From positions 1 to 43,748 of the forward strand of contig CAYFHS010000038.1 in assembly GCA_964342815.1 (NCBI GenBank): a DNA stretch of 43,748 bases, read 5' to 3'. The notes beneath the pieces are model-generated. The model ran no database searches, was not told the origin of the DNA, and worked only from the letters and a program-made list of their open reading frames with translations. This document shows positions 1-43,748 of this stretch, piece after piece. Position 1 is the stretch's first letter; each line of letters begins with the position of its first letter. Position numbers and translations under genes: made by a program. The DNA is from an uncultured archaeon. Its GTDB lineage: Archaea > Thermoplasmatota > Penumbrarchaeia > JASLWR01.

Positions 1-1655
1 TTCCGTTCGCCCGGTGCGATATCCCCTATCTTGTTTCCGGTGAACTCGTCGCGGTTCGCCAGGAATTCCAGATTGAAATCCACGTCGATGTCCAATATGG
101 ATATGGTTGCGATCTTTGCCGTGGTAACACCATATTCGTTCTCCAATTTCGCAATTACGTTGACCACGCACGGCTCGCTCATTCTTCCAAGCGGAGGTGC
201 TGTAACGCTGAGAGTGATGTTATCCATCTCCTTCATTTGGAGCTCCACCCACCACAACTTGCTGCCATCGGGTTGGGTTACACCGTCGTTAGGTGTGTTT
301 GGAGTATCGAGGTCGGCGGACCATCCCGGAAGGGGCTCAGTAATGGTCAGCTCAATCGTATCTGCTTCTGCGTAAGGTCTTGCAAGAGGATTCTCCACGA
401 AACCCAGTTCTGAACCCACAGTGATATTGAACGATACAGTATGCTCGGGCTCCACTAGTTTAACCATAGGTTCCTCTTCACCCGTATCGGCATCCTTCTG
501 CGGTGAAAGAGCGACCTCGTTGGGCCGGCTTATACCGAGATTTAGGGTATTAATGGCCATTGCCGTTCCCCATTTATCACCATATGATCCGCTCCAGCTT
601 CCATCCTGTCGTTGAGCATCCAGGAGACCGGTCTGAACTCCCTCATTCCAGGTCCTCCATTCCTCGCCGCCCACAAGATACATGGAGATGGTGGCATGGT
701 ATGTGTAGTAATGCCGGGATATCTGGTATGTCGGACCCCAATTCAAAAGTGATCTCTTGGCACCCTGTGCCGATGGGTCGTCGCCTTTTCCCATTAAGAA
801 CATGCAGTAGGTCCCCACAGCAGTATTTGTATTCGATGTGTATGCACCGCTGTAACCGTAACCGCTTCCGCTTGAACATGATTTCAACCATTTTATAGCA
901 TATTCGAAAGCATCATCTGGGACATCGTAGATACCGGCGGATTCAGCAAGAACGATGGCATGAATGTTCCATCCTGAAAGTGAGGTATCCGACGATGTGG
1001 TCTCCGGTTGGTATCTCCATCCACCCTGGCTCCTGGGGCCGCCCATTGTATTTGGTTTCCGAGGGGTGTTCTGGGCGCGAATGATCATTTCAACAGAAGC
1101 ATTTATGTAAGGAATTATGGAAATGTCGTGGGTATGGAAATAATAATCAATTATTGCTGCTGTGGCAGCACCATGCGAGTACATGGCACCATGAGTATAT
1201 TGGGGCGCGAACCTATCATTGTTTATAAGACCACCCAATCGATCTCTCTGCTGTCCAGCGGGATAATCCGCAGGATCATGCCAAATATATCTTAAAAATC
1301 GAACCGCCCCTTCAATTGCATCCTGCCATCTGGGGTCGGTTGCATTGTAATCTATAAAAGATCGGAGAGCGTTCCCCGCACAGTTGGCATTCTTGCTGTA
1401 ACGACTATCAGCCCAACCGCCATCGGGTGACTGGCTTTCGTTCAGATATACAAGTCCCCGCTCTATTGCTTCTTTTACGTCCTCCAGGTCGTACTTTGCA
1501 CGACTGGTCTCTTTTTTCATATCATTTCCATAAATGACACTTGAACCGCGTTCCTCATGAAAAATTCGCATACCTGCCATAATTGTAGGTACCAAGAACA
1601 GCACGATTATACTCGCTATCATAATTCTTTTGAAAAGACTTCCCACGTTTTCCAT
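1..1655 (-). CDS. Secreted prenyltransferase/squalene-cyclase-repeat (QW-motif alpha/alpha barrel) protein with downstream Ig/NEW3-like beta domains; 3'-partial, not in ORF track
   Basis: Hand translation: ATG at 1655 after GGTGA SD, open for 551 codons to the window edge. MENVGSLFKRIMIASIIVLFLVPTIMAG (signal peptide); AIERGLVYLNESQSPDGGW, MIIRAQN...GGWRYQP, LLDAQRQDGSW (QW repeats); then beta-rich TVSFNITV...LPGWSADL...ITLSVTAP. Confidence 0.85.
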   Translation of the reverse strand, partial: MENVGSLFKRIMIASIIVLFLVPTIMAGMRIFHEERGSSVIYGNDMKKETSRAKYDLEDVKEAIERGLVYLNESQSPDGGWADSRYSKNANCAGNALRSFIDYNATDPRWQDAIEGAVRFLRYIWHDPADYPAGQQRDRLGGLINNDRFAPQYTHGAMYSHGAATAAIIDYYFHTHDISIIPYINASVEMIIRAQNTPRKPNTMGGPRSQGGWRYQPETTSSDTSLSGWNIHAIVLAESAGIYDVPDDAFEYAIKWLKSCSSGSGYGYSGAYTSNTNTAVGTYCMFLMGKGDDPSAQGAKRSLLNWGPTYQISRHYYTYHATISMYLVGGEEWRTWNEGVQTGLLDAQRQDGSWSGSYGDKWGTAMAINTLNLGISRPNEVALSPQKDADTGEEEPMVKLVEPEHTVSFNITVGSELGFVENPLARPYAEADTIELTITEPLPGWSADLDTPNTPNDGVTQPDGSKLWWVELQMKEMDNITLSVTAPPLGRMSEPCVVNVIAKLENEYGVTTAKIATISILDIDVDFNLEFLANRDEFTGNKIGDIAPGER

Positions 1656-1768
1656 ATGAATCACCGATATTACAGTCTAGAATAGGTCGAATTATTTAAC
1701 ATCATACTCGTATAAATAAATATTGATACATATCTTGAATTGAGTATTATAATATTGGATGGATCGGA

Positions 1769-3127
1769 TTACCTTCTTTCAGGCGATACCTGTATCTTTT
1801 CCAATACCTCGGTCCTTTCAACGAACCTGATCCCCATCATTTCCAATTCTTCGAGAATGGGTTCATATATCCCAGGTTCCACGGGTATACGCACGCCTGT
1901 CTGAGATATTTGACCATCAATAATCATCCTTGCCCCTATTGCTGCTGGCAGCGCTACCGTCCTCGCTATGGCCGTATCCCCGTTTGGGATGCCATAATCG
2001 ACCAAAGTGGACGTTGTGTACTCTTGATGTCGGTCCGGGAACTCAGCGGTAAATTCATGGAAGAGAACGCACATATCTATATCATTCTCCTCCATTGGCA
2101 TCATCTTAAGCATTTTCGAGGCGAGTACATCAAGAAGCGAACAGTCCTTCACCGGTATCTTTTCATCACTGGTAAGACCTAACCACTTCAGTCTTTTAAT
2201 AATGGCAGAATTGGCCCTGAGCTTCAGAGAACTGATCAGGTCTTCGACGAGATCCCCATTACCTGTAACCAAACCTCGAAGAACTTGGGCATATGTATTT
2301 CCACCTAAATCTTCCCGGACAGTCTCATCCATATATCCCAACTCTACAATAGCCTTCAGCGTTTCACACCATCCCGGAAACCTCAGCGTTCCCCGATACA
2401 CACCTTTGGAATCCGCTATTCCATATATCTCGCCGTAGGGAAGTGAATCCCTGTTTGGATAATTCTCGAATACACCAACGCCGGGAACTGTCTTGAACTC
2501 ATATCCATCGAAGAGTACCGGACCTGGAACATTCACCACGACACCATCTTTCAGGAACCTGGCGGAATTCTTGCTTGCCAGAATAACCCCCTTCGGGGCC
2601 CAGGAGAACTTGTAACCCATGGGATTTGTATTGGTTTGATGGGCGGGTAGGGCACCACAGCAAGAACTGAAATTGATAATCTTTCCCCCGCGTTTCTGTA
2701 CATCATGTATGATTCGCATTGCTGACATGTGATCTATGCCTGGATCAAGACCGCATTCGTTCAATAATATTATTCCTCTCTCCCGCGCGTCTAGGTCCAG
2801 CTCTTTCATTTCAGGACTTACGTAGGAAGTTGTCACCATGTTCTTGCCGTGTTTGATGCATAGTACAGCTACATTGACGTGAAGGTAGTATGGGAGCAGA
2901 CTGATGACTAGATCAGATTTTATTATAAAACGTTCCAGTTCATTCTCGTCTGTAACGTCCAGTTCCATGGCTTCGCCCCGTAAATGTCCGTTGATAAGTG
3001 CTATTGCCTTAGCCATGGTTCGGCTGGCCACTTTTACTCTTATTACGCAATGTTCCAAAAGATATCTTACGAGAGGTCTTGAAACCATTCCCGCACCGAG
3101 TATTAGAACGTCTCTCATCTTGATCAT
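1769..3127 (-). CDS. Saccharopine dehydrogenase (L-glutamate-forming; AASS C-terminal/Lys9-like)
   Basis: VLILGAGMVSRP Rossmann motif, DLVISLLPY, NMVTTSYVS, NECGLDPGIDHMSAM, CGALPA..TNPMGYKFSWAPKG, YRGTLRFPGW. Confidence 0.92.
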   Translation of the reverse strand: MIKMRDVLILGAGMVSRPLVRYLLEHCVIRVKVASRTMAKAIALINGHLRGEAMELDVTDENELERFIIKSDLVISLLPYYLHVNVAVLCIKHGKNMVTTSYVSPEMKELDLDARERGIILLNECGLDPGIDHMSAMRIIHDVQKRGGKIINFSSCCGALPAHQTNTNPMGYKFSWAPKGVILASKNSARFLKDGVVVNVPGPVLFDGYEFKTVPGVGVFENYPNRDSLPYGEIYGIADSKGVYRGTLRFPGWCETLKAIVELGYMDETVREDLGGNTYAQVLRGLVTGNGDLVEDLISSLKLRANSAIIKRLKWLGLTSDEKIPVKDCSLLDVLASKMLKMMPMEENDIDMCVLFHEFTAEFPDRHQEYTTSTLVDYGIPNGDTAIARTVALPAAIGARMIIDGQISQTGVRIPVEPGIYEPILEELEMMGIRFVERTEVLEKIQVSPERR

Positions 3128-3183
3128 ACCTTATCGAGGAAAATCGGTCCGCAGAATATCAGCTAAAATACACGACCTAGGAA

Positions 3184-4491
3184 TTAACCCAGATAACTTT
3201 CCATATACTTGAAATCAGGAGTGAACTTACCTTTATAGAGTATTATGGCATTTTTGATCTCATTAGGGAGTCGGAGTGCCTCGAAGGAGGAGTCAAAATC
3301 GGCTCTTGATAGGGCCGGAATGTAATTCTTCAATACTCCGGAAAAATACATGGAGGATTCCCAGGGGAACTCCGCCGGAAGGTTATCCACAGCCAATATA
3401 CATGGTCCGTTCCCTTCCCATCCGGGCATAACTGAGTCGGTATCCACATCATAAACATACACAGGGTTGTCCGGTTGTGTGCAATGAGTGGTGCATTCTA
3501 TCCCGCCTTCGATGTCACAGCTTATATCCCCAATAATTTGTAGTTTATTATTGACGTTCCCTGAGAAGAGACGGTGCACGGAGTCCTTCGTGAGCAGCCG
3601 TGGATACTTTTCATCCCAGTAATTACAGTTCATAAGAACGGTCAGGTGAGGTGTGTATCTTTCGAACACCGAGCGGTATTTCTGGGGCGATCGATAGTAA
3701 TCCTGCAGTTCGAATAAGCTTTCCGGATCTCTTGGTACGACGATATGTTCCTCCTTGAAAACTACCTTGTAGATTCCATTAGCGTTCGTATGGGGAGAAA
3801 TACGATCCAATTCAAGTGGATCGACCTCAGTTGGCTCGAGAATGTCCAATATGACCTGGGCCCCTTTTGAAACGTTGCCGTACCCTGCGATTCCAAATAT
3901 CATCGGTCGAAGTTCCTGTGGCAATTTACCTTTATTAAGCTCATGGGCAAGCTCACGGAGAGCATCCTTTGCCCTTCCCATTGATAAATATTTATAGGCT
4001 TGTTTAATACGAAGAAAAGGTGTTTTAAATCCCAGGAAATCCAGTCTTCTCCCAAGTGCCCACAGGGTATCGATCATACCTGCTCGCCCTGCATAATGGC
4101 CAAAGAAAATCAACCGCCTACCATCAGCGTCCTTCACCAACTCGTAATCTATCAGGGTGCAACCCATCTCTACCAATCTTTTCAACATGGGTATATTTGG
4201 TCTTTGCCCTTTTATGGTGTGAGAAAAAAAGACATATGTACCGCCCTGCCAGATAAAATCACATGGGAATTCCTTGACTCCCACCACTATTGAACTCCCT
4301 GACAGGTCCTCATTTATTTTCGTTCCTATACTGGCGTATTCTCCATCCGGATATGCTCTGTTAAGGGCTGGCTGCACGACGAAGGAGACGCCGTGTTTTC
4401 GGATCAGCTTCTCCACATCATGCGGTACCAATGGAACTCTTTTTTCCCATACGCTCTTATCTTCCCTTCGGATGCCTATGATGTTTGACAT
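3184..4491 (-). CDS. Lysine-ketoglutarate reductase (AASS N-terminal LKR / Lys1-like domain)
   Basis: IGIRREDKSVWEKRVPLVP, FFSHTIKGQ, LIDYE, FFGHYAGRAGMID, GYGNVSKGAQ, IGDISCDIEGGIECT, ILAVDNLPAEFP. Confidence 0.9.
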   Translation of the reverse strand: MSNIIGIRREDKSVWEKRVPLVPHDVEKLIRKHGVSFVVQPALNRAYPDGEYASIGTKINEDLSGSSIVVGVKEFPCDFIWQGGTYVFFSHTIKGQRPNIPMLKRLVEMGCTLIDYELVKDADGRRLIFFGHYAGRAGMIDTLWALGRRLDFLGFKTPFLRIKQAYKYLSMGRAKDALRELAHELNKGKLPQELRPMIFGIAGYGNVSKGAQVILDILEPTEVDPLELDRISPHTNANGIYKVVFKEEHIVVPRDPESLFELQDYYRSPQKYRSVFERYTPHLTVLMNCNYWDEKYPRLLTKDSVHRLFSGNVNNKLQIIGDISCDIEGGIECTTHCTQPDNPVYVYDVDTDSVMPGWEGNGPCILAVDNLPAEFPWESSMYFSGVLKNYIPALSRADFDSSFEALRLPNEIKNAIILYKGKFTPDFKYMESYLG

Positions 4492-4779
4492 TCCATATCC
4501 TCCGGAACCGGCGATCCACCTAATTCATTTAAGGTTAAGTATTTCGGAGTAATTAACTGTTTGCCATACACAGCATTGAAAGCCATGGAGGCCGGATAAA
4601 TGGAATGAAACGAAGTCTATTTTACCCATGAAAATGTAAGGTACAGTAAAAGAAGCATCTCACCCGGCGGTTTCCAATCCGATTATCCGTGAAGAGACCC
4701 AAAATGTTTATTATTAACAAGAATAATACAACCGGGTACCGAAATTACCCACATAAGCTCGAACGGCTAAATTGGTAAA

Positions 4780-5757
4780 ATGGGGATTATCATGTCCGTA
4801 AGGAATATTGAAAAAATGTTGGTGACCGGCTCAGTGGGACAGATAGGTTCCGAACTCACCGTGGAACTAAGAAAAAAATACGGTAGCGGCAATGTTGTAG
4901 CCATGGGTAGAAGAACAAAACCCTCTGAGGAACTGCTGAAGGGAGGCCCCTTTGTCTGGGGTGACATTACCGATAAAGAAAAACTTATCAATATTGTTGA
5001 TGAATACGAGATCGATACTATATTTCACATGGCAGCCATACTATCAGCTGTTGGAGAGCAGAATCCACAGCTTGCGTATCGAGTTAACATGAATGGATTA
5101 TACAACATCCTCGAGATCGCCAGAGAAAAAGAGCTGAAGGTATTCGGACCCAGCTCCATAGCAGCATTTGGTCCGGAGACCCCGAGAGACAACACCCCTC
5201 AGGAAACGGTACTGCGGCCCAGAACAATGTACGGAGTCACCAAAGTGGCTGGTGAATTACTCTGTGACTACTACTTCAACCGTTACGGAGTGGATGTCAG
5301 GGGACTTAGATATCCCGGTATCATCAGCTACAAAACACCACCGGGGGGCGGCACTACCGACTACGCGGTGGCCATCTATTATGAGGCAATAAAAAATGGA
5401 AAATATACCTGTTTCGTCGGACCGGATACCATGCTGCCAATGATGTATATGCCTGACTGTATCAAGGCTACCATTGATATAATGGAAGCGCCACTTGAGA
5501 ACCTATTACATCATTCCGATTTCAATGTCGGGGCAATGAGCTTTTCCGCAAGAGAACTGGCAGCTTCGATAAAAGAATTTATTCCGGAATTCACATGCAG
5601 CTACGAGCCGGATTTCCGCCAGGAAATAGCTGATTCGTGGCCGAAATCCGTTGACGATTCCGCCGCCCGAAAAGAATGGGGTTGGGAACCCTGTTACGAT
5701 CTCCCGGCCATGACCGAAGATATGCTTTACAACCTGAGAATTAAATTAACCCTTTGA
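4780..5757 (+). CDS. tdh: L-threonine 3-dehydrogenase, SDR/epimerase type
   Basis: LVTGSVGQIGSEL, HMAAILSAVGEQNP, PSSIAAFGPETP, YGVTK (YxxxK), PGGGTTDYAV, RQEIADSWP; directly upstream of kbl. The start could also be ATG 4792. Confidence 0.9.
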   Translation: MGIIMSVRNIEKMLVTGSVGQIGSELTVELRKKYGSGNVVAMGRRTKPSEELLKGGPFVWGDITDKEKLINIVDEYEIDTIFHMAAILSAVGEQNPQLAYRVNMNGLYNILEIAREKELKVFGPSSIAAFGPETPRDNTPQETVLRPRTMYGVTKVAGELLCDYYFNRYGVDVRGLRYPGIISYKTPPGGGTTDYAVAIYYEAIKNGKYTCFVGPDTMLPMMYMPDCIKATIDIMEAPLENLLHHSDFNVGAMSFSARELAASIKEFIPEFTCSYEPDFRQEIADSWPKSVDDSAARKEWGWEPCYDLPAMTEDMLYNLRIKLTL

Positions 5758-5779
5758 TAACTACAAGGAGAGAATCATT

Positions 5780-6970
5780 ATGGAAAGACATCCGACAGCC
5801 TTTTTAAATGAAGAGTATCAGGAACTCGTTGAAAAGGGATTCAACTGGGACTTGAGAATTCTGCAGGGAGGTTCGACCCCCCGATGCAACGTAGACGGTA
5901 AAAAGATGATAATGCTCTGTTCGAACAATTATCTGAATCTGAGTAATCACCCACGGATCATAGGGGCGGCAAGGGATATACTGGACACTCACGGTGCGGG
6001 ATCGGGTTCAGTCAGAGCCATTGCCGGGAATATGGACATTCATTTTGAAGCGGAAAGGAAATTGGCCGAATTCAAGGACAGGGAAGCTTCCCTCATATAT
6101 CAGACGGGATTTGCTGTGAATGCCGGACTCATCCCTCAGCTTGCTCCTGGGAGGGAGGACATAATAATCTCCGATGAGTTGAACCACGGATCGATTATAG
6201 ACGGTGTTAGACTTTCCCATGCCGCTCGAGGAGTATTCAAGCACAAGGACATGGGTGAACTGGATGACGTGTTGAAAAAGGCAGACCGTGAGGGAAAAAG
6301 ACGCATCCTTGTGGTAACCGACGGCGTTTTTTCCATGGATGGAGATGTTGCACCCATGGACCAGATATGCAAGCTCGCCATGGAGTACGGGGCCATGACC
6401 TACGTGGACGACGCCCATGGTGAGGGTGTCCTCGGTCACCACGGAAAGGGGATCGGTCATCATTTCGGGGTTGAAGATAAGGTGGACGTCGAGATGGGGA
6501 CATTCTCCAAGGCTTTCGGAGTTGTTGGAGGCCTGGTGGCCGGCAGCCAGGATCTTATAAATTTCGCATACAACAAATCAAGGACCTGGCTCCTTTCTGG
6601 CTCGCACCCCCCCCAGGTTGCCGCAGCTCAGCTTGCGGCCGTTGAAGTGCTCTCTGAGGAACCTGAACACTGGGAACGACTGTGGGAGAACACGAATTAC
6701 TTCAAAAAGGAACTTAATGGCATGGGATTCGATACCGGTGAATCGGAAACACCCATCACCCCCGTCATGTGCGGTGAATCCCACAAGGCAAAGGGACTAT
6801 CCTCCCGATGTGCCGAAATGGGAGTGTTCGCCCTACCCATCGTATTCCCCATGGTGGCGCGGGACAAGGCGCGTATCCGGACCATGATGAATGCCGGGCT
6901 AACAAAAGAAGACCTGGATGAGGCATTGAACGCTTTCGAGAAAGCCGGTAGAGAACTGAAAATAATCTGA
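5780..6970 (+). CDS. kbl: Glycine C-acetyltransferase (2-amino-3-ketobutyrate CoA ligase)
   Basis: LCSNNYLNLS, GAGSGSVRAIAG, SDELNHGSIIDG, TDGVFSMDGD, VDDAHGEGVLG, GTFSKA (PLP Lys), PMVARDKARIR; adjacent to tdh. Confidence 0.9.
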   Translation: MERHPTAFLNEEYQELVEKGFNWDLRILQGGSTPRCNVDGKKMIMLCSNNYLNLSNHPRIIGAARDILDTHGAGSGSVRAIAGNMDIHFEAERKLAEFKDREASLIYQTGFAVNAGLIPQLAPGREDIIISDELNHGSIIDGVRLSHAARGVFKHKDMGELDDVLKKADREGKRRILVVTDGVFSMDGDVAPMDQICKLAMEYGAMTYVDDAHGEGVLGHHGKGIGHHFGVEDKVDVEMGTFSKAFGVVGGLVAGSQDLINFAYNKSRTWLLSGSHPPQVAAAQLAAVEVLSEEPEHWERLWENTNYFKKELNGMGFDTGESETPITPVMCGESHKAKGLSSRCAEMGVFALPIVFPMVARDKARIRTMMNAGLTKEDLDEALNAFEKAGRELKII

Positions 6971-7004
6971 TTTCTTCGCCTATTTACCGATGACTATGGG
7001 CATC

Positions 7005-9515
7005 TTAGGAAAATCGTCTTCTCTTGACGATTATCACCATCAGAATGAATATTAAAGCTGATATCATACCAAAGCCGGGAGTATCTTCATCGATCCTCGT
7101 AGTCCCGTTTCCCCCGGGAGCAACAATCTCATTCGTTTGTTTCGTCGGATCGTCAGGATACAGATCGAGGGTCAAACCGGTGGTACTGGAATTTTCATTC
7201 ATCCCCGAATGCCACACGTCCGGATAACCGTCGGTGTCACGGTCCAGGGATGCAGCAGGATCATGGGGGAATGCATCCAAGTGCAGGAGACTGACGGAAT
7301 CTTCCGCGGTGTACCCGGGATTCCACTCATCGGGAAAGCCGTCCTCGTCGGAATCCAGGGATGCGGAAGGATCCTCGGGAAAATCATCGCTGTTATCGCC
7401 CACTCCATCGCTGTCCGAGTCTATCCACTCCGTTGGATTGTACGGAAAAATATCCAATTTCAGGCCAGTGGTGGAATTCGATTCTATTTGACCGGGATTC
7501 CATTCGTCGGGATAACCATCGCTGTCGGTATCTTTACTTGCAGCCGGGTCATTTGGAAAATCGTCGCTGAGGTCAGGCACTCCGTCACCATCGTCATCCT
7601 CATCAACATCATCAGGCAGACCATCTCCGTCTGAATCATAGGCCTGAATGTCGATAACGTTCAGTTTCAATTGTTCGGCAGGGGTGGAGTTCTCCTTTCC
7701 GTCATTGACTTTGACATATATCCATAATTCGTTTCCCATATGATCCACAAGGTCAAGCTCAACCACAAAATAACTTAGTATGGAAAATTTCTGTTCGGTG
7801 CCTTCGAATTTGACTATCAAATAAAGCTCGTCGCCGTCGATATCCGTAGCCACACCCTCAAGCGTCACATTCGGTAGCACGTGATCACCGTATTTCGGTG
7901 AAGATAGGACCAGCTCCGGCGGGTCGTTTACAGGAGTAATATTGACAAAGAACCAATCGCTATTTGTGAAATTTCCGTCACTTACAGTTATCTCCACAAG
8001 CGCGTTTCCAAAATAATTATCAATGGGAATTATCCTCAACACGTCGTTGGTGCATATCACCAGGACATTCTCACCATGCCCGTTCGATGATATGAATACC
8101 GAGAGATATTCATAATTCGTATCGGGATCATCAATATAATTGTAGAGGTAGAGAGCGGCCAATAATGAAGAATCCTCCTCAAGCTCGAAATCGGGAAAAG
8201 CATTTATCTCAGGCGGGAGAGGAACCTTGATAACCGTGACGTATATCTTGTTGCTGAGGGTGGACCCGCCCTTTGCGTCGGTTGCCCTGACCTTCGTGCT
8301 CACAACCCCGTTATATAATTTATTGCAGGTCGTATTGACGGTGAGAAAATAAGAATCGATTATTGAAAAGCACACGTCATCCGGGTGTGAATTGTAGATT
8401 ATCGTGAAGTTCAGTTCATCATCGGGGGTGGTATCGTCCTCGAAGAATTCCCGGAGGTCCGCAAGACGTTTATCGGGGGAGTTCTGGAATGTGGTGAAAT
8501 TGCCAATACCCTGCTCTATAGCGGGTCCTTCGTTACTGGGTTCCATTGTCAATCGAATATTCCTAGGTGCGATAATATTCCATGTGGTGACATTATCCCC
8601 GTAACCCTCTTTCTCCACCGTGAGTTTGAAGGGATTGAAGGTGGTGGGCCCAACCTTCTTGTACATCATCTGGGTCAGTGTTATGTCGGCGGCCTCACCC
8701 CGATCATTCGTAATTCCCTGGAATTCCTTATAGAGATTATTTCTCTCGAAAGTGATTTTTGCGCCGACCATGGGTTCACCGATCAAGTTCTTGACGCTCA
8801 CATCCACCGGCCAGCACCGATATACTTCAGTCTGCGCGTCCTGAATATCGAGAGTATTGAAGTCATAGCTGCCGTTTATGAAGATGACTGTGCACCCGGT
8901 CCCGTTTTTCCCGGAGAGGTACATACTGGGCTCCCTGGCCGCGCCGATGATCGTATCGTTGAAGATAACCGTGGATGCCTGACCGAATAAACTATGATAC
9001 CAGGAATTATTGATGAGGGAATCCTTTATCGTAATATGACTGTTAGCAACTGCCCCAATACCGTACTTGCAGTTATAGGTCAACGAATTTTCAATTAGAA
9101 AGCGGCCTCCATCGCCTCTGACCCCATACCCCGCGCCGTAGATATGGGCGTACCTGATGATACTGTTCTCGCTGTCCGCGTATATATGTATGGAGCCCCA
9201 AGGGTCCTCGTTGGTGGCCCGTTTGAAGGTGACCGGTTCAGCAAAGGTCCCGTTAACCACTATGGTTCCATGCACCCAAATATCGATTCCCCATTCGAGA
9301 GTTATATTCGTTCCAGCTTCTATCATCAACAAGGTCCCTTTTGGAATGTTGGTGTGGCTGTCCAGATAAACGTTACCATTCCACGTTATTGTCGCCCGAG
9401 TCCGTTTGAGAGATGGTGAAGCGGAATGGAAAGGTATCAGTACCGATAAGAAAAGAGCTGTTGTCATCAAAGCAAATATCACACTTTTTATTCTTTCATT
9501 CTGTAAGAGTATCAT
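7005..9515 (-). CDS. Cell-surface protein: signal peptide, right-handed beta-helix, CarboxypepD_reg-like, cadherin/Ig-like domains, thrombospondin type 3 repeats, PGF-CTERM
   Basis: ATG 9515 after CAGGTG SD (track start 9590 is less likely). GTLLMIEAGTNI...PVTF...WGSI (beta-helix), ITPVNDPP (cadherin-like), DSDGDGLPDDVDEDDDGDG, C-terminal TPGFG + hydrophobic helix + KRRR. Confidence 0.8.
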   Translation of the reverse strand: MILLQNERIKSVIFALMTTALFLSVLIPFHSASPSLKRTRATITWNGNVYLDSHTNIPKGTLLMIEAGTNITLEWGIDIWVHGTIVVNGTFAEPVTFKRATNEDPWGSIHIYADSENSIIRYAHIYGAGYGVRGDGGRFLIENSLTYNCKYGIGAVANSHITIKDSLINNSWYHSLFGQASTVIFNDTIIGAAREPSMYLSGKNGTGCTVIFINGSYDFNTLDIQDAQTEVYRCWPVDVSVKNLIGEPMVGAKITFERNNLYKEFQGITNDRGEAADITLTQMMYKKVGPTTFNPFKLTVEKEGYGDNVTTWNIIAPRNIRLTMEPSNEGPAIEQGIGNFTTFQNSPDKRLADLREFFEDDTTPDDELNFTIIYNSHPDDVCFSIIDSYFLTVNTTCNKLYNGVVSTKVRATDAKGGSTLSNKIYVTVIKVPLPPEINAFPDFELEEDSSLLAALYLYNYIDDPDTNYEYLSVFISSNGHGENVLVICTNDVLRIIPIDNYFGNALVEITVSDGNFTNSDWFFVNITPVNDPPELVLSSPKYGDHVLPNVTLEGVATDIDGDELYLIVKFEGTEQKFSILSYFVVELDLVDHMGNELWIYVKVNDGKENSTPAEQLKLNVIDIQAYDSDGDGLPDDVDEDDDGDGVPDLSDDFPNDPAASKDTDSDGYPDEWNPGQIESNSTTGLKLDIFPYNPTEWIDSDSDGVGDNSDDFPEDPSASLDSDEDGFPDEWNPGYTAEDSVSLLHLDAFPHDPAASLDRDTDGYPDVWHSGMNENSSTTGLTLDLYPDDPTKQTNEIVAPGGNGTTRIDEDTPGFGMISALIFILMVIIVKRRRFS
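7148..7637 (-). repeat. Ca-binding TSP3-like repeats; three ~40-aa units D(D/A)FPxDPxASxDxDxDGxPDxW...TTGLxLDxxP
   Basis: Units: DDFPNDPAASKDTDSDGYPDEWNPG, DDFPEDPSASLDSDEDGFPDEWNPG, DAFPHDPAASLDRDTDGYPDVWHSG; the DNA is also visibly similar between units. Confidence 0.85.
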
Positions 9516-9666
9516 GTTTACCACCTGACGGTTAGTGAATATACATGAAATGTGTTTATGTCTTTGATAAAACTTTCCATTAATATTCAAAATTATAAGC
9601 TTCCGTATGCAGCAATGAAATTACCTCCAAAACATTCAAGAGGATTGAATACTTTCGGGCCCGTAA

Positions 9667-10986
<1,320 letters not shown>

Positions 10987-11052
10987 AACCCAAAATGGTG
11001 AGCATTTTCCACCAGAATAAAATAAAAATCAAGTCGTGGATTAATTATTATA

Positions 11053-12966
11053 CTATCCTTTCCGTCTCATTATTATCAGGACCATTATGATTATCATCGA
11101 AAGGACTACTATGGAGATCACCACAATTGGAATTAACGAAATTACCGATCCGCCGGATTCACTCTTCTCCTTTACGGGAACCGCTTTCAGGGAGATATCC
11201 CTGACCACATCCTTTCCATCGACGTTTATAGTGACCGATTTATCCTCATACCCGTCCGAAGAGAATTTTATAACGTAATTACCGTTACCGAGATTTATTG
11301 AATATTTTCCATTATGATCCGTGCGGGTGGTCAATCCTTCCGACGTGAGCTCGACAAACACGTCACGTATTGAATTCCCCGTTTCCAGATCTGTGACGAC
11401 ACCGCTTATTTCATATTCCATTTCGGACGGTTCTGACTTTTCCGCAAGTTGAAAATCCAGTGTAACGTCATCCCCGGAGACCGTGACTGTTGCAGTGGAG
11501 CCAGTATAACCATTTTTTGACGCGGCAACCTCATAAAAGCCCTCCTCCACATACAGCTCGTAAACTCCATTATTATCGGTACTGGTAAAATAACCCCCGA
11601 CATCTGTTTCGACACCCGCCCCTTCAATTCCGCCGCCATCCGCATCATCAGTGACCGTTCCCCTGATGTAATATTTATCCACCAGTCCCGGCCCGGAATC
11701 CTCCTCGAGAAGATAACAAACGATACCCGAACCCCAACCGCAGCCTACAATATCATTTTGGCCGTCATTGTTAATATCTCCAACGGCGATCCCCACCGGA
11801 TCATCATACTCTATCCCCAGATCCAGCTCCTCCCAGGAATAACTGTTGGAATCGGTCATGCTGCCCGAATTGGACCAGACCTCGAGATTGGAACAGATAT
11901 CCAATTTGCCGTCACCGTTCACATCACTTACATCCAGCTGGAAATAATCGCGGGAGCTCGGAAGGCCGGAGCTGACCTCGGTCCACCAAGTGCCCCTGAT
12001 ACCAGAATTGCCGTTACCTAGGTAGGCCCTGATCCCGCCTCTGATGGTGGAAACCAGATCGAGGTGCGAATCTCCGTTAAGATCGATCAATCGATTATCG
12101 AAAGTATTCCCGGTAAGCTTTAGAACCGTGCCGGTATGGCCGTCCGTCCACTTTATGGAGCCGATACCGCCGTATAGATAAACCGTAATGCCCCGGTTGT
12201 CATAGGAACCGGCCACGATATCAAGATTACCGTCACCATCGATATCACCGAGAGTCACCCCGGTATACTCGTTTGAAGTTGGAAGACCGTCGGCCGTTTC
12301 CACCCATGAAAGGCTTTTTCCCGAATGGCTGCCTAACCAGGCATGGAGGCCGTTCACGCTTCCCCCAACCAGATCCATGTGTCCGTCGGCGTCAATATCG
12401 GCACAGTATGCGGAATCATAACTGCCGGAATCCGCAGGCGATTCCGCTTCTTCCCAAACAACGGAACCACCGGCGCCGCCGTTTCCCAGCCATATGCCGA
12501 TCCCATTGGATTCTCCCTCGGACCAATCCGATTCATAGGCTGCCACTATATCCGGATTGGAATCCCCGTCCACATCCACCACCTGGGCGCTGCCGAAATA
12601 ATTATTACCCGGAGCAGGCAGCCCCGAAGACGAATTGATAAAGGTTTTCCCCTCATCATTGAGATAAAGGTAGAGACCGCCGGGGGAACCGCCGGGATAA
12701 CCGCCCGCTCCGGCAACTATATCCAGGTAACCGTCCTTGTTAACGTCACCCAGGGTGACGTAGTTGAACTTCCCGGAGTCAGGAAGCCCGGGTAGTTCTG
12801 CAGTTGTCAGGGACGTACTGTCCCCTGTGGTGGGGTTGAAAAATACTGGAATAAATAAAAACAGCAGTACGCTGCAGGCGAAAAAGGCGATAACTTTTCT
12901 CTTATGTCTACGTAAAGCCTTACCGGGAGTTTTGTTTCCCGTCTTTCCGATCTTTTCTTTTTCCAT
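11053..12966 (-). CDS. Cell-surface FG-GAP 7-bladed beta-propeller + 2 CarboxypepD_reg-like domains + C-terminal TM anchor
   Basis: ATG 12966 after GGTGA SD. Seven GLP...(G/A/I)D(I/V/L)(N/D)xDGxxD repeats; YYIRGTVTDD..GIEGAGV and YEISGVVTDLETGNSI stalk domains; hydrophobic C-terminus ending MRRKG. Confidence 0.8.
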   Translation of the reverse strand: MEKEKIGKTGNKTPGKALRRHKRKVIAFFACSVLLFLFIPVFFNPTTGDSTSLTTAELPGLPDSGKFNYVTLGDVNKDGYLDIVAGAGGYPGGSPGGLYLYLNDEGKTFINSSSGLPAPGNNYFGSAQVVDVDGDSNPDIVAAYESDWSEGESNGIGIWLGNGGAGGSVVWEEAESPADSGSYDSAYCADIDADGHMDLVGGSVNGLHAWLGSHSGKSLSWVETADGLPTSNEYTGVTLGDIDGDGNLDIVAGSYDNRGITVYLYGGIGSIKWTDGHTGTVLKLTGNTFDNRLIDLNGDSHLDLVSTIRGGIRAYLGNGNSGIRGTWWTEVSSGLPSSRDYFQLDVSDVNGDGKLDICSNLEVWSNSGSMTDSNSYSWEELDLGIEYDDPVGIAVGDINNDGQNDIVGCGWGSGIVCYLLEEDSGPGLVDKYYIRGTVTDDADGGGIEGAGVETDVGGYFTSTDNNGVYELYVEEGFYEVAASKNGYTGSTATVTVSGDDVTLDFQLAEKSEPSEMEYEISGVVTDLETGNSIRDVFVELTSEGLTTRTDHNGKYSINLGNGNYVIKFSSDGYEDKSVTINVDGKDVVRDISLKAVPVKEKSESGGSVISLIPIVVISIVVLSMIIIMVLIIMRRKG

Positions 12967-13105
12967 GGGATCACCGTGGACTGGACAAGAGGGGAACGAA
13001 GGGATTTTATATAAATCAATTTTCCATTTTAATTCATTTTTACCGGACGAATCCATCCACGATTTCATGGGTATTTTTTATTTCCATTCCGGTTATATTA
13101 ATAAT

Positions 13106-14515
13106 TTAATTCAGCAATTCCATGGAAGCGGCATCGATCAATTCCCATGCTTCACGCACCTGCTTTTCCCCGGTGGTTCTGGAGCCGATTACCATACGCA
13201 GAACGTACTTTCCCCTGAGACTGGTATGGGTCAAGAATACCTTTCCCGTCTGATTGATCTTTGTCAATAATTCTTCATTGAGGGCATTCAGCTCGTTTTC
13301 ACTTCGCCCGTCGTTCAGGCGGAAACATACGAGGCTGAGGTTCACCGGGGCCATAAGCTCGAAGAAATCATGTTCAGCCACTCTTTTTTGGAAATATTGG
13401 GCAAGGCGAATATGCTCCCGCACCATTCTCCGGAGTCCTTCCAGTCCATAAGAACGGAGAACGAACCATAATTTCAAGGCTCTGAACCGCCGCCCGAGCT
13501 GAATCCCCCAATCCCGAAAATTCCGTACCACCGCATCCTGTCCGGTTCTCAAATACTCGGGGTTTATCTCGAAAGTACGGATCAGGGAAGCCGGATCGGC
13601 AACGAAATAGGCGGAACAGTCAAAATTGGTCAGCATCCATTTATGGGGATTAAAGACGAACGAATCGACGTACTCGACACCATCCAGTATCCATTTCTTT
13701 TCAGGCAGGATTGCGGCCGTCCCCGCAAAGGCTGCATCCACATGGAACCATATGCCGTGTTCACTGCAGATCTTGCCGATATCTGACAAGGGATCCATGG
13801 CCAGCGATGACGTGGTCCCAACGGTGGCAACAACGCAGGCCGGGTGGAAACCCAGCTCTTTGTCTTTCATTATTGCTTTTTCCAGTTCCGAGGGGATCAT
13901 AGCAAAGTTTTCGTCGGTGGGTATGTACCGAATATTATCCTTTCCGTATCCCGCTATCTTCACCCCTTTTTCAACGCTTGAATGAGCTTCTTCCGAGGCA
14001 TATACGACCAGTGGAATTTCGATCCCACGACAGTTTGAATCGAAGTCCGTGGCTTTTTCTCTTGCCGTAAGCAATGCAACCAGTGTTGCCGTTGACGCCG
14101 TATCCTGGATAACCCCCGTCATTCCCTCGGGCAGACCGAGCATGTCCCGAAGCCATTCCATGACGAGCTCTTCAAGCTCCGCTGCTGCAGGAGATGTCTT
14201 CCATACCATGCACTGGGCGCCGAGACCTGCAGTTAATAATTCCGCAAGAATGGAAGGAGGACTGTTATTGGCAGGGAAATATGCAAACCATGAAGGATGC
14301 TGCCAGTGAGTGATACCAGGGATAATATAGTCTTGAAAATCCCGGAAGATGGCTTCCATGGACTGCCCTTCCCGGGGCATCTCGGAAGATAAAGCGCTGC
14401 GAATTTCTCCCGGTTTTACCGGTGAGCAAACCGGATAGGCCTCCATCCCGCCCAGGTAGTCCGCGACCCAATCGACAAATACATGACCGAAACGTCTGAA
14501 TTCTTCAGTATCCAT
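13106..14515 (-). CDS. Aromatic-L-amino-acid decarboxylase (group II PLP, DDC type)
   Basis: MDTEEFRRFGHVFVDWVADY, PGITHWQHPSWFAYFP, SPAAAELE, HVDAAFAG, FNPHKW (PLP Lys), LGRRFRALKLWFVLRSYG. Confidence 0.9.
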   Translation of the reverse strand: MDTEEFRRFGHVFVDWVADYLGGMEAYPVCSPVKPGEIRSALSSEMPREGQSMEAIFRDFQDYIIPGITHWQHPSWFAYFPANNSPPSILAELLTAGLGAQCMVWKTSPAAAELEELVMEWLRDMLGLPEGMTGVIQDTASTATLVALLTAREKATDFDSNCRGIEIPLVVYASEEAHSSVEKGVKIAGYGKDNIRYIPTDENFAMIPSELEKAIMKDKELGFHPACVVATVGTTSSLAMDPLSDIGKICSEHGIWFHVDAAFAGTAAILPEKKWILDGVEYVDSFVFNPHKWMLTNFDCSAYFVADPASLIRTFEINPEYLRTGQDAVVRNFRDWGIQLGRRFRALKLWFVLRSYGLEGLRRMVREHIRLAQYFQKRVAEHDFFELMAPVNLSLVCFRLNDGRSENELNALNEELLTKINQTGKVFLTHTSLRGKYVLRMVIGSRTTGEKQVREAWELIDAASMELLN

Positions 14516-14640
14516 TGAGATTACCTCATTGATATTTGGTTTTATAAAAAGCGGTAAAATAGAATTTCAATCTCTATATTCACGATTCCATTGAAAAGCG
14601 CTCAATATGTTTTAAATAATGTCATGATAATAGCAAATTG

Positions 14641-15567
14641 ATGAAAATATTGATAACCGGCTCATTGGGGTACATTGGGTCAATGCTGTCCGGCTTTTTC
14701 TCTGAAAAGGGAATAGCTGTTGTGGGAGTGGACATAAAGGACAGCGGGAATTCTGAGTTGAACAATTACAAGTTTTACAAGTGCAGCATCCTGGATGAAA
14801 AGAAGCTAAGATATATTTTCAAGCGGGAAAAACCCACCCATGTGATACATCTCGCATATATTTTGAAACCAATGCACAATGGAAAAATGGAAGATGAAGT
14901 TGATCTGACCGGCTCCCGAAACATATTGAGAATATCGAATAAAACCCCATCGGTAAAGAAGTTGATCCTATTCAGTTCCGTGAGCGCTTACGGTGCCAGA
15001 AAGGAGAACCGGTTATGGATAAAAGAAGAGCAGATACTTGCCCCGGGAAAATACAGATATGCTTTGAACAAGAAAAAGACCGAAAATTACTTCAATAATT
15101 TTTCAAAAAGGAATGATCTGAAGATCGTAATCTTAAGAGTTTGTATCGTTGTCACTCCGTCATGCACCAAAAAGAATGGAGCTGTAATGACCATCATTAA
15201 ATCTCCTTTTCTTATAAAAAAGATCAAAAACTTCAGATTTCAACTCCTTCATGAAAATGATATGAATGCTCTTATGGACCGGATCGTGGAAGATGAGACC
15301 ATGGAAGGAACGTTCAACGTGGCGCCGGACAGCTACATTTCCGTTGCTGAACTTTTTCCGGAAAAACGTTATTTGCCGATACCAATTCTGTTTTTAAAAT
15401 TTATAATTGCGATCTTGTGGTCGCTGAGAATATCAAAAATCAATGTGGCGGGTCTGGAATACTGCATAAATGAAATAATCGTAGATCCCTCGAAGTTAAT
15501 AAAAAAATATGGATACAAATTCCAATACACCACACTTGAGGGATTCGAGGATACGGTCTTAAAATAG
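14641..15567 (+). CDS. NAD-dependent epimerase/dehydratase (extended SDR)
   Basis: MKILITGSLGYIG, VIHLAY, FSSVSAYGA, YALNK (YxxxK), GTFNVA; substrate unknown; AT-rich. Confidence 0.8.
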   Translation: MKILITGSLGYIGSMLSGFFSEKGIAVVGVDIKDSGNSELNNYKFYKCSILDEKKLRYIFKREKPTHVIHLAYILKPMHNGKMEDEVDLTGSRNILRISNKTPSVKKLILFSSVSAYGARKENRLWIKEEQILAPGKYRYALNKKKTENYFNNFSKRNDLKIVILRVCIVVTPSCTKKNGAVMTIIKSPFLIKKIKNFRFQLLHENDMNALMDRIVEDETMEGTFNVAPDSYISVAELFPEKRYLPIPILFLKFIIAILWSLRISKINVAGLEYCINEIIVDPSKLIKKYGYKFQYTTLEGFEDTVLK

Positions 15568-15671
15568 AATTATATCCTCGGATTACCCAAAATTGTAGCC
15601 ATATACACACAGGCCTTAAGTGACAAACCATAAGATCATCGCTGCCCCCTGGAATCTATAAGGAAAAAATT

Positions 15672-15684
15672 ATTAACTGTTAAT
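15672..15684. promoter_or_regulatory. Palindrome ATTAAC-T-GTTAAT at the TATA-like region upstream of hppA
   Basis: Perfect 6-bp inverted repeat preceded by GAAAAAATT, ~50 nt before the hppA ATG. Confidence 0.35.
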
Positions 15685-15731
15685 GTGATTTCAGCCGAAT
15701 TCTCAGGTGAAAAATAATTCCAGGTGAATCG

Positions 15732-18425
15732 ATGATAAAAATAAGTGATTCTACAAAAAAACATTCAATGAAAATATTGCTGGGTCTGATCATTTTGATA
15801 ATGATGGGCTCAATAATGGCAACTTCCGCAACCGCACAGGATGCAACCGACGATGCAAGCACCTTTGGGATCGATAAGATATTCTCCATCACTGATGAGA
15901 AAAATCCCGAAGTAGAGGTTAGCAAGGATAGTCCGATAATGCTGGTTAACATGGCAAAACCGGTTAGATTCAAGGTCAGCTTTCAACCCGACCGGGCAGC
16001 TGTTGCCGACCCGGATGTTGATATTACGGAGCCTAGCGGAAATGAAAATTACAGAATCGTATTCGAAGTTACGAACGGAGCCGATTGGAATATTACCTGC
16101 ATCATGGACGGAAACATTCAGCTTAAACACGAAGCCGTGGATTTTTATCTAACAGACAGCAGCCTAGCGAGAAGCGGTGAGGAGATCGCCGGAAAAGAGC
16201 TGATCTTCAGCCTTGCTTCCGGCGAAAAGATAGAATTCACAATCGAGGTGCAACCCCTTTCAAGCGTATCGCTGGGGGACCGGGTGGAGGTCGAAATGTC
16301 AGTATTCGATAATTCAGGTAACCTGGACTCTACTGATTCTGCGCAGTACGAGGGAGACCTTGCAGTGGAGATATCCATGAAAGATAAGCTTCCGTGGGAA
16401 ATGTATATTGGATTGGGCGCTGCCGTGATAGGCCTTTTATTCGCCTTTTACCTGAGGAATATGGTAATGAAAAAGGACAGGGGAAACGAAGAAGTGGTGA
16501 AAATATCCGATCACATCCATAAGGGCGCCATGGCCTTCCTGAACAAGGAATACCGTATACTGCTATTTTTTACATTGGGTGTAACAATAATTCTTCTCGC
16601 CGCGGCCAGATTTACAGATGAAATGAGTTATTTGACTGCTTTAACATTCGTAATAGGTGCAATCTTCTCGGCCATAGCAGGCAATATTGGAATGCGAATT
16701 GCCACCGCAGCCAATGGAAGGACTGCCACGGCGGTTCAGAAAAAAATGATTTCCGGCCTCAGGATCGCTTTTTCCAGCGGGGCCGTCATGGGACTCACCG
16801 TTGTCAGCCTCGGTTTACTTGGAATCAGCATTTTCTACATAATCTTCAATGATCCAAACATACTCTTCGGATTCGGATTCGGTGCTTCCTCAATAGCACT
16901 GTTCGCCCGTGTAGGCGGCGGAATATACACAAAGAGCGCCGACGTGGGAGCGGACCTGGTGGGAAAGGTGGAAAAGGGAATACCCGAGGACGATCCCAGA
17001 AATCCGGCTACAATCGCCGATAACGTGGGTGATAACGTGGGAGATGTGGCTGGGATGGGAGCCGATCTTTTTGAATCATACGTCGACTCAATTATTGCAG
17101 CAATGATACTCGGTCTTGTGGGAGTGATGGGAGCCAATGGTGTTTTCGATCTTGGCGGCGTGGCGGGAAAGGCGGTTCTGCTTCCCATAATTATCGCAGG
17201 TATTGGTATTATATGTTCCATAATCGGGGTTGTTATAGTCAACAGTTCATCGGAGAAAAAAGAACCACACAGCATACTGAACACCGGGATCTTCGGTGCC
17301 GCCATACTTCAGAGCATCGCTTCATTCCTTGTGATCAGGTTCTGGATGGGATCCGATTATTTCGGCATCTGGGGTGCTATGATGGCGGGACTGGTCTCTG
17401 GTGTTGTCATTGGTCTTATCACGGAATATTATACCTCTGACGAATTCAAGCCCACCCGCGGTATATCAGAAGCATCGAAAACCGGACCGGCAACAAATAT
17501 AATTGCCGGACTGTCATTAGGAATGTTCAGCACTGTGATACCGGTGGTCATGGTATGTGTAGCTCTCGTGTTCTCGTACTGGCAGGCGGGACTTTACGGT
17601 ATCGCTCTGGCAGCGGTGGGTATGCTGTCCACCCTGGGGATCACCCTTGCCACCGATTCCTACGGTCCCGTAGCGGATAACGCCGCAGGTATCGCCGAAA
17701 TGGCAAAAATGGGCAGCCAGGTTCGGGAAAGAGCGGAGAAACTCGATGCCGTGGGTAATACAACAGCGGCTATTGGCAAAGGTTTCGCCATCGGCTCAGC
17801 CGCTCTAACCGCTCTCGCATTGTTCTCCACTTACACCCAGGCCACCCACCTGTCATTCGGAAGCTTATCTCTTATGGATCCGCTGGTGATAACCGGTGTG
17901 TTCATAGGGGCTTTGCTGGTATTCCTCTTCTCGGCCCTTACCATGAATGCAGTGGGCAAGGCTGCAATGGCAATGGTGGAGGAGGTTCGAAGACAGTTCA
18001 GGGAGATCAAAGGTCTTATGAAGGGAAAAGCGGAGCCGGATTACAAAAAATGCGTGGATATCGCCACCGGTGGCGCCCTAAAACAGATGATATTCCCATC
18101 GCTTCTTGCTGTAGCAGCTCCTGTGATAGTGGGTCTGGCCCTGGGCCCGGCAGCATTGGGCGGACTTCTGGGAGGCGCTGTTGTGGTGGGTTTCCTTATG
18201 GCGATTATGATGGCCAATTCCGGCGGGGCCTGGGATAACGCAAAGAAGTACGTGGAAGCGGGAAATCTGGGAGGCAAGGGATCAAATGTGCACAAGGCCG
18301 CGGTGGTGGGTGATACCGTGGGTGATCCGTTCAAAGACACATCCGGCCCGGCACTAAATATTCTCATCAAGCTCATGAGCATAGTTTCCCTGGTATTTGC
18401 TCCGCTGTTCCTGCTTCTTCACTAA
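15732..18425 (+). CDS. hppA: K+-dependent, probably Na+-translocating membrane pyrophosphatase with a ~220-aa N-terminal extension (signal peptide + extracellular domain)
   Basis: [55 protein letters not shown] (Ala/Gly = K+-dependent signature), [28 protein letters not shown]; CAGGTGA SD before ATG 15732. Confidence 0.95.
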
Positions 18426-18484
18426 TATTGAGTGAGATTACCATGGGAAGACCCGCCATAGGACAGAGTCTATAGGTCGTTATT

Positions 18485-19759
18485 ATGGTAAGATTGTGTG
18501 GAGCTTGCAGCAGGGCATTCAGGATTCCGTACCGCATGATGTTATTATGGTGTAAAGAAGAAAAAATGTATGTGTGTCAGCATTGCTGGACCAAACATTG
18601 CGGCGAGGGGCATGCAAGGGGTGCAAAAAATATAGGCAAAAATCCCCTGGTTTTATTTTATATAGCAACGATTATCGCTTCTTTTGTACTGCCATTCTCC
18701 CTTTTAGGCTGTTATAATTATTACGTGAAGTATGAATGGAGCTCTCTTGAAAGTACGGATGTTGTCAACATTACTGGCGATAGGCTTTTCAGGTTGGAAG
18801 GATTCATGAACGAGAGCACCGATCGCGTGATCTTTCCCCCCGAGAAACTTTCAAATAAAAATGAAAATAATTTCATATTCAGCGATTCTACGGGTTCTGT
18901 GCAGGCCAGAACGGATCGGTACATGGAAATAGAGAAAGGTCCTCACGCTATTCGCGAAGGAGGTAACAAGGCGGAGAAAGTCTACAAGGGCGGAGATGAG
19001 GTCATAATCATCGGAAAGCTGGTGGAGGGTAAAAAGAATTTGACTTTGCAGATAATATGGATGGGTACGAACGAAGAGGACATTCCTCCCTTATATCCGT
19101 TGGCCGCGTTGAGCATAGGTAGTGTTGCACTTTATCTTCTTGTTTGTTTTTTCGTAATGATCCTTTGCATCTATCGTGGCTGGGAACACGACGGATCTAA
19201 AGTAAGCAGGATTGAGGTCCCGATTACGGATATGGATAAACCCAAACCCGACGATCTGGACTGGTATGATCTTAGGTCATTCTGGGTTAAGCAGGGTAAT
19301 AAACCAATTTTTACTTACAAGAGGGGTGGTCAGATTCTGAAGATAATATGGATCCTGGTAGTTCTGGGGTTCGCGATAATATACTTGTACGTCGATCCTT
19401 ACAGAGTAAATGACTTTATCTATTTCTCTGCTTATGGATTATTGGTTTTTCCCATACTAGTCATTTCTACCGGCGTTTATTTCAATCGGAGTATACTGAG
19501 TCCCAGCGATTTCGCAATGTCTCAAAAGGGTGTTCATATGTACTACGAGGAACCCGTCGAAAGGTTCCTGACATATGATTTCCTTGCATGGAATGATATA
19601 AAAGGGTTCTACAAATTTCGAGCTGGGAGGAGCGTGGAGTGGAAAATAATCAAGACAAACGGTGTCAAGGTGGATATTAATTTTCTAGGGGCTGAAAACA
19701 GGGATACTGTCATAGGAAAATGGAAAAAGATGACAAAAAAGAAACTTAGAAAAAAGTGA
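18485..19759 (+). CDS. Hypothetical membrane protein: N-terminal Cys/His Zn finger, TM, OB-fold-like domain, ~3 TM, PH-like C-terminus
   Basis: CGAC...C...CQHCWTKHC...H; FSDSTGSVQA...GDEVIIIGKL; hydrophobic segments; MSQKGVHM...LAWNDIKGF. Confidence 0.6.
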   Translation: MVRLCGACSRAFRIPYRMMLLWCKEEKMYVCQHCWTKHCGEGHARGAKNIGKNPLVLFYIATIIASFVLPFSLLGCYNYYVKYEWSSLESTDVVNITGDRLFRLEGFMNESTDRVIFPPEKLSNKNENNFIFSDSTGSVQARTDRYMEIEKGPHAIREGGNKAEKVYKGGDEVIIIGKLVEGKKNLTLQIIWMGTNEEDIPPLYPLAALSIGSVALYLLVCFFVMILCIYRGWEHDGSKVSRIEVPITDMDKPKPDDLDWYDLRSFWVKQGNKPIFTYKRGGQILKIIWILVVLGFAIIYLYVDPYRVNDFIYFSAYGLLVFPILVISTGVYFNRSILSPSDFAMSQKGVHMYYEEPVERFLTYDFLAWNDIKGFYKFRAGRSVEWKIIKTNGVKVDINFLGAENRDTVIGKWKKMTKKKLRKK

Positions 19760-19789
19760 ACGAAATGATAGAGGGAAAGGGCATGATTC

Positions 19790-22700
19790 TCATCCCCATT
19801 CCACTCCATCATTCCACCGGTCATCATCATCATCGAACCCATAATCGGATTCCAACGAACCTTCATCATACCGCGGATCATCAGCGGCATTATAATCGTA
19901 TGAGCTAGACCTTCGCGAAGCTTTGCGGGGTTTTCTCCATTCATCAACCATTTCCTCGGGGAGAGAAGAAAATCTTTTTTTCATTTTACCCCTCAGGACC
20001 AGAAAGATCACTAGCAAAGCAAGTAAAACCACCACGAGACCGACTATCAAAAGTCCAAGACCAAGGACACTGGAACCCTGCTCGTTCGCATTACTGTCCG
20101 GTTCCTCCACCGATTTACCAACTAGAGTAATAATCGGAGAAAGGACGTGGGCCTCGTCGGTTCCATCGGATACCGTGATCCTGACTTTATATCGACCTTC
20201 CCTTTCCCCTTCCATCGACCATTCCCATGATCCCGCCTCCCAATTGAGATCACTAGCAAGAGTTTTTATGACGTTCATCTCCCCATCCAGAAGTTCGAGG
20301 GATATTAGCATCGAGTCTCCATCCGCATCGTGGGCGGTCCACTCGATTTTATATATTTGGGGTATTGCCTCATTGGAACTGATAGCCTTTATGGTGATGG
20401 TAGGGGGTGTGTTGATTTTTGGCAAGTCCGGTTCCGACACGTTCTCCGGTATAGCGATCATCACGACGGTATCCTCGGAGGACCTGGCGCCCACCTCGTC
20501 CGCCACAACCAGTGTGATGACGTAGGTCCCGGCTTTTAAAGGGCGGAAGCTGGGGGTGGAAGAATTCTCATTTTCAAATAACAATGACGGATGGGAAGTG
20601 CAGTTCCAGTCCCAGGTCGTGATGTTGCCGTCCTCGTCGAAGGAATTGGTACCATCGAGGACCACTGTTTCATTTACACGTATCATCCGATCCTCTCCGG
20701 CATTTGCCACGGGCCGTTCGTTCACGTAAATCGGTTTTTCGAGAACGGTAACATTAACAACATCGGAGTTGTATGACCAGAATTCCATCTCGTCCATGAC
20801 CCTCAGAGTAAATACGTATACTCCTGACATCCGCGGTACGAAATAAGGAGTCGAGGAATTCGAATCGTTCAATACCACAGCATGGCTTGTGCAGTTCCAA
20901 TCCCACGCAAGAATTTTACCTTCAGTATCCCACGACCGGGAGCCGTCAAGGTCCACCCTTTCCATGGTGTATGCGGTAACGTCCCCTCCGGCGTTAGCAA
21001 TAGGGGGTCGGTTCACTTCTATCACTGTAATGTTAACCTGGCTTTCCTCAGACCAGGCGCCCTGATCATCCCTAACAACCAAAGTTAAAGCGTATATCCC
21101 CGGCATCGTGGGCGTAAAAGTCGGGGATGATGAGTTTTCGTTGATAATGGGAAGGGTCGGGTGAGAAGTGAAGTTCCAGTCCCATGTGATTATTATTCCG
21201 TCGCCGTCCCATGAGCTGGAACCGTTCAAGGTCACCGATGTATTTGAATTACAGGAATAATCCAATCCGGCATTAGCGATTGGTCTGAGGTTTGCCGGAG
21301 GGTTCGCGGTTATGTTGACAACATCCTTCCAAAGACTCCATTTACTGGAATTGTCCCTCACTCCAAGCTCGATAACGTACTGGCCTACGACATCTGTCAA
21401 TATGGATGGATTTACAGAGGTATCATCAGACAGTTCCGCCACGCTCCCTGGAGGTTTCGAGACAAATGCCCAGCTGTAATCCACGATGGTCCCGTCGGGA
21501 TCGCTGCTGCCGGAAGCGTTCAAGTAAACGGTCTCTCCCACGGTAACCGTCAGGTCGTTTCCAGCGTCAGGAACCGGTGGTCTATTGAAAGACGTCATAT
21601 CGTTGAGGTATACCTCGACTCCTATGGACGAACTTGAAGACAGACTTGAATCGGATACGATGATATCCAGATCTCCATCGTTGTCAACGTCAGTCATAAA
21701 GGAACCCGAATAGGCACCTGCTGTGGGAAGCCCCTGGGTGTACCTTGTCCAGTCACATGCTCCTCCTGCACCGCCATCGCCAAGATACAGCTTCACACCG
21801 TTTCCATCCATCTGACCTGTGAGGAGATCGATATTTCCATCGTTATCCACGTCCCCAGTGGCGATCTGGCCGTGAGTGGCGAAATTTGGAAGACCCGAAC
21901 TGTTCGATTCCCACTTCATGGTTCCTCCGGCCCCGCCGTTTCCTGTGAATATATAAATCCCATTCTGGCCGCTTGACACTATATCGTGGTTTCCGTCATT
22001 GTTCACATCAGTAATATTAATACTGTGATATGTACCGCTGCCGGGGAGACCGGAAGAGGCGGAATTCCAGCCAGTGCCGCCGTTTCCCAAGTAAGCTTTA
22101 ACTCCCGAGTCGGAACCGGCTACAAGATCCGTATTACCATCCCGGTTCAGATCTCCAAGGCAGATACCATAATGTTCTCCATTTGAGGGGAGACCTGTGG
22201 ATGCAGGAGTCCAGGAACCGCCGCCGTTTCCTAGCCAAACCTCAATCCCACTTCCTTCACCTGCAGCGGCAATATCAATGTCGGAATCCGAATCGACGAA
22301 ACCCATATCAACCGCCAGGTACGATCCCGTGGAAGTTGGGCTATTCCCGGACGTCCACGTGACCGTGGGACCCCCGCTTGAGAGCCAAATACCTATACCG
22401 GTTGTGGATTCCACGGAATATCTCGTCTCGTAGGGACCCACGATATCATCCGCCCCGTTGCCGTCTATATCACCAATGGCAATCTGGCCGAATGCGCCTT
22501 CGTCGGGAAGTCCGACGCTGGAATTCGTCCAAGAGCCAGCCCCATTGACATTTAGCCATGCGCCCATACCAGCACCAGCTAAACCATCCCGTGGGAAAAG
22601 ACCCGAGGCAATATCTGGCTGATTATCGTTATTGAACAGGCCAAGTCCTACAGTAACGTAAACTCCCGTATCGGGGAGGCCTGTGGATGATTCGGTGAAA

Positions 22701-22816
22701 CCTGAAAGTGCCCTGGACCGGTATTCGACTTTGATCCCAGCACTCATGGGCAGAAGGATTAATATCAGCGTACCGATAACTAGAATGGTTTTCAATTCGA
22801 GCCGTTTTTTCGTCAT
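19790..22816 (-). CDS. Cell-surface FG-GAP 7-bladed beta-propeller + 4 PKD-like domains + Ig domain + TM + acidic cytoplasmic tail
   Basis: Signal peptide MTKKRLELKTILVIGTLILILLPMSAG; seven GLP...GD.N.DG..D units; NRPPVPDAG, NLRPIANAG, NRPPIANAG, NERPVANAG; TM VLGLGLLIVGLVVVLLALLVIFLVL followed by RGKMKKR. Confidence 0.85.
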   Translation of the reverse strand: MTKKRLELKTILVIGTLILILLPMSAGIKVEYRSRALSGFTESSTGLPDTGVYVTVGLGLFNNDNQPDIASGLFPRDGLAGAGMGAWLNVNGAGSWTNSSVGLPDEGAFGQIAIGDIDGNGADDIVGPYETRYSVESTTGIGIWLSSGGPTVTWTSGNSPTSTGSYLAVDMGFVDSDSDIDIAAAGEGSGIEVWLGNGGGSWTPASTGLPSNGEHYGICLGDLNRDGNTDLVAGSDSGVKAYLGNGGTGWNSASSGLPGSGTYHSINITDVNNDGNHDIVSSGQNGIYIFTGNGGAGGTMKWESNSSGLPNFATHGQIATGDVDNDGNIDLLTGQMDGNGVKLYLGDGGAGGACDWTRYTQGLPTAGAYSGSFMTDVDNDGDLDIIVSDSSLSSSSSIGVEVYLNDMTSFNRPPVPDAGNDLTVTVGETVYLNASGSSDPDGTIVDYSWAFVSKPPGSVAELSDDTSVNPSILTDVVGQYVIELGVRDNSSKWSLWKDVVNITANPPANLRPIANAGLDYSCNSNTSVTLNGSSSWDGDGIIITWDWNFTSHPTLPIINENSSSPTFTPTMPGIYALTLVVRDDQGAWSEESQVNITVIEVNRPPIANAGGDVTAYTMERVDLDGSRSWDTEGKILAWDWNCTSHAVVLNDSNSSTPYFVPRMSGVYVFTLRVMDEMEFWSYNSDVVNVTVLEKPIYVNERPVANAGEDRMIRVNETVVLDGTNSFDEDGNITTWDWNCTSHPSLLFENENSSTPSFRPLKAGTYVITLVVADEVGARSSEDTVVMIAIPENVSEPDLPKINTPPTITIKAISSNEAIPQIYKIEWTAHDADGDSMLISLELLDGEMNVIKTLASDLNWEAGSWEWSMEGEREGRYKVRITVSDGTDEAHVLSPIITLVGKSVEEPDSNANEQGSSVLGLGLLIVGLVVVLLALLVIFLVLRGKMKKRFSSLPEEMVDEWRKPRKASRRSSSYDYNAADDPRYDEGSLESDYGFDDDDDRWNDGVEWG
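20455..21586 (-). repeat. Four tandem PKD-like domains (~95 aa each)
   Basis: Recurring NxP(P/I)ANAGxD...LxGSxSxDxDGxIxxWDWNxTSHP...PTFxP...GxYxxTLxVxD; three copies share DNA such as cagttccagtccca. Confidence 0.8.
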
Positions 22817-23006
22817 GCTGGATATACCCCTTAGAGAGCCTTTTTTGGGAGTAAGTGATTGTTAGTAAAGAGAGAATTTCATGTTATCAATCAATATAGC
22901 TTTTATCCTTTATAAACCTGCACGGGTATTTCTTGGAATGTTATTGAAATTCTTGTTTTATTCCAAATTAGACTGAATAACACAGACTTTATTTTCCTCA
23001 TTCGAT

Positions 23007-23453
23007 TTATCTATCAGTCGTTAGAATACAAGAATCTTCCGTGCAGACCGCTCCTCCAGGTGCATCCCCCTCATCAGACTGACCTTTGAAAGTATCTCTA
23101 AAAAGGGCTTTCAACTGGTCGGTTGTCAAGGCCCCGTCCACCCTTTTTACGACTTTTCCGTTCTCAAAAAAAAGCGTTACTGGAAAGAGATTCCCCACCT
23201 TGTACCGCTTCACGAGAAAAGTGTTTTCCTCCTCAACGTCACCCACCATTCCAGCCTCTCTTATGACCCATTCCAGATTCAGATGGATTCGGCCCAGAGG
23301 AATTTCGCCCAACTCACCGATCCTGGTTTTTACTTCGTCGTGATAGATAACACAGGCCGGGCAAAGGAAATGATATACGATCACGGCACACCGGTCCTGG
23401 TCTATGAACCGGTCAAATGATCTTTCCGCGCGCAAGGTCTTGATCTTTGCCAT
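23007..23453 (-). CDS. Thioredoxin-family protein (CPAC) with C-terminal CxxxxC
   Basis: HFLCPAC, cis-Pro region LFPVTLFFENGKVVKRVDGA, tail AVCTEDSC; ATG 23453 after CAGGTG. Confidence 0.75.
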   Translation of the reverse strand: MAKIKTLRAERSFDRFIDQDRCAVIVYHFLCPACVIYHDEVKTRIGELGEIPLGRIHLNLEWVIREAGMVGDVEEENTFLVKRYKVGNLFPVTLFFENGKVVKRVDGALTTDQLKALFRDTFKGQSDEGDAPGGAVCTEDSCILTTDR

Positions 23454-23504
23454 CCGTACCACCTGATCTTAGACTAAGGAAAATCTAACGGAATGAAAAA
23501 GAAA

Positions 23505-23921
23505 TTATTTTCTTCCATCCTTCGCCTTCTTTAGAACATCAATTAGATATATGGCCACCGCATGACCTCTTTTAAGGAGCTGGTCGAAGGTCTCGGGACC
23601 GAAATTCTTCTCTTCGACCAATTTATTAAAATCATCCAACCCGTATTCCTCGGGAATATCAAAATCTGTCATCAGCAAGCCGATCTGTTCCCGTTTTTCC
23701 GTAACAAAGCCGTTAATCACTCCAAGATGCTCCTTGAAGAGTTTGCCCCAGTTGGCCTTATCGGGATTGGCCTTTGCCTCCATCAATCTGGCGTTGAGAA
23801 AAGGAAAAAAACGATTCTCGATCCGGCGCGAGCAGTCCGGGCATTCCCAGTAGGGCTCCACCGTATTTGCGGAAAATTCTTTTCGGCACTCATCGTTCCC
23901 GCATTTGATGATCATCTTCAT
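23505..23921 (-). CDS. Hypothetical protein with N-terminal Zn ribbon
   Basis: IKCGNDECRKEF...WECPDCSRRI followed by a helical region. Confidence 0.6.
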   Translation of the reverse strand: MKMIIKCGNDECRKEFSANTVEPYWECPDCSRRIENRFFPFLNARLMEAKANPDKANWGKLFKEHLGVINGFVTEKREQIGLLMTDFDIPEEYGLDDFNKLVEEKNFGPETFDQLLKRGHAVAIYLIDVLKKAKDGRK

Positions 23922-23969
23922 GGTCTACAACTTCCCGAGAGAAATTGGATGATTAAGTAATTAATAAAT

Positions 23970-24009
23970 CGAGTGACGAAAAAGTTGTAAATAAATTTTT
24001 CGTCACTCG
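23970..24009 (-). terminator. 14-bp perfect hairpin overlapping the secY stop codon (end of the r-protein operon)
   Basis: CGAGTGACGAAAAA (23970-83) / TTTTTCGTCACTCG (23996-24009); AUUUAUU follows on the minus-strand RNA. Confidence 0.7.
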
Positions 24010-25550
24010 TTACCGAAGAAACCGCGCAGCACAGGATGCATCTCCATCATCTGTTCCTTGCCGATCTCCTCGTACAGACGTATTATAATTCCTACTGCGA
24101 GCAACACGCCCGTACCCGAAGTATTTCCAACTGTTCCTATCATATCTGCAATAGCTGCCAAACCGCCAACGAATGCACCGGATATGACCGTCACCATTGG
24201 TATATACCGCTTCAATACCTTTTTCAGTACCCTCGGATCACGACGGAAACCAGGTATCTGCATACCGCTGTTCTGGATTTGTTTAGCCACATCCTCGGGA
24301 CCCATATTCGTGGTTTCGATCCAGAACTTCGCAAAGAGGATGGAGCCAAATATCATGATACCGAGATAGACGAGCACGTGCACTATCACCTGCCAATAAT
24401 TATGGTCCGGGACGTAATTTTTATAACCGTCCCAGTTCAGCATTGGCAGGAACCACTGGTGAACGCCATCCACTCTCGACACGTACCACGCTCCCCCTGC
24501 GAAAGGTTTTGTTTCACCAACATGATAAGCGCCTATCCACCATTTCCCCCCTATCAGAGGGATCTTGCTCATAGTAGGATGGCTCCACAGAAGAAGCGAA
24601 AACATGTTGACATTGGCGAGAAGAGCCGACATGAGAATAACCGGAATATTGGATGCATATATCAGCCTGATGGGATATCGGCCCCTGGCACCCCGAACCC
24701 GTCCGTGAGCCAGCGGGATCTCGATGCTGGTGGATTCCAGATAGGCCACAACCAGGAATATCAGAACGGTACCGATGAGATACAACACCGCGTTCGGCGG
24801 ATGCAGGAAGAGTTTCTCGAAACCACCTCCTGAGAACTCACCTATGCTCATGTTCCCGATGAAATAAATGGTCTTGGGTATCACTCCCGAGGGTGGATTT
24901 GTTATGCTTAGAGCCTGACCAGCCGTGGTGGGCATCCAGTTCAGAGTACCTGTGAATATGGCCTGGGCGACGCCTGCACAGATGAACATGGAAATACCGC
25001 TTCCGATACCCCATTTGGAAACAGTTTCGTCCATCAGAAACACGATATAAGAGCCAATGGCCAATTGTATTATGATGAAAAATTTGGCCCATCCGCTCCC
25101 AAGAGCTCCAGAAAAGGCTGATGACGGGGTCAGGTAACCGTATACCTGGGGAATAGCCTCAACGAAGATCATCACAACGACCAGTATTTTCTGCGTTCCC
25201 TGATAGATCGCCTTGTCCTCGGGGTCGCTCATGTCCAGTTTTATAATTTTCGCACCCACGAAAAGCTGCAAAATGATGGAGGCAGTGACGATTGGCCCTA
25301 TACCCAAATGCATGAGACTCCCGGAGGCTCCCGCCATAATGGCACGGAACTCCGAGAACATATCCATGGTCTCGCCGAGACCATATATCATAACATTGGT
25401 CAGTACGAAATAAAATAAAAGAATCCCCACGGTCCAGAGCATCTTCTTTCTGAAATGTACATGCCCTACCGGTTTCTTTATGGAGGGATACCTCTTAATT
25501 ATAGGTTCAAGGTAGTACAGTTTGCTTTTTCCTTTTTCCACCATGGTCAT
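24003..25550 (-). CDS. secY: Preprotein translocase subunit SecY
   Basis: GSLMHLGIGPIVTASIILQL, SKWGIGSGISMF, RYPIRLIYASNIPVIL, GMQIPGFRRD, GTGVLLAVGI. Confidence 0.97.
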   Translation of the reverse strand: MTMVEKGKSKLYYLEPIIKRYPSIKKPVGHVHFRKKMLWTVGILLFYFVLTNVMIYGLGETMDMFSEFRAIMAGASGSLMHLGIGPIVTASIILQLFVGAKIIKLDMSDPEDKAIYQGTQKILVVVMIFVEAIPQVYGYLTPSSAFSGALGSGWAKFFIIIQLAIGSYIVFLMDETVSKWGIGSGISMFICAGVAQAIFTGTLNWMPTTAGQALSITNPPSGVIPKTIYFIGNMSIGEFSGGGFEKLFLHPPNAVLYLIGTVLIFLVVAYLESTSIEIPLAHGRVRGARGRYPIRLIYASNIPVILMSALLANVNMFSLLLWSHPTMSKIPLIGGKWWIGAYHVGETKPFAGGAWYVSRVDGVHQWFLPMLNWDGYKNYVPDHNYWQVIVHVLVYLGIMIFGSILFAKFWIETTNMGPEDVAKQIQNSGMQIPGFRRDPRVLKKVLKRYIPMVTVISGAFVGGLAAIADMIGTVGNTSGTGVLLAVGIIIRLYEEIGKEQMMEMHPVLRGFFGNE

Positions 25551-25586
25551 TCACCATAAGGGACGATTGGGAGCTTCTGGTCTTTA

Positions 25587-26018
25587 TTACTTAACGAGCT
25601 TTACCTTTCCACCGGCTTTTTCTATCTTGGCCACGGAATTGCTGCTCGCTTTCTTCACTTTTATGTTCAATTTATGCCTTACATTCCCTTTCGACAGCAG
25701 TTTATCGTACCCCGCCTTTGTAAGGTCGATTATTATTACCTCACCTCTTTTCTTAGCCGCCCCTTCCTTTATCAGTGTCTGGAGAATGTTTTGTAATGTT
25801 GTGAGGTTTATGGCTTTCGTCCGATCCATTATGGAACGGTGACGCTTGAAACCATGCCGTCCAAAGTGGTCTCGATCATTCTTCAAGAGCCACATGAAAC
25901 GGTGTTTGTGAAGTCCTGCATTGCCTCGGCCCCCCCTCATACCGGCACCACGCCCCGCCTTTTTCCCCCGGCCGTGAGTCCTGCTTCCACGGAATCGCTC
26001 CGATCTTTTGCTACTCAT
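25587..26018 (-). CDS. rpl15: 50S ribosomal protein uL15
   Basis: FRGSRTHGRG, GRGAGMRGGRGNAG, KLLSKG, KIEKAGG. Confidence 0.95.
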   Translation of the reverse strand: MSSKRSERFRGSRTHGRGKKAGRGAGMRGGRGNAGLHKHRFMWLLKNDRDHFGRHGFKRHRSIMDRTKAINLTTLQNILQTLIKEGAAKKRGEVIIIDLTKAGYDKLLSKGNVRHKLNIKVKKASSNSVAKIEKAGGKVKLVK

Positions 26019-26483
26019 CTAAATCATCCTCCCGATCAGATCGTTTATCTTTTTACCCCTGTAACCCAATGCGCCGCCCTCCACGAAGGAGCGTTTGATC
26101 CCCTCGTACCCCTTTAAGGGTGGTGCGAGTCGAAAAAGAGGCTTTATTTCGTTTAATTTCTTGTAATCCACCTTTCCCCGATGAATGGCTTTGATCAGCT
26201 CATTGATATCCTTGAAATCGGTCTTTTTTTGGACATAGCCAGGAGTAAGCGGCTTGTCACCGACCAAACGGCCTCGCTTGATGATCAATTCGCGGATAGT
26301 CTGCGGACTCACTTCACCCCATGTGATATAATCTTTCGCTTTTTTAAGCATTCCCGTGTAATACGGGGTATCCGGTATAAGAACGCAGTGGTTAACCTTG
26401 TTCAACCTCAGATATTTCATGGTATCCCGGATACTGTAATTGACATTTACTTTTCCCCTGACCCTGATGACTGCGTACATCAT
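26019..26483 (-). CDS. rpl30: 50S ribosomal protein uL30
   Basis: YAVIRVRG, LRLNKVNHCVLIP, YITWGE, FRLAPPLKG. Confidence 0.95.
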   Translation of the reverse strand: MMYAVIRVRGKVNVNYSIRDTMKYLRLNKVNHCVLIPDTPYYTGMLKKAKDYITWGEVSPQTIRELIIKRGRLVGDKPLTPGYVQKKTDFKDINELIKAIHRGKVDYKKLNEIKPLFRLAPPLKGYEGIKRSFVEGGALGYRGKKINDLIGRMI

Positions 26484-27418
26484 TATTTATCCACCTTCCC
26501 TAGTACTATATTCAAGTCATCTTCCTGGTCCTTCATGGTGCGCGTGCTGGAAGTTTTCGTCAAAGCGTCGAGTACTGCTTTCGCATAGTTAACCGTCGTA
26601 CGGGTTTTACCAGTGGTAAATCCCCATACGTCCTCGATCCCGGCAAGTTTCAGAATGTGTTTGGCCACATCACCCACGGCGAGAGAGATGCCCCGGGGGG
26701 CCGGTTTGAAAGATACCCGAATGGATCCACATTTTCCATGGACCTTGAACGGGAATGAATGGGGGGTGCCACAACCGCACTCCCACGAGCCGCATCCCCT
26801 TTTCACCTCCACCACTTTCATTTTCGCATTGTCGATGGCCTTGCGGATGGCAGGTCCGACCTCTTTTCCTTTGGACTGCCCAATGCCAACATAGCCATCC
26901 TTGTTTCCAACCACAGCTGTTATGGTAAAACGTACCCTCCTACCGGAATCAGTCATTCGCTGAACCATATTTACATCTAGGACCTCGTCCTCCAGGTCGG
27001 GAAGCAGTACATCCACTATTTCCGGTTCGCGAATTGGAAGGCCAGTGGCCAGTGCTTCACCGATATCGGTTATCTTCTTACTTCTCACCAACCTGCCGAG
27101 ACGGGTAGAAGGTTCCCATATCTCGTAACGCTCCCTTGCTCTGCGCTGTCGAATATCTTCCTTGCTGCCAGTCTCCCGTACCTTCTTTTTGATACCCGTC
27201 ACCAGTTTTTTCTTGACCACTGCCGCCTCCGAGATGTCCACCTCCTTGACCTTTGTATCGATAGCTTTAACAACCGAATCCTCAGGGACTTCTTTCACGG
27301 GCTCTTCTATGATCTCCTCATTGTCATTCTCGTTCTGCCCTTCGCCCTTGGACGTTTTGGCCTCTTTCTTCTGTTTGCGTTTCGCCTGTTCGTCCAATTT
27401 CCGCTTGTTCTTGTCCAT
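26483..27418 (-). CDS. rps5: 30S ribosomal protein uS5 with ~100-aa charged N-terminal extension
   Basis: [43 protein letters not shown]. Confidence 0.95.
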
Positions 27419-27422
27419 CTTT

Positions 27423-27929
27423 TCACCCCCTCTCGAGTATTAGTTCTTTTGTTTTATCGAAATCAGCTGCAATCTCTTCACCTATGAATTTACCGTGGAC
27501 CGCATCCCCGGAAGGTAATATTGATTCACCATGAGGTATATCCACACCGGCATCCAGAACCCCTTTCAGAACAGCAAAGGCCTTGGAACCTTTCACGGGT
27601 ACGCTCAATCCTATGTCCAGCACCGCTTGAGAGATGCCTTTCTTCATAGCCCGTTTCCCAGCCAATAAACCCGTGAGATAGGCCGCTGGGGTATTGGAAA
27701 AAGAGTGTGTCCATCCACGGGAGCCAAGTTCCGTTGACAGGGCAGTTGCCCGCACCAGATCTCCAGAAGGGTGATATTCGATGACCTGGACTATGGTTTT
27801 ACTAAGGGTCTTTCTCACAACTAACCGGTGCTTTCCCGACTTTAGAAGGGCCAATCGTTTCCGATAATCGGTCTTCCCTTCCCTTCTCCTCCTGAAAGGC
27901 ACTCGGGTGATTATATTCTTCTTTGTCAA
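27423..27929 (-). CDS. rpl18: 50S ribosomal protein uL18
   Basis: [30 protein letters not shown]; TTG start at 27929 (or 27938 as in the track). Confidence 0.93.
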
Positions 27930-27930
27930 A

Positions 27931-28473
27931 TTATTCAACCCCCTTTACGATCTTTTTTCTCCGAACCACCTTACGAACTACCTTCTTCGTAGGAGCACCG
28001 AATTGGATTTGTGGAAGCTCTTTCTTCTTTTCAAAGGCGCCTTCGGCCTTCATATGAGCCATGAGGTGTGCCCTTGATTTGAACATTCCGCCATTGGCCT
28101 TTCGATAATATCTCCGATAGATTGTTGAATCGATCTTTTCATCGGCCTTCAATTCTCTCAACTGCGACCGAAGTGCACGGATTGTCTTCATCCACCGCTC
28201 CTTTTTAGGCGCGCGGGCTCCCTTTGCTCCCTTTCTCCTTCCATGACCTTTCCTGCGACCCTTTCTCTTCTGTTCCGCCCTGTGTTTCGTCCTAGCCGAT
28301 GATACGCCTTTTTTCTGTTTTTTCTTGATTAATTTAGAACTGATGAGGGAGCGGACATCCCCTCTGGTAACCGCCTCGGAGATCTCCTCCATGGCAGCCG
28401 GGTCCAGCCAAACCCGGTCCGAACCGCATTTCAACAACGAGCGGGCCATGCGTCTCTGCAGTCTCAGATTCAT
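27931..28473 (-). CDS. rpl19e: 50S ribosomal protein eL19
   Basis: LRLQRRMARSLLKCGSDRVWLDP, GRRKGHGRRKG, YRRYYRKANGG. Confidence 0.95.
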   Translation of the reverse strand: MNLRLQRRMARSLLKCGSDRVWLDPAAMEEISEAVTRGDVRSLISSKLIKKKQKKGVSSARTKHRAEQKRKGRRKGHGRRKGAKGARAPKKERWMKTIRALRSQLRELKADEKIDSTIYRRYYRKANGGMFKSRAHLMAHMKAEGAFEKKKELPQIQFGAPTKKVVRKVVRRKKIVKGVE

Positions 28474-29024
28474 CTCGTCACCCCCGGATTGAGTATCCGA
28501 ATCTTCAACTCGGCTGCCTTTTTCTCGATGATTTTCCTTTTCCTCGTTCCTACACCGTGACCGATTCTTGCAGCCTCCAATGAAGGATTAATTGTTTCGA
28601 GATCATTGGGATTGTATACCAGGACCTCTTTGAAGCCCGATGGATGAAGGTTCCGGACTTCTCTGGGCGAGCCGTAGCCTATACTCGGCATCTTCGGACG
28701 GTACTTTAAGCTCCGTCTCATCTTTGAATGAAGCCCTCGGGGTTTGCGCCACTTTGTTCCCAGACGCTTATAACGAAACCACTCCTGTCGCCTGAAGGTT
28801 CCCTTTTTAGCTTTACGGGCTTTGCGAAGGTTCAGTGTATGTTTCATTTCCGGTGAAAGATCGGGTTTCTTTTTAACAATGTATCCGGGTCCGCCAAGCT
28901 CTCCATCTTCAATCTCTTCATCCAGCTCTAGATATTCGTCCTCCTCCTGACTCTCGGACACATCGGAAGAATCCTGGGTTTCGGCAAGATCAGGCTTTGT
29001 TTCCTTTTTCTTCGTTCGTGCCAT
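28470..29024 (-). CDS. rpl32e: 50S ribosomal protein eL32 with acidic N-terminal extension
   Basis: FRRQEWFRYKRLGTKWRKPRG, IGYGSP, LHPSGFKEVLVYN. Confidence 0.95.
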   Translation of the reverse strand: MARTKKKETKPDLAETQDSSDVSESQEEDEYLELDEEIEDGELGGPGYIVKKKPDLSPEMKHTLNLRKARKAKKGTFRRQEWFRYKRLGTKWRKPRGLHSKMRRSLKYRPKMPSIGYGSPREVRNLHPSGFKEVLVYNPNDLETINPSLEAARIGHGVGTRKRKIIEKKAAELKIRILNPGVTR

Positions 29025-29025
29025 G

Positions 29026-29574
29026 CTATCGCCCCTTGCTTACTATGTATATACCATCCTGGAAGACCCGAGGATCGTAATGTTTAATATATGTGGCCAA
29101 CTCGATATTTGCTGCAGTCTGGCCCACTTCCTCTTTATTAATACCCCTTATCGTTACCTCGTCACCGCTTATCTGTACCTTTGTTTCTCCAACTATCTTC
29201 GCTTTGCGTGGTGCTGCTTCACCCAGGAAATTCTCGATATAGAAACCGTCCTTCTTGACGGTGGTCTTCATGGGAAAATGAGAATAAACTATTTTCATAC
29301 CGTATTCAAAACCTTCGGTTACTCCCCGTATCATATTCTTAAGATGGGCCTGATAGGTCCCAAAGAGAGCTGCGTCCTTCTTTCGAGGTTTCTCTACATA
29401 GATTCGTAAAGCTCCCTTTTTTACTGAAACCTGGATACGGGGGTGGTAAAAGGACTTAACAAGCGTCCCTTTTGGACCATCGACCTTGATTTCATTGTCC
29501 TTTTCGGACACCATCACGTCATCCGGAGGACTGATGAACTTTTCCCTGAAATAATGTTTGATCATGGTGTGCAC
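29026..29574 (-). CDS. rpl6: 50S ribosomal protein uL6
   Basis: GVTEGFEYGMKIVYSHFPM, NFLGE, GQTAANIE, DPRVFQDGIYI; start GTG 29574 or ATG 29565. Confidence 0.95.
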   Translation of the reverse strand: MHTMIKHYFREKFISPPDDVMVSEKDNEIKVDGPKGTLVKSFYHPRIQVSVKKGALRIYVEKPRKKDAALFGTYQAHLKNMIRGVTEGFEYGMKIVYSHFPMKTTVKKDGFYIENFLGEAAPRKAKIVGETKVQISGDEVTIRGINKEEVGQTAANIELATYIKHYDPRVFQDGIYIVSKGR

Positions 29575-29577
29575 CCC

Positions 29578-29967
29578 CTAATATACATAGGCTAAAAGTT
29601 TGCCTCCGGTATTTCTTTCCTTGGCAGTCTTGTGAGAAAGGACTCCGCGGGGTGTTGTGAGTATGAGTACCCCAAAACCCTGGGCTGGTAGAAAACGCGC
29701 CTCGTATTTTTCCATGAACTTCCTTTTCACGGAGTATCGCGGTTTTATCGCACCGCAGTTATTGATGTTTCCAATTAGTTCAACCTCGAAAAAACCACCG
29801 CGGTTGTTCTCTGCGTGCTGAAACGAACCGATATATTTATTCTCCTGCATAACCTTCAGTACCCGACCAATTAAATTGGAAGCGGGTCTTATTCGGCAAT
29901 GCCTCTTGCCTACGCGTTCGGCGTTCTTCAAGCCGACCATCACATCGTTTAGTGGATCGTGTTGCAA
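29578..29967 (-). CDS. rps8: 30S ribosomal protein uS8
   Basis: TTG start; HDPLND, INNCGAIKPRYSV, FGVLILTTPRGVLSH, GGKLLAYVY. Confidence 0.95.
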   Translation of the reverse strand: MQHDPLNDVMVGLKNAERVGKRHCRIRPASNLIGRVLKVMQENKYIGSFQHAENNRGGFFEVELIGNINNCGAIKPRYSVKRKFMEKYEARFLPAQGFGVLILTTPRGVLSHKTAKERNTGGKLLAYVY

Positions 29968-29982
29968 GTTTACCCCTCCTTA

Positions 29983-30144
29983 TTAGGAAAATTTTTTAAA
30001 ACCAATCTCTGGTGCGATCTCTCTGAAACACTGCCTGCATAGATGCATCCCGTATCTCCTGATGATGCCCCTTTTTCTACCGCACCTTAAACATCCTTTT
30101 TTTCGTCCGTATTCTTTGGTGGGTCTCAAACCTTTCTCTGCCAA
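29983..30144 (-). CDS. rps14: 30S ribosomal protein uS14 (Zn-binding, 53 aa); not in ORF track
   Basis: Hand translation from TTG after GGAGG: [53 protein letters not shown]; expected position between rpl5 and rps8. Confidence 0.95.
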
Positions 30145-30161
30145 ATGAATGCCTCCTGCCT

Positions 30162-30692
30162 TTACTCCAGTTTAACCACTTCCACATCGAACTCCTTATT
30201 CAGGAACTCGTAAGCCTCATCTTTCGAGATCCGCTGTTTGCTCGAAAGTTTACGGCTCCTCATCTTTCTTTTTGAAATACGATATCCGTTTCTCTTCAAA
30301 GAAACGCAGACATCCATTCCGAAAATCCCTATCTCAGGGTCGTATTTCATATCCTTGAAATCGGTAAAGTCCGAAATCCCAAAGGAAAAGTTGCCGCAAA
30401 GATCAAAGGAATAACTGGCGATCTTGTTTTGTTTTATCCAGAACGCCCGCTTCAGAAAATCTTCAGCATCATCTTTCCGAAGGGTGACCTTGCAGCCTAT
30501 GGGCATCATCTTCCTTATACCGAAATCTCTGTTGGTAGTGCGGGAGATGGTCCTAACTGGTTTTCTCCCTGTTAACAGATTTATTACCTTTTCTGCCCGG
30601 ATAAGCTTTTCACCCGCTTCACCCACGCCAATGTTCACCACCACCTTATCGATGGCCAGTGCCCTCATGGGATTCTCTTGGGCACCATTCAT
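30162..30692 (-). CDS. rpl5: 50S ribosomal protein uL5
   Basis: [50 protein letters not shown]. Confidence 0.95.
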
Positions 30693-31399
30693 ATAACCGT
30701 CACCTCCGGCACCGTTATTTCAGGAGTCTTCTTACCTATGACGAAGATGTAATCCATTATGGTCGATATTCCACCTTCCAGCGTCACAATGTTGGGTTTG
30801 GACGATTTGGTTATTGTAAAATCTTCTATCCTATATATGCTGCCCGCGTGTGCGCCGCCGATGACCATTGCCAAGTTACCCTTGGAAAACTTGTAAGCTC
30901 CGAGCATCTTCTGGCTGGGGATCTCTATCTTGAGAACATCCTTAGTCTTGAAACGGTCCTTCTCAATTAAAATATTCCTGCCGTCATGAAGGTTCAGTTG
31001 GATCTTGTTTCCTTTGAGAGTGCTCTTATCCATGATCTTTACCATCTTCCAGATCGAGTTTTCTTTCGGAATAGATGTGAGGACCAGTTTACCCCTTTTA
31101 TCAAACAACACTCGATAAAAGATATTGTTCTTGGGAATGGAGAATACGTCCATGAAACCAACTGGGTGTTTGGGATTGGTTATCACCTTTCCGTCTACGA
31201 ATACGTCCCTCGCTGCTAGTATCTTCCTTGCCTCGCTGGCGTTATCGCAGAGTTCCAGCATGTCCCGTAAAACCACAAGAACCGGTACGGACCAATCCTT
31301 GGAATGCGGACCCGGCGAGGTTTTCGGCGCCCATTTATAGGTCTTCTTTGCTAGCTTCCATCTCCTCGGAATGGTCAATCTCTTTTGATGTTTTTTCAC
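30689..31399 (-). CDS. rps4e: 30S ribosomal protein eS4
   Basis: MKKHQKRL, SPGPHS, VFVDGKV, QLNLHDGRNI, GGAHAG. Confidence 0.95.
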   Translation of the reverse strand: MKKHQKRLTIPRRWKLAKKTYKWAPKTSPGPHSKDWSVPVLVVLRDMLELCDNASEARKILAARDVFVDGKVITNPKHPVGFMDVFSIPKNNIFYRVLFDKRGKLVLTSIPKENSIWKMVKIMDKSTLKGNKIQLNLHDGRNILIEKDRFKTKDVLKIEIPSQKMLGAYKFSKGNLAMVIGGAHAGSIYRIEDFTITKSSKPNIVTLEGGISTIMDYIFVIGKKTPEITVPEVTVI

Positions 31400-31770
31400 T
31401 CATTGCCCCCCGTTTTAGTTTTCAATTTTTCCCGCCGTTTGGGATCACTGAGGTCCAGCTTCACCACTTCCAGGTTGGACGGGTGGATCAACTTTGGGAT
31501 TGATTTGCCATCTGCCTTGGTAAGAGCGGCCTTCTCCACCGCTACCATCATTTTATTCATATGCACCTCGGAAACCTTACCGGTCAGTCCCTTGAGACCA
31601 CCTCTCATAACCCGGACCGTATCGCCCTTTCTTAGCCGGACACACCTTTTTTTGTACTTTTCCCTCAGGTCCCCGGAGAGATGTGAGCTTAACTGCCTTC
31701 CTTTAACATGTAAAGGCGCATTGTAATGATATTTACGCTGTTTTCTCTTCTTTGAAGATTTTATCGGCAT
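31396..31770 (-). CDS. rpl24: 50S ribosomal protein uL24
   Basis: KQRKYHYNAPLH, LRKGDTVRVMRG, IHPSNLEVVKLDLSDPKR; ATG 31770 after AGGTG (track start 31791). Confidence 0.95.
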   Translation of the reverse strand: MPIKSSKKRKQRKYHYNAPLHVKGRQLSSHLSGDLREKYKKRCVRLRKGDTVRVMRGGLKGLTGKVSEVHMNKMMVAVEKAALTKADGKSIPKLIHPSNLEVVKLDLSDPKRREKLKTKTGGNE

Positions 31771-31795
31771 CCGTACCACCTTGAAATTCATTTAT

Positions 31796-32194
31796 TTACA
31801 CAATTGTAGACGCGGTGGAGGCAATTCGGGGCCATCTCTCCGCCGCCTCTCTTGCTACCGGGCCTTTTATATCAGTCCCTTTGGTTTCCCCATTGGGCGT
31901 CGTCAGCACGCAAGCGTTATCCTCGAATTGGACCATGGTACCATCCGTTCTTCGAAAAGGCCTTTTCTGTCTCACTACTACGGCATTTATTAGTTTTTTC
32001 CTCAGCTCAGGAGTCCCTTTTTTCACCGATACGATAATAAGATCGCCTATACCGGCCGCCGGATACCGCCGGTGAACTCCGTGGTATTTCAGTACGTTCA
32101 CCAATTCCACGATCTTGGCACCAGTGTTGTCCGTACAGACGAGTCTCGCCCCTGTGGGCAGACCCCTTGTCTGAGTTCCGGCTAATCCTTTCAT
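31796..32194 (-). CDS. rpl14: 50S ribosomal protein uL14
   Basis: [41 protein letters not shown]; ATG 32194 overlaps the rps17 stop. Confidence 0.96.
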
Positions 32195-32727
32195 ATGGGT
32201 TTCCTCCGCTCGATTATGACAAAGGATATTGTCTTTGAAAGGGGTCGACATTCAGCGATCCTCACCTTGTCTCCGATCCGGACTCCCAGACAGGGTGGAT
32301 TGTGTACACTGTGCCTAGATGTCCTTTTTTCGTATCTTTCGTACTTCTCAATGTAGTACAGCCTCTCCCTCTTAACCACGGCGGATTGGTTCATTTTAGT
32401 GCTGGACACGATCCCCTCTAGTATCTGTCCTCGGACAGAGAGTTTTCCATGGAAAGGGCAGTAGACATCTTGGCATATTTTTTTCGGCAATGGGACTGAA
32501 ATGCCAATGTTTCTGGCCTTTTCTGCTCCCGTTTCACTCTTCGCCCTCACGATGGATTTGGTACGTAAGGTTTTTTTCTTTTTCACCGTTTTCTTGGCCG
32601 ACTTTGAGGCCGAGGCCGATTTTTTTTCTTTGTCCGCCTTCCCTTTCGTTGTCTTTTTGCCAGTGCCGGCCGTCGGTTTCTTTTTCTTTCCGGCCGATTT
32701 CTTCGCTGACTTGTCATCATCACCCAT
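32191..32727 (-). CDS. rps17: 30S ribosomal protein uS17 with ~70-aa Lys/Ala/Ser-rich N-terminal extension
   Basis: [46 protein letters not shown]. Confidence 0.95.
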
Positions 32728-32790
32728 TTGATCACCAACTTGAATAGTTATTTTTTCTTAGGATATACCATGTATACGAAGGGAATCCCC

Positions 32791-33090
32791 TTATCGGGAT
32801 CGCCTCCCTCGTTTCTGTTTCACAGGTCGCAACCGTTTCGTTCTGTCCTCGCTTCTTATTCGTATAGTACTTCCATCCACCTCGAACGGTTCACCCTCAA
32901 TGGTGAATACGAAAGTGTTTCCCGCTTTCGGTATTTTGATTCTTTTTTTTCCAATGTCGATTTCCAGCATGTTCTTCGATTCATCCACCACGGTCCCCTG
33001 GAGCCCAAGGTAACCTTCGGCCCGAGATTCTTTCACCTTTACCGGTAGTCCAATGAATTCATGCTGAAGCAAATTTCTTTCGTTCCTCAT
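32791..33090 (-). CDS. rnp1: Ribonuclease P protein component 1 (Rpp29)
   Basis: LLQHEFIGLPVKV, GTVVDESKN, IPKAGNTFVF; conserved position between SUI1 and rps17. Confidence 0.9.
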   Translation of the reverse strand: MRNERNLLQHEFIGLPVKVKESRAEGYLGLQGTVVDESKNMLEIDIGKKRIKIPKAGNTFVFTIEGEPFEVDGSTIRIRSEDRTKRLRPVKQKRGRRSR

Positions 33091-33386
33091 CTCTCCTCAA
33101 CTGAAAAGCCTAGTTTTTTTAATTCTTCGGTCACTCTCTTGGAATGGTCCCCTTGGAGTTCGATATTGCCCTTCTTTACGGTACCACCTGCAGCACATCT
33201 TGTTTTCAGTGTCTTTGCAAGATCCTCCAGGTCGATAGCAGTTCCGTCGATACCCTCCACGATGGTAACTATCTTCCCATAACGCCTTTTTGTGGTGAAT
33301 ATTCGTATCTCCTGCTGTTCCCGGGCTATATGTTCACAAGCGCAGATCTCCTTTGGAAGACCGCAAGTTATACAGATCTCTCCCAT
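33087..33386 (-). CDS. Translation initiation factor aIF1 / SUI1 homolog
   Basis: CITCGLPKEICACE, RRYGKIVTIVEG, LKTRCAAGGTVK, IELQGDH. Confidence 0.93.
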   Translation of the reverse strand: MGEICITCGLPKEICACEHIAREQQEIRIFTTKRRYGKIVTIVEGIDGTAIDLEDLAKTLKTRCAAGGTVKKGNIELQGDHSKRVTEELKKLGFSVEER

Positions 33387-33589
33387 CAGCGCTCACCCTC
33401 CTCCCTCATGATGGTCAGGAGCCTTGCGATATCGGATCGCAGAGCCCGGATCTTCCCGGGACTTGCAGGTGCACCTCCCATGGCGGCCACACCTCGCTCG
33501 TACATCAGTTCACCACGGAGTTTTTCCAGCTTTTCTTTTTTCTCTTCCTTGCTCATGGCTCGTATCTCATTTCCTTTCAATACCGTCAT
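33386..33589 (-). CDS. rpl29: 50S ribosomal protein uL29
   Basis: LKGNEIRAMS, PGKIRALRSDIARLLT. Confidence 0.93.
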   Translation of the reverse strand: MTVLKGNEIRAMSKEEKKEKLEKLRGELMYERGVAAMGGAPASPGKIRALRSDIARLLTIMREEGER

Positions 33590-33648
33590 TTGTGATCACA
33601 CGCTCCTTGGTGTTATAAAAATTTGATTCCATATCACCTCATTTAATC

Positions 33649-34623
33649 TCATTTGTCAGAATCTTCATTCGAATTATTTTCGGCCGTTTTTGCAGGATCG
33701 GCTGAAGGGCCATCCGTTACCTTTGCGGCCTCTACACTTTCTTTTTCCTTCTTGTCCACCTTGTCACTTTTGTTTTTGGACTTTGATTTGGATTTCACCT
33801 TTGATTCTTCTTCCTTTTTCGAGCTTTTCTTCTTTTTAACCGCTTTGCTCTTTTCTTTTTTCCCCGCTTTCTTCTTCTTTTTTTCCTTCCCCCCATCATC
33901 TTCCTCGCCAGCCATGATCATCTCCACCACAGCATCCCCAGTATCTTCAATCGGACCTTCTTTCTGCTTATCTCCATCACCCGGTTCCTTTGGTGCCAGC
34001 AGTATCAACTCCTCTTCTTCTTCCGGATCGGGTTCCCTTATCTCCACCTCGTCGGGGAGTCTGGCGTTGGCATCCATTATCATTACCTTCACACCTATGG
34101 CACCGAGCTTCTTCTTTGCCACTGAGAATCCTATATCCATCCATTTCAGAGCAGTATCACCGCAGTATTTGATATGGCCTCGGGAGAATTTTTCAGTTCT
34201 GTGTCTCTGCCCAGTCAGTTTCCCCGATATAATGATCATACACCCCTTTGCCCCCCCGTCCATGATACGTCTAACCGTGGAATGTCCGGCTCTTCTGAAG
34301 TGCCATCCTCTCTCTAGGGCGGAAGCCAGTTTCTGCGCCATGATCTGTGCGTTCACATTGGGATTCTCAGAGTCTCCTACCTCTATCTGAGGATTGTCAA
34401 AATGGAATTTTTCTTCGACATCTTGGGTCAATTTCTTAATGGTCATTCCCTTTCTGCCTATAACCAGACCCGGTCTTTCCACAGTCAATACGATACGGGT
34501 TCCATGAGGTGTACGCCGGATCTCCATTCCACCAAAACCTGCTCTCTCGATATCTTTTTTGATGGATTCCTTCAGAAGAACTCGACGGATCTTCTCCTTG
34601 ATAAACTTCCGCTCGGAGGTCAT
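33649..34623 (-). CDS. rps3: 30S ribosomal protein uS3 with ~129-aa C-terminal extension
   Basis: RAGFGG, ERPGLVIGRKG, LERGWHFRRAG, ISGKLTGQR, GAIGVKVMI. Confidence 0.96.
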   Translation of the reverse strand: MTSERKFIKEKIRRVLLKESIKKDIERAGFGGMEIRRTPHGTRIVLTVERPGLVIGRKGMTIKKLTQDVEEKFHFDNPQIEVGDSENPNVNAQIMAQKLASALERGWHFRRAGHSTVRRIMDGGAKGCMIIISGKLTGQRHRTEKFSRGHIKYCGDTALKWMDIGFSVAKKKLGAIGVKVMIMDANARLPDEVEIREPDPEEEEELILLAPKEPGDGDKQKEGPIEDTGDAVVEMIMAGEEDDGGKEKKKKKAGKKEKSKAVKKKKSSKKEEESKVKSKSKSKNKSDKVDKKEKESVEAAKVTDGPSADPAKTAENNSNEDSDK

Positions 34624-35078
34624 ATCTCTTCCTCTCTTTCTTCGATAATTATCTCAATATTTACAGTTGCTCTGACCTTTGGTGTTGTTCGACCGCGTGC
34701 TCTGTGAAAATAACTTTCCGTTGTTTGACCTCTGTATGCGGATAGATGAGTGATGACGGTAGACTCGGGATCTATACCCTTGAACTCCGCATTGCTCTTC
34801 ACATCTTCAACAAGTTTCAACAATAGAGCGGCGGCCTTTACGGGATACTTACCAGGGCCTATTTTCCCTCTCCTGTGTGACACAGAATGTTTGAACCTTT
34901 TGAAGGGAACTGCAACTGTCTTCTCTACGATGCCATTTAAAAGCTTCTCCGCTATGGGAACCTTTTTTCCTCGTATGAAACGACACAGCTCTACCGCGTG
35001 TTTCGGAGAAATATCAAGTTCTCTGCCGAAAGCCTTGGCCATTGTCTTCGGGTCCGCCTTCATCGAGTAGGGGCTCAT
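34620..35078 (-). CDS. rpl22: 50S ribosomal protein uL22
   Basis: ISPKHAVELCRFIRG, VPFKRF, GKYPVKAA, RARGR. Confidence 0.95.
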   Translation of the reverse strand: MSPYSMKADPKTMAKAFGRELDISPKHAVELCRFIRGKKVPIAEKLLNGIVEKTVAVPFKRFKHSVSHRRGKIGPGKYPVKAAALLLKLVEDVKSNAEFKGIDPESTVITHLSAYRGQTTESYFHRARGRTTPKVRATVNIEIIIEEREEEI

Positions 35079-35087
35079 TTTATCACC

Positions 35088-35561
35088 TTACTTCAAGGGC
35101 ATGAACTTGGATGAACGTGTCGCACCTACCCCTGGCCCGGTATGCTTTACGCTTTTCCGGGTGAGGGCGAACTCTCCAAAATAATGCCCGATCATTTCTG
35201 GTATAATCTTGATATGAACAAACTCTTTTCCATTGTAAACCGCCATGGTTTTTCCCACGTATGCCGGCATAATGATGTGATCTCTCAAATGAGTTCTGAC
35301 TGCCAAACCTTCGGGGCTCCCCAGCATCTTTCCTTGGAGCTGTTTATTCCGGATGTTGTAACCCCGACCCAGTGTCCTACGGAGTCGGGCGGGGAAGAGG
35401 TCGATCTGTTCTTCCACGGTAAGTTTGTTCAGTTCTTCCAGGGTGTATCCCTTATAGGTGAATACCTTTTTTTCCCTCACCGCAATTCGCTCCCTCCTCT
35501 TCCTTGCCCTTCTCCTTGCAGCTCGCGGCGTTGTTGCCCCTTTCTTCCTTCTTTTCCCCAT
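35088..35561 (-). CDS. rps19: 30S ribosomal protein uS19
   Basis: FTYKGYTLEEL, VRTHLRD, YNGKEF, PEMIGHYFGEFALTR, GVGATRSSKFMPLK. Confidence 0.96.
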   Translation of the reverse strand: MGKRRKKGATTPRAARRRARKRRERIAVREKKVFTYKGYTLEELNKLTVEEQIDLFPARLRRTLGRGYNIRNKQLQGKMLGSPEGLAVRTHLRDHIIMPAYVGKTMAVYNGKEFVHIKIIPEMIGHYFGEFALTRKSVKHTGPGVGATRSSKFMPLK

Positions 35562-35565
35562 TCTA

Positions 35566-36285
35566 TCACCTCATTTTCTTTTTTCTTTTCTTGCGTCTTT
35601 TCTTCTTGGGAGCCAGATTACCCACCTTTCTACCGGGTGGCGCGTTTCGCGAGACAGTACTGGGTTTCCCGACATGCTGGTGCCCGCCGCCCCCGTGTGG
35701 GTGGTCAACCGAATTCATGGCAACACCGCTTACCCGGGGCCAGCACTTTGCTCTTGATCGTAAGGAGTGGTGCTTTTTTCCGGCTTTCATAATGGGTTTC
35801 TCCCTCCTACCACCGCCGCCGGACAGTCCCAGCGTCGCCCGGCAATCAGGCAGGAAGGATTTGAAGTTGCCGGAAGGTAACTGTAGTATCACCATCTTCC
35901 CGTGGCTGATGACCACGGCGGTGGTCCCAGCGGAGCGAACGAACTTTCCCCCATCCCCCGGATTCTTTTCCACGTTGAACACGGGTAACCCGTCGGGTAT
36001 CATGGAGAGAGGTAAAACATTCCCCACCGCCAATGGAGAATCCTTGCCGAAGTGTACCTTCTGCTCGACGGAAATCCCTTCCGGGGCTATGATGAAATGT
36101 TTGTGTCCATCCTCCAATCTAACTTTAGCAATTGGAGCGGTCCTTCCTGGGTCGTGCTCTATTTCCTCCACCACCGCTGTACCGCTATTCAATGATGGAT
36201 ATTTTATCTTACCCTTGAATCGGTGAGAAGGTGTTCTAAATACAGAACCTCTCCCTCTTCTCTGTGCCCGGATTCGTTTTCCCAT
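35566..36285 (-). CDS. rpl2: 50S ribosomal protein uL2
   Basis: MGKRIRAQRRGRG (ATG 36285), HDPGRTAP, PGDGGKFVRSAG, GVAMNSVDHPHGGG. Confidence 0.96.
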   Translation of the reverse strand: MGKRIRAQRRGRGSVFRTPSHRFKGKIKYPSLNSGTAVVEEIEHDPGRTAPIAKVRLEDGHKHFIIAPEGISVEQKVHFGKDSPLAVGNVLPLSMIPDGLPVFNVEKNPGDGGKFVRSAGTTAVVISHGKMVILQLPSGNFKSFLPDCRATLGLSGGGGRREKPIMKAGKKHHSLRSRAKCWPRVSGVAMNSVDHPHGGGGHQHVGKPSTVSRNAPPGRKVGNLAPKKKRRKKRKKKMR

Positions 36286-36307
36286 CCACATCGCCTCTCT
36301 TTTTTTC

Positions 36308-36574
36308 TTAGAAGATTCCAATCCGCGTACCGATTTCCTCAGCGGAATATTTTTCAGATAGTTTAAGGACCGCATGTTTCCCGTCCGGCAGATTTCGCGT
36401 ATTCACACTTACGATCTCAACCTCGAATATCTTTTCAAAGGCCTTTTTGATCTGTGATTTCGTGGCATTCTTATGCACCAGAAATTCCAGTTTATTTCCC
36501 TTGTCCATATGGTCCATGGCCTTTTCGGTCACGTGGGGGTGAAATAGTATCTTGTAAGGAGATTTTTCGACCAT
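36308..36574 (-). CDS. rpl23: 50S ribosomal protein uL23
   Basis: HPHVTEKAM, NKLEFLV, ATKSQIKKAFE, GKHAVLKL. Confidence 0.95.
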   Translation of the reverse strand: MVEKSPYKILFHPHVTEKAMDHMDKGNKLEFLVHKNATKSQIKKAFEKIFEVEIVSVNTRNLPDGKHAVLKLSEKYSAEEIGTRIGIF

Positions 36575-37381
36575 TTACCAACCTCCCATTTGCTGAATGG
36601 CATTCTGGGTGAATATTGTAAGCCGTCCAGGGTCTCCACCGGGGGCCAACATCTCGGTATTTAACCTCGAAATGGGTGTGATATCTACTCCGGAAAGATT
36701 TCGACCCGCTTTTACTACGGGAACATTATCACCAACCACGATGAGTAAAGAACGGGGTTTTTTGTATTTACGATCCCGCATTTTACCTTTTCCCGCACGA
36801 ATATGAGTTCCATTCTTTGCTCGAATCACATCGGACCAAAGTCCTATGGATGTGAGCGCGTCTGCAAGGGATTTGGTCTTGCTTATCTTTTCAAGTTGGT
36901 TCGAGAAGACAACAGGAAATGATATTTTATCTCCCATCCTGTGTCCTCGTGCTTGTACGAGGTCTCTGTTGGCAGTGGCGGCAAGTGCCGAGAGCTTGGC
37001 CTTGTTCCTCTGTTTACGGTTCATCTTTTTATGCCATATTTTCTCGGGTTTTGGCGGGTGGGCCCGCCTACCACCAACATTGGGTGGTGATTCGGCTGCG
37101 TTTCTTCCCTGGGTCAACCTCTGGACCCTGGCGACGCCACGTCCCTTGCCCCAAGTGGAAACCGCATGACACATCCCTGCGTCCCTTTTGGGACCGTAGG
37201 GTTGGCGGCGGTTTGCTCTTATTGCGGTAACTGAAAGTCGGATCAGATCTGGTCTGAACTCGTGATCAAAAACAGCGGGAAGGTAGATATCCCTCATCTT
37301 TTCACCATTTATAGAAAGGAGTGAGGTCTTTTTCTTCCCCCTCTTGAACTTTGATTCCGTGGTAGATTTCCTGGTTGCCAT
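36575..37381 (-). CDS. rpl4: 50S ribosomal protein uL4
   Basis: RPDLIR, NRRQPYG, WGKGRGVARVQR, GGRRAHPP, LAPGGDPGRLTIF; start ATG 37381 or 37399. Confidence 0.95.
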   Translation of the reverse strand: MATRKSTTESKFKRGKKKTSLLSINGEKMRDIYLPAVFDHEFRPDLIRLSVTAIRANRRQPYGPKRDAGMCHAVSTWGKGRGVARVQRLTQGRNAAESPPNVGGRRAHPPKPEKIWHKKMNRKQRNKAKLSALAATANRDLVQARGHRMGDKISFPVVFSNQLEKISKTKSLADALTSIGLWSDVIRAKNGTHIRAGKGKMRDRKYKKPRSLLIVVGDNVPVVKAGRNLSGVDITPISRLNTEMLAPGGDPGRLTIFTQNAIQQMGGW

Positions 37382-37395
37382 TACTTTCCCCTTCC

Positions 37396-38394
37396 TCATG
37401 CTCCTTGCTTTGATTGTGTGGATATATATGACAGTTCAACCGTAGAGACCTTGTCACGCTTGAATCGAATAGCATCTCTCATTCTTATCAATCGCTTCGT
37501 TGGCCCCGGTATCGAGCCATGGAACAGTATGTAGTCGTTCCGAACCAAACCATAATGTAAAAAACCACCCTTTGGATTGATCTCATCTGGATTCTTGCCT
37601 ATCTTCAATATTCTTTTATTGTATTCCGTTCTCTGATGATACCCTGTCTGACCTGCCTGAGGTACGGTTGACATAACATAGGGAGGATGCCAGGGACCCA
37701 ATGTACCGATCATTCTACGATGTTTACTGTTTTTATGAGTAAGCAATTTTACGCCAAACCGTTTCACATGCCCTTGAAAACCCTTACCTTTTGTCACACC
37801 CAGCACATCCACCATTGCACCTTCTTGGGTAAATTCATTCACATGTATTTCCTTTCCGAGAAGACCCGATGCGTAATCGAGTCTTTTCTCAATGGAGGAA
37901 CCGCCTACCCGCAATTCAACGATCTCCGGTTTTTTCTTGGGTATCCCAGTAACCTGTGCGGGCTTTGTATGAACCAGCAATCTAATTTCATCCGGATCCT
38001 TTGTGGATAATTCATCCAGGTCCACAGTTTTCTTTTCCTTGGGTAGAGAGACCCTTCTTTCAAGGTATTTGTCTTGTTTCTCCCCCCACACCTCACCAAT
38101 GGTCTGAAGCCCGTTCTCAGAATTGCAATACAACCTGATACCACAGACCACTAATGGCGGAGTTTCCACTACTGTCACAGGTACTGCAACCTCCATGCCC
38201 GAGGTGGTACTTCTTTTTCGATAATCGACAATAAATCCGTGTGTCATCCCTACTTTATACCCAACGAATCCCTGTATCTTGGGTTGATCGTCGTTCGAAA
38301 CAGGCCATCTTCGGACTTTTGGCGTCTCTCTCTTGGCTCTCTTGCGGGGCCAGAAGCCGTGGGAACCTCGGTTTGGATGATGTCTCTTTGCCAT
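37396..38394 (-). CDS. rpl3: 50S ribosomal protein uL3
   Basis: RGSHGFWPRKRA, GYKVGMTH, VTKGKGFQGHVKRFG, QAGQTGYHQRTEYNKR, GSIPGPTKRLIR. Confidence 0.97.
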   Translation of the reverse strand: MAKRHHPNRGSHGFWPRKRAKRETPKVRRWPVSNDDQPKIQGFVGYKVGMTHGFIVDYRKRSTTSGMEVAVPVTVVETPPLVVCGIRLYCNSENGLQTIGEVWGEKQDKYLERRVSLPKEKKTVDLDELSTKDPDEIRLLVHTKPAQVTGIPKKKPEIVELRVGGSSIEKRLDYASGLLGKEIHVNEFTQEGAMVDVLGVTKGKGFQGHVKRFGVKLLTHKNSKHRRMIGTLGPWHPPYVMSTVPQAGQTGYHQRTEYNKRILKIGKNPDEINPKGGFLHYGLVRNDYILFHGSIPGPTKRLIRMRDAIRFKRDKVSTVELSYISTQSKQGA

Positions 38395-38660
38395 GGGATG
38401 CCTCCCGGATCATAATTCAGACTTGAATATTTCGACCATTAATCCCGTAAATTCGAGATAGTTATGGTTCTCGTTCACTATGTATCGGTATCGCCCATAT
38501 AGGGTAAACCCGAATAGATATCCCGGCCGTACCGTCCAACCGTTACGATTATCCGCCCTCAAAATTTTCATCTATGGGGGGATATTGGAAGTTCTTATGG
38601 GTTTCCAATACCGTATGGATGGATCTACCGAAACAATCTCTGATGGGGAATCGTAGCTTT

Positions 38661-38676
38661 GTATATATAATTTCTC
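38661..38676 (-). promoter_or_regulatory. BRE-TATA promoter of the r-protein operon
   Basis: Minus strand GAGAAA-TTATATATAC; best archaeal promoter match in the rpl3-ftsZ spacer. Confidence 0.55.
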
Positions 38677-38735
38677 GTATCTTTTAAAAATAGGGTCAGA
38701 GCAAGGTGTTTTATCCTTCGCTCCACTTTTTTTTA

Positions 38736-38749
38736 GGAAAACTATTTAA
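38736..38749 (+). promoter_or_regulatory. Candidate BRE-TATA promoter of ftsZ
   Basis: GGAAAAC-TATTTAAA ~80 nt upstream of the ftsZ ATG; a second TTTAAA at ~38764. Confidence 0.4.
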
Positions 38750-38829
38750 ACGAGGATATGTAATTTAAAGGACTACCAGAGGGGTGATGACACAATCCTC
38801 CCGGCTAGAATCGAATCGGAGGCAAATAA

Positions 38830-39972
38830 ATGAGTTTGATGGCAAAGGAACTCTTAAAAATGGTAAAAAAGCAATCCAAAGATACTGCAAATACTCCGGC
38901 ATCCAAACCGCAGAAGACTGCAGAAGCGCAACCGATCTCCACTGATGACGAGGAGATCAAGGATATATTTCTGCGAACGAGACCCACAATCAAGATCATC
39001 GGATGTGGCGGAGCAGGATGCAATACAATAACTCGATGTGTTGAAGAAGGCATCGTAGGAGCAGATATGTATGCGATCAACACAGATGCGCAGCATTTAT
39101 TGACGGTACACGCTCCCACAAAGATGTTGATAGGAAGGAGACAGACAAAGGGACTCGGTGCAGGTTCCAATCCCAATGTGGGAGAGGGAGCAGCAAAGGA
39201 AAACGAAGAGGAGATCCGCAATTCTCTATCTGGAGCGGATATGGTATTCATCACGGCAGGTATGGGGGGTGGGACCGGGACTGGTTCTTCTCCCGCAACC
39301 GCCCGGATATCCAAGTTCTTAGGGGCCCTAACTCTTGCAATCGTTACCACACCATTCCCAGGAGAAGGAGTGGTCCGAATGCAGAATGCGATCTGGGGCA
39401 TAAATCGGTTGAAAGAAGAAGCCGACACTGTCATTGTAGTTCCCAACTCCAAGCTATTGGAAGTTGTACCGAGGCTGCCTCTAAACGCGGCTTTCAGGGT
39501 CGCAGACGAGGTACTTATGAACTCAATCAAAGGTATTACGGAGATGGTAACCAAGGTCGGTCTGGTCAACCTGGACTTCAACGATCTCAAGACCGTCATG
39601 AAATCCGGCGGAACGGCGGTCATCGGCATGGGAACTGCCAGCGATTCTCCCAACAAGGCACGTGAAGCGGTCAACGACGCACTGAACTCCCCAATGCTTG
39701 ACATTGATGTGACCGAAGCGAACGGCGCTCTGGTATGCGTTTTCGGGGGACGGGATATGACTGTGAAGGAGGCCGAGAACGTCGCAGGCGAGATCCATGA
39801 CAGGATCGGTGAGAACGCCACTATCATCTGGGGTGCATATATCGACGAACGGCTGGAAAATAAGTTAAAGGTAATGCTCGTGCTCACCGGTGTGAAACTG
39901 AAACACAGTGATCTCACGGGTGGGGTCGCCTCCGTAAGCGGAGGAGGACTTGGTTTGGACTTCATCAAGTAA
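38830..39972 (+). CDS. ftsZ: Cell division protein FtsZ
   Basis: IIGCGGAGCN, AINTDAQHL, AGMGGGTGTG (tubulin signature), VPNSKL, VNLDFND, IIWGA. Confidence 0.97.
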   Translation: MSLMAKELLKMVKKQSKDTANTPASKPQKTAEAQPISTDDEEIKDIFLRTRPTIKIIGCGGAGCNTITRCVEEGIVGADMYAINTDAQHLLTVHAPTKMLIGRRQTKGLGAGSNPNVGEGAAKENEEEIRNSLSGADMVFITAGMGGGTGTGSSPATARISKFLGALTLAIVTTPFPGEGVVRMQNAIWGINRLKEEADTVIVVPNSKLLEVVPRLPLNAAFRVADEVLMNSIKGITEMVTKVGLVNLDFNDLKTVMKSGGTAVIGMGTASDSPNKAREAVNDALNSPMLDIDVTEANGALVCVFGGRDMTVKEAENVAGEIHDRIGENATIIWGAYIDERLENKLKVMLVLTGVKLKHSDLTGGVASVSGGGLGLDFIK

Positions 39973-40004
39973 GGGTAAAAAAGTTATCTACAGTTCCGGA
40001 TCAT

Positions 40005-40045
40005 AAGGACCTGGACGGATTGAACGCCGGGTCCTTTTTTTTTTT
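40005..40045 (+). terminator. Hairpin + T11 tract downstream of ftsZ
   Basis: AAGGACCTGG / CCGGGTCCTT stem (one G-U pair) followed by the T run at 40035-40045. Confidence 0.7.
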
Positions 40046-41945
40046 AAAAATCATCATCCTCGTGCCAGGCTTTAGTCTTTCCCTTTTGGCTGATGTAATC
40101 GAAACCGGTGTACTTCAGATCAATGACATTTTCTTCGCCGACGTTTACTCCCCGATACCTGTTTCTTTCGATGGTATCCTCAAGTTCCATAATTTCGGCT
40201 CTGTAATATTCATGTTCGAAGTAATCGGGCAGTTCCTTGGCCATGGCAATGAATTTCAAGGCCTCGTCGTAATTCCCCTGTTCCATGTGAAGATTGCTGT
40301 ATCTTATATAGATATCTATCTTCCCAGGTGTGTACTTCCCGGTTTCTTCCGGAATAAAAAAGTCCGTAACTGCGTTGTATTCCGAGGAATACCGTCCGCT
40401 TCCCGCCTGGTTGGGAGAACTCTCTTCCGCCGAATACATACCGCCACTCTCGGTTGCTTCCCTGGTTTCGAGAGAGGTCCCGCCAGTCTCATCCCTTTCC
40501 ATCGGTCTGATGTAATAAGCTCCGGGAGTTCCCCCGGGCCCGTCGTAGTTCGTTACATGGGCAAGAGCGCTGGTGGCAGGGATATCTCCAGGGGCCGCAG
40601 GATTTACAGGAACTGTTTCCATTATCTGTTGGGGAACCGATCTTGTCTCTGTTGACGGGAGCGTTACATTTATTTTTTCCCCCGAAACATGAGAGACCTG
40701 CACAGTCTCCACCGTAGGTATTTGAACGGATTGAGGATTTGTATACTGATTAACCGGTGAAGTCACACCTGCGGGCTGCGATGCCGCATTTACGTATTCC
40801 GATGGACGGTCCGATGCTTGTGTCACGCCTGCAGAATCCTGTGGGCCGGATGAAGATTTCACCTTCTGGCTATGTGGTCCATTGTCTAACGGGAGAAGAG
40901 TTGTCTGAATAATTCCATCGGGCCGTTGGAACGGAGGATTTTCTTCCATACCCGCTTCGGCAGGTATTCTGTCCACCGCAGCCCGGGGTGAAGGTTCGTC
41001 ATGAGGTATTTTTATCAACAGGTTTGAAATGATGTTGGATACATCCTCGAGATCTACTGTAACCCGGTTATCCTGAGTGCTTTCTCTTTTAATGAATTTC
41101 TTCTTCGATATCTCCAACTCATCATCGATTCTCTCGAGTATCAGATTCAAACTGGGAAGTATCTCCTTTATAAAACGTTCCGCCGATTCATATCCCCCTT
41201 CATCCAGGCAATTACGAAAACGCACGAGCAGGCCCGCAAATAGGTCCATGAAACCAAGTTCCGTATCTTTAAAGGAATTATCCCGGATATTCATGCAGAA
41301 TCCAGAGATAATGCATGATTTACAATCGGGATTGGATTTGCGACATATCTTTCGGCCATGAGATATCATGTTTACATGGAGCGAATAACGCAGCTTTTTG
41401 GGAAACATATCCGAAAGCCTAATTTGTGCTTTCTTGTGGTCAAGATTGGCGTCAATCAATCCGAGTCTCTTGCATATCCTGCGTACATGGGTGTCTGCCG
41501 GAAAAACTGCTTTTTTGAAAGAATACATCATTACACAATAGGCACTCTTGGGTCCAATGCCTTTCAGCGATGTGAGATATTCAAACACTTTTGGAGCTCC
41601 CCACCGGTATAATCGGTCAAGTGAATATTTTTTGAATCGTTTTTTGATTGTATCGAGATTATATTTTATCTGTTTTAATCTCAGATTTCCGAGCCCGGCA
41701 CTATTAATTATTCTGAATATGTCCCGATCTGATGCTTTGGCTACATCTTCCCAAGTGGGATATTCAGCCCTCAACTCATCGTAGACGGTTTCATATCCAC
41801 TTCTCCTTGTTCTTCTGGATAACAATATGAAGAATAATTCATCCAAAGGATCATCCTTGTTATTATGATCTGGAGAACCATATTCAAAATTAAGCAAGTC
41901 ATCGATTTCCTGAATATATTCTAAGACGAATGATTTGTGATTCAT
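40044..41945 (-). CDS. Chimeric ORF: Nth-like HhH-GPD glycosylase with 4Fe-4S motif (aa 1-~220), C5-MTase motif I remnant (aa 231-238), then an unrelated helical / Pro-Ser-Thr-Gln-rich / TPR-like region
   Basis: DPLDELFFILLSRRT, LTSLKGIGPKSA (HhH with Lys), FPADTHV (Asp), CRKSNPDCKSCIISGFC (Cx6Cx2Cx5C), then GFMDLFAG followed by LLVRF instead of xGG. Confidence 0.75.
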   Translation of the reverse strand: MNHKSFVLEYIQEIDDLLNFEYGSPDHNNKDDPLDELFFILLSRRTRRSGYETVYDELRAEYPTWEDVAKASDRDIFRIINSAGLGNLRLKQIKYNLDTIKKRFKKYSLDRLYRWGAPKVFEYLTSLKGIGPKSAYCVMMYSFKKAVFPADTHVRRICKRLGLIDANLDHKKAQIRLSDMFPKKLRYSLHVNMISHGRKICRKSNPDCKSCIISGFCMNIRDNSFKDTELGFMDLFAGLLVRFRNCLDEGGYESAERFIKEILPSLNLILERIDDELEISKKKFIKRESTQDNRVTVDLEDVSNIISNLLIKIPHDEPSPRAAVDRIPAEAGMEENPPFQRPDGIIQTTLLPLDNGPHSQKVKSSSGPQDSAGVTQASDRPSEYVNAASQPAGVTSPVNQYTNPQSVQIPTVETVQVSHVSGEKINVTLPSTETRSVPQQIMETVPVNPAAPGDIPATSALAHVTNYDGPGGTPGAYYIRPMERDETGGTSLETREATESGGMYSAEESSPNQAGSGRYSSEYNAVTDFFIPEETGKYTPGKIDIYIRYSNLHMEQGNYDEALKFIAMAKELPDYFEHEYYRAEIMELEDTIERNRYRGVNVGEENVIDLKYTGFDYISQKGKTKAWHEDDDF

Positions 41946-42081
41946 CGGATATTCTCCAGATACATTGTGAGAAATGGGAATAGCTGGGGGATGGATTAAT
42001 GTTACTTATTATTAACATATTTTGTTCTAAAAACACGAATATTGTTCCTTCTTTAAACACAGAAAAAAAAATGCAACGAGA

Positions 42082-42095
42082 AGTTTCATGAAACT
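42082..42095. promoter_or_regulatory. Perfect 14-bp palindrome AGTTTCATGAAACT (candidate operator)
   Basis: Lies in the divergent spacer between the Nth-like gene and the wHTH cluster. Confidence 0.45.
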
Positions 42096-42201
42096 GGGCA
42101 AGGGATTTTAGAGAGATGAAAGGGGAAGAGTGCAAAGGGATTTTCGAAGATAACATGATCAAGTGAAAGGTTTATTACAGTGTTCAATAATAGGCTTCAC
42201 G

Positions 42202-42399
42202 ATGGGACAAGCAGAAGTTCTTGAGTTTTTCAAGATACATCCCGGTGAATGGCATAGTTCGCAGGACATACGCCAGCATACCGGAAATACACTAAGTGCT
42301 GTGACGGGGGCACTCAAGAAGTTAAGAAGGCTTGATCTTGTTGAATATAAGGAAATACGAAATCCCCAAAAATCGTATCTCTATAAGTCTAAGGAGTGA
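42202..42399 (+). CDS. Small winged-helix DNA-binding protein (65 aa), paralog A
   Basis: MGQAEVLEFFKIHPGEWHSSQDIRQHTGNTLSAVTGALKKLRRLDLVEY...YLYKSKE; ATG 42202 chosen by alignment to paralog B. Confidence 0.75.
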   Translation: MGQAEVLEFFKIHPGEWHSSQDIRQHTGNTLSAVTGALKKLRRLDLVEYKEIRNPQKSYLYKSKE

Positions 42400-42405
42400 G
42401 CTTTT

Positions 42406-42603
42406 GTGGGCCAAGTTGAAGTATCGATTTTTCTGGAAAAGCATCCTGATCGATGGTACTCATCCAAGGAAATCAGTAAAGCGACAGGGATCGGTAGAGG
42501 ACCTGTTACAAATACTTTGAAGGTTTTTCGAGAAAGAGATGAGATTCATTACAGGAAGACTGGCAAACAAGGAACACCCATTCTCTATCGGTTCAAGGAA
42601 TGA
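42406..42603 (+). CDS. Small winged-helix DNA-binding protein (65 aa), paralog B
   Basis: GTG start after AGGAG; 25/65 identical to paralog A without gaps (hand alignment). Confidence 0.75.
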   Translation: MGQVEVSIFLEKHPDRWYSSKEISKATGIGRGPVTNTLKVFRERDEIHYRKTGKQGTPILYRFKE

Positions 42604-42633
42604 TGACACGAGATTAGAACGAGGATTGATGGC

Positions 42634-43748
42634 ATGGTATCAGATGAACTTTACAACGAAAACAGATGTGCCATATTCAACTACGTCATTGAAAATCCAG
42701 GCAACCATTTCGGTGCATTGGTAAGAACTCTGGACATACCCAAACAAACCGTCTTGTACCACTTAAAGCAATTGGTGAAGGAGGAATTGATTGTTTCAAA
42801 ACCCCATAAGAGACATAAATTTTACTATCCCGCAGGAACGACGGATTTCTTACTGCCCCTTACACCTGTTAGACAGAGAATCATAGATATTCTCTCAAAA
42901 AAACCTAGTAGCAGCAAGGAGATAGCTGAGTCACTCGGAATGGCTAATGGCGGAATCGATTATCAATTGAAAAAACTCGTGATAATGGGTGTCTTGAAAG
43001 AAGTGGAAAGAGATAATCAATCATTTTGGTATAGTGTGAACGAGGAGAGTGAGGGACCCAGTGTCGATGATAGTGAGTTGATGTATAAGGGGATTGAATG
43101 GAAGAAGGCATTGAATGGCCTCGATGTCAAGCACCAAGAAATCATATTCGGCTTGATTAAATGGCGTAAAAGAATTTCAAAAGGAATAACGAAAGCACAT
43201 AAAGAGGGGAATTTCAAGGCGTGGGGACGACCACCGGTGCCCTTTACAGACGAAGACATATACGATGTGTATTTACGGGAAGGTACGATAAGACAGACAA
43301 GATTGAAATTAGAATACACGACGAAATCAGGGAAGAAGAGATACGTGAGCCAGGGACGGATCGCAGAGGCGGTCAAACGCTGTCGTGAACAAGAAAATGG
43401 AAGTGTAGTAAAAAAATCCTCAATCCGGATGAATAATCAGAAGGTCCAAAAAAAGAATCAATGGGAGAACGCCAAGCGAAACAGGGCAAGGCTGTTAAGC
43501 TTCATCACTAATAATCCGGGGATACATTGCCGAGAAATTGGCCGCCGGCTCAAGTTATCTATCCGTCAGATGAGAAATGCTATACTTAGTCTTGAAAACG
43601 AGAATAAAGTATTCTCCGAACATAATGGACGTCATAAAAGATACTTCCCCATATCCATGAAGGAAAAATGGAAACCCATGTCAATAAATGCTAAGATGCG
43701 AGAGACTGCGGATATCATCAAAAAGAATCCTGGAATTTCCAGCCAAGA
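42634..43748 (+). CDS. Multi-HTH protein: two COG3398-like double-wHTH units flanking a resolvase-arm/HTH-like module; 3'-partial, not in ORF track
   Basis: Hand translation, open from ATG 42634 to the edge (371 codons): NRCAIFNYVIENPGNHF...YHLKQL...KFYYPAG; RQRIIDILSKKPSSSKEIAESLG; RISKGITKAHKEG...WGRPP; NRARLLSFITNNPGIHCREIGRRL...KRYFP; ETADIIKKNPGISSQ. Confidence 0.75.
   Translation, partial: MVSDELYNENRCAIFNYVIENPGNHFGALVRTLDIPKQTVLYHLKQLVKEELIVSKPHKRHKFYYPAGTTDFLLPLTPVRQRIIDILSKKPSSSKEIAESLGMANGGIDYQLKKLVIMGVLKEVERDNQSFWYSVNEESEGPSVDDSELMYKGIEWKKALNGLDVKHQEIIFGLIKWRKRISKGITKAHKEGNFKAWGRPPVPFTDEDIYDVYLREGTIRQTRLKLEYTTKSGKKRYVSQGRIAEAVKRCREQENGSVVKKSSIRMNNQKVQKKNQWENAKRNRARLLSFITNNPGIHCREIGRRLKLSIRQMRNAILSLENENKVFSEHNGRHKRYFPISMKEKWKPMSINAKMRETADIIKKNPGISSQ

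Follow-up and report, generated by a model that had tools for sequence, protein, structure and literature searches.

An N-terminal extracellular domain, led by a putative Sec-type signal peptide, is a new architecture for membrane pyrophosphatases (mPPases), a family whose core is well known. It is encoded in the window (the whole stretch of 43,748 nucleotides analysed here) by the ORF at positions 15732-18425 of the forward strand, whose 897-residue product (P0001) consists of three parts: a signal peptide, an all-beta domain, and an mPPase. The long form of the protein and its conservation, as predicted from the sequences, are hardly in doubt, and the role which we propose for the domain, that of a passive, fast-evolving, non-catalytic module near the cell envelope, is put forward tentatively; for the explanation as a whole, i.e., fused architecture and passive envelope role jointly, we estimate a probability of about 0.55. 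The gene and its parts are located as follows:

15723-15727, forward strand: GGTGA, Shine-Dalgarno-like, 4 nt 5' of the ATG (read directly)
15732, forward strand: start codon ATG (read directly)
15732-15836, forward strand: putative Sec-type signal peptide, aa 1-35 (pattern read directly)
15837-16394, forward strand: predicted extracellular domain, aa 36-221, ~186 aa, pI ~4.1, ~9 beta-strands
16083-16097, forward strand: D-W-N-I-T motif, aa 118-122 (joint alignment A5, 26 sequences)
16116-16208, forward strand: stretch of the ectodomain under the strongest constraint, aa 129-159 (sliding-window dN/dS 0.04 against the same-genus ortholog)
16377-16379, forward strand: ATG inside the reading frame (Met216), 7 nt behind a GGAG, a candidate start of a short isoform (read directly)
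16395-18422, forward strand: mPPase core, aa 222-897, from TM1 to the C-terminus (Pfam PF03030, NF001960)
18423-18425, forward strand: stop codon

The source is a marine archaeon of the Thermoplasmatota, and the gene is the only one for an mPPase found in its genome, which comprises 4.35 Mb at 89% completeness. The core of the product is matched by Pfam PF03030 (H_PPase) at aa 232-889 (E 5e-273, 908 bits against a cut-off of 29.7 bits, profile positions 1-645 of 645) and by NCBIfam NF001960 (sodium-translocating pyrophosphatase) at aa 224-895 (957 bits against a cut-off of 546 bits). The same full-length core family includes the Na+-PPase of T. maritima (4AV3) and the H+-PPase of V. radiata (4A01), against which aa 222-897 gave E-values of 2e-161 and 3e-166, respectively. 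The catalytic aspartate and lysine motifs of the hydrolytic centre and the coupling funnel are all present and agree with those of the V. radiata enzyme in the alignment, and all 200 columns that are invariant among 23 orthologs are kept in P0001. Two further motifs, G-N-T-T-A-A with the alanine of K+-dependence (position 12.46) and D-L-F-E-S with a glutamate at the gate position 6.53, were read in the sequence in line with published residue rules for the mPPase subfamilies (Ala 12.46, Glu 6.53; PMC6882861), and an aspartate at 6.57 is found in P0001, too. Judged by these matches and residues, the core is a complete K+-dependent mPPase with an intact catalytic centre, and the ion pumped is probably Na+. 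The enzymes of T. maritima and V. radiata begin a few residues before TM1, whereas in the window protein TM1 is preceded by a signal peptide and a predicted folded domain of ~186 aa; residue 24 of the T. maritima enzyme pairs with residue 235 of the query, so that ~215 residues are truly additional.

At the 5' end of the gene, the first-pass annotation had described an ORF behind a strong Shine-Dalgarno sequence, a Sec-type signal peptide and an acidic domain rich in beta-strands, and the sequence agrees with this description, including the peptides that it had quoted. The putative signal peptide begins with a basic n-region, continues with a hydrophobic core and leads to an A-T-A/Q-D junction at aa 33-37, the small residues at -3/-1 (A-T-A) preceding Q36 of the 897-aa protein. 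In favour of the start at 15732, the first ten residues are conserved in the metagenomic relative P0002, and most of them also in P0007, an ortholog from the same genus; the alternative start Met13 is replaced by leucine in P0002. In the solved mPPases (Kellosalo 2012, Lin 2012), the N-terminus reportedly lies on the non-cytoplasmic side, an orientation under which the fusion is topologically coherent, as had been proposed. The N-terminal segment might alternatively stay uncleaved as a signal anchor (TM0), which would result in a 17-helix protein with the ectodomain as its large first extracellular loop; this is compatible with the long hydrophobic core (~17-20 residues), with a helix modelled by AlphaFold2 (AF2) over aa 7-33 and with the 15-17 helices mentioned for mPPases (PMC6882861), but in the window protein, as in nearly every class member, the hydrophobic core is followed by small residues at -3/-1 and a polar acidic stretch, an arrangement typical of cleaved signals, and we consider an anchor unlikely. 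With a cleaved signal and with an anchor alike, the domain would be extracellular.

The claim that the domain is fused in frame to the pump is borne out by the absence of any stop up to the first helix at ~aa 222, by the full-length HMM matches and by the dN/dS values. Neither a stop codon nor an indel, which the first-pass annotation had regarded as fatal to the fusion, was seen before position 16377, and gene calls on NCBI, ENA, JGI, and Logan assemblies arrived independently at the identical 897-aa product or at near-identical ones of 897-898 aa. In P0002 (897 aa), the ectodomain is 61-64% identical without any gap and the pump ~97% identical. In three pairwise comparisons, dN/dS was 0.22-0.42 for the ectodomain versus 0.025-0.036 for the pump, a difference of about tenfold; by this measure, the extension is coding sequence under purifying selection, though at roughly a tenth of the strength that acts on the pump. 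Such rates could also stem from an arms race, in which the domain would mask the conserved outer pump loops from viruses or surface-binding agents or would itself serve as a receptor, and which would explain the fast divergence. The tenfold higher dN/dS of the ectodomain and the loss of sequence similarity between families with retention of the fold-type pattern are in keeping with this idea, but no sliding window over the ectodomain exceeded a dN/dS of 1 (maximum 0.63), no virus or defence context is found near the gene, and relaxed constraint alone explains the rates, which makes an arms race very unlikely.

An internal start had been pointed out as a possible origin of a short isoform. The ATG at 16377 and its GGAG are indeed present, and the caveat proved weak, as methionine at the position of Met216 is confined to the window's genus in the alignment and the other families have no methionine near TM1; a minor short form, limited to that genus, might still be produced. 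It could further be argued that the short form from Met216 is the only one and that the upstream frame is untranslated, which would turn the extension into an annotation artefact. In favour of this, the ATG at 16377 lies 7 nt behind the GGAG, and PGAP has called a product of 682 aa for a same-genus ortholog (MDP6155721.1), although the contig carries a frame of 898 aa; yet the frame upstream of Met216 is open, free of indels and under purifying selection, it begins with a predicted signal peptide in ~30 genomes, most class members have no methionine near TM1, and the long form is obtained with other gene callers, so that an artefact is scarcely credible. MDP6155721.1 is annotated from the internal methionine, by which the domain is hidden in public annotation. 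Start calling guided by homology drops the domain in this way, and mPPase fusions of this type are probably under-counted in the databases as a consequence of such domain-removing start calls.

When mPPase homologs were inspected for the extension, as had been suggested, it turned out to be a trait of a Thermoplasmatota class and not a one-off. With the N-domain as query, a homologous fused domain was detected in each of the three remaining genomes of the GTDB family, which represent three genera (4/4 including the window's), the matches being situated in long frames with a signal peptide at the front, followed by the domain and then the mPPase; the same query had no match among another 57 genomes drawn from the class and the phylum. 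A search with the mPPase family across 37 genomes of the class yielded full-length mPPase frames which are essentially all 828-944 aa long, and in at least 27 of these genomes TM1 is preceded by a signal peptide and an extension of 150-240 aa. This holds for the families f1 (the window's), f2, f4, f7, and f8, in which a signal peptide and 152-238 acidic, beta-patterned residues are located ahead of TM1. A hydrophobic segment, whose mean KD over 12 aa is 2.3-3.3, is found at the N-terminus of all extended class orthologs and is followed by a small-residue site. The mPPase of genome G007 (family f5), which belongs to the same class, begins directly at TM1. Among 201 genomes sampled across the phylum, the extensions of the enzymes outside the class measured 0-47 aa; long frames in G071, G063, G145, and G086 were recognized as spurious GC-rich frames. 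The one genuine extended mPPase found outside the class is P0024, an enzyme of the K+-independent type from another Thermoplasmatota class, which has a signal peptide and a domain of ~110 aa with a sub-threshold CARDB match (E 0.004); hhalign revealed no relation between this domain and those of the class, for which reason it looks like an independent fusion. Relatives encoding the domain as a separate gene, which had been named as evidence against a fusion, did not turn up in a search for stand-alone homologs of 98-371 aa. A full HMMER search of 1.84 billion representatives returned one further fused mPPase only, the paralogue cluster P0004 (868 aa), in which ectodomain and helices are kept and 58 of the 200 otherwise invariant pump residues are lost, including catalytic aspartates. 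Three long repetitive Ig/fn3 proteins from the same search are regarded as compositional matches. With alignment A2, the only related locus found was that of a same-genus MAG from the Eastern Tropical North Pacific titled 'Thermoplasmatota archaeon'. Taken together, the predicted proteins establish that the fusion is conserved across essentially the whole class.

Whether the domain was acquired once or several times was approached by comparison of ectodomain profiles and by a maximum-likelihood tree of the pump cores. The profiles of f7 and f2 match with probabilities of 79-95% and those of f4 and f8 with 52-85%, and the ectodomain of f1 reached 25% in hhalign against those of other families (P 7.5e-4 over 91 colinear columns, with P 0.03-0.07 for reversed-sequence controls), which is only suggestive of homology. 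The tree unites f1, f4, f2, and f7 in one clade (support 83/79), all members of which are extended and whose sister is the unextended family f36, and it places the extended enzyme of f8 outside this clade on a long branch. The parsimonious scenario is that the domain was gained once, long ago, and then diverged rapidly; given the position of f8, this is not proven.

The ectodomain gave no sequence match in Pfam, NCBIfam or PDB, only insignificant hits of Ig type or to antibodies; in Pfam, there was no match for aa 1-230 at E<=0.1 and no recurrent family among 26 class ectodomains at E<=1. Two AF2 models of modest confidence, calculated from 6 sequences (pLDDT 58) and from 26 sequences (pLDDT 66), agree on ~9 strands within residues 46-214 (46-53, 69-71, 78-85, 105-114, 119-125, 155-161, 167-175, 184-194, and 206-214); aa 130-153, which lie inside the constrained stretch 129-159, were modelled at a pLDDT below 50. 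Structural searches with these models led to generic Ig-like sandwiches: Foldseek E-values were ~5e-5 at low TM-scores (0.25-0.34), and the top Z of VIA-align was 8.7 over 100-140 residues, a level which the tool rates as common for generic arrangements. The matches comprised pilins, Ig domains of PADI and integrins, CatSper stem domains, RhoGDI, and TTHA1873. The domain had been called Ig/NEW3-like, and of this label the Ig-like part agrees with the structural matches and the NEW3 part does not hold, as no Pfam match exists. CARDB and NEW3 domains (PF07705, PF10633), which occur in archaeal and bacterial surface proteins, do resemble the domain in size class, in the all-beta pattern and in a central strand motif with Gly/Asp-Trp, but neither the window domain, which the family HMMs do not place among them, nor its 25 class relatives match these or other Pfam families significantly. 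The domain is best called a predicted Ig-like beta-sandwich without assignable family.

In the alignment of 26 ectodomains (A5), W119 within D-W-N-I-T is the only near-invariant residue, the columns kept besides it being hydrophobic, and no polar, ligand-binding or metal-binding motif is conserved class-wide. The N-I-T sequon is conserved only inside the window's family, and N-glycosylation as a common trait was ruled out, sequons not being enriched across the class. The other secreted proteins of the window are equally acidic (pI 4.1-4.3), and the acidity of the ectodomain as a special cation antenna was likewise dismissed as non-specific.

A similar module is found on an unrelated transport protein of the same phylum. 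In f36, the gene located directly downstream of the mPPase gene encodes an MscS channel with a signal peptide of its own and an Ig-like ectodomain of ~100 aa, which follows the same modular plan (export signal, Ig-like ectodomain, polytopic ion-transport protein) but differs in the membrane family. Comparison of the MscS and mPPase ectodomains by hhalign resulted in a probability of 52% over 32 columns and 32% over 79 columns, which weakly suggests homology. Among 97 predicted polytopic proteins of the window's genome, 17 have a hydrophobic segment at the N-terminus that is separated by a long stretch from the helix after it, and some of these proteins belong to transporter families with built-in outer loops.

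In the mechanism which we propose, the Sec signal peptide would export the acidic Ig-like sandwich of ~186 aa, which is joined to TM1 (modelled by AF2 as a helix at 222-248) by a linker of ~7 residues, and after the predicted cleavage, each protomer of the pump dimer would bear the domain on the extracellular face directly above TM1 in the outer helix ring. At this place by the cell envelope, the ectodomain would have a passive and structural role; it may shield or stabilise the short outer loops of the pump or place the pump relative to the surface layer, and it would take no part in PPi hydrolysis or ion-coupling chemistry. Four observations argue for a passive role: conservation is confined to W119 and hydrophobic columns, without any polar or metal-binding motif throughout the class; the acidity equals that of the other secreted proteins of the window; other polytopic membrane proteins of the phylum, such as the MscS channel of f36, bear similar N-terminal Ig-like ectodomains; and the catalytically degenerate paralogue P0004 retains the domain. 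Retention over deep divergence points to a selected function, which a passive role leaves unspecified.

The first-pass annotation had suggested that the domain could tether the pump to the envelope, sense an external ligand or ion, or cap the exit channel. The ectodomain could instead be a regulatory cap or sensor, packed on the loops around the ion exit channel, where it would tune pumping allosterically to external ions or a ligand or limit back-leak. On their extracellular side, mPPases are open to allosteric control, since an inhibitor bound to loops 6-7, 8-9, and 12-13 locks the T. maritima enzyme, and coupling is affected by the width of the exit channel (PMC6882861); moreover, the linker of ~7 residues forces the domain to sit on the pump, and aa 129-159 are constrained as strongly as the pump itself. 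This stretch could be a specific contact site, as is more readily expected of a regulatory than of a passive module. On the other hand, TM1 is a helix of the outer ring and the exit channel is formed by helices of the inner ring (PMC6882861), no polar or ligand-binding residues are conserved class-wide, and the domain diverges between families beyond simple sequence recognition, whereas the pump loops stay conserved. A cap or sensor has a minor share in our estimate, and its most specific version, a built-in extracellular regulator whose loop at aa 129-159 touches the loops of the exit channel and makes PPi-driven Na+ transport respond to external ionic or ligand conditions, must be called doubtful; if true, extracytoplasmic allosteric control would be known in mPPases for the first time, and the class-wide retention of the domain would be explained. 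A predicted complex of pump core (A6) and ectodomain (A4) scored 0.00, which is uninformative either way.

In reviews, mPPases are described as single-domain subunits of 70-81 kDa with 15-17 helices (PMC6882861), and the only extra domain reported, according to a review of 2024, is a C-terminal OmpA-like domain in some mPPases of Burkholderiales (PMC11210485). The first-pass annotation knew of no characterised mPPase with a domain like that of the window protein, and this agrees with the open-access literature, in which we found no mPPase described with an extracellular domain at its N-terminus. The OmpA-like domain of the Paucibacter/Burkholderiales enzymes is likewise an envelope-facing add-on (PMC11210485), given that the C-terminus of mPPases is also non-cytoplasmic, but it is attached to the opposite terminus, is bacterial, has an OmpA-like fold of the peptidoglycan-binding type and needs no signal peptide. 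A two-domain form that is found lineage-wide contradicts the textbook view of mPPases as simple single-domain primary ion pumps. As mPPases are also studied as drug targets, the passive envelope module proposed here, or whatever else the domain may be, provides a natural system for probing the role of the extracellular face of the pump, which is already relevant to allosteric inhibitors. Similar modules are borne by an MscS channel and by P0024, which belongs to a second, unrelated subfamily of mPPases, and they point to a general equipping of transporters with envelope-facing domains in this phylum.

In the same-genus ortholog of the window's membrane pyrophosphatase (mPPase), the ectodomain is concealed by the start call in NCBI: the product MDP6155721.1 (locus L007, contig JASLWR010000021.1) comprises 682 aa and begins at the internal methionine, despite an intact 898-aa frame that includes the signal peptide. 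In one genome of family f7 (G035), two extended mPPase genes are present, which are separated by about 34 kb and whose open frames encode 875 and 885 aa, respectively:

contig C7, 198668-200635, + strand, extended mPPase gene
contig C7, 234263-236230, - strand, extended mPPase gene

Within the pump of the window, the gate helix was read directly from the sequence:

window 17064-17087, + strand, gate helix D-L-F-E-S-Y-V-D (aa 445-452)

This helix carries both a glutamate at position 6.53 and an aspartate at position 6.57, and therefore the transported ion, judged by sequence, may be Na+, H+, or both; the rules relating gate-position residues to the ion specificity of mPPases have been tabulated (PMC6882861).

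An 868-aa mPPase paralogue (P0004, P0011, and P0012) was encountered on ENA metagenome contigs. It has kept the signal peptide, an ectodomain of the type found in the window's own family (f1), and the helices, and has lost 58 of the 200 columns in which 23 mPPases show no variation, several catalytic aspartate and lysine positions among them. It is probably a pseudo-enzyme with the ectodomain still attached.

Downstream of the window's mPPase, a cysteine-rich membrane protein, for which Pfam gave no match, is followed by a convergent surface protein gene:

window 18485-19759, + strand, Cys-rich membrane protein, 424 aa
window 19790-22816, - strand, FG-GAP/PKD surface protein, 1008 aa

Since in another genus (L065/L066), too, a small gene (8828-9595) precedes a gene for a giant FG-GAP surface protein in convergent orientation (9902-14745), the gene order 3' of the mPPase may be conserved between the two genera.

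In family f36, the sister of the extended clade, whose own mPPase is unextended, a gene for an MscS-family mechanosensitive channel lies immediately 3' of the mPPase gene in the same direction, an order kept in three genomes (the third locus being L063):

L062, 199-1653, + strand, MscS-family channel gene
L064, 2617-4062, - strand, MscS-family channel gene

This channel has a signal peptide of its own, and its Ig-like ectodomain, about 100 aa long, includes a Gly/Asp-Trp strand motif.

In another class of the same phylum, one genome (G055) encodes a further extended mPPase:

L059, 1083-3560, - strand, mPPase with N-terminal CARDB-like domain, 825 aa

It is of the K+-independent type (lysine in the G-N-T-T-K-A motif), and TM1 is preceded by a signal peptide and a CARDB-like domain of about 110 aa, the Pfam CARDB match of which (E 0.004) is below the cut-off. 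This protein appears to be an N-terminal Ig-like fusion of independent origin.

Follow-up and report, generated by a model that had tools for sequence, protein, structure and literature searches.

A recent chimeric archaeal gene probably formed by joining the glycosylase stump of a defence cassette to an ftsZ-neighbouring host gene

Introduction

How can a single archaeal reading frame begin as an endonuclease III-type DNA glycosylase, run into the opening residues of a cytosine-C5 methyltransferase and end as a protein of a different kind? The question is raised by a gene (P0001) in the 43,748-nt stretch of DNA from an uncultured marine Thermoplasmatota archaeon analysed here as a whole (hereafter, the window). 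A preliminary description drawn from the letters of this DNA had proposed that a glycosylase-methyltransferase fusion was amputated inside methyltransferase motif I and spliced in frame to an unrelated protein, and the 633-aa frame on which that proposal stood was recovered intact (Table 1). The matter also concerns annotation, since a domain search would label the product 'endonuclease III' while two thirds of it are an unrelated lineage-specific protein. The evidence assembled below points to a real and recent chimeric gene that probably arose by illegitimate recombination between the glycosylase stump of a defence cassette and a host gene.

Table 1. Position of the chimeric gene, its parts and its neighbours in the window.
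Feature	Position	Strand	Basis
Chimeric 633-aa ORF (P0001)	40044..41945	-	One uninterrupted frame
Glycosylase-derived part, aa 1-238 (EndoIII-type domain aa 1-217, 13-aa linker, FMDLFAG)	41232..41945	-	Pfam, NCBIfam, PDB, AF2, tree
Cx6Cx2Cx5C iron-sulfur cluster loop (C201, C208, C211, C217)	41295..41345	-	Sequence; alignment to EndoIII-1 and fusions
Crossover microhomology T-GCG-GGC (third base of the F236 codon plus the A237 and G238 codons)	41232..41238	-	DNA alignment with L021 and L022
Host-derived part, aa 239-633	40044..41231	-	Homology to unfused alleles, AF2 model
AT-rich 5' region of the chimeric gene	41946..42162	-	Sequence, 34.6% GC
ftsZ, convergent neighbour	38830..39972	+	Tubulin/FtsZ_C Pfam matches; conserved gene order
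Divergent wHTH regulator genes	42163..43748	+	Pfam HTH_HVO_0163_N, HTH_24, MarR_2

The glycosylase domain

The first 217 residues of the chimera constitute a structurally complete glycosylase domain. Pfam HhH-GPD (PF00730) matches aa 42-182 with 39.4 bits (cut-off 26.2), and NCBIfam nth- and DR2438-like matches span aa 16-217. The scores remain below the NCBIfam equivalog cut-offs (81 vs 211.7 bits for TIGR01083 and 116.7 vs 400 for NF053634), indicating that the protein is neither an Nth nor a DR2438 orthologue and has to be regarded as a superfamily member. The catalytic Lys133 in the GIGPKSA hairpin, Asp151 in PADTH and the four cysteines of the C201-x6-C208-x2-C211-x5-C217 loop are all in place; Lys133 aligns with the Lys of GVGVKTA in the EndoIII-1 structures 4unf/8a5c, and Asp151 and the cysteines align with EndoIII-1 as well. 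Lys133 and Asp151 are also invariant across the 13 intact glycosylase::methyltransferase fusions considered in the next section, in which the Cys loop is likewise conserved. The AF2 model reaches a pLDDT of ~90 over the glycosylase part, and its comparison with EndoIII by Foldseek gave TMt values of 0.74-0.82. The complete Nth-like domain noticed at first, with its HhH Lys, GPD Asp and Cys loop, is thus borne out by Pfam, by NCBIfam and by the EndoIII-1 alignment. Going by the HhH Lys, the domain would belong to the bifunctional glycosylase/AP-lyase subclass. It probably still binds DNA, and the chances that it is catalytically active appear to be about even.

A methyltransferase cut short inside motif I

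The glycosylase domain is followed by the linker (aa 218-230) and by GFMDLFAG (41255-41232), in which the motif I codons read ATG (41249-47), GAC, CTA, TTT, GCG and GGC (41234-32). Nothing but F-M-D-L-F-A-G is left of motif I; where all the fusions go on with [AP]GGxSLGFE, the chimera has LLVRFRNC from the host protein. The 633-aa protein gave no hit to PF00145. It contains none of the later motifs (PC, ENV, motif VIII), as the preliminary description had it, nor a target-recognition domain. That description also named a coincidental DLFAG as a way in which its reading might fail. In an alignment of 13 intact fusions (alignment A2), a linker of equal length leads into F-x-DLF[AS]G-[AP]GGxSLGFE, so that the match to DLFAG is not a chance one.

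The relatives of the N-terminal part support the view that the parent was a single-chain glycosylase and C5-methyltransferase. Residues 1-238 are 44-66% identical to ~30 metagenomic proteins of ~600 aa that carry both PF00730 and PF00145, and the alignment with the best of these relatives (P0006, 66% identity over aa 1-238) stops exactly at DLFAG238. In a quick tree of the glycosylases, the N-domain falls within a clade with SH-aLRT support of 97, whose six other members are all glycosylase::methyltransferase fusions, and this clade lies inside another (support 95) of 20 fusions. The fusions are the first gene of cassettes that continue with HATPase_c_3, Z1, DUF4420 and AIPR genes and give PADLOC matches to MzaB-E with E-values of 1e-25 to 1e-190. 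This operon type (MORC-like ATPase, Z1 helicase, DUF4420 nuclease and AIPR) has been described previously (Iyer et al. 2008, PMC2292703; PMC9523054), and the parental fusion is consequently the methylase of an already known, Mza-like type of defence cassette. Its role in the cassettes would be that of a self-marking and self-repairing first gene. A search of the literature for a published glycosylase::C5-methylase fusion found none, although one may still exist.

Regarding the source of this part, searches of the N-domain against species-representative genomes returned only bacterial matches of 32-38% identity (Isosphaeraceae, Tundrisphaera, Polyangiaceae), so that no donor can be named; the sole organism label among the cluster names is that of a 'Deltaproteobacteria bacterium' MAG. 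A further protein, P0045 (244 aa, ending in DLFSELEV), was considered as a second, independent truncation in motif I and was rejected as a frameshift on a contig of 1.19x coverage, where the methylase continues in the next frame.

The host-derived part and its stand-alone orthologues

The remaining 395 residues comprise a long helix (239-287), a disordered P/S/T/Q-rich stretch of ~250 aa, a short TPR-like helical domain towards the C-terminus (541-598) and an acidic tail ending in WHEDDDF. The AF2 model of this part is confident solely at residues 541-598, with confidence values of 55-67 near the junction helix, and the TPR matches in Pfam and the PDB are weak; model and matches agree with the helical, P/S/T/Q-rich and TPR-like character ascribed to the region beforehand.

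Residues 234-633 are colinear with stand-alone proteins of 348-447 aa, with amino acid identities of 50-72% to P0003-P0005 and of 90% to P0040. The genes of these orthologues are convergent with ftsZ and lie beside the rpl3 ribosomal operon, a synteny that is kept in four further relatives; the same gene order around ftsZ is found in the loci L013-L019 and L024. At the nucleotide level, the host part is 94% identical to the unfused allele of a sister population and 81% identical to the gene of a genome of the same genus (G001). The unfused orthologues begin with a native N-terminus, EEKNIxSAxDEIY(AG), that the chimera lacks together with a start codon of its own. Homology searches run separately for the two parts, as had been suggested, therefore gave methyltransferase fusions for one and stand-alone proteins with a different N-terminus for the other. 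The host family is lineage-restricted, and in one genome of the same family it was not found. Its member P0004/P0041 is annotated as 'hypothetical protein, Ca. Thermoplasmatota archaeon'.

The junction

The place at which the two parents meet can be narrowed to a few bases. The unfused allele of the sister population (P0040), which has the native N-terminus, is homologous to the chimera from 41242 downward, and the alignments of the glycosylase side and of the host side end and start, respectively, at the same five residues. To the left of the crossover, the chimera reads GAC CTA TTT where the host gene reads GAG ATA TAT, and the two are identical from GCG GGC CTG on (L021, L022). The crossover thus falls within 7 nt of microhomology in which the FAG of one parent meets the YAG of the other; the right-hand limit of these 7 nt is inferred, since the closest relative of the glycosylase parent is just 66% identical. 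The split homology and the unfused allele make a chimeric origin highly probable, with the recombination that had been placed at 41231/41232 now located inside this interval, and it is very likely that the join was mediated by the microhomology.

The possibility that an assembly or binning artefact linked unrelated molecules deserves attention, given that the foreign part lies <2.5 kb from the contig end and that a number of related contigs, too, end shortly upstream of the gene. It is nonetheless very improbable. The identical chimeric protein is found on at least four contigs from independent assemblies, and the same junction appears in SPAdes (NODE contigs, 9-14x) and MEGAHIT-k127 contigs from at least three sample accessions, one copy differing by 2 SNPs in 13.7 kb. 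The 7 nt shared at the join are far below any assembler k-mer, both parts have the same orientation and share one reading frame, and nowhere in the assembly does the host gene's native 5' end occur. The misassembly that had been put forward as a possible refutation is consequently discarded by the independent assemblies.

The 633-aa architecture itself is confined to near-identical copies (at least 99.98%), and the relatives carry the unfused gene; full-length homologs in relatives, the other refutation that had been named, did not appear. A derivation of the stand-alone genes from an ancestral fused form, by fission or by loss of the glycosylase, is a formal possibility and nothing more, with a practically negligible probability. 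Against it stand the native EEKNIxSAxDEIYAG, which is conserved in the sister strain, in the same genus, in the same family and in a more distant relative and is lacking in the chimera, the nearest relatives of the N-domain, which are all joined to methyltransferases and not to the host protein, and the atypical base composition of the glycosylase part. This part has a GC content of 38.8% vs 48.0% in the distal part, a difference already perceived in the first reading; in the genome, 714-nt windows average 45.3% (sd 4.7), and the glycosylase part is within the lowest 9% of them.

Origin of the chimeric gene

The preferred account, a recent recombination between cassette and host gene, can be laid out in a few steps. 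A fusion gene would once have resided in the variable island upstream of the ftsZ-neighbouring host gene. Illegitimate joining in one step, or a deletion, via the T GCG GGC microhomology would then have taken out all the DNA between the middle of motif I (after FxDLFAG) and roughly the 22nd codon of the host gene. On the cassette side, the methylase body would have been lost together with whatever cassette genes lay downstream; on the host side, the promoter, the start and the first conserved residues (EEKNIxSAxDEIY) would have gone, and the product would have gained an N-terminal addition of 238 aa. Since the frame is kept across the join, expression of the host gene, present in a single copy, would now depend on the start of the glycosylase gene and on its upstream signals. 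A GGAG lies 9 nt ahead of the ATG, and the expression signals of the 5' region are presumed to be inherited from the glycosylase gene. An internal start at M233 (ATG at 41249-41247, with TTTAAAG 24 nt upstream), which would yield a near-native host protein, was also considered and found no support, its spacing being poor for an archaeal TATA box.

The genome, which is 88.9% complete, was searched for the missing pieces, and neither the methyltransferase body nor the 5' half of the host gene was found elsewhere. PF00145 and Z1 were not found in this assembly, although they could lie in unassembled DNA, and AIPR was not found either, a weak negative as the control search matched in no control genome. 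In the same 88.9% of the genome, the host gene was found just once, and neither its native 5' end nor its native upstream DNA is present. At the locus, the downstream HATPase_c_3, Z1, DUF4420 and AIPR genes are lacking, and the host part is followed directly by ftsZ. The original task of the glycosylase would have been to excise T opposite G at the sites of its own methyltransferase, in place of Vsr, a task that would now be gone, given that no C5-methyltransferase was found in the assembled genome.

On the other side of the chimera, the divergent genes encode wHTH products of 78 or 65 aa (according to which start codon is chosen), of 65 aa and of 416 aa, the last being a multi-wHTH protein cut off by the contig end. 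Their membership of the cassette was considered and rejected, since they form part of a large lineage-typical family with many paralogues in this genome and in its relatives, and bear no similarity to the flanks of the cassette-bearing loci. These genes are part of the variable island and lie outside the foreign cassette. Against PHROGs they gave generic HTH matches only and the chimera gave nothing, and a search for tRNA/att-like signals upstream of the chimera found no tRNA.

Functional state of the chimera

The question then arises of whether the product still matters to the cell. The in-frame survivor would be the form observed because the host moiety keeps working, and that this moiety is still functional is favoured with moderate confidence. 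Compared with the unfused allele, the host part has a dN/dS of 0.29, falling to 0.03 for the C-terminal domain; these values mostly reflect time before the fusion. Between unfused orthologues, dN/dS amounts to 0.23-0.31. The fused copies, all of them at least 99.98% identical, are too alike for any later selection to be measured.

The main competitor is that the chimera is a neutral relic or pseudogene, left by a decayed cassette whose deletion happened to fall in frame, with neither moiety being of importance. An in-frame outcome is, by luck alone, a 1-in-3 event, and the near-identity of the fused copies marks the event as very young. Besides, the partner methylase and the cassette are gone, two further HhH-GPD glycosylases are encoded in the same genome, and the restricted distribution of the host family, with its absence from one genome of the same family, would suit a relic. 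The 1.9-kb frame is, however, unbroken, and the sole copy of the host gene lies within the chimera. The synteny of that gene and the purifying selection acting on it in relatives, with the low C-terminal dN/dS between chimera and sister, argue in the same direction, as does the occurrence of the fused allele in several samples. Altogether, a neutral relic is considered unlikely.

A different view holds that the chimera has been neofunctionalised, in such a way that the host protein is brought to DNA by the glycosylase or by its DNA-binding surface, or the glycosylase acquires a new location or partner through the host part. The complete fold with its catalytic Lys and Asp, the long flexible tether that leads to a TPR-like interaction domain, and the position beside ftsZ would all fit this scenario. 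It is nevertheless quite improbable, as copies this similar leave no time for adaptation and the architecture was not found to recur independently. A newborn working protein, in which a TPR-tethered orphan glycosylase would couple the sensing of DNA lesions or methyl marks to another process, or would act in a ROS1-like manner on foreign 5mC DNA, is likewise a long shot.

Significance and comparison with known systems

The favoured reading, in which a host gene acquired a cassette-derived stump, offers a rare capture of a natural gene fusion with both parental states visible, namely the intact fusion family and the 94%-identical unfused allele. Together with the 7-nt breakpoint, these states document the way in which a host gene can receive a folded enzymatic domain, along with promoter and start codon, from a defence cassette in decay. 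The chimera is new as a recent gene birth by fusion, not as a new kind of system or mechanism, and it constitutes a concrete substrate for asking if such stumps stay active.

The closest known counterparts are the fusions that head the MORC/paraMORC ATPase, Z1, DUF4420 and AIPR cassettes, with which the chimera shares aa 1-238, including the linker and F-x-DLFAG. Unlike them, it has nothing past the Gly of DLFAG, neither the methylase body nor the four downstream genes, and carries the host protein instead. With respect to the stand-alone ftsZ neighbours (P0040, P0003, P0004/P0041 and P0005), aa 239-633 are colinear, 50-90% identical and in the same position, whereas the 238-aa stump takes the place of the promoter and of the first ~22 native residues. 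The best solved relative of the glycosylase part is Endonuclease III-1 of D. radiodurans (DR2438; 4UNF/8A5C), with an E-value of 1e-30, ~30% identity over 204-216 residues and a TMt of ~0.75 for the fold, although the evolutionary context of the chimera is that of a methylase partner and not that of general oxidative-damage repair. The encoding of T:G repair together with a C5-methyltransferase is a trait that the parent shares with Mig.MthI and M.MthTI (pFV1, Methanothermobacter; 1KEA) and with Dcm-Vsr. The glycosylase part matches 1KEA with an E-value of 1e-9 in the sequence comparison and of 7e-7 in the fold comparison; Mig is, however, a separate gene and has a Tyr where the chimera has the Schiff-base Lys, the methyltransferase partner of the chimera is no longer in the window, and Vsr has an unrelated nuclease fold. 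Finally, the plant enzymes ROS1/DEMETER (7YHO-7YHQ) are HhH-GPD/[4Fe-4S] proteins that possess a catalytic Lys and take 5mC and T:G as substrates, and the sequence match to them (E-value of 1e-16) is better than that to E. coli Nth; ROS1 contains large insertions and extra domains, and its likeness to the chimera is one at the family level only.

A glycosylase domain joined in frame to a host protein

The chimeric gene of the window is real, its two parents have been identified, and its breakpoint is a microhomology. A single uninterrupted frame of 633 aa spans 40044-41945 (-). The Pfam HhH-GPD model matches aa 42-182 (39.4 bits against a gathering score of 26.2), and the NCBIfam nth and DR2438-type models cover aa 16-217 with scores under the equivalog cut-offs. 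The lysine, aspartate and cysteine loop of this domain match D. radiodurans EndoIII-1 (PDB 4unf/8a5c) residue by residue (E 1e-30). Beyond DLFAG, neither Pfam nor BLASTP against the fusion P0006 detected methyltransferase likeness in the rest of the chimera. Sequence, Pfam and alignments agree with every coordinate and motif that the preliminary description had assigned to this frame.

Features of the 633-aa chimera and of its AlphaFold2 model
Feature	Residues	Window position (strand)	pLDDT	Observation
Hairpin Lys in GIGPKSA	K133			present; aligned to D. radiodurans EndoIII-1
Asp in PADTH	D151			present; aligned to D. radiodurans EndoIII-1
Cx6Cx2Cx5C loop	C201-C217	41345-41295 (-)		aligned to D. 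radiodurans EndoIII-1
13-aa linker, then G-F-M-D-L-F-A-G		41255-41232 (-)		
N-terminal part	1-222		about 90	AlphaFold2
Junction	232-287		only 55-67	unbroken helix through junction; AlphaFold2
Middle part	~280-540			disorder; AlphaFold2
C-terminal part	541-598		about 80	helical-repeat domain; AlphaFold2

Two parents

Homologues of the chimera were sought among 5.8 billion proteins, and the hits fell cleanly into two families: aa 1-238 match about 30 proteins of ~600 aa with PF00730 and PF00145 (44-66% identity), that is, glycosylase::methylase fusions, and aa 234-633 match stand-alone host proteins of 348-447 aa (50-72% identity). The pairwise BLASTP alignment with P0006 covers aa 1-238 without a gap and terminates at DLFAG. 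In all 13 fusions aligned around the junction, a linker of equal length leads into F-x-DLF[AS]G-[AP]GGxSLGFE; the DLFAG remnant therefore stands in register and is no chance match. In a quick maximum-likelihood tree, the glycosylase domain of the chimera falls in a clade (SH-aLRT 97) whose other six members are fusions, nested in a clade (95) of 20 fusions and one frameshifted fusion. These matches and this clustering sustain the earlier claim that the parent was a single chain of glycosylase and C5-methyltransferase. Stand-alone glycosylases share at most 47% identity with the domain. P0045 (57%) was rejected as a stand-alone relative: it is a frameshifted fusion on a contig of 1.19x. At L045:132-1960, on a contig of 1.19x with many short ORFs, a glycosylase::methylase fusion is apparently split right after motif I DLFS, which most likely reflects sequencing-error frameshifts rather than a second natural truncation.

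The BLASTP alignments of the stand-alone proteins P0003 and P0004 begin at chimera residue 234, where host proteins read D-E-I-Y-A-G-LLVRFRNC. In relatives the stand-alone gene occupies the same position, convergent with ftsZ and adjoining the rpl3-rpl4-rpl23 ribosomal operon; the record of one orthologue (P0041) bears the label 'hypothetical protein, Candidatus Thermoplasmatota archaeon'. Among 40 related genomes, the host protein occurs only in the same genus and in one genome of the same family. P0040, a cluster member of 411 aa from a sister population (90% protein and 94% DNA identity to the window), retains the native N-terminus, ...EEKNIRSAADEIYAG-LLVRF..., and in all unfused alleles BLASTN homology to the window starts at 41242. 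That the fused form should be the ancestral one is barely conceivable. The same genome (G000) has a second FtsZ paralogue at G000:C10:32881-33945, with 56% identity to that of the window, and the two genes are the usual archaeal FtsZ1/FtsZ2 pair.

The junction

At the join, the chimera reads ATG GAC CTA TTT GCG GGC CTG CTC and the unfused allele GCG GAC GAG ATA TAT GCG GGC CTG CTC. Compared at the DNA level, the chimera tracks the methylase parent left of 41238 and the host from 41231 onward. Both share the 7 nt T-GCG-GGC (41238-41232), since motif I F-A-G and host Y-A-G are encoded alike, and, judged from sequence, this overlap is the mark that microhomology-mediated illegitimate recombination leaves. 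The boundary previously placed at 41231/41232 coincides with the right-hand edge of the microhomology, and split homology and junction DNA together confirm the anatomy and origin proposed in the preliminary description.

An assembly artefact could have produced such a join, and this is very improbable. The same 633-aa protein is found on at least four contigs, including independent contigs from SPAdes (45.8 kb, 14x) and MEGAHIT k127 (Tara Oceans run), and a further contig (9x) with 2 SNPs in 13.7 kb carries a one-residue variant of the same chimera. Seven common bases are too few to mislead an assembler at k = 55-127. Moreover, neither the host gene's native 5' end nor the DNA upstream of it (L021:447-895 in the sister strain) occurs anywhere in the window's genome assembly, in which the host part is single-copy.

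A variable island upstream

Upstream DNA of the sister strain (L021:1-446) matches contig C5 of the window's genome at 90% identity; beyond this homology, C5 encodes a 615-aa membrane protein and then an 853-aa Kelch protein, and it ends after a YbjQ gene. In one more distant relative, Kelch and host genes are immediate neighbours in divergent orientation, and the contigs of several relatives break off 140-290 nt upstream of the host gene. Taken together, these arrangements indicate that the space from Kelch to host gene is a variable island. The sister strain has a rearrangement of its own (L021:1-881 against G000:C5:146259-152512; L025, L038): homology to C5 stops in the 3' part of the membrane-protein gene, a 103-aa ORF remains, and between this ORF and the host gene the strain lacks the remainder of the membrane-protein gene together with the Kelch and YbjQ genes. 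This one island has therefore undergone remodelling in both strains.

The wHTH genes at 42163-43748 are members of a paralogue family that is present many times over in the lineage, and no relation to the flanks of cassette loci was found for them; recognisably foreign DNA is therefore confined to ~41232-42160. The glycosylase part has a GC content of 38.8% and its 5' region one of 34.6%, compared with 45.3 +/- 4.7% genome-wide. Searches of this 88.9%-complete genome found no C5-methylase, Z1 or AIPR genes, and neither the missing methylase body nor the host 5' half was found elsewhere. A 416-aa protein (42634-43748, continuing in L013:1675-2925, minus strand, a copy of the locus) contains at least four winged-helix modules (HTH_HVO_0163_N, HTH_24, MarR_2, RPA_C-like), and its family has 17 matches in this genome and many in relatives. 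A 55-nt stretch at L013:65-119, 3.5 kb upstream of the chimera and past the window end, is identical to contig ends G000:C34:46756-46810 and G000:C18:1-54; it marks either a branch point of the assembly graph or a short repeat within the island. On C5, the 31 bases at the start recur with a 54-nt period (positions 1, 55, 109, 325; G000:C5:1-355), and they are found again at the end of C39 (G000:C39:39667-39775), so that these contig ends carry a 54-nt tandem repeat.

State and fate of the product

The AlphaFold2 model was built on an 18-row alignment, and Foldseek aligns its N-domain with EndoIII structures (TMt 0.74-0.82 over 208-229 aligned columns); from both, the glycosylase domain is predicted to be whole. 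The host protein lacks only its first ~22 residues, with D-L-F-A-G mimicking in part the lost D-E-I-Y-A-G. Against the unfused sister allele, dN/dS is 0.29 in the host part and 0.03 in the C-terminal domain, compared with 0.23-0.31 between unfused orthologues; since the fused copies are nearly identical, these values say little on the time since fusion. Synonymous divergence from L021 is 0.32 in the C-terminal domain (40044-40322), where amino-acid change is nearly nil, and 0.08-0.09 in the remaining host part, a jump that may reflect allelic recombination in a mosaic gene.

The proposed deletion would have taken the body of the methylase, whatever cassette genes there were, and both promoter and start of the host gene. 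Surviving in frame, the chimera would keep the single-copy host gene expressed from the signals of the glycosylase gene, whose AT-rich 5' region carries a GGAG 9 nt ahead of the ATG, and the glycosylase would be left an orphan, its original task gone. It is rather unlikely, if worth serious weight, that the chimera is a neutral relic, and considerably more doubtful that it has been neofunctionalised. As a gene fusion caught in the act the chimera is instructive, though ordinary in mechanism.

Relation to known defence cassettes

The chimera itself is new, and its parental fusion is an already known kind of defence-cassette methylase. In the loci retrieved, the genes downstream of the fusion are HATPase_c_3, Z1, DUF4420 and AIPR genes, which match PADLOC MzaB, MzaC, MzaD and MzaE (E 1e-25 to 1e-190). 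A close fusion relative, P0007 (L036:314-8786), has no such cassette downstream and lies in divergent orientation to a block that encodes a 1380-aa DEAD-like protein as well as a PLD-family nuclease; the fusion methylase therefore partners other restriction modules too. The fusion-headed cassette is a MORC/paraMORC-type restriction-modification operon as described by Iyer, Abhiman and Aravind (PMC2292703). Two of its relatives, the Z1 + PD-(D/E)xK + C5-methylase systems and mzaABCDE, are mentioned in PMC9523054. Besides a cytosine methylase, MORC/paraMORC-type operons usually carry a Vsr nuclease (PMC2292703), whereas the fusions hold a glycosylase domain in the usual place of Vsr. By the precedents of Dcm-Vsr and Mig/M.MthTI, this domain would most likely excise T opposite G once 5mC made by its own methylase half has been deaminated.
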